45,351 nt of DNA, from IMG/VR virus record IMGVR_UViG_3300028384_000673, positions 1 through 45,351 of that record, one strand, 5' to 3'. Of the stretch, positions 1-45,351 are shown in pieces. Position 1 is the first letter of the stretch, and each line of letters begins with the position of its first letter. This DNA comes from a virus. A program made the position numbers and the translations under genes. The notes beneath the pieces are model-generated. The model ran no database searches and was not told the DNA's origin. It was given only the letters and a program-made list of their open reading frames with translations.

Positions 1-651
1 ATGTCAAAACATCCTGCTGTAATGGGACCTCACATTTTAGATGCTTGTCAAAAATTCCTTCCATTTGAAGGATGTAGAGTGTTAGATCCTTTTGCGGGTT
101 TAGGAACAACCGCAAAACTACTACCAGAGTATGATGTAGTTGGCGTTGAAATAGAAAAAGAATGGGCTGATCAGTATGAGAAAACAATCTGTGGCGATTC
201 TTTAATCGTTGTCCCTACTCTTGAAAAATTTGATGCTGTTTTAACCAGTCCAACATATGGAAATCGTATGGCTGATGATTTTGAAGCATCTGATAAATCT
301 AAAAGAATAACCTATCGCCACAAATTGGGCAGAAAATTATCAGAAGGAACAACATCTAATTTGCATTATGGTAGAAAAAATAAAAAGTATGAAGACTTAC
401 ATACTAAAATTTGGAAAGTGTGCGTTGATGCCTTGAAGGATAATGGTGTTTTTATTTTGAACTGTAAAGATTTTATTTCTTCTGGGACAGTTATGGAAGT
501 GACCCAGTGGCACATCAAAACTCTTGAAGGATATGGGATGAGTGTGGTAGAATCTATTCGTGTTCCATCAAGAGGAATGCGATTTGGATCAAACTCTCAA
601 CAAAGAATTGATTATGAAAACGTCGTCTGTCTCCAAAAACTTCCAATCTGA
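1..651 (+). CDS. DNA amino-methyltransferase (N4-cytosine/N6-adenine), compact
   Basis: HPA, SAM-binding DPFAGLGTT (motif I), GVEIE (II), GDS (III), catalytic TSPTY (SPPY-like motif IV), LKDNGVFILN (V/VI). Confidence 0.85.
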   Translation: MSKHPAVMGPHILDACQKFLPFEGCRVLDPFAGLGTTAKLLPEYDVVGVEIEKEWADQYEKTICGDSLIVVPTLEKFDAVLTSPTYGNRMADDFEASDKSKRITYRHKLGRKLSEGTTSNLHYGRKNKKYEDLHTKIWKVCVDALKDNGVFILNCKDFISSGTVMEVTQWHIKTLEGYGMSVVESIRVPSRGMRFGSNSQQRIDYENVVCLQKLPI

Positions 652-1054
652 AAGCACAGCATCTGGTGATGAATTTGAGCGTATTGTTAATGAGGATTTG
701 ATTAGTAAAGGATATACCATTCTAGAATCAAACGTAAAAATTCCTGGTATTGGAATCAACGTTGATTACATTGCAGAAAAAGATGGAGTTAAAGAATATG
801 GTGAAGACAAAGGTGGTAAGTCTGGTGGAAAAAAACGACCAGGAGCTCAACGCACAGATAACGTAAAGAAAGCAATTTGTAACGGTGCTCTCTTAAAAGC
901 AAAGTATCCAGATGCAAAATATGTTATTTACTTTTCCGCAAAACCAAAGGAAGGTAATTCTTCTGATGAAATGATTAAAACTGCTATTGAGGCGGGATAT
1001 GTTGATGAGGTTCGTTATTTGTCTTACAAAGATTTGGGTAGAATGACTTATTGA
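614..1054 (+). CDS. PD-(D/E)xK restriction-endonuclease-like protein
   Basis: G-x-x-FE helix (SGDEFE), VD...EDK motif; ATG at 614 overlaps the 3' end of the MTase gene. Confidence 0.65.
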   Translation: MKTSSVSKNFQSESTASGDEFERIVNEDLISKGYTILESNVKIPGIGINVDYIAEKDGVKEYGEDKGGKSGGKKRPGAQRTDNVKKAICNGALLKAKYPDAKYVIYFSAKPKEGNSSDEMIKTAIEAGYVDEVRYLSYKDLGRMTY

Positions 1055-1084
1055 CTATTGCTGTAAAGTTATGTAAACTAAATA
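1051..1084 (+). promoter_or_regulatory. psbD promoter: sigma70-like TTGACT-17-TAAACT, overlapping HLR1-like repeat and late-type CTAAATA
   Basis: TTGACT 1051-1056, TAAACT 1074-1079; minus strand reads TTTACATA-AC-TTTACAGC; CTAAATA 1078-1084; GGAGG RBS before ATG 1106. Confidence 0.6.
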
Positions 1085-1105
1085 TGTTAGATTACTACGG
1101 AGGTC

Positions 1106-1893
1106 ATGGCTTCTTCTACTCTTTCCCCGCCCATTTCACAACGAGGTTGGTTCGATGTCCTTGATGACTGGCTTAAACGAGATCGCTTTGTCTTTGTGGG
1201 TTGGTCTGGACTCCTTCTTTTTCCCACTGCTTATCTGGCCATTGGTGGCTGGCTTACTGGGCAATCGCTTTCTCTGGTCCTATTGCTGTCTTTGTCTCTG
1301 TTTTCCTTATCTACCCTCTGGGTCAAAGCAGTTGGTTCTTTGCTCCATCCTTCGGTGTCTCAGCAATCTTCCGCTTCCTACTCTTCCTCCAAGGATTTCA
1401 TAATTGGACCCTGAATCCCTTCCACATGATGGGTGTAGCAGGTATCCTGGGTGGTGCGTTGCTAAGTGCCATTCATGGTGTTACAGTAGAGAACACTCTG
1501 TATCAAGATGGTGAACAAGCAAACACATTTAAGGCATTCGATAGCACACAGGAAGAAGAAACTTACTCGATGGTTACAGCGAACCGTTATTGGTCGCAGA
1601 TTTTCGGGATCGCGTTTAGCAACAAAAGGTGGCTTCATTTCTTTATGTTGTTTGTTCCTGTTATGGGTCTCTGGACTTCATCCATTGGCATTATTGGTCT
1701 TGCCCTCAATCTCCGTGCTTACGATTTTGTTTCTCAGGAACTGAGAGCAGCAGAAGATCCAGAGTTCGAGACGTTCTACACTAAGAACATCCTTCTCAAT
1801 GAAGGTCTTCGTGCCTGGATGGCACCAGTGGATCAACCACATGAGCAGTTTGTATTTCCAGAGGAAGTTCTTCCGAGAGGCAATGCTCTATAA
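1106..1893 (+). pseudogene. psbD: photosystem II D2 protein with an internal deletion of about 91 codons and a frameshift at 1260/1261
   Basis: N-terminus [40 protein letters not shown] in one frame; [11 protein letters not shown]...[12 protein letters not shown] in another; the intervening TTFVTSW...IRPYN segment is absent. Confidence 0.9.
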
Positions 1894-1896
1894 ATA
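1889..1896 (+). promoter_or_regulatory. T4-type late promoter
   Basis: TATAAATA overlapping the psbD stop. Confidence 0.65.
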
Positions 1897-1952
1897 GATA
1901 CGTCGTCGCCGCTAAACTCGCTGGCAAAATCCAGTAGAGTGTGCTATACTTT

Positions 1953-1976
1953 GAGGGTCTTAGGACCCTCTTTTTT
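1953..1976 (+). terminator. intrinsic terminator
   Basis: GAGGGTC-TTAG-GACCCTC followed by T6. Confidence 0.8.
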
Positions 1977-2630
1977 ATGCTCAAATATATCCTACCTGCT
2001 TTACTGTTGGGAGCACCAGCAATGGCAGAACCCACTAAGGGATACTTCACCATGGATGCCATGGGGTGTATGCTCTTGAAAGAATGCACCAAAGATGTAG
2101 AACGCATCTACTCATCTGGCGATCTTCGTGCAGCATTTCCTGATTCTGATTGGGATGCAGTTGCTAATGAGTTTGACCAGATCATGGTTGCTTTCGGGCA
2201 GATTGGTGTTGATGTTCACCTTGCTGATGAAAAGTATTTCCCTGTTGGTCATCGTGGTGTTTATCATACTGTGAGTAATCACTTTTATCTCAACAGGACA
2301 TATGTACATCGTCCTCATGTACTCATGAGTGTTGTACGTCATGAAGGGTGGCACGCTGCACAAGATTGTATGGCAGGTACGATCAAAAATAATATGATTG
2401 CTATCATCAAACCTGAGGAAGATGTTCCTGAGATCTGGCAAGAGATGGTGCGTCGTACATATCCACCACAAGCACAACCTTGGGAGAAGGAAGCAACCTG
2501 GGCAGGTAAGACTGAGGGTATGACTCAGAAGGCACTTGAATCCTGTGCTCGTGGTACTATGTGGACTGACTATGAACCAACACCTTTAACAAGACAGTGG
2601 TTGGAAGAGAATAAATATATCGATAAGTGA
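1977..2630 (+). CDS. exported zincin-like (HExxH) conserved cyanophage protein
   Basis: signal peptide MLKYILPALLLGAPAMA; VRHEGWHAAQDC with downstream EKEA. Confidence 0.65.
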   Translation: MLKYILPALLLGAPAMAEPTKGYFTMDAMGCMLLKECTKDVERIYSSGDLRAAFPDSDWDAVANEFDQIMVAFGQIGVDVHLADEKYFPVGHRGVYHTVSNHFYLNRTYVHRPHVLMSVVRHEGWHAAQDCMAGTIKNNMIAIIKPEEDVPEIWQEMVRRTYPPQAQPWEKEATWAGKTEGMTQKALESCARGTMWTDYEPTPLTRQWLEENKYIDK

Positions 2631-2638
2631 ATTGATAA

Positions 2639-5600
2639 ATGGTAGCGGGTAATCCTTGTTATGGTGGTGAAATTCCGAGTCTTCCGAGTCGGACTACTTC
2701 TGCTGCCAATAACTACAAAAGATCTAGACAAGGAACTATTCCTCTTGCCACTGTCACTCAACCTGGTGACAGCATTAGGATCACGGTAGGTCGTTGTTAT
2801 GAAGCAACTGAACCTGTTGTTACTAACACACCTGCCCCCGCTAATTCACCTAGGAATACTATTCCTAGACCACCTACTGTCAATGACAGCACACCACCAC
2901 CTGCTGCTACTGCTGCTGACCTCATCAGAAATATAGTTGATAACTGCTATGGTGATGGTGATGATATTCCTCTTACTCCATCAGACAAGGGTAGGTTCCC
3001 TCGCCGTAGGCAAGGGGAGGTTGAACCTGAACCACCGACACCACCAGGTGAAAGAATTCGTCAGATTGTAGACCAGTGCTACGGACCTGACATTCCGCTT
3101 ACTCCACGCCCTCCTGGACCCCCTAGGGAGCGTCAGGGAGAGCCTGACCCAACCCCACGTATTCTTCCTGGTCAGGTTATCAGGGACATCGTTGATCGAT
3201 GCTATCCTGCTGTTCCTGATATTGAACTGCCAGATGATGTTCCCGATGACGCTATCAGTGTCATCGATATGGAACCTCTTGGTCCTACGGAGTGGTTATG
3301 TGAATTGTTCCCTGATCTGTGGATCTGTAAGAACAAACCGATTGGTCCTATCATTCCTGTTGGTCCTCTTGGTCCTAAGATTCCTTTCCCTGATGATGAT
3401 GGTGATAATGATGACTGTAAAAGAGTCATGGAAGGATTGGAAGATGAAAGTGTACTGATTTCTTCTGACCCTATTGAAGCAGAACAAGGTATCTATTATG
3501 TGATAGAGACTGGTGAGAAGTTAAAATGTAGAGGTCTCTGGGAAGGTTCTATTGATGATGAAGAAGACGATGAAGAGGACTGGGAGAAATGTGTTAAGGA
3601 AGCAGTCTCATGTATCTTCAAACCTTATATCACTGGCACTTATAGAACTCCTGGTGCTGATTGTAGTACGTTCTACTTCCGTGGTCAAAACAGCACGACT
3701 GGTGAGATCTGTGTGCAGAACTGTTATCCTGAAAGAATTCCTATATATGAATACATCAACGGTAGTAGTCAATTAAACGTACAGATTACTCCCTTTGCTA
3801 ATGAGGTAGACGGCACAAATTCCAATCCCAGACACAGTAGTCGTGTTATGACTACTGACACTATGGGTAATTGGAATGGTGGCAAGGTTCCCATGGAAGG
3901 TGGTAATCGTTACTTCAATAGTACTAGCGAGCAGACTCATACTATGACTCTTGGTGGTGCTAGTATCACCTTCAAGGTCAAACCTGTCTTGGATGGTAAT
4001 GAGTATGACTCCACCTGGTGGGTAACTGGTTGGACTGGAAATCTTCCTTCGGAAGGAACTACTTCGACTTACACTTTCAGTGCTGGTAGAAACCAGATGA
4101 CTGTTGAGGCTGAGGTTATTGGTGGTGTGGTTGATGATCATAGGTATGGGTTTACTCCTACACCTGATCTAGCAGGATATTCTGCTGTATCTACTGAACC
4201 TGCTTTTTATATTCTTCAAGATCAGGCAGAAGGATCAATCCCTCTGTTTAGATTCTATTCTTCATCTACTACTGACACCTTCCTTACAACTAACCCAGGC
4301 AGACCTGACAGTAAAGGTACAGGTGAACGTGCCACAATGAATGCTGCGGGTATGTCCCAAGGTACGATTATGGGATATGTATATAAGGATCCTAGTAAAG
4401 CACTTTCTGCTCTGACTCCAAGAGAAAAAGCAATACCTCTACACAGATACTACAAAGGTACTAGAAGTGAATTGTCTGCTGAATTTAATAGTAGCAACAA
4501 CCTAGTTGTCAGTGGATCTGGTAGTGGTAGATTGAAGATTGAAGTTAAGTGGAATGACAACCCCAACACTGCTGGTGTTTCATTTCAAACTATCTCTTGT
4601 AATGGTTTCTCAGTCACGAGACAGGGTGAAAGAGGTAGTGCTAGTGGTCTGATTGATGTTACTGGTGGTCAAACCTACCAGGTAAACATTACTGGATACC
4701 AGGGAAGTTCACGACGTAATAACAATAAAGAACTATGTTTACGTGATGGGGATGGTAATGATTGTAATGCCAACGTAAAAATTGGTGGCATGACTGGTGG
4801 TTCTACTAATGGTGACCACAAGTATTCGACAGTGCTTACAGGTACACCATCTATTCCTGTTGCATATGAACCTACTAGGTTGTCATATAAGATTCAATCT
4901 AATCCTCAGGCACCTGCTGTTATTTCTTACCACGTTAAGAAGGGTAGTGCATCATTCCAAAACTCTTGGGGTGTAGCAATCGCCAATAAAGCAGGTGATC
5001 AGATCTATTGGGCAAGAGTTATCCAACAAAATGTCACCGAGAATATTGATCTTAGTCAGTACAAGATTCCTCAGTCTGTACTGAGACAGTATGTCGGTAA
5101 AGAAATTGTGTTCTTCCTTATCCCTGATGGAAACCGTAATGGAGTTCCTTCTGGCACTATCACATTCACTCAGTCTGGTGATGGATTTAAGCACAGTTCT
5201 TCTAACCAAAATGATTGGGTATTCTTCTCTAACAAGAACATGAACCCAGATAACCGTTCAAAGGTTAGGTATCAAGGCAACAACTGGCAGTGGTGGGAAG
5301 ATCTTCTTGATGGTGATGATGATTATGATGACTTCAAGATCTACTATGAGTTCACTCAACCAGGTGGATCATACGATTATGAAGGTATTCAGTGCTATGT
5401 CTTTGGTGAAGAAGCACCTGTACCAGTAAAGATTCCTGTTATTGTTAGAGAAACATGTACCGATCCACTCTTTGAATCTAACTTCAAAGATGTACATTTG
5501 GGTAGAGGTGGTTGTGGTGGACCAGTTCCTAATGAGGATAATGGAGCACCCACTATTGGAACATGTAGTGGTCCTTACGCTGTTGAGGTGAATAGGAATC

Positions 5601-7108
5601 AGACTATCAAAGCAACCAGATCAGCATCGCTAGAACTCAAAGCATATGGTGCATTTATTCAGGCACCAGAATCTGAGGAGTTGAAGTTTGCGATCCAGTT
5701 CCAAAAGAATGGATCTAATATCTTAGACAAGTCTTACAAGGTTGGTGATTGGCCACAGATTGGTCAGACTCTTGCAACAGTCAATGTTGCTGCTGATGAT
5801 ACCTTGACATTTAAGGTGTCTAATATCAGCAGAGGACCTGCTTTGGGTCATACATCTCTTGGTCTGATTTTGTATGAACCTTCTGAGGAACTGTTTGAAA
5901 AACCATGGCAGATGAGATTGTTCACTACACCTGCTGCTACTGAGGCACAGGGTCGTAGTACAACTAACTCTAACTCTCCCAATACATCTGATGATGTTAC
6001 TGGTGATGGTGATCAAGGACGTATTAAGAGACTTCAAATTCAACTTTGGGATCACAGATCAAAGGAGTGGTCTGGAAAAGTTAGAGTTTGGAGCAATGGT
6101 CAGGTTGACACCAACGATGACAATGGTCAAAGAGCACAATTTGATGACACATATTATGGTGGCAATGAATGGGCAGTTGGTAAAGACAATCGGTATAATA
6201 GGGATCTTGGTTTCTATGAAGACAGCAACAGTCGTAACAGTCACATCCTAAGTAGTCAGCATGACTCTGATGGTGAGTGGGTTGGTAGAGATGCTGAGCG
6301 AGGTATTTACTACAACACATTGTTTGAATGTGGTCGTGGTCTTATCTGCAAACCTAGTACAAACAGGGATAAACTAAATTCAAACAACTATTATCATCAC
6401 TCTAATGGTGATGGGTTTACATCATGGTTTGCTCAGGTTGGTATCTATGAAAATGCTGATGATGAGGATTGGGAAGATTATTTTGATTCTATTAACGGAT
6501 ACTATGCAACTGGTATTAACTCTGGTGGTGGATTTCCGAAAGGTAGTGCGGTAAACTCTAATGGTCAGTACAGTAAGATGTCCTTCATGCATGATTATGT
6601 GTTAGGATTGCAGGGGGCAGAAGAAAAACAGACTGACAATAACCCAACAGGCAAAATTAGACTTGCCTTCTGGCCTTACACTGTTGCAGATCAGTACTAT
6701 GATGAAGATGAAGATCCTCGCTATGGCAACTATATCTTCTGGGCTTGTGCGGTTGAGTGTTTTGATGTCCTAGATAGAGGGACTGCATATCAAGTGGGTC
6801 AAGAGTTCATTTACGAATGGCCACCACGGCAACCAGATAAACCTAAGTATCGGAATCGAGGGGGTAACTTTACTCCATATTATCCAAGGGATCCTGGTGG
6901 TGATGAGTCACTACCTGATGAGATTACTGTCAGCACCAGAGGTATCGAGGATCGTGTGTCTCGTTACTTTGATGAAGACACTTACACTCCTAGGGAAGTT
7001 ATCTATCAAGAGTCTCATAACAGGGACTCAAACCTCTGGTATATCTGTCAGAATGATCGTAAACTCGATCGAGTTAAATTCAAAATCACTATTGAAGAAG
7101 TAGAATGA
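2639..7108 (+). CDS. large (1489 aa) multi-domain, probably virion-associated protein
   Basis: Pro-rich N-terminal repeats IRxIVDxCY; PLFRFYS..TDTFLTT repeat-type domain; DUF4114-like WEDLLDGDDDYDDF. Confidence 0.7.
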   Translation: MVAGNPCYGGEIPSLPSRTTSAANNYKRSRQGTIPLATVTQPGDSIRITVGRCYEATEPVVTNTPAPANSPRNTIPRPPTVNDSTPPPAATAADLIRNIVDNCYGDGDDIPLTPSDKGRFPRRRQGEVEPEPPTPPGERIRQIVDQCYGPDIPLTPRPPGPPRERQGEPDPTPRILPGQVIRDIVDRCYPAVPDIELPDDVPDDAISVIDMEPLGPTEWLCELFPDLWICKNKPIGPIIPVGPLGPKIPFPDDDGDNDDCKRVMEGLEDESVLISSDPIEAEQGIYYVIETGEKLKCRGLWEGSIDDEEDDEEDWEKCVKEAVSCIFKPYITGTYRTPGADCSTFYFRGQNSTTGEICVQNCYPERIPIYEYINGSSQLNVQITPFANEVDGTNSNPRHSSRVMTTDTMGNWNGGKVPMEGGNRYFNSTSEQTHTMTLGGASITFKVKPVLDGNEYDSTWWVTGWTGNLPSEGTTSTYTFSAGRNQMTVEAEVIGGVVDDHRYGFTPTPDLAGYSAVSTEPAFYILQDQAEGSIPLFRFYSSSTTDTFLTTNPGRPDSKGTGERATMNAAGMSQGTIMGYVYKDPSKALSALTPREKAIPLHRYYKGTRSELSAEFNSSNNLVVSGSGSGRLKIEVKWNDNPNTAGVSFQTISCNGFSVTRQGERGSASGLIDVTGGQTYQVNITGYQGSSRRNNNKELCLRDGDGNDCNANVKIGGMTGGSTNGDHKYSTVLTGTPSIPVAYEPTRLSYKIQSNPQAPAVISYHVKKGSASFQNSWGVAIANKAGDQIYWARVIQQNVTENIDLSQYKIPQSVLRQYVGKEIVFFLIPDGNRNGVPSGTITFTQSGDGFKHSSSNQNDWVFFSNKNMNPDNRSKVRYQGNNWQWWEDLLDGDDDYDDFKIYYEFTQPGGSYDYEGIQCYVFGEEAPVPVKIPVIVRETCTDPLFESNFKDVHLGRGGCGGPVPNEDNGAPTIGTCSGPYAVEVNRNQTIKATRSASLELKAYGAFIQAPESEELKFAIQFQKNGSNILDKSYKVGDWPQIGQTLATVNVAADDTLTFKVSNISRGPALGHTSLGLILYEPSEELFEKPWQMRLFTTPAATEAQGRSTTNSNSPNTSDDVTGDGDQGRIKRLQIQLWDHRSKEWSGKVRVWSNGQVDTNDDNGQRAQFDDTYYGGNEWAVGKDNRYNRDLGFYEDSNSRNSHILSSQHDSDGEWVGRDAERGIYYNTLFECGRGLICKPSTNRDKLNSNNYYHHSNGDGFTSWFAQVGIYENADDEDWEDYFDSINGYYATGINSGGGFPKGSAVNSNGQYSKMSFMHDYVLGLQGAEEKQTDNNPTGKIRLAFWPYTVADQYYDEDEDPRYGNYIFWACAVECFDVLDRGTAYQVGQEFIYEWPPRQPDKPKYRNRGGNFTPYYPRDPGGDESLPDEITVSTRGIEDRVSRYFDEDTYTPREVIYQESHNRDSNLWYICQNDRKLDRVKFKITIEEVE

Positions 7109-7401
7109 GTCAAGGATTTGGTAATTCAGCGGCGGACAGGAGTCTTATGCACTCTGCCCGTCGTCTCAATGCACTGCGTAAGGTGCTGGAAAAGTATGAG
7201 CATGACCCTAAGGGGAAGAAGAAGATGCTCAAACACATGAAGAAGTACTACCATGGGTGGCGTGGAGAGCTTGACAGAATTGATATGAAGGATCTAGAAT
7301 CATTTCCTGCTCCCGAACAGGTCACCGTTGAACATGTTGAAGCGGAGAAACCTGTCACTGAGGAGCAGCAAGAACAGGTCAGAGAATACTTGCAAAAGTA
7401 A
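7105..7401 (+). CDS. hypothetical protein
   Basis: ATGA overlap with the upstream gene; 98 aa. Confidence 0.7.
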   Translation: MSQGFGNSAADRSLMHSARRLNALRKVLEKYEHDPKGKKKMLKHMKKYYHGWRGELDRIDMKDLESFPAPEQVTVEHVEAEKPVTEEQQEQVREYLQK

Positions 7402-7483
7402 TCTCAACTGTCACAAGGTATTGCGTTTTGTGACAATTACTGTTATACATACTGGGTGTCGCACACTGTGCTACACTATACAA

Positions 7484-7552
7484 GCGATCGGGACAACCCG
7501 ATCCTCCATCTGCGGGTATCCATTCCGCAAGTAACTTAAAGGTAAAACTACA
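7484..7552 (+). promoter_or_regulatory. structured 5' leader with two hairpins
   Basis: extended -10 TGcTACACT at 7469-7477; GATCGGG-ACAA-CCCGATC and TGCGG...CCGCA stems. Confidence 0.5.
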
Positions 7553-7921
7553 ATGATCAAAGCTACTCTTGCAGCACTCGCCGCTGCCCCCCTGTTCGCT
7601 GGTGCTGCTGTTGCAGGTCCCTATGTGAATATCGAAGCAAACTCAGGATTCACTGGCTCGGACTACAACGGCACCACGACAGACGCTCACATTGGATATG
7701 CTGGCACTGCTGGTGAAGATGTCTCCTGGTACGTCCAGGGTGGTCCTAGCCTGGTCGCTAATGATGGCGCTGATACCGAAACTGTCTTCTCTGGTAAGGC
7801 AGGTGCTTCGGTTGCTGCTACCGAGCGTCTCTCCCTCTACGGTGAAGTTTCGTTCGCAACTGGCATCGACGATGCTGACACTGGTTATGGCACCAAAGTG
7901 GGTGCAACCTTCTCCTTCTGA
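7553..7921 (+). CDS. small outer-membrane beta-barrel/porin-like protein
   Basis: signal peptide, amphipathic beta strands, terminal Phe (KVGATFSF). Confidence 0.7.
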   Translation: MIKATLAALAAAPLFAGAAVAGPYVNIEANSGFTGSDYNGTTTDAHIGYAGTAGEDVSWYVQGGPSLVANDGADTETVFSGKAGASVAATERLSLYGEVSFATGIDDADTGYGTKVGATFSF

Positions 7922-7943
7922 TATAAATCATACAACTAAATAC

Positions 7944-7967
7944 AGGGGGTCAATGACCCCCTTTTTT
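7944..7967 (+). terminator. intrinsic terminator
   Basis: AGGGGGTC-AAT-GACCCCCT followed by a T run. Confidence 0.8.
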
Positions 7968-7983
7968 ATTCTCTATAATAATC

Positions 7984-8235
7984 ATGGCAAAGAATCCTGG
8001 TGGCACCGTGATCTATACCCGTCCTGGGTGCCCGTACTGCACGAAGATCAAAGAGGTTTACAAGATGCGTGGATGGGCGTATACTGAATACGCACTCAAC
8101 CAGCAGTTCACTCGGGAACAGTTTAAGACTGAGTTTGGTCAGTCTGCAACCTTCCCTCAGGTTCTAATCAACGGAACCAAGATCGGTGGATGCACTGAGG
8201 CAATTAAATACCTACGTGAAGGCGCATTTCTCTGA
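7984..8235 (+). CDS. nrdC: glutaredoxin
   Basis: CPYC, TFPQV, IGG motifs. Confidence 0.92.
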   Translation: MAKNPGGTVIYTRPGCPYCTKIKEVYKMRGWAYTEYALNQQFTREQFKTEFGQSATFPQVLINGTKIGGCTEAIKYLREGAFL

Positions 8236-8612
8236 TGGCAGCATCTAACATTGATGAAGAAGAACTCTATCTCTTGGTTGACCGTGCCATTGACATGGCA
8301 ATGACAGAGCAAAAGTTCCTCTTTAAGATGGATACTTATTTGCGTGGAAACAAATGGACTCGACGTGCTACTAACATGTTCATCGAGTCCCAGACAGCAG
8401 CATCACTTAACGACATTATTCTGGAACTAGAAGGGTATATTAAGGGTGGTGACAAGACACTCCGAGAGGGGTATGGTTACCTCCCTAAACCCAAAGCACG
8501 AAAGATTAGAGATTATCTTTACAGTATTCTTAAAGAAGCATGGGATTATCATGCTGAACGTAAACCTGGTAGAAAACCAGGAACTAAGAACAGAAAGAAA
8601 CTGTCTAAATAA
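8235..8612 (+). CDS. conserved cyanophage hypothetical protein
   Basis: coupled to nrdC; LREGYGYLPKPKARKI motif. Confidence 0.75.
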   Translation: MAASNIDEEELYLLVDRAIDMAMTEQKFLFKMDTYLRGNKWTRRATNMFIESQTAASLNDIILELEGYIKGGDKTLREGYGYLPKPKARKIRDYLYSILKEAWDYHAERKPGRKPGTKNRKKLSK

Positions 8613-8635
8613 ACATATAACATAGGAGGTATGCT

Positions 8636-8881
8636 ATGGCAGACGTATCATTTCTTTACATTGCTTTCTTCCTGACTATCGGATCCTTCCTCCTAGGTGC
8701 TATTGCGGTTTGGAATTTGAAAGAGGTATACGATTCTTGGCGTGAACGTGCAGACTATGCACGAGTCATTATGCATCCTGAGATGTATGATGAAGACGGT
8801 GATCTAATCAACCCAGAGAACATGATTTACTTGCGTTACAATGGGTTTGATGATATGATGGATGACGAAGACGAAGACTGA
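8636..8881 (+). CDS. small membrane protein (DUF2973-like)
   Basis: N-terminal TM helix, HPEMYDEDG, AGGAGG RBS. Confidence 0.7.
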   Translation: MADVSFLYIAFFLTIGSFLLGAIAVWNLKEVYDSWRERADYARVIMHPEMYDEDGDLINPENMIYLRYNGFDDMMDDEDED

Positions 8882-8883
8882 TC

Positions 8884-9765
8884 ATGATCCTTGTTGACAT
8901 GAATCAGGTTTGCATCAGCAACCTGATGGTTTCCTTGACTACTACATCAAATACAATTAGCGAAGACCTGGTTCGCCATATGGTCATGAAGTCTCTACGG
9001 TTTTACCGTAATAAGTTTCATGACGAGTATGGCGAACTTGTTCTTTGTTACGACTCTAAGAATTACTGGCGTCGTAAGGCATTTCCTTACTACAAAGGCA
9101 CACGAAAGAAAGATCGAGAGAAGTCTTCTCTTGATTGGTCTGCTATCTTTGAACTCCTGAATAAGATTCGGGATGAGATCAGAGAGAATCTACCCTACAA
9201 AGTGATTGAGGTGGATGGAGCAGAAGCAGATGATGTCATTGCATCTTTGGTAAAAGACCAAGCGATGCGTAACATTCGCTTGCAGAACAACATGCAACCA
9301 CCTCAGAAGATACTAATCCTCTCGGGTGATAAAGACTTCGTTCAACTGCAACGATTCAAGTGTGTCAATCAGTACAATCCCATTCAGAAAAAGTTTATGA
9401 ATGGAATCGATCCTAAGATTTATCTTCTTGAACACATCATCAAGGGTGATCGGGGTGATGGTATCCCTAACTTCCTCTCCGATGATGATACCTTTGTTGC
9501 TGAGAACAAGCGGCAACGACCACTATCCAAAGCAAAGATTGCAAAGTGGGTTGACATGTCACCTGAGGAGTTTGCTATGGGTGACCTGATGGAAAAGTAT
9601 GAACGCAATCGTAAACTCATCGACTTTTCTTGCATCCCCGATGAAGTATATTCAGACATCATAAATATGTTTGAATCGATTGAACCCCAACCGAGGGGTA
9701 AGATGTATCCTTATTTTGCTCGGCATTCGCTGAACGAAATGCTTGACCACATTACTGAATTCTGA
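8884..9765 (+). CDS. rnh: T4-like RNase H (5'-3' flap exonuclease)
   Basis: ILVD, WRR..FPYYK..R, EADD, SGDKDF, GDRGDGIPN. Confidence 0.95.
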   Translation: MILVDMNQVCISNLMVSLTTTSNTISEDLVRHMVMKSLRFYRNKFHDEYGELVLCYDSKNYWRRKAFPYYKGTRKKDREKSSLDWSAIFELLNKIRDEIRENLPYKVIEVDGAEADDVIASLVKDQAMRNIRLQNNMQPPQKILILSGDKDFVQLQRFKCVNQYNPIQKKFMNGIDPKIYLLEHIIKGDRGDGIPNFLSDDDTFVAENKRQRPLSKAKIAKWVDMSPEEFAMGDLMEKYERNRKLIDFSCIPDEVYSDIINMFESIEPQPRGKMYPYFARHSLNEMLDHITEF

Positions 9766-9767
9766 AA

Positions 9768-10199
9768 ATGAAACTGTTGATCTCTGAGGTGCTACAAAAA
9801 GCACACAACGCCAAGACAAAGGCAGAGAAGATCGCAATCCTCAAAGAGAATGACTCTCAGGCTCTGCGGTCCATCTTTATCATTAATTACGATGAGAGTA
9901 TTGTCTCTCTGCTCCCAGAAGGTGCTCCTCCATACACCCCAAACGAAGCACCTGCTGGTACTGAGCACACTAAACTAGAACACGAAGCACGCCTTCTGTT
10001 TCACTTCTTCAAAGGTGGTTCTAATATCCCCTCATTGAAGCGTGAAACTATGTTTGTCCAGATGCTGGAAGGACTGCATCCTGACGAAGCAAAGGTTGTT
10101 ATCGCTGCTAAGGATAAGAAACTGAACAAGCGTTATAAGGTCACCAAAGCGTGTGTCTCTGAGGCATTTCCCCAAATCAACTGGGGAGGTCGGACTTGA
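9768..10199 (+). CDS. conserved T4-like hypothetical protein
   Basis: LPEGAPPY and RETMFVQMLEGLHPDEA motifs; typical position after rnh. Confidence 0.8.
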   Translation: MKLLISEVLQKAHNAKTKAEKIAILKENDSQALRSIFIINYDESIVSLLPEGAPPYTPNEAPAGTEHTKLEHEARLLFHFFKGGSNIPSLKRETMFVQMLEGLHPDEAKVVIAAKDKKLNKRYKVTKACVSEAFPQINWGGRT

Positions 10200-10450
10200 A
10201 AGTATTCAAGAAAGACTGTGATCCCTCAGAGGCAAAAGATAAGACGCTACCAGTCAACTCCTGGATCATTACCTACAATGATGGTGAAAAGATTTGTCAC
10301 GATATTGTCATCGCTGGCAAACAGTTAGACATCTTTGACTACTATTGGGATCGCTATCGTGATGATAAAATGAGTTGGGAGTACACTAGTGGTACTGTCA
10401 GCGCCAAGTTGTGGCAAGGTAGACAAGAATCTAATTCTAAAAAGAAATGA
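10196..10450 (+). CDS. conserved cyanophage hypothetical protein
   Basis: TTGA overlap; IFDYYWD motif. Confidence 0.7.
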   Translation: MKVFKKDCDPSEAKDKTLPVNSWIITYNDGEKICHDIVIAGKQLDIFDYYWDRYRDDKMSWEYTSGTVSAKLWQGRQESNSKKK

Positions 10451-10695
10451 CACAGCATCCCTACACCTTTAATTTGAAGACCGAGGAACAGAAAGAGGAA
10501 CAAGAGCATAGTGAAGCATACAAAATGGGACAAGCAGCAGCTCCTGCCATTGGTGCTACACTAGGTGCGTTGATCTTTGCTCCCCTTGTTCTTTGGGCAG
10601 CATGGAATTTTTGTATTCCTGCTCTGTTTGGTCTTCCCGCTATCGGATACTTACAGTCCGTAGCGTTGTATGTTCTCTTTAAGATTTTGTTTTAA
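10447..10695 (+). CDS. small membrane protein
   Basis: two hydrophobic helices, WNxxxPxLFGLP. Confidence 0.7.
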   Translation: MTQHPYTFNLKTEEQKEEQEHSEAYKMGQAAAPAIGATLGALIFAPLVLWAAWNFCIPALFGLPAIGYLQSVALYVLFKILF

Positions 10696-11393
10696 TGAAA
10701 CCAAAAGTATGCCTCATCTCTGTTACCCCTGATGCAGAGAAGACTATCGGGTACATCGCTCGTGTAAGTAACCCAGCAAACCAGGACAACCCTAAGGTTG
10801 CTGGTCTGTTGAAGTATTGCATTAAGCATGGGCACTGGTCTGTGTTTGAGCAGGCAACCATGACGTTGCAGATTGAGACCACTAGGGGACTGGCAGCTCA
10901 AATCCTGAGGCACCGTTCATTCTGCTTCCAAGAGTTTTCCCAACGGTATGCAGACTCATCTGCACTGGGTGACATTCAACTGCCTCAACTGCGTCGTCAA
11001 GACGACAAGAACAGGCAGAACAGTATCGATGACCTGGATCCTTTTCTGGTTCAGAAGTATGAGATCCTCATGCAAGATTATTTCAAGCGTGGTATGGAAC
11101 TCTATCAACAGATGCTTGAAGATGATATTGCAAAGGAGTGTGCTCGCTTCGTGCTTCCCCTCGCCGTGGGAACAAAACTCTACATGACAGGAAATCTCAG
11201 GTCATGGATCCATTATATCAATCTGCGTACTGCTAACGGTACACAGAAAGAACACATGGAGATCGCTAAACTCTGTAAGCGTCACTTTGTTTGTCAGTTC
11301 CCTACTATTGCTGAGGCATTGGACTGGTGTGAAGGTGACTGTGGTTGTCCTGATGGATATGATGATCTCCAACCATGCCTTCGTATCGATTGA
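10695..11393 (+). CDS. thyX: flavin-dependent thymidylate synthase
   Basis: HWSVFE, RHRSFCFQEFSQRY, ARFVLP, NLRSW, TQKEH. Confidence 0.96.
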   Translation: MKPKVCLISVTPDAEKTIGYIARVSNPANQDNPKVAGLLKYCIKHGHWSVFEQATMTLQIETTRGLAAQILRHRSFCFQEFSQRYADSSALGDIQLPQLRRQDDKNRQNSIDDLDPFLVQKYEILMQDYFKRGMELYQQMLEDDIAKECARFVLPLAVGTKLYMTGNLRSWIHYINLRTANGTQKEHMEIAKLCKRHFVCQFPTIAEALDWCEGDCGCPDGYDDLQPCLRID

Positions 11394-11542
11394 TGAAAAA
11401 CAAAAAGATGCGAAAGTTAATTCAGAAACCTCTAAGGTTTCATCATCAGGATATCCATGAAGAGTTGGATTCTATTAAACAAAGTATCGAGGAAATCAAA
11501 TGCCTACTTATGAGTTTCGAGACAAAGCAACAGGAGAAATAA
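11393..11542 (+). CDS. 49-aa hypothetical protein (missing from the ORF track)
   Basis: TGATG coupling to thyX; MKNKKMRKLIQKPLRFHHQDIHEELDSIKQSIEEIK... Confidence 0.55.
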   Translation: MKNKKMRKLIQKPLRFHHQDIHEELDSIKQSIEEIKCLLMSFETKQQEK

Positions 11543-11730
11543 CTGAGGTAAGGATGTCCATTCATGATCTCGATAAATATAAAGACGAGCACCCAGAATT
11601 AGAGAGATACCTGGGCAATCAAAGTAATGGTACTGTCTATGGTAAACCAAAACAATCTGATGGATTCAAAGATGTAATGTCTAAGATTCAATCATCCCAC
11701 CCTGGTGCTAACTTGTCACGATACACTTGA
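11500..11730 (+). CDS. FmdB-like small protein lacking Cys ligands
   Basis: MPTYEF...TGE start. Confidence 0.7.
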   Translation: MPTYEFRDKATGEITEVRMSIHDLDKYKDEHPELERYLGNQSNGTVYGKPKQSDGFKDVMSKIQSSHPGANLSRYT

Positions 11731-11732
11731 TT

Positions 11733-12488
11733 ATGCCTGTCAAAAGTAAGAGAAAGACCCCTGTCGGATCTGGTATGAGTGCAAAACAAATGAGGCGTAA
11801 GAAGCCAATCAATCTGGAACATCTGAAACAGATTGAACCATTGACCGAAAACCAAGAGAAGGTATTCAGTGCATATGCAGAGGGCAAAAATGTAGTTCTT
11901 CATGGTGCTGCTGGTACTGGTAAAACATTTATCAGTTTGTACCTTGCAATGCAACAAGTACTCGACCCCGAGTCTCCATACGAAAAGATCTATATGGTCC
12001 GATCTCTGGTTCCTACTCGTGAGATTGGTTTCCTTCCTGGTGACCATGAAGATAAGAGTAACTTGTACCAGATTCCGTACAAGAACATGGTTAAATACAT
12101 GTTCACTATGCCTGATGATGCATCCTTTGAGATGCTCTATGATAATTTGAGAGCACAAGAAACTGTGTCATTCTGGTCTACATCATTCATCCGTGGTGTT
12201 ACACTTGACAAGTGTATTATAATTGTAGATGAGTTCTCTAACTTGAACTTTCATGAACTTGACTCTATCATCACTCGTGTGGGTGAAGACGCTAAGATTA
12301 TTTTCTCGGGTGACTATACTCAGTCTGACTTGCAGAAAAGTAACGAGCGTAATGGTGTGTTAGACTTCATGAAGATTCTTCAATCGATGCCCTCTTTTGA
12401 GTGTGTTGAGTTTGGCATTGAGGACATCGTAAGATCTGGTATGGTTCGTGAATACCTGGTCTCCAAGATTAACCTAGGATTTACTTGA
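11733..12488 (+). CDS. phoH: PhoH-like ATPase
   Basis: GAAGTGKT, IGFLPG, RGVTL, DEFSN, GDYTQSD. Confidence 0.96.
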   Translation: MPVKSKRKTPVGSGMSAKQMRRKKPINLEHLKQIEPLTENQEKVFSAYAEGKNVVLHGAAGTGKTFISLYLAMQQVLDPESPYEKIYMVRSLVPTREIGFLPGDHEDKSNLYQIPYKNMVKYMFTMPDDASFEMLYDNLRAQETVSFWSTSFIRGVTLDKCIIIVDEFSNLNFHELDSIITRVGEDAKIIFSGDYTQSDLQKSNERNGVLDFMKILQSMPSFECVEFGIEDIVRSGMVREYLVSKINLGFT

Positions 12489-13168
12489 TGAAATCATTTA
12501 ATTATGTGGGTCCCGCTGGTGAGTTATCAGAACTCTCAGCGACCCAGGTGGAAGGACGACGCTTTTATAAAGCACCCAACGGAAATTGGTATCCTTCTGT
12601 AACTACGGTGGTGGGTCACATCTCTGCACCCAACATCAAACAGTGGGAAGAACGTGTAGGTTGGGAGCAAGCAGAGAAGGTCCGACGTACATCATCATTG
12701 AGAGGAACTAAGTATCATGGCATCGTTGAACAGTATCTCAAAGGGAATCTACAAAAAGTTGAGGAGGGCGAAGGTCTTCCCAAGATCCTTTTTGGGTTTG
12801 CTCGTAAGGATCTTGATCGTATTGACAATATTCATATTCTTGAAGCCCCTCTTTATTCTGACGATCTACGGGTTGCTGGTCGTGTTGACTGCATTGCTGA
12901 GTTTGATGGTGAACTAGCAATCATAGACTTCAAGACCACAGGAACATTAAAGAAGGAGAAGTACTTGGAGAAGTACTTTGTTCAAGAGGCAGCATACGCT
13001 TACATGTATTGGGAGCGTACTGGTTGTGAGGTTAAGAAACTCGTTACTCTTTCTATCGCAGAAGACGGTCAGACCCAAGTCGTACAAAAGTATGATAAGA
13101 TATCGTACATTGATACTCTCTGTGAGTGGATCAAAGAGTTCCGCTATTACATTGGGAGCATCAAGTGA
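12488..13168 (+). CDS. PD-(D/E)xK exonuclease (exonuclease A)
   Basis: YPSVTTV, RGTKYH, AGRVDCI, IIDFKT, QxxAY. Confidence 0.9.
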   Translation: MKSFNYVGPAGELSELSATQVEGRRFYKAPNGNWYPSVTTVVGHISAPNIKQWEERVGWEQAEKVRRTSSLRGTKYHGIVEQYLKGNLQKVEEGEGLPKILFGFARKDLDRIDNIHILEAPLYSDDLRVAGRVDCIAEFDGELAIIDFKTTGTLKKEKYLEKYFVQEAAYAYMYWERTGCEVKKLVTLSIAEDGQTQVVQKYDKISYIDTLCEWIKEFRYYIGSIK

Positions 13169-13410
13169 AAAATCTAGAAGAAAACTTCATGACACAGAAC
13201 AAGTTCAGCGCCCTCGTAGAGCATACGGTGCAGAACAATAATGGTCTCATCAATTACATCGAAGCAGTTGCATCTGTCTGTGAAGAGTATGAGATCGAAC
13301 TTGAAATGGTCGGTAAACTAATCAGCAAACCACTTAAAGATAAAATCAAAGCGAATGCACAACACCTCAACTGTATCAAACGAACCAGTCGTGGAGTCCT
13401 TCCACTCTAA
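13165..13410 (+). CDS. gp33: late transcription coactivator
   Basis: YIEAV..CE...E...KLISKPLKDKIK; GTGA overlap; synteny. Confidence 0.85.
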   Translation: MKNLEENFMTQNKFSALVEHTVQNNNGLINYIEAVASVCEEYEIELEMVGKLISKPLKDKIKANAQHLNCIKRTSRGVLPL

Positions 13411-13442
13411 ACTTGCTAAATCATTGTGGTAGGAGGAAAACT

Positions 13443-13829
13443 ATGACAGAAGATTTCTTTAAGTCTGAGGTTGTTCAGGCTGAACTAGACGACCTCCAAG
13501 AAACATACACAGAACTGCTGAGAATGTCTCAGAACTTTCAGGACTTTGAACCTGAGAGAAAGATTGAACACATCAACAAAACATTAGAGTTGATCTCTAA
13601 GCAAAAAGTGTTCTACTCACGCTTGCAAATGATGGTGAACTACGTGGAGGAAGACGGTGACGACCCCTCCGAAGTAGCACAGATGAAAGAGCGTATAGAT
13701 ACATTGTCGTCACTTTACTCTGGCGGCACTGGTAACCTATTAGGTGTCCTCCAAGTAATGGAAGACAAACTCCTGGGGTGGAAGAAGGAGTTGCAGAGTG
13801 GCAGTATGCCAACTGACCTAGAAGGTTGA
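13443..13829 (+). CDS. DUF1825-like protein
   Basis: FFKSEVVQ...KQKVFYSRL; AGGAGG RBS. Confidence 0.75.
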   Translation: MTEDFFKSEVVQAELDDLQETYTELLRMSQNFQDFEPERKIEHINKTLELISKQKVFYSRLQMMVNYVEEDGDDPSEVAQMKERIDTLSSLYSGGTGNLLGVLQVMEDKLLGWKKELQSGSMPTDLEG

Positions 13830-13854
13830 CACCCCACCCAATACACGATACTAT
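13826..13854 (+). promoter_or_regulatory. sigma70-like promoter of gp32
   Basis: TTGACA-17 nt-TACTAT. Confidence 0.75.
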
Positions 13855-13933
13855 TAACTCACTGGGCAGACGGGACTAGGAGACTAGTTCGCACGTAAGA
13901 CCCAGTAATACAAACCAAATACGGAGAATACAA

Positions 13934-14851
13934 ATGTCCTTTTCCTCGCTCAAAAAGTCCTCACTCAGCAGCATCAGCAACCTGACTAAGGAACTCGACA
14001 AGATGAACACCAAAGGTTCTGGTCGTGGTCCTGATGAGCGCCTCTGGAAACCCGAAGTCGATAAGGCAGGCAATGGTTATGCTGTCATTCGCTTCCTCCC
14101 TGCACCTGCAAAGGAAGAACTGCCCTGGGCACAGGTGTGGTCTCATGCCTTCCAAGGTACTGGTGGTTGGTACATCGAGAACTCCCTGACTACTCTTGGT
14201 CAGCAGGATCCTGTTGGTGATCTGAACCGTGTCCTTTGGAACTCTGGTCTCGACTCGGATAAAGATGTTGCACGTAAGCAGAAGCGTAAACTCTCTTACT
14301 ACTCGAACATCTATGTGGTGAAGGACCCTCTTCATCCTGAGAACGAAGGTCGTGTCTTCCTCTACAAGTATGGTAAGAAGATCCACGACAAGATTGCCGA
14401 GAGCATGAAACCTCAGTTTGAAGATGAAGATCCGATCAATCCTTTCTGCTTCTGGAAAGGTGCTGACTTCAAGTTGAAGATCGTCAAGCAAGATGGTTAC
14501 TGGAACTACGATCGTTCCGAGTTTGCATCTGCTAGCACCCTTGGTGACTTTGATGATGAGAAACTTGAAGAAATCTACAACCAGGAATACTCTCTGGCAG
14601 ACTTCACTGACCCGAAGAACTTCAAGTCCTACGAAGAACTGGAAGCACGTCTGAACCTTGTCCTTGGCAAGACCTCTCGTGCCGCAGTTGCTCAGGAAGA
14701 AGAGCAAGAGATGGACAATCCCATCTCCTTTGAAGAGACAGCTAAGCAAGCGTCCCCTGACTTCAACAGTGGGTTCGGTAGCAGTGTAGAATCTATGAAG
14801 GAAGAAGAGGACCCTGACCTCTCTTACTTCTCTCGTCTCGCTGAGGGATGA
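13934..14851 (+). CDS. gp32: single-stranded DNA binding protein
   Basis: DERLWK..DKAGNGYAVIRFLP, WYIENS, YGKKI, acidic tail. Confidence 0.97.
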   Translation: MSFSSLKKSSLSSISNLTKELDKMNTKGSGRGPDERLWKPEVDKAGNGYAVIRFLPAPAKEELPWAQVWSHAFQGTGGWYIENSLTTLGQQDPVGDLNRVLWNSGLDSDKDVARKQKRKLSYYSNIYVVKDPLHPENEGRVFLYKYGKKIHDKIAESMKPQFEDEDPINPFCFWKGADFKLKIVKQDGYWNYDRSEFASASTLGDFDDEKLEEIYNQEYSLADFTDPKNFKSYEELEARLNLVLGKTSRAAVAQEEEQEMDNPISFEETAKQASPDFNSGFGSSVESMKEEEDPDLSYFSRLAEG

Positions 14852-14922
14852 GGTGGACTTATGAGAGGGTCTGCTTGACCCTCTTAGTCCTTGCAACCTA
14901 TTACTCGCTTCTGTTCCAATGA
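14848..14922 (+). CDS. 24-aa hydrophobic peptide (missing from the ORF track)
   Basis: MRWTYERVCLTLLVLATYYSLLFQ; ATGA overlaps at both ends. Confidence 0.55.
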   Translation: MRWTYERVCLTLLVLATYYSLLFQ

Positions 14923-15182
14923 AACGTCTCCTAGCCCTCCCATTAATGTTGCTGACAGCAACACCTGCCAGTGCAATCACTTGGGAGGAGTTCTGGGAAC
15001 CATTGGACCGTGATAAAGTAGAGGTTCACCACTACCATCATGGACACCATGGACTTCGTAAAAAGAGGTGCTGGGGTATGAGATGGAAGTATTATGAAGG
15101 TGATTTTTATCATGAAGGTTACTGGAAGAAGAAGATGGTAAGGGTAAGGTGTCACCGACCTCACCGCCATCATCTATATTGA
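14919..15182 (+). CDS. exported His/Trp-rich hypothetical protein
   Basis: signal peptide (PASA), HHYHHGHHG, two Cys. Confidence 0.65.
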   Translation: MKRLLALPLMLLTATPASAITWEEFWEPLDRDKVEVHHYHHGHHGLRKKRCWGMRWKYYEGDFYHEGYWKKKMVRVRCHRPHRHHLY

Positions 15183-15194
15183 CCCAAAACCAAA

Positions 15195-15260
15195 TTCGAC
15201 TTTTGATTCCAAAAAAGGTCGAAAAAAAACTCTGGGTATTTTTTGATCCCCAGGGTTTTT
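15195..15260. terminator. tandem hairpins with A/T tracts (possible bidirectional terminator)
   Basis: TTCGACTTTTG...AAAAGGTCGAA and AAAACTCTGGG...CCCAGGGTTTT. Confidence 0.55.
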
Positions 15261-15292
15261 CAATAAATATAACTGGTAATAGTACCCGACAA

Positions 15293-15547
15293 ATGGTGCC
15301 CACCATGATTCCCAACACAGCAGTCATTTACTCTAATGGTAGTATCGAGTGTCAGAGAGCAGGATCACTATTGAAATCGTTGGGTGGCGAATATCTCGAA
15401 TATCGCCTAGACCAACATTTTGATCAAAGGGCATTTGAAGAAGAATTTGGCAAAGATGCCGAATATCCTCAAATTGCACTAGGTGCCAAACATGTGGGTC
15501 ATTTGAAGGAACTCTTGCAATATGGAAAAGATCACGATCTTTTCTAA
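15293..15547 (+). CDS. glutaredoxin-like protein with a degenerate active site
   Basis: IYSNGSIECQRA, EYPQI, HVG; start at 15293 or 15305. Confidence 0.7.
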   Translation: MVPTMIPNTAVIYSNGSIECQRAGSLLKSLGGEYLEYRLDQHFDQRAFEEEFGKDAEYPQIALGAKHVGHLKELLQYGKDHDLF

Positions 15548-15554
15548 CCTACAT

Positions 15555-15626
15555 TCCTCCTTAGCTCAGCGGTAGAGCGAACGACTGTTAATCGTTTGGT
15601 CCCTGGTTCGATCCCAGGAGGGGGAG
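15555..15626 (+). tRNA. trnN: tRNA-Asn (GTT), no encoded CCA
   Basis: cloverleaf: TCCTCCT/AGGGGGA, GCTC/GAGC, AACGA-CTGTTAA-TCGTT, CCTGG-TTCGATC-CCAGG. Confidence 0.95.
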
Positions 15627-16562
15627 TTAATAACCGCCGTATCCACCACCACTAGATCCGCCCGAGGATCCACTATCAGAACTAGAATCGGAACTAGAAG
15701 CACTAGAACCACCACTGGTGCCAGAGGAGTCTTCTGATCCTGCTACAACGCCAGAAGACGTTACAACGGCACCTGCGGATGAATCACTAGTACTGGTCTC
15801 AACAGCACCAGATTCAGTTACAGTTCTTGTAACGACTTTATTAACCAGTTCCAAACCAGAAGCGAACTGTATACTAGAAGTACGACCATAAGGACTAGTG
15901 TAAGAGATCTTATGGGATCTGAATATTTCATCCACTGCCTGAGGAGTGAACTTAATACCAGTAGTGTCTTCAATTTCAGCGTTAGGAACATATTGAAGAA
16001 GTTCTTCAAACTCATCGATGAACTCTTCAACGTATTCTTCTTTCAAGATCCAAATATTAGATTTTGCGTCATTTATCCCCTTTTCGTATTCCCAGTTAGA
16101 AATAGGAATACTGGCATTTGGAACTATATTTCCATTTGGACGATAATATCTGAAAGTAGAATTTACCTGCATACCCTTTTTGAGTATGATTCTATTACTA
16201 TCATCACGAATTTCATTTGTTTCATAATGATGAACTCCATTCAAATTCTGGTACTTCTTGGAGACTAAATTTGTGAGTTCTACCTCAGAGAGAGGCCAAT
16301 CATTATACATGTTGATAACGTTATTACACAGGAGAATAATCCAGTCTAGATTAGTATCTCCGTATTGATCAAAGGCAACTTGATCAGGTCTTTCGTTATT
16401 ACCAATAGTAATCTGTTCAAAACCAAGAATAGAATCAGCAATGCTATCTACTATCTTGATACGTCTGAATATATTCTTTGCAACAACGTAAGGTTCAATG
16501 TTATTTTCACGAAAAGTGTTAACACGTACCTTAACGTCAGGGAGATAACTGAAATAACTCAT
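15627..16562 (-). CDS. gp53: baseplate wedge subunit
   Basis: YFSYLP, ERPDQVA..YG...DWIILL.N, WPLS, HHYET; Ser/Gly-rich tail. Confidence 0.9.
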   Translation of the reverse strand: MSYFSYLPDVKVRVNTFRENNIEPYVVAKNIFRRIKIVDSIADSILGFEQITIGNNERPDQVAFDQYGDTNLDWIILLCNNVINMYNDWPLSEVELTNLVSKKYQNLNGVHHYETNEIRDDSNRIILKKGMQVNSTFRYYRPNGNIVPNASIPISNWEYEKGINDAKSNIWILKEEYVEEFIDEFEELLQYVPNAEIEDTTGIKFTPQAVDEIFRSHKISYTSPYGRTSSIQFASGLELVNKVVTRTVTESGAVETSTSDSSAGAVVTSSGVVAGSEDSSGTSGGSSASSSDSSSDSGSSGGSSGGGYGGY

Positions 16563-17584
16563 AATTGTTCTACCTGCGAAGCGGGACTAGTGTAACCAGT
16601 GCTTTCTTTATACACTGAACGAGTGATAAATGCTGTTTCATCAAAAGTCAATGACATACGGAACGCAGCAGGACCATAGTCTTTGCCATCATCACCAATC
16701 CTCAGAGAGGTATTCTGACCATTAGGAGTCATGTTTACCTGCATGTTGGTGAGAACCATATTCACAGGATAAGTCAACAAAGTTGCAAGAGTATCAGTTC
16801 TTGCTAATTTATCTGCTTTTTTATCCAGACGTTTCTTGAAACTTCCAGGGGTATAACGTACAATCTCTGCACGGAAGAATCTAGGAATAGTCAACCATCT
16901 AGCAGCAGCACCATCAGTACCAGGCAACATAGAATCACGCAGTTCAAGGATGATCTGGTGAATTGCTTGTGCTTCTGCTGGATTGCGTGGTGACATATCA
17001 AAGTCAAAGTTATGTGAACGATAGTTCACACCTTTGAATACAGTTTCTTCATATGGGTTGAATACCTTACCTTTGGCAAGAGCAGCAAGTTGGTTTTTAC
17101 TCAGACTGCCGTCTACACCAACCAGACCAGAGATACCATTGAAGATCTTAGAGACTCCACTGAAAGCAATCTCAGGTTTAGCAGAATTAGCACCACTTTG
17201 AATGGCGTCTACAAATGCTTGTCCTGCACCTTCCGATCCAGCACTACGGACTGCCTCAACAGCAGCAGCACCGAAAGGACCCAAAACTGCTCTCTCATAA
17301 GAGGTAGAGAACTGTTCAGTTAGATTTTGGGGTAGGTATAAGTAGATGGTTTTGTAGATTTTCTTCTTACTCTGCCCATCACCACTTTTGCCACCATTCA
17401 CATAACTGTAAGAGTTAGACCCCTCATCAGATTCATAAATAGTAAACTTCAAGTAGTCAACTACTTTCGTGGGGTATGACTCGCTACGGCGAACAGATCC
17501 ATCTCCTCCTGAGGGTCCTCTTGGAGTAATCAGCGGATACATTAGGCGACTTGGTGCGCCGTTTGCTTTTGACTTTTTTGCCAT
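16559..17584 (-). CDS. gp48: baseplate tail tube cap
   Basis: IYLYLP, NPYEETVFKGV.YRSH.F.F.MSPRN, L.F.E. Confidence 0.85.
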   Translation of the reverse strand: MAKKSKANGAPSRLMYPLITPRGPSGGDGSVRRSESYPTKVVDYLKFTIYESDEGSNSYSYVNGGKSGDGQSKKKIYKTIYLYLPQNLTEQFSTSYERAVLGPFGAAAVEAVRSAGSEGAGQAFVDAIQSGANSAKPEIAFSGVSKIFNGISGLVGVDGSLSKNQLAALAKGKVFNPYEETVFKGVNYRSHNFDFDMSPRNPAEAQAIHQIILELRDSMLPGTDGAAARWLTIPRFFRAEIVRYTPGSFKKRLDKKADKLARTDTLATLLTYPVNMVLTNMQVNMTPNGQNTSLRIGDDGKDYGPAAFRMSLTFDETAFITRSVYKESTGYTSPASQVEQL

Positions 17585-17586
17585 CT

Positions 17587-18024
17587 ATGCCATATTCTGG
17601 AAGATACAGACCCTCAAACAGACATAAGTATAAGGGGGATCCCACAAATATTATTTATAGAAGTTTATGGGAAAGAAAGTTCATGGTCTGGTGTGATAAG
17701 AATGAAAATATTCTTGAATGGGGTTCGGAAGAAATTGTTATCCCCTACGTCAGTCCTGTTGATAATAGGGTTCATCGCTATTTCCCCGATTTCTACCTCA
17801 GAGCAAGAACAAGGGACGGAGGGACTCAGAAGTTCATTATTGAAGTTAAACCGCAAAAACAGACTGTACCGCCAAAGAAGAAATCTAAGCGTATAACTAG
17901 ACAATATTTGAGTGAAGTGAAGACCTATGCTGTCAATGAAGCGAAGTGGAAGGCAGCAGAGGAGTATTGTAAAGACCGTAGAATGACATTCAGGATACTT
18001 ACCGAAAATGAGTTGAAGGTATGA
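17587..18024 (+). CDS. gp4: head completion nuclease (TnsA-like)
   Basis: KYKGDPTNIIYRSLWE, WGSEE, RYFPDF, IEVKP, NEAKW. Confidence 0.93.
   Translation: MPYSGRYRPSNRHKYKGDPTNIIYRSLWERKFMVWCDKNENILEWGSEEIVIPYVSPVDNRVHRYFPDFYLRARTRDGGTQKFIIEVKPQKQTVPPKKKSKRITRQYLSEVKTYAVNEAKWKAAEEYCKDRRMTFRILTENELKV
17652..17659 (-). promoter_or_regulatory. late promoter for gp48, inside gp4
   Basis: TATTTATA on the plus strand is TATAAATA on the minus strand. Confidence 0.65.
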
Positions 18025-18488
18025 GCATCTTTACCGACATCAAAGATCTAGCAGGAGGGCAGAAGAAGTCTAAGGACTGGTATCGCTCTCAGGCGTTCTA
18101 TGGGTTCCAAGACTCCAAGGGATTTAATGTTGGAGATGTTATCTATTTTGCTTATACTGCCCAAACAGAGAGGTTACCTTTCTATGATCGGTATCCGATG
18201 GTATTGATAACTGACATCGATTTGCCCAATAAACAGTTCTCTGGTGGTAATTTACATTATCTGAGACCTAACGTTAGACGAAGTGTTGCTAAGAGTTGGG
18301 GTGGGGGATCTGTATCATATCCTATGAGATGCCATCATAAATACTTTATGTCAAATGCTAGTAATATTAAAACTGTGCCCGCCGTTGACTTATTAGATAT
18401 GACACCTTTGCCCTTAGAGCAATTCGTAACTGATGTTGCAGGTCGATTATTGGACACCCCGAGCAGTTTTATTTGGAGTAGAGTTTAA
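18021..18488 (+). CDS. gp2: DNA end protector protein
   Basis: LPFYDRYP, GNLHYL.P, HKY. Confidence 0.85.
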   Translation: MSIFTDIKDLAGGQKKSKDWYRSQAFYGFQDSKGFNVGDVIYFAYTAQTERLPFYDRYPMVLITDIDLPNKQFSGGNLHYLRPNVRRSVAKSWGGGSVSYPMRCHHKYFMSNASNIKTVPAVDLLDMTPLPLEQFVTDVAGRLLDTPSSFIWSRV

Positions 18489-19198
18489 TGGGAAATCCCA
18501 ATAGATTTCAGGATTTTAGGGAGCAGATTGCTACTAATCAACTCGCACCTGCTACTAGTAACCTCTTTGAGGTTCGTATTCCACCTCCGTCGATTATGGG
18601 AGATACTAATCTTTCCAGAAAGGCATCCAGTACCATTAACTATTTTGCTTCCACGGTCACTGTTCCTAGCAGAGCAATCACTACTGGCGAAATCAATAAT
18701 GTTGGTATGATGAGGAGGTTTGCCACTGGTCAGACGAACTCAGAAATTAGTATGTCATTCCTTGTCACCAAGGATCAGAGACATCGTAGATTCTTTGAGA
18801 AGTGGATGCACAGCGCAGCATCTGATTCTGATAACACGGTTGCATTCTATGATCAATATGTTGTTGACATGGAGATCATTAAGTGGGAAAATGGTGCTAA
18901 TTTTAGAGTTATAAAAAGAGAAGGAGATATAGGTTTATTCAACCCAGCACAATCCACTGCTGTATATAAGATCTTTGGTGCTTTTCCTACTAATATCAGC
19001 ACGATGCAGTTTGACAACGAACAAACTAGTCTAGTTCAGATGGACGTTCAGTTCTATTTTGAACGTTATAGAATGGATCAAGTATCTGCTGGTACTCTTA
19101 AATATGATGGAAGACCTCAGAAGACTATTCTGTGGGATGAACTTCCTGATAAGATTGCTGGATCTGGTAACCCAGACGTTCAGCGATTTAGTGTATAA
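18488..19198 (+). CDS. gp54: baseplate tail tube initiator
   Basis: NLFEV, VPSR, FFEKW, AFPTNI, V.F.F; synteny. Confidence 0.75.
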   Translation: MGNPNRFQDFREQIATNQLAPATSNLFEVRIPPPSIMGDTNLSRKASSTINYFASTVTVPSRAITTGEINNVGMMRRFATGQTNSEISMSFLVTKDQRHRRFFEKWMHSAASDSDNTVAFYDQYVVDMEIIKWENGANFRVIKREGDIGLFNPAQSTAVYKIFGAFPTNISTMQFDNEQTSLVQMDVQFYFERYRMDQVSAGTLKYDGRPQKTILWDELPDKIAGSGNPDVQRFSV

Positions 19199-19201
19199 AT
19201 A
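19194..19201 (+). promoter_or_regulatory. late promoter
   Basis: TATAAATA upstream of gp26. Confidence 0.7.
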
Positions 19202-19223
19202 ATTTTATCGTAATTTTCACATC

Positions 19224-19925
19224 ATGCCTTTACCCAAACTTGCAGTGCCTGAATACGACTGCAAACTGCCTGTTAGTGGGCAGAAAGTCTCTTACCGTCC
19301 TTTTCTTGTAAAAGAAGAGAAACTGCTGTATCTCGCTATGGAGACACAGAAAGAGAAAGAGATGATCAAAGCGGTCAAGAATATCCTCAAAGCATGTACT
19401 GACCTCAAAAGTGTAGATTCACTTCCTACCTTTGAACTTGAATATCTGTTCTTGCAGATTCGTTCTAAGGCAGTTGGTGAGACTAGTGAATTCAAGATCG
19501 TCTGTCAAGATGATGGAGAAACTGAGGTTGAAATTGAACTGAACCTCAATGATATTGAAGTTCAGATTCCTAAGGATCATAAGAAGATCGTCGCTCTCAC
19601 TGATGAAGTGAAGATTCAAATGAAGTATCCTGCTCTGGATGCTTTCGTTGAGCGTAACATGACTGATGATCCCGACATCGAGGATGTCTTTGAACTTGCA
19701 GCATCATGTATCGATAAAGTATACGATGGTGATGAAATCTTTGACTCTTTCACTAAGAAAGAAGCAACTGACTTCATCGGTGAAATGAATAATGAACAGT
19801 TCGCCAAGATTCAAAAGTTCTTTGAAACTATGCCCAAACTGTCCCACACTATGGTAGTTACTAATCCCAAAACGGGAGTAGATAATGAAATCGTGTTGGA
19901 AGGACTGGCATCTTTTTTCGCATAG
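19224..19925 (+). CDS. gp26: baseplate hub assembly chaperone (ends in a slippery site)
   Basis: MPLPKL, YRPFLVKEEK, EYLFLQIRSKAVGE, FFETMP, LEGLASFF. Confidence 0.88.
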   Translation: MPLPKLAVPEYDCKLPVSGQKVSYRPFLVKEEKLLYLAMETQKEKEMIKAVKNILKACTDLKSVDSLPTFELEYLFLQIRSKAVGETSEFKIVCQDDGETEVEIELNLNDIEVQIPKDHKKIVALTDEVKIQMKYPALDAFVERNMTDDPDIEDVFELAASCIDKVYDGDEIFDSFTKKEATDFIGEMNNEQFAKIQKFFETMPKLSHTMVVTNPKTGVDNEIVLEGLASFFA

Positions 19926-19930
19926 CATTG

Positions 19931-20116
19931 ATGCATGATAGTCTTATGAATCACTATAAGACTAACTTTGCATTAATGCAACATCATAAGTACAGTCTAA
20001 CTGAACTTAATGACATGATGCCTTGGGAACGTGACGTTTACGTCAACCTTTTGATTGCACACCTAGCAGAAGAAGAGAGACGTATGAACAAAAACGATAA
20101 CAGCGTACCACTCTAA
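19931..20116 (+). CDS. gp51: gp51-like baseplate hub assembly protein; possibly the -1 frameshift extension of gp26
   Basis: NFALMQHHKYSLTELNDMMPWER; frame is open back to the T6 run at 19913. Confidence 0.8.
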   Translation: MHDSLMNHYKTNFALMQHHKYSLTELNDMMPWERDVYVNLLIAHLAEEERRMNKNDNSVPL

Positions 20117-22863
20117 TGGCAGCAACGCTTAGAAAATACCTTAGTGTAAAACCAACAAGCGGTAGTGGGTCTCTAAATGAGGCAGTAAAGACTATCACAG
20201 TCGCCCACAACCGACTTGGTGGTGCCATTACATATATGGGTCAGCAAGTTATTGACTTCAAAGAAGTCTTTAATATCCATAGAGATTTCACTCTGGATTA
20301 CTTCAAGAGTGAGCAAGAATTATTACAAAAAGAGCACGAATTTAAGCAAGAATTAATTGAGAAGAAGACCGATATTCTTGGTAGAAAGAAAGGACTAGAA
20401 CAGGATAAGAAAGCAGAAGAACAGCAAGAAAAAGTAACAGATAAGCAGGCAAAAGATCAAGGTAAGAAGTTAGCGAAGAAAGAGAAGAAGAAGTTTGGTT
20501 GGTTCAAAGCATTCTTTGATGGATTAAAACCAATATTTGAGGTTATCGCTCAATACGTAGCAATTTTTGCTGCTTACCAGTTTATGGACTGGTTGAGTGA
20601 TCCGAAGAATAAGAAAGCGATTGAGACGATCACACGTTTTGTTGGTGCGTTGTGGTCATTCAGCAGGAAACTTGCTGAATTTGGTATCAATAATGTCATG
20701 GATGGTATCACGAGAGTGTTTACCGATGATCCAACCAAAGAAGGCGTAGCAGAAGTCTTCGATGACATGTTTGGTGTTCTTCAAATCATTGGAGGACTTG
20801 CAGGACTGTGGGCAGCATCTCGTGTGCTGATGCCATGGAAACTGATTGGTGATGTGAAGTTCATGACCAGTCTTGGTCGTGCTGTTTCTGTTGCAGAAGA
20901 AACTGACGGTGGTGGCAAGAAAGGGAGACCCAAATCTAAACCAGATAAGAAACTCAAAGCAAAGAGACCCCAAGCAAAGACGAAGAAACCCAAAGCACCC
21001 AAAGTTAGTCCCAAAGGAAAGGGTGTATTTGGACGCACTTTTGATGGTCTGAGAAACTTTGGATCAAAAGCAAAGAGAAACATTTTTGCAGCAGGTAGTG
21101 CAGTTAAGAACGTCTCTGTTGGTGCAATCAATTTTATTGGAGACAAAGCAAGAGGTCTCTGGTCTGGTGCTAAGGAGTTTGCTGGATCTGCATGGAAGCA
21201 AGGTGAAAAGATTGCTAAATCTATCGGCAATCTTGCAGAACTCGCCAAAGATCCGAAGAAACTTGGACAAGTCGTAAAATCAAAATTAAAAGCATCCTTA
21301 CAAGGCGTCGTTGAAAAGAACGACACTATTAAGAAAATTAAGGATGTTGCCAAGAATCCGAAAGGGTCAGGTAAGAAGTTAATTGTTGACCTCTTCAAAG
21401 GTGCAATTAAGAATCCAGGATTTAAGAATTTCAGAGAGTTCTTGGGTGGTGTCAAGGCAAACTTCAAGATCGGTGGTATTGATACTGTTATCGCCGCTTT
21501 GCTGGGTTTGCTTGATTATGGTATGTTCGGTGAGTCACCTATCAACGCTATTGTTAATGCATTAGCAGGTCTGCTTGGGTATTCTGCTGGTTTTGCTATT
21601 GGTGCTCCCTTCGGTGGTGTCCCTGGTTTCATTACTGGTGCTGCTGGTGCATTTGCTGGTGAATGGATTGGTAACAAACTGTTGGAAGGTTTGGGTACAG
21701 CATTCCCAAATCTCTTAGAAATTGATGATCCTGTCGCCAAAATGATCGCTGAGAGTGGTGAAGGTGGATTCAATGAGATGTTCAAGAATCGCAAACTGCT
21801 GCGTGATCCTAGTACCGAAATGCCTGGGTTTGAGGAAGCAGCAGAACAAGAACTCGCCGCAGGTGGTTCGATTCATCCATATCTAACTAAAATGGATGAT
21901 CAGAATATCAAAAAAGCATATGCTCCAATAGGAAGGTGTGTTACAGGTAGTCTTGATACTATGTTGAAGAGTGGAGTTCCTGAACCCGCTGCTACTGGAA
22001 ATGATGTTGGTAACAATCCCCGAGGTGCAATTTCTCAGTTGATGCAAGCACCTTTTAACTGGAAGAGCATGGGTGGCGCTTCTAAGACACTTAATAGTCC
22101 ATATGGTACTGTTCAAGCAGGTGTTTATACTAAGAATCAGTATGGAGAATTAGTAAATAGCGGTAAAGTTCCTTCTGGTGCATTAGTATTCCAGTCTAGG
22201 TATAACGATTGGAACGGAACTGCTAAGAATAGTAGTGGTTATGATATGGCGATTGCTCAGAAAGGTGGTAAAGAGCACTGGAATGGGCAAAAGATGCCAC
22301 AATATGTTTATGGTGGTTCAACTAAAAAGATTATTGTTTTGACTCCAAATGGCAAGAAAGGAGATGGTAAATCTGCACCTATAATCGGTAAGGATGAATC
22401 GACGAGTGATCAAATTACACCAGGTGAGGCACCATCTGGTACTGATTATGCTACTGGACTTACGGGAGTAGAATCTCCATCAGTAGCAGGTGAAACTACA
22501 CCCCAACCACCTAGCAAACCGATGACTGCCATGGAGGCATTTCAGTCGGTTGGTGGATTGGATATGCTCAATTCATTCCTGGGTGATATTGGAGGATCCG
22601 ATTTAGGTCGGAGTGGTTTTGGCACAAGTCCCAGTCCCAGTCCCGTTGCTACACCTACGGAGATAAAGCAAGAGGAATCCCTAATAAATACCAAGAGTAG
22701 TCAACTTGCAACAGCATCAGCAGATAAGGTGAGAAGAGATAAGCAACAAGGTCAAGCAAATACTGCTGTTCTGATGTATAGACAACAGATTGGTGTCCCT
22801 GGTCCACCAGGAACACAAGTTGTTAAGTCATCTCCTTCACCATCACCTTTGGTTATTAAGTAA
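20116..22863 (+). CDS. tape-measure-like protein 1 with a papain-fold amidase-like domain
   Basis: coiled N-terminus, amphipathic and glycine-zipper segments, LAAGG, GRCVTG...GALVFQ; follows gp26/gp51. Confidence 0.65.
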   Translation: MAATLRKYLSVKPTSGSGSLNEAVKTITVAHNRLGGAITYMGQQVIDFKEVFNIHRDFTLDYFKSEQELLQKEHEFKQELIEKKTDILGRKKGLEQDKKAEEQQEKVTDKQAKDQGKKLAKKEKKKFGWFKAFFDGLKPIFEVIAQYVAIFAAYQFMDWLSDPKNKKAIETITRFVGALWSFSRKLAEFGINNVMDGITRVFTDDPTKEGVAEVFDDMFGVLQIIGGLAGLWAASRVLMPWKLIGDVKFMTSLGRAVSVAEETDGGGKKGRPKSKPDKKLKAKRPQAKTKKPKAPKVSPKGKGVFGRTFDGLRNFGSKAKRNIFAAGSAVKNVSVGAINFIGDKARGLWSGAKEFAGSAWKQGEKIAKSIGNLAELAKDPKKLGQVVKSKLKASLQGVVEKNDTIKKIKDVAKNPKGSGKKLIVDLFKGAIKNPGFKNFREFLGGVKANFKIGGIDTVIAALLGLLDYGMFGESPINAIVNALAGLLGYSAGFAIGAPFGGVPGFITGAAGAFAGEWIGNKLLEGLGTAFPNLLEIDDPVAKMIAESGEGGFNEMFKNRKLLRDPSTEMPGFEEAAEQELAAGGSIHPYLTKMDDQNIKKAYAPIGRCVTGSLDTMLKSGVPEPAATGNDVGNNPRGAISQLMQAPFNWKSMGGASKTLNSPYGTVQAGVYTKNQYGELVNSGKVPSGALVFQSRYNDWNGTAKNSSGYDMAIAQKGGKEHWNGQKMPQYVYGGSTKKIIVLTPNGKKGDGKSAPIIGKDESTSDQITPGEAPSGTDYATGLTGVESPSVAGETTPQPPSKPMTAMEAFQSVGGLDMLNSFLGDIGGSDLGRSGFGTSPSPSPVATPTEIKQEESLINTKSSQLATASADKVRRDKQQGQANTAVLMYRQQIGVPGPPGTQVVKSSPSPSPLVIK

Positions 22864-25352
22864 TGGCACAGGCAAGACTATATAAAATGATCACACCTCC
22901 CAAACTCAGTGGAAGGGGAGGAGGAATCACTGTAAAGATTGGTGGTAAGACTGTCACATCTCCTGCTGACGGATTTAGAAAGAATGTATCGGCAATCAAT
23001 AGTCTTGGTGCAACTATCAATAGTATTGCTATTGTCCTAGAAGAACTCAAAGAGTCTTTTGCTAGTTACACTTTCCAGCACATGAGTTTGTTGGAAAGTA
23101 TCAGAGACATGAGAGAGGATCACCTCTTGGATGAGAAGACTCGTCTTAAAAATGTCGAAAAAGAGGAAAGAAGAGAAGAAGGACTACGACAAGACACACA
23201 AGCAGAGGAGAAGCAAGAAAAGATAAAACCAAAGAACAATAGTGTCATTAATGGTGCTAAGGCAGTAGCAAAGACCTCTCTGGGTTTCTTTGAAGCATTA
23301 GCATCATTGTTTGACGGTATCTTCAAATCTCTGGTGGTCTACCAGTTGATGGATTGGTTGGGAAAGAAAGAAAATAGAAAGAAAGTTGAACGATTATTAA
23401 GCACCATCAAAACGATGGTAAAGTGGTTTGCTGAGAAGGCAGCATTTGTAATTAGTTTTGGATTAGAAGGTCTGACTGATTTTCTTGAAAATCCACTAAG
23501 TTTTGAAGGTATATTTGGTTTAGTTAAATTCCTCGGTGTTCTGGGTGCAGTATTTGCCCCAGTTGCCATGATAAAACTGGGTCTCCTTGGTGCTGGTGGT
23601 GTTTTAACACTATTCCGCAAGGGTGGACTATTCAAGGCAATTAAAGGTCTCTTCCGAGGTATTGGGGGAATGATCAAGGGTCTTATAGGATTTGTTAAAG
23701 GCAGAGGACTTGGTGGTCTTCTGGTAGGTGCAGCAGTGCTTGGTGCTGGTGTTGGTCTTAGTTATATGCTTGGATCGAATGAAGAAGAAGAAGAAGATCT
23801 CGAACCTGACACAGAAGAACCTGCCACACCGATGTCGAAGGGCGGTAAAATTCCAGAACTGGCAAAGGGTGGTTGGATTACTGGTCCTCAGTCTGGATAT
23901 CCCGTGTCTCTGGATGGTGGAAAGTCCACGTCATTCATTGGTCATGGAACTGAATATGTTGCAACTAGATCTGCTGGTGGTGGACTAGGTGCAGGATTCG
24001 TTGTACCATTTGATACTCCTGCAACTAAAAAAGATCCTGGTTTGACTTCACGTCGTATCGGTGAAGCAACTGGTAAAGGATTTAGTTTACCTAAGTTCGC
24101 TAGTGGCGGTGAAGCAACTGGTAAAGGTAAAGGATTTAGTTTACCTAAGTTCGCCAGCGGTGGTGAAGCAACTGGTAAAGGATTTAGTTTACCTAAGTTC
24201 GCCAGCGGTGGTGATATGGACTTCTTGGGCAATCTGTCTCGTGCCATGGGTGGCATGTTGCAGACGTTTAGACCTCCCGAGTATGCTGCTGGTGGTCTCC
24301 TTGATTTCATCGCATCTGGTGAAGGTGGATATAACTCCATGAATCAGGGTACGATTGGTAATAGTATTGTTGGTTCTACTCACGATTCTTCTTCCATTAT
24401 TGGTAAGAAACTCACCGACATGACAGTTAGTGAAATTATAAAGCGTCAGGATTATCTGATGAATCCTTCCAATCCACAAAAGAGTAACTATGGTGCTTTT
24501 GCTGTGGGTCGCTATCAGGTTATTCCTGGTACTATGAAGACCATCGTGAAGCAGATGGGTATTGATAAGAACCAGAAGTTTGATAAGAAACTCCAAGATA
24601 AGATTGGTATGGGATTGATCCAATACAAGAGACCTTACGCTTGGGATTATATCAAAGGAAAGCATAATGATAGAGCAGGTGCTATGAAGGCACTTGCAGC
24701 AGAGTGGGCGTCTCTACCTGATCCTGCAACAGGTAAATCCATGTATGGAGGTGGCAATGCATCCTCACATACTGTTGGTGAGGTTGCTGCCGCTCTGGAC
24801 GCTGCTAGGGGCGGTGCTCCGATGGTCTCTGATGATCCTAATATGAATCTAGCATCAGCATCACCTTCTGCTGGGGGTGCTACTGCTCTTGCTGGTGCTA
24901 CTGCTCCTGGTGGTGCTACTGCTCCTGCTGGTGCTGCTGGTTCCCCAAGTGCAAGTGCTCCGCCACCTGCACCTATGTCTACTGAGGACGCTATTGCTAG
25001 TGCTCAACCTAAAAAACCCATGACTGCCGCAGAGGCATTCCAACAAATGGGTGGTGTAGATCTTCTGAATCAATATCTTGCCGATATTGGTGGGATGGAT
25101 AAGAATAACTCTGGTGAGAAACTTAGTCAAGCAGAATTAAAAGAGAAAGAAAAACAAGCAGAGGGTGGTGCTGGCGGCAAAGTAAGTGTCCAAGCAACAG
25201 ATCTTCCTCCTGTTCAACCACCAGTTATAGAACCTCCACCGCCAGTTGCAGCAGGTGGTTCTGGTGAATACATAGTTCCAGCAAATGAATATCTGCAACC
25301 TCGTTTTGGTTTATTCTCTGACCTATCATCTACTGCTCGTGAATTAACATGA
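22863..25352 (+). CDS. tape-measure-like protein 2 with a lambda-lysozyme-like domain
   Basis: LLDFIASGEGGYN, AVGRYQ, QDK, EWASLP; multiple xAxGG motifs. Confidence 0.7.
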   Translation: MAQARLYKMITPPKLSGRGGGITVKIGGKTVTSPADGFRKNVSAINSLGATINSIAIVLEELKESFASYTFQHMSLLESIRDMREDHLLDEKTRLKNVEKEERREEGLRQDTQAEEKQEKIKPKNNSVINGAKAVAKTSLGFFEALASLFDGIFKSLVVYQLMDWLGKKENRKKVERLLSTIKTMVKWFAEKAAFVISFGLEGLTDFLENPLSFEGIFGLVKFLGVLGAVFAPVAMIKLGLLGAGGVLTLFRKGGLFKAIKGLFRGIGGMIKGLIGFVKGRGLGGLLVGAAVLGAGVGLSYMLGSNEEEEEDLEPDTEEPATPMSKGGKIPELAKGGWITGPQSGYPVSLDGGKSTSFIGHGTEYVATRSAGGGLGAGFVVPFDTPATKKDPGLTSRRIGEATGKGFSLPKFASGGEATGKGKGFSLPKFASGGEATGKGFSLPKFASGGDMDFLGNLSRAMGGMLQTFRPPEYAAGGLLDFIASGEGGYNSMNQGTIGNSIVGSTHDSSSIIGKKLTDMTVSEIIKRQDYLMNPSNPQKSNYGAFAVGRYQVIPGTMKTIVKQMGIDKNQKFDKKLQDKIGMGLIQYKRPYAWDYIKGKHNDRAGAMKALAAEWASLPDPATGKSMYGGGNASSHTVGEVAAALDAARGGAPMVSDDPNMNLASASPSAGGATALAGATAPGGATAPAGAAGSPSASAPPPAPMSTEDAIASAQPKKPMTAAEAFQQMGGVDLLNQYLADIGGMDKNNSGEKLSQAELKEKEKQAEGGAGGKVSVQATDLPPVQPPVIEPPPPVAAGGSGEYIVPANEYLQPRFGLFSDLSSTARELT
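24060..24209 (+). repeat. three in-frame tandem repeats (48/54/48 nt)
   Basis: GGTGAAGCAACTGGTAAAGG(TAAAGG)ATTTAGTTTACCTAAGTTCGC..., encoding GEATGKGFSLPKFASG. Confidence 0.95.
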
Positions 25353-26971
25353 CAACAGCAAAATCCTTCAAACTAAGTAAAGTTGATGTTATTTTTGCTG
25401 ATGGTAGTAAATCAGACATCAGAGATTTGGTAGGTGAGTTTAATTGGTTTGAATCTATTGATTCTCCTTTTATTAGATGCGACTTCGCTATTCTGGATTC
25501 TATTCAATTTGATGATAATCTCTTAGGTAGTGAACTGATAGATATTACCTTTGAATCTTATGCTGGAACGGCATCAGATACATCTAAGACTTATAACAAA
25601 AGAACTAAGAAAGAAGTTATCAAGCATCAACTACAAATCTATAAGATTGGTAGTGTTGTGAAGCAAGAGCGTGTCAAGATGTATATCTTACACACTGCAT
25701 CACCTGAAATCTATAAGAACGAATCTGAGAGAGCATTTGGTCAATTTGGTCCAGCGTCTGGTCGTGCCGACATCGTAGAACGCATGTTGTTGAAGAATCT
25801 AGATGCCAATAAGAAGAAACTGTATATTGAAGGATATTCAAAGATGAATGTCTTATCTCCTAGTTGGCGTCCTGTTGATCTGATTAGTTATATTTCAGAT
25901 AAGGTTGTAAGAACTGATGCATCCAATAAAAAGAAGAGATCAATGCAGAAGGGCGGTAATGCTCAATCTGGATTCTTGTTTTTTGAAAACAGACTTGGGT
26001 GGAACTTCTTGTCTATGGATTATCTGTGTGAGCAGGATCCTGCAATAACATATATCTATGCACAGTCTAATGTAAATGATAACTCTGCTGCTGCCAATGC
26101 ATATACTATTGAGAACATTAAGTTCCCTGATAGAGCAAATCAATTAGAAAAATTAAGATTGGGTGTGTACAAAAGTGTCACCCATGGTATCTCTATGTCT
26201 CAATCAACTGATAGTCATACGACACAACCAGGTGCTTCTAGTAGTTTGCAGTTTGATAACTATTTCCGAACGCTTGGAGATGATTATGAACCACCAGCAA
26301 CTGATGAATTGAATAGTCTTAGTGCTGATCAATTAAAGAAACTGTACAATAAAGAGGAGACACAAGAGAACAGATTCTTTACTGCTGGTCTTGATAAATC
26401 TTGGTCATGGGAGCCTCAAAAAACAGGCAAGAAAGGTACAAGAACTGACAAACAGATTGAGGTTGACGAGAAACTAGGTAAACCATCAGGAACAATCACT
26501 GGACCTCACGTCTCCAATATCTTCTCGGTATTTCAAAAAGCATCTACGATTCATAAAGGATTTCCTTACGAACCAGATAAAGCAGAAGCAATTACGAAGT
26601 TGCATCCAACTAGAACTAAATTTAAGATTCTTCCTACTAATATAAATCAAACCGCTAGTGCCCCCAATGGTGGTGCTGATCAAGCACCTGTTAATGTGAT
26701 TCAAGCAGCAGCATACTCAGCAGCACGTTGGAGTCTTCTTAATACGCATACCCTGACAATAACGGTGCCAGGCAATACAGCACTGTACGCTGGTGCTATC
26801 ATCAAAGTGAAGTTACCATCATCTCAACAGAAAGGATCTAAAAAGGTCAAACGTGATGAGATGTATAGCGGTAACTATCTGATCAAGGGATTGCGTCATC
26901 TTTGGAAGAAAGACGGTATTACAACTGAATTGTTCCTGTGTAGGGACTCTCTCCCAGTGTCAGATAAATAA
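25349..26971 (+). CDS. baseplate hub protein (gp27/GpD-like)
   Basis: FESIDSPF, FLFFE, TVPGNTALYAG, YSGNYLI...H; synteny. Confidence 0.7.
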   Translation: MTTAKSFKLSKVDVIFADGSKSDIRDLVGEFNWFESIDSPFIRCDFAILDSIQFDDNLLGSELIDITFESYAGTASDTSKTYNKRTKKEVIKHQLQIYKIGSVVKQERVKMYILHTASPEIYKNESERAFGQFGPASGRADIVERMLLKNLDANKKKLYIEGYSKMNVLSPSWRPVDLISYISDKVVRTDASNKKKRSMQKGGNAQSGFLFFENRLGWNFLSMDYLCEQDPAITYIYAQSNVNDNSAAANAYTIENIKFPDRANQLEKLRLGVYKSVTHGISMSQSTDSHTTQPGASSSLQFDNYFRTLGDDYEPPATDELNSLSADQLKKLYNKEETQENRFFTAGLDKSWSWEPQKTGKKGTRTDKQIEVDEKLGKPSGTITGPHVSNIFSVFQKASTIHKGFPYEPDKAEAITKLHPTRTKFKILPTNINQTASAPNGGADQAPVNVIQAAAYSAARWSLLNTHTLTITVPGNTALYAGAIIKVKLPSSQQKGSKKVKRDEMYSGNYLIKGLRHLWKKDGITTELFLCRDSLPVSDK

Positions 26972-27001
26972 TAACTAGACATCTAATTGGAGGTGTAACA
27001 C

Positions 27002-27229
27002 ATGGATAGTATCGAGCAACATATCGAAGAGGATAAGAAAATCCTTCAAGATCCCACCACAAATCCACAACAACGTCGTCACATCGAAGAAGAACTGCAC
27101 GAACTGGAAGTTTATGCAGAAAATCATAAAGAAGAAATCGAAAGTGGTGACCATCACGATCCAACCGCACTAGAACTGTATTGCGAAGTGGAACCAGGCG
27201 CACCTGAATGTAAGACGCACGACAACTGA
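27002..27229 (+). CDS. cp12: Calvin-cycle inhibitor CP12
   Basis: EEELHEL and C-terminal LELYCEVEPGAPECKTHDN; GGAGG RBS. Confidence 0.92.
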   Translation: MDSIEQHIEEDKKILQDPTTNPQQRRHIEEELHELEVYAENHKEEIESGDHHDPTALELYCEVEPGAPECKTHDN

Positions 27230-27230
27230 C

Positions 27231-27259
27231 TTGACAAGAGTCTTATAAATCATTATACT
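27231..27259 (+). promoter_or_regulatory. sigma70-like promoter
   Basis: TTGACA-17 nt-TATACT. Confidence 0.8.
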
Positions 27260-27295
27260 CAACACTGTCAGGGTTGAAAGGGCAGTCTCTTAGCT

Positions 27296-27901
27296 ATGAT
27301 TGGTGAATACATCGATATTGATGCCCCATTCTCTTTTATTGGTGGTGGTATAATGGAACCTGAGATCTGTGATGGTCTCATTGAGTTCTGGCACGACTGT
27401 GACTATTTGGAGAAGACTCCTGGTCACAGTGGTGGTGCTAATGGCGGTAAAGGTGGTGTTGATAAAACTATCAAAGATAGTATTGATATGACTATTCCTA
27501 GGTATCATAAAGATCCTAGGATTCTAAACTTCATCGACGGTCTTGGTGAAATCACACGTGAGTATGTCAATTATTGGCCTATGTTGCGTACGATTCACTG
27601 GGATCTGATGGAGGATTTTAATATGCAGTGGTATCCTCCTGGTGGTGGATTCCATATGATGCATTGTGAACGTAATAGCGCACATCCTGAGTGTGTACGA
27701 CGTGTCATGGCATGGATGACATACCTAAATGATATTGAGGAAGGTGGTGAAACTTTCTTCGATGTTCAGAACTGTAAGGTTAAACCAAAGAAAGGATTGA
27801 CTCTTATTTGGCCTGCTGACTGGACACATTTTCATAAAGGTATAGCAGCACCCAATGAAGAAAAGATTATTGTGACTGGTTGGTATGACCTCATTATTTG
27901 A
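27296..27901 (+). CDS. 2OG-Fe(II) oxygenase
   Basis: HCE, YLND..EGGET.F, WP..WTH.H.G, K. Confidence 0.9.
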   Translation: MIGEYIDIDAPFSFIGGGIMEPEICDGLIEFWHDCDYLEKTPGHSGGANGGKGGVDKTIKDSIDMTIPRYHKDPRILNFIDGLGEITREYVNYWPMLRTIHWDLMEDFNMQWYPPGGGFHMMHCERNSAHPECVRRVMAWMTYLNDIEEGGETFFDVQNCKVKPKKGLTLIWPADWTHFHKGIAAPNEEKIIVTGWYDLII

Positions 27902-28373
27902 AAGAATGATCCTGGGACATTATCGCAACAGGAGACAAGCATTTACTGATCCTAGTAAATGGCCTCAAATCAACATCTTGTATACCAAAATTGGTGAAAA
28001 TGTGTTAGAATTAAAGCAATGGTACAACTACGAATCAGAAGATAAACCATATCGACACTATCACGTCAACTGTGAATATATTGGTGGTGATACTGTTATT
28101 ACACATCCAATCAATCAAGAAACTGGTGAACCTGGGTGTGATCTTGAATGGGGTTACTTTGATGGTTGGTGGTTTGGTCAAATTAGAGGTGAATGTATCC
28201 TAAGAAACACAAAAGTAATTTCAGAGATTCAATTCAACGGTGACTTGTATATGTCTCGTGATACAGGATATGACATTGAAACAGGTAAGTTCTCTTGGGG
28301 TAAAGAACCAGAAGAGGGTTTATTTGAATTTGACCGACTAAATAATGGAAGGCAACTAGACTTTACACTTTAA
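27885..28373 (+). CDS. cpeT: phycobiliprotein lyase, T-type
   Basis: N..QAF..P, PYR, SRDTGYD..TGK..WG, FEF. Confidence 0.85.
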   Translation: MTSLFERMILGHYRNRRQAFTDPSKWPQINILYTKIGENVLELKQWYNYESEDKPYRHYHVNCEYIGGDTVITHPINQETGEPGCDLEWGYFDGWWFGQIRGECILRNTKVISEIQFNGDLYMSRDTGYDIETGKFSWGKEPEEGLFEFDRLNNGRQLDFTL

Positions 28374-28375
28374 TA

Positions 28376-30961
28376 ATGTCACTCGGAACAAAGACAGATT
28401 TTGCTGGCAGAGATGGATTTCACTGGTGGATTGGTGAAGTAGAGGATCATATGGATCCTGCCCAACTGGGTAGAGTCAAGGTTCGTATTATTGGTTGGTA
28501 TACTGATAGTAAGACTCGTGAAGATGGATCTGGTAGTTATCTACAAACGTTGCCAACGGAGATGTTACCTTGGGCAACTGTTCTGCTGCCTACTGATAAA
28601 CCCCAGACAAAGAACGCTGGTACAACAACTGAACTACAACCTGGTGCTCAGGTTCTTGGATTCTTCCTTGATGGTGAAGAAGCACAGTTGCCTTGTGTGA
28701 TGGGTTCTTTCCGTTCTTTCCGTAAACCTGAGGGCAATCCTTCTGGTCAGGATAGTCGTGGATCAGATAATGAAATGTCACGCACAATGGTGGCAGATCC
28801 GAAGATAGCGAACGAGAACGCTACTGACACCGCAACACAGAAGAGTTATAATAACGAACCTGCACTTGGTGGTCACCCCTTTGCGAAATCGCAGGGTCAA
28901 ACTCCTGGTAGTATTACTGGCGGTGAAGAAGCATCTCGTGGTGCTGTTAGTAGAGCAGAAGTAGAAACACCATTTAACGTCTTTACTAATCCTATTGGTG
29001 TGCCTTCCATGGAAGGTGGTATCGCTAATGGTTTCAAGGGTCCTTTGGATGATGGATTCATGAAGGACTTGAAGCGTATGCTTACTGAAATGGGAATGGC
29101 AGTTGGTAGTGTTGCTAAGAGTAGTGATGGCAACATGGTATCTGCTATTACTGGTCATGTAATTCAGGGAAAGGCAATCCTCAATCAACTGAGTAATCTT
29201 ACTAACTTCATTACTAATGCCATCTCTGGTATGCTTGCGCCATTCAAGGAATGGTTGGCACAGCAAATGCAACAGGCAATCGAGACTTTGATGGGTCTTG
29301 TGTCTAGTTTTGTTCCTCTGGTCATCGTCAAGAAGATCATGGACATCATCAACCAGATCATTTCTGAGATTTTCTGTGCTGAACCTCCTGGTTTCCTGAC
29401 AGCAATATCAGATATTATGGGGGATCTAGGAGGGTTCATGGATAGTATCATGGACTTTGTTTTAGATCAAATTGATAATATGATTGCTGGTGTTCTCGAC
29501 TTTGTTGAGAAGGCAATGTCTGGTATTCAAAGACAGATCTGTAAAGCACTTAACAAGTTCAACAAGATTGCTGATATAGTTTTGGGTGCATTGAATACTT
29601 TCAAGCAAGCAGGTAAGGCGATTGAAGATCTCAAAAATATGAAAGAGATCTTCCAACTGAACTTCTCTGCTCTGAACTGGGGTTCTGTTCTTGATATTAT
29701 CGCTGCTATTGTTGGTATTATTGCTGGTTTTGTTAAGTGTGGAAGGAAAGTACGAGAACCAAGATCTAAGGGGTGGTTACCACTATTAGGGACCACAGAA
29801 TGTAGTAATATCGGTGATGCTCTGGGTGGTCCTGGTGGTGGTGACTATGGAGATTGTGGATCAGATTCTTTTGGTGGATCGGCAGGTGGCAATATCTTTG
29901 ATTCTTACTTCCAAGAGATGAACCCATTCTTGATGCAGACTCAGCAGTTCTTGAATGGTGCAAGAGATATTGATGATGCAACTCCTGGTAAAGAAAAGCG
30001 TGTCCGTTCTGGTCCTGGTGGTGTTACTACATTTGAAGATAAGCGTGGTAACCAACACAAGAACGTTCCCAATAATGAAACTGCTATCTATGGTCGTGAT
30101 CTAGTACAGAATGTTAAGAATAATCTTGTTCATACTATCGAGGGTGATTACTATCTGAAAGTGATGGGTGACTTCCATCTTGAAGTTGCTGGTTCTGTTA
30201 ATGAGCACACATCTAATGGTCCTAGTGCAAAAGCAGAAGCAAAAGGTGGAAAGAAAGGTTTCTTTGGTGGAAAGAGCGATAAGTGGTTAGATCAAACTAT
30301 TAGTTCTGCACTGAAATCTGCTGGTGGTGGTAAGAACTTTAATGTTAAGACTGGTCAGAAAGAAGCAAAATCTGCCCAAACCAAAGCAGGTGACCATGAT
30401 ATTTCCTATCAGGGTGACATCACTATCCAGGGTTCACGTATTGAATTGAAAGGTATCAATGCTATCAATATTGACGCACCTGAGGTTAATACTAGTGCTA
30501 ACGCTATTTCTCTGAAAGCAACTGGTGAGATCATTAACGAAGCAAACTGGATCACATCTTTCCTTGCATGTGGTAGATTTGACATCGTTGGTATCTTCTC
30601 CTCTGCTCTTACTAGTGCTGTTACAGGTCAGTACAGTTTGGTGAAAGGTGCTATTGTGGATGTGGCAATGGACTTGCCTTTTCCTGGTCCGACCCCCGCA
30701 TCTCAGATCCGTATGACTGTTGGTCAAAATAGTCCTTCCGCCATGGCAGACATCGTTACTGGTGGATCTCCTGGTGCTCACATGACCATGGTAGCCACTT
30801 CAACAGGTGGCATCGGTGAGATTGTCACGGGCGGACAAGGTGCTATTATTAATCAGGTGACGACTGGTCTCGTATCCTATGGTGTGGGTACTGGTCTCGC
30901 TGCTCTGGGTTCGGGTCTCGGTCCAACTCAGATTTATGGTCTCCCTGTGATGCTCAACTAA
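28376..30961 (+). CDS. gp5: baseplate hub/spike protein (no lysozyme domain evident)
   Basis: WWIGEVE..DP..LGRVKVRI.G, LPWA, GFFLDG...QLP OB-fold; later beta-helix-type repeats. Confidence 0.85.
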   Translation: MSLGTKTDFAGRDGFHWWIGEVEDHMDPAQLGRVKVRIIGWYTDSKTREDGSGSYLQTLPTEMLPWATVLLPTDKPQTKNAGTTTELQPGAQVLGFFLDGEEAQLPCVMGSFRSFRKPEGNPSGQDSRGSDNEMSRTMVADPKIANENATDTATQKSYNNEPALGGHPFAKSQGQTPGSITGGEEASRGAVSRAEVETPFNVFTNPIGVPSMEGGIANGFKGPLDDGFMKDLKRMLTEMGMAVGSVAKSSDGNMVSAITGHVIQGKAILNQLSNLTNFITNAISGMLAPFKEWLAQQMQQAIETLMGLVSSFVPLVIVKKIMDIINQIISEIFCAEPPGFLTAISDIMGDLGGFMDSIMDFVLDQIDNMIAGVLDFVEKAMSGIQRQICKALNKFNKIADIVLGALNTFKQAGKAIEDLKNMKEIFQLNFSALNWGSVLDIIAAIVGIIAGFVKCGRKVREPRSKGWLPLLGTTECSNIGDALGGPGGGDYGDCGSDSFGGSAGGNIFDSYFQEMNPFLMQTQQFLNGARDIDDATPGKEKRVRSGPGGVTTFEDKRGNQHKNVPNNETAIYGRDLVQNVKNNLVHTIEGDYYLKVMGDFHLEVAGSVNEHTSNGPSAKAEAKGGKKGFFGGKSDKWLDQTISSALKSAGGGKNFNVKTGQKEAKSAQTKAGDHDISYQGDITIQGSRIELKGINAINIDAPEVNTSANAISLKATGEIINEANWITSFLACGRFDIVGIFSSALTSAVTGQYSLVKGAIVDVAMDLPFPGPTPASQIRMTVGQNSPSAMADIVTGGSPGAHMTMVATSTGGIGEIVTGGQGAIINQVTTGLVSYGVGTGLAALGSGLGPTQIYGLPVMLN

Positions 30962-31149
30962 TGGATCAATTCGTCGATCACGCCTTCTTCCACTTCAACG
31001 ATCGTCGTATCGTTATTCAGGATGAAGATGGTTATACTGAGACAGTTCAGTTTGAATTTAGTGAAGATGGTGCTGAGGGATTTCAGTCCATCGTTGAACT
31101 CCTTCAAGACAAACTGGACTCTGACCAACGTACTTACTGCTTTGACTAA
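30961..31149 (+). CDS. hypothetical protein
   Basis: TAATG coupling at both ends. Confidence 0.65.
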   Translation: MDQFVDHAFFHFNDRRIVIQDEDGYTETVQFEFSEDGAEGFQSIVELLQDKLDSDQRTYCFD

Positions 31150-31424
31150 TGACTGGTATTATTGAATTGAAAATTGAAGAAGTTCAGGACAATCTTGAAT
31201 TTTGCTTGACTCTCTGTGAAAGAGGTCATACAATTAAAATCGTCCAGGAAGGAAAACCCTCTGTTCTTATGGTTCCAGTTCCTGAATATGTCAATAAGTA
31301 TGCAGCAGCAAATGGGGAATTGCCTGATTTGCCTATGCCAAACGATTGGCAACCAGATCCAGTAGGAGTAAAACAGTATGTCACAGAAGAACTCAGCACC
31401 ATGCAGGAAGAACTTAACAGTTGA
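31149..31424 (+). CDS. Phd/YefM antitoxin-like protein
   Basis: IEEVQDNL...L.ERGHTIKIVQEGKPSVLMVP fits the Phd N-domain pattern. Confidence 0.5.
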   Translation: MTGIIELKIEEVQDNLEFCLTLCERGHTIKIVQEGKPSVLMVPVPEYVNKYAAANGELPDLPMPNDWQPDPVGVKQYVTEELSTMQEELNS

Positions 31425-31593
31425 CATCAAACTGTGGTATTCTGAAATAGATTGTAACTGGCATGGTACATTGTTAGGTTATGAAGACACTTCACACCTA
31501 CATAGTATTAAGTCAGATACTGTCAAGGGTGTTTTGACTCAATGCCAAGAGAGAATTTCCGCAATGATGGAACATGAAGCTAAGAGTAACTAA
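31378..31593 (+). CDS. hypothetical protein (weakly HicB-N-like)
   Basis: IKLWYSE...W.GTL; start uncertain. Confidence 0.5.
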   Translation: MSQKNSAPCRKNLTVDIKLWYSEIDCNWHGTLLGYEDTSHLHSIKSDTVKGVLTQCQERISAMMEHEAKSN

Positions 31594-31840
31594 TCAGTAT
31601 TGCTTCTTAGAAGAGGTAGGCATTGTCAAAGCGTTCTTAATTGCTGGTGTACCATTCACATTCGAGGATGAGGGATTCGATCCTACGGATGCTGAGGTTA
31701 TTGCAGCAGCAAATTGTAATCCAAGAATAACGATGGAAGACCTCTATCGTTACTCTAACTATTTGATTCTGGAAGAAGCACATCCCGTGCTTTTTAATAT
31801 GGAAAATCTAATTGAAAACTATCAAGATGTCCCAGACTAA
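31574..31840 (+). CDS. hypothetical protein
   Basis: overlapping co-directional ORF; GVPFTF, YL..EE.HP. Confidence 0.65.
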   Translation: MKLRVTNQYCFLEEVGIVKAFLIAGVPFTFEDEGFDPTDAEVIAAANCNPRITMEDLYRYSNYLILEEAHPVLFNMENLIENYQDVPD

Positions 31841-32060
31841 ACCATTCTTTACTGAACCTGACAAGACTTACGCTCAGCAGCGTAAGGGACGTATGCAGGA
31901 TGCTATCGATGATTACCTCCAAGATGACAAAGTATCAGCACGAGAAGCATATGAAGAGATGATCTCCTGCATTAACGATGTAATTAAGTATCATGAGGAA
32001 GGAGCTACTCGTGCTCGAAATCTTCGTTCTTTAATCTTTGGTGAACGTCCCGTGTTATAA
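31827..32060 (+). CDS. hypothetical protein
   Basis: RMQDAIDDYLQD; ends at a late promoter. Confidence 0.6.
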   Translation: MSQTKPFFTEPDKTYAQQRKGRMQDAIDDYLQDDKVSAREAYEEMISCINDVIKYHEEGATRARNLRSLIFGERPVL

Positions 32061-32063
32061 ATA
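32056..32063 (+). promoter_or_regulatory. late promoter
   Basis: TATAAATA. Confidence 0.7.
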
Positions 32064-32091
32064 ACAGGGAACAACAGCACCCTTGTGAATA

Positions 32092-33426
32092 GTGGGAACC
32101 AAAAGAATATCACAACTTGAAACGGTTGCTGACGCACTGGTAACGGGCGAGGCAGTATTGCCTATCGTTATCTCTGACCCGTTGATCCCGAATAGAAAAG
32201 CAAAGGTTAACCAACTTTTTCGTTCGGTATCAGCAGGTAGTGCAGCAGCGCCAGGACTAGCTTTCAATTTGGACCGTGACACTGGACTATATCAGAGTGC
32301 GGTTGATGAAATTGGATTGACGTTTGGTACTGCCTCACTGTATAATACAAGGCAAGCAAACAATGATGGTTCTGCCACTCTTGAAATTCGTGCTATTGAC
32401 ACTGCGTCCGCTAATGCTAACGTAGAGATTACTCCTCAGGGTAGTGGTTACTTCACTGTTGATGGTACTACAATCTTTACTGATAACACCTTCTTCTTCC
32501 AGGATGATCAAAACTCTGGAAAGAGGGTGTTCTTTAATGTAGGTACTATCTCTACTTCTGGTGGTACGAAGCGTTTTGACTTCCCTAATTTGGGTGTAAA
32601 CACTTCCACCACGTTCCTTGCAACGGATACCAACCAGACGATTACTAATAAAACTATCATTATCAAAGATAGTGATTTTAGTATTACTGGTTCTACTAAC
32701 GCTGCAAAGATTGCAAAGTTTGAGTGTGACGCATGGGATGCTCCTGGTCTCCATACTTATAGATTGCCTGACTTTGGCGCTGGTCAAACTCAGTCTACAA
32801 TTCTGGACGACATCAGCGAACAGAATGTGTATAATAAGAACATGGTTAACCCCACGTTCTCTAATACACCCTCTACCGATGAGAATAATCCCACTCGTTT
32901 TGTTATCTTCGATTCATCTGAACTGACTCAGGACAGAACTGTTACCTTCCCTGACTTGAATGTCAAGATTGTTGGTGAAGCAGCAACTCAGGTCCTGACT
33001 AACAAGACCATTGAAGGTCTGATTCTGGGTGATACTACTGACAGCAGTAAGAAGATTACTTTTGAACTTAGTAATCTCAATACTAATACTAATCTTAACT
33101 ATACTTTCCCAGGTGGTAGTGTTACTGCCCCTCTAAATAATGGTACGAGCACAAATGTGCTGGTGACAGAGCGAGCAACTCAAACAGTTGCTTATAAAAC
33201 TCTTGAATATGTAAGCATCAACAACCCTGATAATGTCAACGGTATTATCAACATCGATGCGACGAACATTACTGAGTCAGTGAACATTCAGTTCCCTGAT
33301 GGTGATGCAACCCTTCTCTCTACTAACAACATCGACGCGGTGGGTGTTAGCTTTGGTGGTCCGATTGCGGCACCAACTCTCGGAGGTAGACTCCGACTCC
33401 AATCGTATTTCCAGGCAGGATGGTAA
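32092..33426 (+). CDS. tail fibre/virion structural protein
   Basis: KRISQL N-terminus, PGLAF..D.DTGLY, repeated FPD...TQ.LTNKT. Confidence 0.75.
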   Translation: MGTKRISQLETVADALVTGEAVLPIVISDPLIPNRKAKVNQLFRSVSAGSAAAPGLAFNLDRDTGLYQSAVDEIGLTFGTASLYNTRQANNDGSATLEIRAIDTASANANVEITPQGSGYFTVDGTTIFTDNTFFFQDDQNSGKRVFFNVGTISTSGGTKRFDFPNLGVNTSTTFLATDTNQTITNKTIIIKDSDFSITGSTNAAKIAKFECDAWDAPGLHTYRLPDFGAGQTQSTILDDISEQNVYNKNMVNPTFSNTPSTDENNPTRFVIFDSSELTQDRTVTFPDLNVKIVGEAATQVLTNKTIEGLILGDTTDSSKKITFELSNLNTNTNLNYTFPGGSVTAPLNNGTSTNVLVTERATQTVAYKTLEYVSINNPDNVNGIINIDATNITESVNIQFPDGDATLLSTNNIDAVGVSFGGPIAAPTLGGRLRLQSYFQAGW

Positions 33427-33433
33427 TTAACAA

Positions 33434-35644
33434 ATGACAGCAGGAAGACTCGCCGCTGCAAAACCAGGGGCAACAACCAACACTTCTCTTTATCGATGCA
33501 ATATCGATAACACTGCATCGGCAGTGCTAACCGCTACGAACCAGGGTGGTAGTGCTACAACTTATCGTGCTGCCGTAAGAAATTACGATCAGATTCTCAC
33601 CATGAATGGTGATGAACCTAGTACTCTTGAATTTACCAAGGGAAATCCGATCTCAAACTATAAGTTAAAGATCGCTCCTGGTATTTCCTTTGCAGATTCT
33701 ACCCCTGGTGCTGATATTACATCAACCTCAGGTGCAACTGCTAAACTTCTTGATGTATTCAAGGACACCGCTAATATCACTCGTTATGTTCAAGTTGATA
33801 AAGTTCTCAGTACTGAAACTAACGTAGATAACCTTATTGGTTTGTTTGAAATTGGTGAAACTGTTACTGGTGGTACTTCTAGTTTCACTGGCACTGTTCG
33901 TTCTTTCGATAACACTACTGGTACTCTGAATATGAGTATCGCTGATGTTAGCAACTCCGCCACTTCCATCAAGGTTTCTAGAAACACTGGTCTGGCGATT
34001 GCAACTAAATTGTTTATTTCGGATGATCCTACTGCAACTGGCACCGAAATTATTCAGATCGATCCTTCTGGTATTGACACGGCAACTAACACTCTGACTG
34101 TTACTCGTGGTGTTCATGGCACTACTGCATCTGCTATTCCTGCTGGTGCATATGCTAAGTCTTTTATTGAGTCTGCTACCAGTTCTACTATCAACGAAGG
34201 TGCAACCTTTGCTGCTGCTGACCTCACGCTGACTCTGACTGATGCTACTGGTTTCCTTGAAGGATCTTATGTTCTGATTGGTAACGAGATTGCTGGTATC
34301 AATGCTGTTGCTGGTAACGACATCACCATTGATCGTGGTCGTTATGGTACTTCTGCTGTTGACCACTCTGATGGTACTACTGTCACTCAACTGACTGATT
34401 CTGGTGACTATTATCTGAACTTCTTTACTGAGTTGGAAACCATCACTGGTGGTACTTCTAATGCTCAGATCAGCATGAACTTCACCCAGGGTGCTGATCC
34501 TGTTCCTAACCAGGATCGTTTCATTATTAGCACCTCTTCCAGTGGTCCTTTTGAGTTTCCTCTTGCAGGTGCAACTATTGCTGGTCTTGATAACGAAAGA
34601 ACTTATATCTATGATCAGTCCCATGTTTCAAACACTGGACATACTCTGCGTCTTTCGGAAGAAGAAGATGGCACCCAGGGTTTGACTGGTGTTGAATATA
34701 CAACTGGTGTTACCAAGACTGGTACTGCTGGAAGTAATGGTTTGATTCAGATTGACATCACTGATAGCACTCCTCTGAGTCTTAACATTTATGCAGAACC
34801 TGCTGTTGCCAACACCGCTGACGGTAATGCTGGTTTTGGTCATGCACTAGAAACCTCACTGGATCCTGAATACCAAGAAATCTTTATCTATAAGTTGGGT
34901 GGTGAAGGATTTGCTGCTGCTGATACTTTTGATCTTGCTGGTGTAACTTACACCGTACAAACTAATGGTGTTACTGCTGGTTCTTACGGTTATGTTCATG
35001 ACTGGGATGCAACACGCAATGTGTTGAAGGTTTCTCTTGATGTTGGATCTCCTGCTTTCGCAGTTGGTGATACTTTCTATGACACTCCGACCCGTGCTAA
35101 CGAGAATCGTTACATGGCAGAAGTTGTAACTGGTAAGATTCTTGCCATTGATACTGTTGGCGCTGCTGATGCATCTCGTAGTGCTGGAACCTACGATGTA
35201 TCTCCTACTGGCGGTAGTGGATCTGGTGCTAAGGTACAGATTGTTGTTGATGGTTCTGGTGATGCTACTGTTACTTTGGTTAATGGTGGTAAGGACTATG
35301 CTGATGGTGAGACTCTGACAGCAACTGATGCTGTTCTTGGTGGTGGTGGTGGTGCAAACCTTACCTTCGCTGTTGATGGTATTGGTACTGGTGATAAAGC
35401 AGGCGCAACTGCTACAACTTATGCTAATGCAGAGGACTTTATCCACTATGATACTGCCCTTGCTGCTAACACCCTAGATAGAACAACGGGTATTGTTGTT
35501 GGTCCTGGTCAGAATGTTCTGGTTTACAGCGGTAGTGCTGATGTTTCATATTCCGTGAGTGGGTTTGAATCTGCATCAGATGATTACACCATTATTCTGA
35601 ACACCAAGTCATCTGATGATGGCGGCGGCGGTGTTACCCCATAA
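33434..35644 (+). CDS. virion structural protein
   Basis: Thr/Gly-rich; VTRG..GT.A repeats; GGSGSGA...NGG.DY. Confidence 0.75.
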   Translation: MTAGRLAAAKPGATTNTSLYRCNIDNTASAVLTATNQGGSATTYRAAVRNYDQILTMNGDEPSTLEFTKGNPISNYKLKIAPGISFADSTPGADITSTSGATAKLLDVFKDTANITRYVQVDKVLSTETNVDNLIGLFEIGETVTGGTSSFTGTVRSFDNTTGTLNMSIADVSNSATSIKVSRNTGLAIATKLFISDDPTATGTEIIQIDPSGIDTATNTLTVTRGVHGTTASAIPAGAYAKSFIESATSSTINEGATFAAADLTLTLTDATGFLEGSYVLIGNEIAGINAVAGNDITIDRGRYGTSAVDHSDGTTVTQLTDSGDYYLNFFTELETITGGTSNAQISMNFTQGADPVPNQDRFIISTSSSGPFEFPLAGATIAGLDNERTYIYDQSHVSNTGHTLRLSEEEDGTQGLTGVEYTTGVTKTGTAGSNGLIQIDITDSTPLSLNIYAEPAVANTADGNAGFGHALETSLDPEYQEIFIYKLGGEGFAAADTFDLAGVTYTVQTNGVTAGSYGYVHDWDATRNVLKVSLDVGSPAFAVGDTFYDTPTRANENRYMAEVVTGKILAIDTVGAADASRSAGTYDVSPTGGSGSGAKVQIVVDGSGDATVTLVNGGKDYADGETLTATDAVLGGGGGANLTFAVDGIGTGDKAGATATTYANAEDFIHYDTALAANTLDRTTGIVVGPGQNVLVYSGSADVSYSVSGFESASDDYTIILNTKSSDDGGGGVTP

Positions 35645-35674
35645 TAAATACAGGTATAAGAGGCAACCAAGTAA

Positions 35675-38600
35675 ATGGCACTTACTCGTCTTAAAAATAT
35701 CATCACGTCGAGAACGGGACGTATTATCTACGTTAACCCTGACGACTTTGATGCATCGGACGCATATGACAATAGAGGTAACTCGGCACTGCGTCCGTTC
35801 AAGACGTTGCAACGTGCTTTCCTTGAAGTAGCAAGGTTCTCCTATCGAGTGGGTCTGTCGAATGACGAATTCGACGCCTTCTCGATTTACTTGTATCCGT
35901 CTGAATATGTTCTGGATAATCGTCCTGGTGTAACAGACTACAATGATGTGCAACCATTTGATGCTAATACTAACTTTGATCTAACTAGTAGTAGCAATGT
36001 TCTTTATAAATTTAATTCAACTCGTGGTGGCATTATTGTCCCTCGTGGTGCTTCTGTTGTTGGTTCGGACCTACGTCGAACCAAGTTCATTCCAAAATAC
36101 GTCCCTTATCCCACAGTACAGGGTTCGCTCGGTATTACTGCTGCTAACGAACCTGGTCCTACTGCTATGTTTAGGTTGACTGGTGGTTGCTATTTTTGGC
36201 AGGCATCTTTCTTCGACGGCGATACCAACGGTGTATATTATCGTGGTGACGATAATGCTACTATTGCACCTAACTTCTCTCACCATAAGATTACTTGTTT
36301 TGAGTATGCTAACCCCGAAGATCTAAATCTGTACTACCAGAAGATCTCGAAAGCATATGCTACGATTCCTGATTCCTCTGGTGTTATTGCACAGGACCAG
36401 TTGCAGGCACGAGTCGAAGAAAATAGAATTGTGGGTCCGATTTCGGACGAATTTGCTGTATCGCAGATTATTAGAAATGGACAAACTGCAACAGCATTTA
36501 CGGTCGATGAACTTGGTAACCCGAAGAATCATGGATTCTCCGTGGGTGTCGCTGTTAATATTTCTGGCGTTACTGGTCCTACTGAGCAGGATCAATTACT
36601 CTATAATGGATCATTCCTGGTAACATCTGCACAGGGTAACCAGTTTACTTATCAGATGAGTTCTGAACCATCGGGTAATGCAATCGGTTCTAACATCCTG
36701 GTGAAGGTTGAAATTGACACGGTTGACTCTGCGTCACCATATGTGTTTAACATGTCCCTACGTTCTGTGTGGGGTATCAATGGTATGCACGCCGATGGTT
36801 CCCAGGCAACTGGTTTCAAATCAATGGTGGTTGCACAGTTCACGGGTATCTCTCTACAAAAAGATGACCGTGCATTTGTGATCTATAACCAATCAACTGG
36901 ACAATATGAACCTCAGGCAGCAGGTTCAGGTGCCCACATTAACGGTCTTGCTGAATACCGTAGGGGGTGGAGACATGCTCACATTAAAGCATCTAATGAT
37001 TCGTTCATTCAGGTGGTGTCCGTGTTCGCTGTGGGATTCGGTGATCACTTCTTCTCTGATAGTGGTGGTGACCTCTCAATTACGAACTCTAACTCAAACT
37101 TTGGTAACACCTCACTGAGATCCAAAGGATTCAAATCAGCATCTTTTACTAAGGATAAGGCGGGTCAAATCACTCACGTTATTCCTCCTAAGTCTCTGTC
37201 AGATGTAGAAGAAATCTCTATCAACTGGGTGACTATTGATATTACTGCAACTAAGGCAGAAGCAGATCAGGCAAGACTGTATCTGTATGGATATACTGCC
37301 GAAGCAGGTAGACCGCCTAGTAAGATTCAGGGTTACACTATTGGCGCAAGACGTGATGATGTCAATACTCCTGATAAGATCTATGTTGCACTTGTTGCGT
37401 CTGGTGCATCTGAACCCACTACACACTACGCAAACATCTCACCTTCTGGTCCCGATGTTACTGGAACCAGAGCAGGTGCTGATGAAAGCCCACTGAAATG
37501 GGATAGTAATCGTGGTCAGTGGTATTTGCAAGTTGATAGTGGTAACAACACTATCTACACTACACTGCAAGCGAACTCCCTGTATAATAACCTGGGATTC
37601 ACACCCACTACGTTCATCAGACGTGTGCCCGATGCTCGTGACCTGAATGATAGAACTTATCGTTTCAGATATGTACTGGACAAGGATGCTTTCCCTGTTC
37701 CTCGTCCTCCCATTACTGGTTTCGTTCTGCAACCCAGATCATCCGAAACTAACTCACCTTCATATTCAAAGACTTACTATGTGTATGATGTAGAGACTTA
37801 TCAGACATTTGAACGTGGTGTTACTGATGGTGTTTATTATCTGACAGTTTTGTCTGCATCAGTATCACCTGCTGCACAGAACTTCAATGACTTTGAGTTC
37901 TCTCAGCAGACTGTTGACATCTATCCTGCATTTGACAGAGATAACCCTGTTGCTGACCCTGCTGCTGCCGTATCTGTGGCAGACAATGAAACTCTGGGTC
38001 TGGTTAGAACTACTGATGGTGCATCACCCACTCCTAATGAAGACACTCAGTTGTCTATTACTAAGGAGACTGCACAGTTCTTCCTTCAAGAGAATGAGAA
38101 CAACTTAGGTTATACAACTACCACCAATACTTTGACTGGTATTGTTGTTACTGCACGTCTTGGTGATGAGGAAGAGCGTAAGATTCCTTTGCAACTTAAC
38201 CCTGATAGTTCTGTTGCTCCTCTGGCAATCGAACTGAGAAGATATTCTATTCTTCGTGCATCTGGTCACACGTTTGAGTATCTTGGTTTCGGTCCTGGTA
38301 ACTATTCAACTGCGTTCCCATCTACTCAGGTGGAAGTGCTCAAACCTGAACAGGTTAGACTGTCTCAGTCACTCAAAGAAGCAGCAGGTGTTGCATACTA
38401 CTCTGGTGTGAACTCTGATGGTGAACTGTTCGTTGGTAACCAGGTGATTAACCCTGTTACGGGTCAGATCACTAACGAAGATATTGCACAGTTGAATGTG
38501 TTGGGTGAAGAAGGTACAACGATTGAGACATTCTCTGAACTGGTGTTGACTGATAAACTGACTGTTATCGGTGGTGCATCTAACCAGTTGGAATCAGTCT

Positions 38601-39256
38601 TTTCTGGTCCTGTGACTATGCAGAAGAAACTGACATCACAGGATGAGATTCAATCTTTGAAGTTTACCTACTCGAACGATGATGGTACTGTTCTAAGACA
38701 GACTTTCCTTGCCGAAGAGACTGATGGTGGTCTTCCTGATCTTGAAGTTGGTCTTGCATTTAATAGTGGTGACATCTGCTATAACATTGATTGGACACCT
38801 GGTCAATCTTTGGGATGGGTTTATGATTCTGGAACCTGGTATAAGTTTGGTCTGAGTGATACCACTCCGATCACATCTCAACGTTATAGTGGTGTTACTA
38901 ACTACGGTATTGGTATGGCACCTGATGCCTCCAACCGTTTGAAGATCAGTGGCAATACATACTTCAATGGTGATATTGATGTCACTGGTAAGTATGGTTG
39001 TGCTGATAAATATAGATTAGCGACGGGTATTGCCAATAGTAACAATGGTGTTACCTATAATGGCAATGGTTCTCAGGTAACCTTCGCAATCTCCGCTGGT
39101 CACACTGCTTATTCTGTTCTGGTATTCTTGAATGGTGTCTGTCAAGTACCTGGTATTGATTACACCGTGACTGGTAATGCTGTTGATTTTAGTATTTCGG
39201 GTGCAACTATTCCCGCAACTGGTGATGTGATTCAAATTCGTGAACTCGTTATCTAA
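35675..39256 (+). CDS. virion structural protein (beta-helix tail spike-like)
   Basis: IYVNP, GNS..RPFKTLQRA, G.DLR.T, SITNSNSNFG, C-terminal VFLNGV.Q.PG.DY. Confidence 0.8.
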   Translation: MALTRLKNIITSRTGRIIYVNPDDFDASDAYDNRGNSALRPFKTLQRAFLEVARFSYRVGLSNDEFDAFSIYLYPSEYVLDNRPGVTDYNDVQPFDANTNFDLTSSSNVLYKFNSTRGGIIVPRGASVVGSDLRRTKFIPKYVPYPTVQGSLGITAANEPGPTAMFRLTGGCYFWQASFFDGDTNGVYYRGDDNATIAPNFSHHKITCFEYANPEDLNLYYQKISKAYATIPDSSGVIAQDQLQARVEENRIVGPISDEFAVSQIIRNGQTATAFTVDELGNPKNHGFSVGVAVNISGVTGPTEQDQLLYNGSFLVTSAQGNQFTYQMSSEPSGNAIGSNILVKVEIDTVDSASPYVFNMSLRSVWGINGMHADGSQATGFKSMVVAQFTGISLQKDDRAFVIYNQSTGQYEPQAAGSGAHINGLAEYRRGWRHAHIKASNDSFIQVVSVFAVGFGDHFFSDSGGDLSITNSNSNFGNTSLRSKGFKSASFTKDKAGQITHVIPPKSLSDVEEISINWVTIDITATKAEADQARLYLYGYTAEAGRPPSKIQGYTIGARRDDVNTPDKIYVALVASGASEPTTHYANISPSGPDVTGTRAGADESPLKWDSNRGQWYLQVDSGNNTIYTTLQANSLYNNLGFTPTTFIRRVPDARDLNDRTYRFRYVLDKDAFPVPRPPITGFVLQPRSSETNSPSYSKTYYVYDVETYQTFERGVTDGVYYLTVLSASVSPAAQNFNDFEFSQQTVDIYPAFDRDNPVADPAAAVSVADNETLGLVRTTDGASPTPNEDTQLSITKETAQFFLQENENNLGYTTTTNTLTGIVVTARLGDEEERKIPLQLNPDSSVAPLAIELRRYSILRASGHTFEYLGFGPGNYSTAFPSTQVEVLKPEQVRLSQSLKEAAGVAYYSGVNSDGELFVGNQVINPVTGQITNEDIAQLNVLGEEGTTIETFSELVLTDKLTVIGGASNQLESVFSGPVTMQKKLTSQDEIQSLKFTYSNDDGTVLRQTFLAEETDGGLPDLEVGLAFNSGDICYNIDWTPGQSLGWVYDSGTWYKFGLSDTTPITSQRYSGVTNYGIGMAPDASNRLKISGNTYFNGDIDVTGKYGCADKYRLATGIANSNNGVTYNGNGSQVTFAISAGHTAYSVLVFLNGVCQVPGIDYTVTGNAVDFSISGATIPATGDVIQIRELVI

Positions 39257-39275
39257 CGTTTAGCAAGAGAATCAA

Positions 39276-40139
39276 ATGTCCACAAAAATCATAGGCAATC
39301 AGATTAGTGATGCGACTCGTGCGATCGTCACTGCCCTGAGTGTCACTGAACAAATTAATGTTCCTCCACTAAACCAAACCGAAATCGATGCCTTAGGCAC
39401 TGTTGCTCTTGGTACTCTTGTATATAACGAGACCGAGAAAATGTTTCAGGGTTATCTCCCTGACGTAAATGGTCCTGGTAATCCTGGTTGGGATGATGTT
39501 GGTGGTGGTGGACCTTCTGTGGGCGAAGATTCCATCATCCGAACTAATGGTACTACTATTAGTGAGAACCTTACGGTTGGTCCTAGTGCCAATAATGGTG
39601 TAGAGTTTACTAACGGTTTCTCTGCTGCTCCGATTACTATTGCCAATGGTTATACAGTTACCATTGAGAACGGTTCAGCATGGACACTGATTGGTGCTGA
39701 CGAAGATCTGTCAGCATATAGATATTTTAACTATGCAGCAGTTAATAACCATCTGCGTATGGTTGCTGGTTCATCTTTTGAGTTTGGACAAGTTAAAGAG
39801 AGAATGGTCTCTTTCTCTATGTCAAGCACAATTACTTTGGATCATAGTCAAGCGAATATCTTTGAAACTCAGAACCCCACTAGTTATAATGGTAACTTCT
39901 CTCTGAGATTTACTAATGTTCCTAATGAAGGTGGTTTTGTGTTCACTTCCCAAGTGATTATTAGACAGTCAACCATTACTTCTGGTGGATTGACTGATGT
40001 TAGAATTAATGGTCAGGTTGCTATATTGAACGGTGGATTTGCTCCTGGCAATGGTTATGATGTACTTAATATGTTCTTCTATCTTGATGGTGCATCTTGG
40101 AAGGTATTCCTGAAACAGTCCCAATACGACGATAACTGA
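39276..40139 (+). CDS. tail fibre-associated protein
   Basis: G.LVYN, IIRTN...ISEN.T...PITI..GYTVTI..G..W motif. Confidence 0.7.
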   Translation: MSTKIIGNQISDATRAIVTALSVTEQINVPPLNQTEIDALGTVALGTLVYNETEKMFQGYLPDVNGPGNPGWDDVGGGGPSVGEDSIIRTNGTTISENLTVGPSANNGVEFTNGFSAAPITIANGYTVTIENGSAWTLIGADEDLSAYRYFNYAAVNNHLRMVAGSSFEFGQVKERMVSFSMSSTITLDHSQANIFETQNPTSYNGNFSLRFTNVPNEGGFVFTSQVIIRQSTITSGGLTDVRINGQVAILNGGFAPGNGYDVLNMFFYLDGASWKVFLKQSQYDDN

Positions 40140-40141
40140 TT

Positions 40142-41389
40142 ATGGCGATTGGAATGAACAAACTCCTCCAAGGTGGAGGTGAAGGATCATCATATGCTCG
40201 CAAGACTGTTGTTCTTGACGAAGGAAATGATTGTCGTCCTACAATCGGTCTTTGGAATAGAAGTGAATATTCCAGCATGTTTGGGCGTCCAGATATTCAG
40301 GACGGTGGATATTGGCATGGTTGGGGTGGATCTGCAAGGTCATATGACCTGAATATGAGTGATCTACCACCACACAATTATATCAACTATTCTTGTTTTT
40401 ATCATCATGTTGATTCATGGGATAATGAATTTCAATATGTAAACGTTGATGGTCAACGTATTGGGCAGTGGCGTAAGCAGTGGAATGAGAATAGATTCCG
40501 TGAGATGGTTTGTGATCATAATCAATCAGAAACATCTCCTGTTCTGTTAGCACGATTTGGTATTGATTATAGTTATGAACCATGGAATGGTTCTAACGAT
40601 TCTACTAATGGATATATCAAGTTCTCTACTGGATGGATTCCTCACACAGCATCTAGTGTAAGTATTGTCAACTACACTGGTTTGGACCAGGGTAGAAGTG
40701 ACGAAGCATATTATATTTCTCATGCCAAAGTGATGGTGGCAGATTCTACCGAACTGAACTTTGGTAATGGTCAATCTTCTTCATCTCCACTAGAATCTGG
40801 TAAGTTTGGTGTAGCATATGGTCATTGTCAGACCAGTGGACTGTACTGGATTCAGTCTCATAGTATGCCCAACCCGTTGCAGATGTATGTTGATGTAACG
40901 GAAGATGGTGGTGGATATGACTTCTATCCGATCAATGGTGGTGGTCGTAGTGTGAATTACAATGGTCAGTATCACTCTGGTGTTGACTTTGGTCTCGATA
41001 TGTTCTATGGTCGCTCCAAGTTTGCATGGCGTGCTGCTGCAAACTATGCTACAATCGTCAATGGAGGTAACTGGCCCAACTTCTTTGTTGGGTGTGGTGC
41101 TGTATTCAAAACTGGTGGTGGAGGTAACTATACCTCTCGTATTATGAGATCATCGGATTACGGTGGTAACAATGTTGGTAGTTGGCGTGTACCTGATGGT
41201 GGTAAGTGGTGGTTGAGAGATAACAACCACTCTGAACCTAATGGAGACTATGCTGCTGACGGTTATCTCAACATGTATGGTGGATCTAGAAACAACTTGA
41301 AGAACCTCAGCAACATCGGATTCAATGACGGTGGTGCATACAGTATCGGAAGTTACTACTTGTTATCAACTAATCAACACAATAGATGA
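40142..41389 (+). CDS. Trp/Tyr/Gly-rich protein with a fibrinogen-C-like region
   Basis: DSWDNE; SGLYWI...MYVD...DGGGY; EPNGDY. Confidence 0.6.
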   Translation: MAIGMNKLLQGGGEGSSYARKTVVLDEGNDCRPTIGLWNRSEYSSMFGRPDIQDGGYWHGWGGSARSYDLNMSDLPPHNYINYSCFYHHVDSWDNEFQYVNVDGQRIGQWRKQWNENRFREMVCDHNQSETSPVLLARFGIDYSYEPWNGSNDSTNGYIKFSTGWIPHTASSVSIVNYTGLDQGRSDEAYYISHAKVMVADSTELNFGNGQSSSSPLESGKFGVAYGHCQTSGLYWIQSHSMPNPLQMYVDVTEDGGGYDFYPINGGGRSVNYNGQYHSGVDFGLDMFYGRSKFAWRAAANYATIVNGGNWPNFFVGCGAVFKTGGGGNYTSRIMRSSDYGGNNVGSWRVPDGGKWWLRDNNHSEPNGDYAADGYLNMYGGSRNNLKNLSNIGFNDGGAYSIGSYYLLSTNQHNR

Positions 41390-42129
41390 AACGTGAACTT
41401 GAAGAATACTTCCCACAAGTCTTCGGGAAGTATTATTATGATGGAGATCAACAAGTTATCAAAGATGTCTGTGATCGGATCTTAGAAGAGATTCAACCAG
41501 GACATGATGAGTGGAATAATAATGTTGCAGAAGAGAACTTACATCACTTCTTTAACATTTCCAACAGTAGTCTGTTAGACTTTGATGACAGATTAGGAGA
41601 CTTTGGTAAGTTTCTTGTAGAAGCAGCAGAAGACTTCTTCACTGATGTGATGGAGTATGATCTTAATGGTTCTAGAATGTTGGTTACTGACTGCTGGATG
41701 AACTATTGTTCTAAGGAACATTGCTGGCAGATCAAACACAATCACAACAACTGTATCATTGTTGGTACATACTTTGTTGATTTTGATGAGAAACTGCACT
41801 CTCCGTTGGACTTCTATCGTCCCGCTAAGAGAGAACATGCACCATCTATTGCACAGTTGAGGCAACCACGTCTAGCAAACGAAGGTAATAAATATACAAA
41901 GGAAGTACACCAAACTCATCCACAAGAAGGATGCTTATTCATATGGTCAGCAGAGACCGTACATGGGTATGAAGGTGTATATAATCTCTGGAAAGGTCGC
42001 CGTACCATTAGTATGAACTTCATTCCTGAGATCCTTGATAATGGTAAGTATGCGTTCAAGGTTGTTCCGCTTCAACATATCGATGCTGAGCAACTAAATA
42101 AAAGAAAAGAGTTAGATCAGCAACAATGA
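41386..42129 (+). CDS. 2OG-Fe(II) oxygenase (TIGR02466-like)
   Basis: WMN...HNH.N, EG.L.IW...HG, R.TISMN. Confidence 0.8.
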   Translation: MKRELEEYFPQVFGKYYYDGDQQVIKDVCDRILEEIQPGHDEWNNNVAEENLHHFFNISNSSLLDFDDRLGDFGKFLVEAAEDFFTDVMEYDLNGSRMLVTDCWMNYCSKEHCWQIKHNHNNCIIVGTYFVDFDEKLHSPLDFYRPAKREHAPSIAQLRQPRLANEGNKYTKEVHQTHPQEGCLFIWSAETVHGYEGVYNLWKGRRTISMNFIPEILDNGKYAFKVVPLQHIDAEQLNKRKELDQQQ

Positions 42130-42929
42130 CTCGATTAAATGTAGCACAAGTTAAGGACCTGAATAATCAGGGTGGCATGTCCTTCTCGGGCGGTGCTATT
42201 ACTGCTAACGGTCCTATTACTGTCACCAATATTGTTATTAATGGTACTGTTTCAGGATCTTCTGGTTATATTATTCCATCACAGTCTGGTCAAGGTGGTA
42301 AGTTTCTATATACCAACGGATCTACTATTTCTTGGCAAGAAGGCGGTGGTAACAAGGGTATTCCCAATAGTATCTCTGTATATAATGGTAACTCTACTTG
42401 GAACAAACCCAGTAATGTAAAACGTATTTGGGTTATGTGTACTGGTGGTGGTGGCGGTGGATCAGGTTATGGTGAATCAGGTGCTGCTGGTGCTCACACT
42501 GAGACATTTGTTGATGTTACTAATATCAACTCTATCTCTGTTACAGTTGGTGGTGCTGGTGGTGGTACTAACTATAATGCTCGTGGTGGCAATGGTGGAA
42601 CGTCATCATTTGGTAACTACTGCTCCTCTGGTGGTGGTCAAGGTGCCAATCGTCGTCAACAACATGATGGATCTACTGGTGGTAACCCTTCCCAAGGTTC
42701 TGTAAGAATCTATGGTGGATCTTCTCAGGGTCACCGCAATCCCCCTGGTCTTGGTCATGGTGGTGGTTCATACTGGGGTGGTGCTGCTCCAACTGCACAC
42801 AGACAGCAGCAATGGGCACAACGTCACAGAGCACATGCTGCCTATGGTGCTGGTGGTTCCTCAGGTAGAAACAACGAACGTGGTGGTGATGGACGCCAGG
42901 GCATCGTCGTCGTCTACGAATTCATTTGA
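42126..42929 (+). CDS. glycine-rich tail fibre protein, paralogue A
   Basis: TWNKP...GGGGGG, VTVGGAG, GGTSSFG, GIVVVYE. Confidence 0.8.
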   Translation: MTRLNVAQVKDLNNQGGMSFSGGAITANGPITVTNIVINGTVSGSSGYIIPSQSGQGGKFLYTNGSTISWQEGGGNKGIPNSISVYNGNSTWNKPSNVKRIWVMCTGGGGGGSGYGESGAAGAHTETFVDVTNINSISVTVGGAGGGTNYNARGGNGGTSSFGNYCSSGGGQGANRRQQHDGSTGGNPSQGSVRIYGGSSQGHRNPPGLGHGGGSYWGGAAPTAHRQQQWAQRHRAHAAYGAGGSSGRNNERGGDGRQGIVVVYEFI

Positions 42930-42937
42930 TATAAATA
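42930..42937 (+). promoter_or_regulatory. late promoter
   Basis: TATAAATA between the two paralogues. Confidence 0.7.
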
Positions 42938-42961
42938 GCAACGAAGGAGACCAAGTAATCA

Positions 42962-43762
42962 ATGAGTACCCTCAAAGTATCTTCAATTAGAGACCTATCT
43001 GGTTCTGGCGGACTTAACCTCAGTTCTGGTTCTATTACGGTGAACGGTACTCTTACCGTCAGTAATATCACTATTAACGGAACTATTGCTGGTTCGTCCT
43101 CACAGGTGATCCCGTCTATTTCTGGACAGGCAGGTAAGTATCTTTCAACTAACGGCACATCGATGTCGTGGGCAACCATTCAATCTGGTGGTGGACCTAA
43201 GTCCATCTCAGTGTATAATGGTAACTCCACATGGAATAAACCCACTGGTATTAAACGTATCTGGGTTAAGTGTACTGCTGGCGGCGGCGGTGGTTCAGGT
43301 TATGGTGAGTCTGGCGCTGCTGGTGCTCACACTGAACAGATTGTCAACGTAGAGAACATCAACTCTATTTCTGTCACCGTTGGTGGTGGCGGTGGTGGTA
43401 CTAATTACTCTGGTCGCGCTGGCAATGGTGGTACATCAAGTTTCGGTAACTACTGTTCATCTGGTGGTGGACAGGGTGCAAACCGTAGACAACAACATGA
43501 TGGATCTACTGGTGGTAACCCCTCTCAGGGTGCTGTAAGAATCTATGGTGGTTCTTCACAGGGTCACCGTAATCCACCTGGTCTCGGTCATGGTGGACAC
43601 TCCTTCTGGGGTGGTTCTTCACCAACTTCTCACAGACAGCAACAGTGGGCGCAGCGTCACAGAGCGCACGCTGCTTATGGTGCTGGCGGTTCTTCTGCTA
43701 GAAACAGAGAACGTGGCGGCGACGGTCGTCAGGGTATTGTTGTAGTTTACGAATTCGATTAA
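42962..43762 (+). CDS. glycine-rich tail fibre protein, paralogue B
   Basis: C-terminal domain nearly identical to 42126..42929. Confidence 0.8.
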   Translation: MSTLKVSSIRDLSGSGGLNLSSGSITVNGTLTVSNITINGTIAGSSSQVIPSISGQAGKYLSTNGTSMSWATIQSGGGPKSISVYNGNSTWNKPTGIKRIWVKCTAGGGGGSGYGESGAAGAHTEQIVNVENINSISVTVGGGGGGTNYSGRAGNGGTSSFGNYCSSGGGQGANRRQQHDGSTGGNPSQGAVRIYGGSSQGHRNPPGLGHGGHSFWGGSSPTSHRQQQWAQRHRAHAAYGAGGSSARNRERGGDGRQGIVVVYEFD

Positions 43763-43766
43763 TCCA

Positions 43767-44366
43767 ATGAAAAGAGCACTTGTCCGCGCAGACGGATTTA
43801 TTACCGACATTATCGAAGAAGGTGAAGAGTTTGATGTCTATACTGGACCTGGTTCTGGTCTACGTTGGATTGATATGCCTGAGGATGGCAATATCGATTG
43901 GAAACTAGAACTGGGTGAGTGGATTCCTAATTTTGAATTCCATGATCCTGAGACTCTCCGTATCGTCGCATATGGTGATCCTGGTATGCAACTGTCTATG
44001 TTGTATAAGGACATCAATAACGGATTGTTTGGTGAAGCAGCAAAAGAAGGTGAGTTCTTCAAGCATATTGCTGGGGTGAAGAATAATCTTCCTACGGTTG
44101 AATATGATGAAGAAGGTAATAAGGTTGTTCCTAATGAACCCTTCCCACATAATGAAGATATGCCTGCATGGTTGTCTCCCGAAGAACTTCCTGCTGAGGT
44201 GCAAGAAGAATTCAAGATTGGTGTTTATGACCCCGAACTTGTTGCTGAGAAAGCAGCAACTGGTGAGCGTTATGAAGATCAACCTGCTACAATGAATGAT
44301 GCTGGTGAAGCATTAGATACTAACCCTGATCTTGGCGAAGCAGCAACTGAACATCCTCCTGAATAA
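43767..44366 (+). CDS. tail fibre assembly/chaperone-like protein
   Basis: R..AY....QL.MLY.DI..G...I..VK...P pattern; follows the fibre genes. Confidence 0.55.
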   Translation: MKRALVRADGFITDIIEEGEEFDVYTGPGSGLRWIDMPEDGNIDWKLELGEWIPNFEFHDPETLRIVAYGDPGMQLSMLYKDINNGLFGEAAKEGEFFKHIAGVKNNLPTVEYDEEGNKVVPNEPFPHNEDMPAWLSPEELPAEVQEEFKIGVYDPELVAEKAATGERYEDQPATMNDAGEALDTNPDLGEAATEHPPE

Positions 44367-44369
44367 TAT

Positions 44370-45351
44370 ATGCACATTCGTAATGTTCTGATTGTTGGGG
44401 GCGGCACAGCAGGTTGGATGACCGCTGCCGCCCTTCTTAAACTCTGCCCTCATATTAAAGTTTCTCTAATTGAATCACCCGATCACCCTGTAATTGGTGT
44501 AGGAGAATCTACACTGGGTCAGATCAATGACTTTTTTCAGACTCTTGGTTTGAAAGATGACATGTGGATGAAAGACACAGGATCCACATATAAAGTCAAC
44601 ATTAGATTCAATGATTTCTACAAGAAAGGTGAGACCTGGGACTATCCTTTTGGTAGTGCTGTTGAGAGACTAGAAACATGTCCACAAGGTTGGATGTCAT
44701 GGTTTACATTGAACCTGTTGAAACCCGATAAGTTCACTCGTAATACATTTGCAAGATCACATAACTTAGTTGGTCAACTTGCTCACTACAATAAACTAAC
44801 TGACGATCCTAGATTTTACTTTGAACAAGATACTGCATACCACATGGATGCAATCAAGTTCGGACAATGGTTGAAGAATAATTTCACCGAAGGTCTTAAC
44901 TATCATCAGGGTAACATTGTTAGATGTGAGAAAGATGATCTTGGTTATATTACTAAACTAATTACTGATGATGATAGAGAGTTTGAAGCAGATCTATTTG
45001 TAGACTGTACTGGATTCAAATCTTTATTGCTTGAAAGGTTTATGCATGAACCATTCATCTCTTACCATGTTGATGGTGGTGGTGAATTGTTGAATGATGC
45101 TGCTGTGACATGTCACATGCCGCATGAAGATAAAGAGAAAGAAATTGTCAATAGCACCAACTGCACTGCTATTGAAAGTGGATGGGTTTGGGATGTTCCC
45201 TTGTGGGAAAGATCTGGTGTTGGATATGTATATTCGTCTGGATTTGCCACGAAGGATCAGGCAGAGCAACACATCCATGATTACCTAGTAAAGACTAGGG
45301 GTAAGGACCGTGCCAATAAAGCATCATTCAAACATGTACCATTTAGAAATG
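44370..45351 (+). CDS. flavin-dependent (tryptophan) halogenase family protein, truncated at the window end
   Basis: open frame from ATG 44370: IVGGGTAGW, GVGEST, TYK (catalytic Lys position), AYHMDA, FVDCTG, GWVWDVP; missing from the ORF track. Confidence 0.9.
   Translation, partial: MHIRNVLIVGGGTAGWMTAAALLKLCPHIKVSLIESPDHPVIGVGESTLGQINDFFQTLGLKDDMWMKDTGSTYKVNIRFNDFYKKGETWDYPFGSAVERLETCPQGWMSWFTLNLLKPDKFTRNTFARSHNLVGQLAHYNKLTDDPRFYFEQDTAYHMDAIKFGQWLKNNFTEGLNYHQGNIVRCEKDDLGYITKLITDDDREFEADLFVDCTGFKSLLLERFMHEPFISYHVDGGGELLNDAAVTCHMPHEDKEKEIVNSTNCTAIESGWVWDVPLWERSGVGYVYSSGFATKDQAEQHIHDYLVKTRGKDRANKASFKHVPFRN

Follow-up and report, generated by a model that had tools for sequence, protein, structure and literature searches.

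Does the small open reading frame behind a viral gp26-like gene encode a protein of its own, or is it the second half of a longer protein that is reached by a change of reading frame? The question is raised by a locus in the window, a stretch of 45,351 nucleotides of DNA from a T4-like cyanophage. Comparison of related sequences makes it quite likely that a programmed −1 ribosomal frameshift at this locus yields short and long forms of one tail-assembly chaperone. A sequence-only reading of the window had already proposed that a −1 shift fuses gp26 to 'gp51' as a chaperone of the G/GT type; the proposal is strengthened by a wider sample of loci, in which the relationship between the frames is fixed and a T6N run is found in 145 of 145 cases.

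Reading frames and neighborhood of the locus

The gp26-like gene occupies positions 19224–19925 of the + strand and encodes 233 residues, here regarded as the putative short chaperone form (TAC-N). Its 3′ end reads TCT (19911–19913) TTT TTC GCA TAG (19923–19925) and thus contains, at 19913–19919 on the + strand, the slippery heptamer T TTT TTC, of the form X XXY YYZ, which all 54 close unique loci keep unchanged and which is the putative −1 shift site. From the heptamer the −1 frame continues as TTT TTT CGC ATA GCA TTG ATG and reaches its next stop, TAA, at 20114–20116. The resulting extension (19919–20116, + strand) comprises 65 codons and the TAA; its match to phrog_634 and its alignment with T4 gp51 suggest that it is the C-terminal part of a long form, TAC-NC. 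The fusion predicted from a −1 shift would have 232 + 65 = 297 residues. In the records of relatives the extension is named as a separate minigene, 'gp51 / baseplate hub assembly catalyst'. The ATG generally called as the start of 'gp51' lies at 19931–19933 (+ strand), 6 nt past the TAG, within the 5′ arm of a hairpin that is described below.

Two further features flank these frames. An SD-like GGAAGGA, a candidate stimulator, is located at 19898–19904 on the + strand, 8 nt 5′ of the heptamer, and the TAA that closes the extension shares its last base with the start codon of the following gene (20116), giving TAATG. The heptamer at 19913–19919, the open −1 frame leading to a 297-residue fusion, the upstream GGAAGGA and the TAATG overlap had all been pointed out by the sequence-only reading, and each can be read directly from the DNA. 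That reading had also drawn attention to the lack of an SD at the gp51 ATG. The observation is correct, but it is uninformative, because the start of the gp26-like gene likewise has no SD.

Family assignments place both segments among baseplate hub proteins. The 233-residue protein matches the Pfam family PF12322 (T4_baseplate) over residues 9–233 with 242.7 bits, against a cut-off of 24.5, and phrog_150 (baseplate hub) with an E value of 3.8e-77; PF12322 occurs in a single copy in the 111.6-kb record from which the window is taken, a record estimated to be 60% complete. The extension matches phrog_634 ('baseplate hub assembly catalyst') at E 1.6e-27 and also the C-terminal 40 positions of phrog_150, that is, of the gp26 family itself. 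No model in the local copy of Pfam covers the extension, while a newer family, PF28602, appears in a precomputed table; a search of NCBIfam gave no useful match. The closest isolates are the Kyanoviridae S-WAM1, S-SZBM1 and P-RSM6, with DNA identities of 72–77%.

The neighborhood is a T4-type hub module. Genes resembling gp48 and gp53 (on the other strand) are followed by those for head closure, a DNA end protector and a tail-tube-like protein (phrog_45), the last directly upstream of the chaperone locus. Downstream come two large genes that are tape-measure-like, then genes for a tail protein resembling gp27 and for a hub/lysozyme of the gp5 type. The two large genes encode proteins of 829–915 residues and lie directly behind the extension. 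The first of them, taken from the list of open reading frames at 20116–22863 (+ strand), has a product that matches only PHROGs of unknown function or labelled 'endolysin', and it is called tape-measure-like solely for its size and position. Neither large protein matched the tape measure families, and comparison with T4 gp29, by BLASTP for the first of them, revealed no similarity to either.

Conservation of the heptamer and of the frame behind it

Related loci were sampled from three sources: 80 IMG/VR loci retrieved with the gp26 protein, 80 more retrieved with a divergent homologue, and 14 isolate genomes. Together they gave 145 distinct loci that could be scored. All of the first 84, which span 50–100% protein identity, have NNT TTT TTC GNN TAG as the 3′ end of the gene and the 'gp51' homologue in the −1 frame. 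A T6N sequence stands at the equivalent position in every one of the 145 loci, as TTTTTTC in 132, TTTTTTT in 7, TTTTTTA in 5 and TTTTTTG in 1. The codon that supplies X is AGT, GAT, TCT, GCT or AAT; the encoded amino acid varies and the final T is constant. Four-fold and third codon positions near the heptamer are saturated with changes, only 55% of the phenylalanine codons in these genes are TTT, and only 51% of their serine and alanine codons end in T. Conservation of the heptamer is far beyond chance.

These figures bear on the most economical alternative, that the T-run merely encodes two phenylalanines and that the open −1 frame is a coincidence or an artefact of annotation. The Phe-Phe pair is indeed kept as protein even in T4 gp26. 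The conservation of seven nucleotides, however, extends to a synonymous position of a codon that itself varies, the domain encoded by the extension is conserved over 60–70 residues, and the pattern recurs in several phage families, so that coincidence hardly deserves consideration. Aligned across the sample, the gp26–gp51 junctions display the conserved T6 heptamer and the open −1 frame that the sequence-only reading had anticipated: one frame relationship holds throughout, synonymous disruption of the T-run is seen in 0 of 145 loci, and no stop codon intervenes between the heptamer and the conserved extension. The sole lineage with a broken run, T4 gene 26 (TTC TTT), owns a separate gene for the long form.

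The −1 frame behaves as coding sequence from the heptamer onward. Upstream it is closed within 0–42 nt of the heptamer, and an upstream start codon is present in 0 of 145 loci. Downstream, the peptide FFR-[IVL]-[AG]-L-x-H-x-x-L-x-x-[YF][YF]-x-x-NF...PWE[RK]..Y is conserved and starts at the heptamer itself, its R-I/V/L-A/G-L-x-H segment being conserved 5′ of any start codon. Three-base periodicity in the −1 frame likewise sets in at the heptamer. Particularly telling is base +8, which is unconstrained: its variation is silent for arginine in the −1 frame and alters Ala/Gly/Glu in the 0 frame, a pattern indicating that selection changes frame exactly at the heptamer. At one locus the 0-frame stop has moved eight codons downstream and the heptamer is retained.

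Start codons tell a similar story. The first ATG after the heptamer is found at +12 to +18 nt in 55 of the 145 loci; in the remaining 90 it is displaced to +42 to +105 nt or is absent altogether, and the position aligned with ATG 19931 is not ATG in most other clades. In these 90 loci the first 42 nt contain no ATG; what is annotated as the 'gp51' minigene is therefore, in most cases, only a fragment. The same observations weigh against the possibility that 'gp51' is a separate gene, in which ribosomes that terminate at TAG 19923 would re-initiate at ATG 19931 and make a protein of 61 residues that is not joined to gp26. An ATG so close behind the TAG in the window's clade would suit such coupling; GenBank records do annotate 'gp51' separately, and Vibrio phage K413, which has a TAATG overlap and no heptamer, demonstrates that coupling occurs in the family. 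Yet in most clades the ATG is missing from this place, and the first ATG of the 90 loci just mentioned is inside the conserved domain where it exists at all. Codons between heptamer and ATG are under selection for protein in the −1 frame, ATG 19931 is buried in a −26 kcal/mol stem, and T4 gp51 has the extension fused to a gp26-like domain. Re-initiation would also leave an invariant heptamer without a reason. A separate gene is therefore an unlikely explanation at this locus, and a shift into the −1 frame is the reading that we adopt, although in the window's clade some translation of the 61-residue peptide by itself, independent or re-initiated, may occur.

The arrangement is not confined to cyanophages. 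Of 10 T4-like isolates that are not cyanophages, 9 have a T-rich heptamer that leads into the conserved extension, which again lacks its own start: Methylophilales phage Melnitz, phage C48C1, Ochrobactrum phage vB_OspM_OC, Nitratidesulfovibrio phage SRB7757, Stenotrophomonas phage YB07, Aeromonas phage P19, Rhizobium phage LG08, Vibrio phage VH7D and Sinorhizobium phage phiM9. The heptamer of phiM9, T TTT TTG, is identical to that of P2. K413 is the sole exception; there the ATG overlaps the stop codon. None of the 13 annotated GenBank records that were inspected joins the two open reading frames. The second is either omitted or begun at various internal ATGs, giving products of 34–63 residues. 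It follows from these unjoined frames that hundreds of cyanophage and other T4-like genomes would carry a wrong model for a core tail gene.

Hairpins, candidate stimulators and the probable origin of the shift

A stem-loop that probably stimulates frameshifting extends from 19925 to 19979 on the + strand, with an outer stem (19925–19935 paired with 19969–19979) and an inner one (19939–19948 paired with 19955–19964). It is 55 nt long, begins 5 nt past the heptamer and includes ATG 19931 in its 5′ arm. Its minimum free energy is −26.1 kcal/mol, with a z-score of −5.0, a stability reached by 1 of 200 dinucleotide shuffles. The 9-bp stem that the sequence-only reading had placed at 19939–19964 is thus real, but it is merely the inner part of this longer hairpin. 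The whole structure is retained in 18 sequences of the window's own clade, with two pairs altered on both sides, and it is missing from most other clades. A stable helix placed 5 nt behind the heptamer is classical for −1 ribosomal frameshifting.

Strong structure (z below −3) was detected in 25 of 113 distinct downstream segments scanned. Most of the strongly structured segments belong to two clades whose sequences here are unrelated, and in both the helix begins 5 nt past the heptamer. The hairpin of the second clade is exemplified by locus L143, where the folded 76-nt segment that contains it has a free energy of −25.6 kcal/mol and a z-score of −4.0. Its positions pair in 92.9% of cells, as compared with 22–46% in slid controls. 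One pair is seen as U-A, G-C and A-U; because its 3′ partner is a second codon position, keeping the pair entails Glu/Ala/Val changes in the protein. About three quarters of the clades show no convincing structure downstream, and a structural stimulator is therefore not general. In the window's clade, the 55-nt hairpin probably promotes the slip.

The upstream SD-like bases are more difficult to interpret. All 54 distinct relatives have GA[AG]GG here, which encodes a conserved Glu-Gly; its free third position is G in 33 and A in 21. Given the conserved dipeptide and a third position that is G or A, selection for an SD-like element at the nucleotide level is not clear. GGAAGGA may add to the stimulation of frameshifting, though its conservation is indistinguishable from that of the Glu-Gly codons. 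With regard to the heptamer itself, published data for E. coli place UUN codons and heptamers made up entirely of pyrimidines among the motifs that are more prone to shifting (PMC4066793); a measured shift value for U UUU UUC was not found in the text of that paper.

The following sequence of events is consistent with these features. Most ribosomes would stop at TAG 19923 and release the 233-residue TAC-N. A fraction would slip back by one base at T TTT TTC, where the tRNA-Phe on UUU in the P site and the tRNA-Phe on UUC in the A site could re-pair to UUU UUU. Translation in the −1 frame would then run through ...SFF-RIALMHDSL... to TAA 20114 and produce the 297-residue TAC-NC, whose predicted junction reads ...EGLASFFR followed by IALMHDSLMNHYK and whose last 65 residues would correspond to the 'gp51' of genome records. 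In the window's clade the slip would be promoted by the 55-nt hairpin, to which the upstream GGAAGGA is a possible addition. We infer the ribosomal origin of the shift, its efficiency and its role in assembly.

The same 297-residue protein could arise in another way, by transcriptional slippage, if RNA polymerase were to add one U to the U6 run and the message were then translated normally. The extra U would give an identical product, and the conserved element is, after all, a homopolymer run. A few public in-frame fusions of 294–299 residues exist as well, one of which, P0129 (...SFFLIAL...), reads like a run that is one T longer. The run, however, has 6 and rarely 7 bases, and never more, in the 145 loci. 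Efficient slippage in bacteria usually requires 8–9 bases or more. Nor would a polymerase need hairpins, whereas two independent ones stand at the 5-nt ribosomal spacing, one of them with compensatory changes.

The fused proteins in the databases, moreover, are singletons. Longer proteins that contain the extension numbered 21; they fall mostly into single-member clusters, each on one contig, and several, of 294–299 residues, combine PF12322 with PF28602. For P0130, all relatives in IMG/VR have the usual stop and the heptamer, and at its junction the protein is in the −1 frame already a few codons early, as though its contig had gained or lost one nucleotide. The rare fused proteins thus look like sequencing errors or rare variants and not like a fused lineage. 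A metatranscriptome contig that crosses the site without an insertion points the same way, although weakly, as contigs hide rare variants; this contig, from an RNA library, bridges 19511–20135 without an indel and neither shows transcription nor tests for a rare U7. On balance we regard slippage of the polymerase as very unlikely and a slip of the ribosome as the preferred origin of the long form.

The T4 pair, the predicted chaperone fold and known frameshifting systems

T4 has a different arrangement. Its gp26 (208 residues) and gp51 (249 residues) both belong to PF12322, with 215.6 and 177.5 bits, and their genes are divergently transcribed. About 48 extra residues distinguish the C terminus of gp51. 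The window's −1 peptide aligns with gp51 residues 200–244 (E 2e-5), the alignment starting with the F-R of the shift, and gp51 residues 147–246 match phrog_634, the family that is also matched by the window peptide. Genes of PF12322 number two in T4 and one each in the window's record, VH7D, P19, phiM9 and YB07. T4 gene 26 ends GAG TTC TTT GAG TTA CTA TAA (...KEFFELL), so that Phe-Phe is kept but as TTC TTT; where a separate long-form gene exists the T-run is not needed, and the slip site appears to have decayed. Since the predicted fusion is collinear with T4 gp51, and gp26 corresponds to the short form, T4 would make from two genes, as gp26 and gp51, what the window's single gene is predicted to yield as short and long forms. 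The systems differ in that T4 has two genes and no frameshift, and protein identity between T4 and the window is only about 26–28%. Both T4 proteins are hub assembly chaperones (PMC3004832, Table 2).

A broader scheme may be put forward tentatively. Outside the T4 genus group the frameshift could be the sole source of gp51 function in several families of T4-like phages, with clade-specific RNA devices setting the ratio of the two forms, and the layout of T4 could be derived. On this scheme it is the derived two-gene layout that allowed the slip site to decay.

Structural comparison was made with an AlphaFold (AF2) model of P0122, a natural in-frame homologue that was used in place of the window's fusion (115 aligned rows). 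The model has a pLDDT of 90.8 and consists of an alpha/beta N-terminal region and a helical extension at residues 229–297. A VIA-align wide search over 48,161 PDB representative chains ranked three chains highest, all of them aligned with residues 1–95 of the model: 3fgx_B, an uncharacterised protein from Bacillus stearothermophilus (Z 7.3); 2ob9_B, the HK97 tail assembly chaperone (Z 7.1, rmsd 4.0 over 84 residues); and 3klu_A, YqbN (Z 7.0). The fourth-ranked chain, at Z 5.1, lies about two Z units under these three. Pell et al. 2013 reportedly also counted 3fgx and 3klu among the tail assembly chaperones. Foldseek found nothing in the PDB with the same model, and a sequence profile gave no useful match there. 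The Z values are modest, and the match is supportive, not conclusive, of an N-terminal fold of the tail assembly chaperone type, similar to that of HK97.

Homology to T4 gp26 and gp51, together with this likeness to the HK97 chaperone, leads us to expect an assembly role. By analogy, the two forms would cooperate in building the hub and tail tube around the adjacent tape-measure-like proteins, and neither would be expected to remain in the virion.

Several known systems invite comparison. One is the −1 frameshift of E. coli dnaX: it shares a heptamer with a 3′ hairpin a few bases on and possibly an SD-like sequence some 8–10 nt upstream, but its heptamer is A AAA AAG and its gene a different one, and the SD-like bases of the window are explained by conserved Glu-Gly codons. 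Lambda gpG/gpGT is a chaperone pair. The −1 frameshift of such tail assembly chaperone genes is said to be conserved, reportedly from the work of Levin et al. in 1993 and of Xu, Hendrix and Duda in 2004. As is predicted for the window, lambda makes a short and a long form by shifting to the −1 frame close to the end of its first open reading frame, and the second frame lacks its own start. The lambda locus sits between the genes for the tail tube and the tape measure. Lambda differs in slipping on G GGA AAG, and the N-domain encoded in the window is about twice the size of gpG. Neither BLASTP nor hhalign gave significant similarity between the extension and lambda T.

The E/E+E′ locus of P2 belongs to a myovirus, has a T-rich heptamer (T TTT TTG, read in L177) and immediately precedes the tape measure gene T. 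The resemblance of the extension to P2 E′ that the sequence-only reading had suggested is not supported statistically, as BLASTP and hhalign returned nothing significant. By eye only, a SLTEL pentapeptide and then a Trp are common to E′ and the extension.

The nearest precedents are the T4-like phages themselves. Poly-T slip sequences are known in their TAC-N genes (Vladimirov et al. 2022, as cited in PMC12846349), and some T4-likes are described as relying, in place of frameshifting, on two genes, one short and the other long and fused (Vladimirov et al. 2022, as cited in PMC10885494). The paper in question (Vladimirov, Gautam and Davidson, Virology 2022, 566:9–15, PMID 34826709) is known here through the papers that cite it, and our own search of the literature for gp26, gp51 and frameshifting found no direct report. 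In view of the statements in the citing papers, the phenomenon is treated here as published and the locus as an unannotated example of it; the system is not the 'hidden' one of the sequence-only reading, given that PMC10885494 and PMC12846349 attribute the TAC genes and slip sites of T4-like phages to the 2022 paper. Quantification over 145 loci, the two independent hairpins with the same spacing and the decayed site in T4 gene 26 may be new, but they are incremental.

The conceptual weight of the finding is accordingly small, as frameshifting in tail assembly chaperones has been known since lambda G/GT and the extension to T4-like phages was apparently published in 2022. Its practical weight is larger and lies in the correction of the gene model for a core tail gene. 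The slip sites also form a natural series (some followed by a long hairpin, some by a different one and some by none) that provides material on the tuning of frameshifting in marine cyanobacteria, and that extends to the start-stop coupling of K413 and the two-gene layout of T4. The TAC-N and TAC-NC of T4-like phages, as they are presented by the citing papers, give the same picture as the locus in the window and the pair of genes in T4.

Hairpin and extension in the second clade

In the second clade (loci L133–L172), an 11-bp hairpin begins 5 nt 3′ of the heptamer, the same spacing as in the window clade; an example lies at L143:1308–1365. This hairpin is unrelated to that of the window clade, and the extension encoded in these loci reads FFRISMAHEDLE. 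At one of its base pairs, covariation is seen among U-A, G-C, and A-U. Because the 3′ partner of the covarying pair falls at a second codon position, the protein switches among Glu, Ala, and Val while the RNA pair is kept.

In-frame fused proteins

In-frame fusions of gp26 to gp51, 294–299 residues in length, are rare in public protein sets (P0122, P0124, P0126, P0128, P0129, P0130, and P0139), each coming from a single contig and represented by only one or two member sequences. A precomputed table assigns their extension to Pfam PF28602. At the junction of P0130 the sequence is already in the −1 frame a few codons 5′ of the heptamer, pointing to an insertion or deletion within its contig.

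Large genes downstream and the hub module

The expected position of the tape measure gene is occupied by two tandem large genes (window 20116–25352), encoding proteins of 915 and 829 residues. The two proteins have N-terminal PHROG families in common and carry a near-identical C-terminal motif, KPMTAxEAFQ..GG.D.LN..L.DIGG. A search for a tape measure family match to either protein found none, and no similarity to T4 gp29 was found. Farther along, the gp27-like tail gene (25349–26971) and the gp5-like hub/lysozyme gene (28376–30961) are separated by an insertion at 27296–28373 that holds two genes, one 2OG-Fe(II) oxygenase-like and one CpeT-like.

Homologues outside the cyanophages

Non-cyanophage homologues (L088–L094) have a Cys pair close to the C-terminus (CPKCG, CKKCG, CVHCK); T4 gp26 (L084) has a C-terminal pair, CPECG, and CTCG further upstream. 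These pairs suggest a zinc ribbon. The C-terminal pair is lost in cyanophage gp26-like proteins, the window protein (19224–19925) having NPKTG.

Vibrio phage K413 (L095, OZ196581.1, about 1770–1995), with TCA CTT TTC AAG TAA, is the sole homologue in which the slippery heptamer is absent. The ORF of its extension has an ATG that overlaps the stop as TAATG, so that the extension may be made there as a separate, coupled peptide. At the 3′ end of T4 gene 26 (L084:3803–3850), gp26 retains the Phe-Phe of the shift site, encoded as TTC TTT, apparently a slip site that has decayed in the lineage with a separate gene (51) for the long form.
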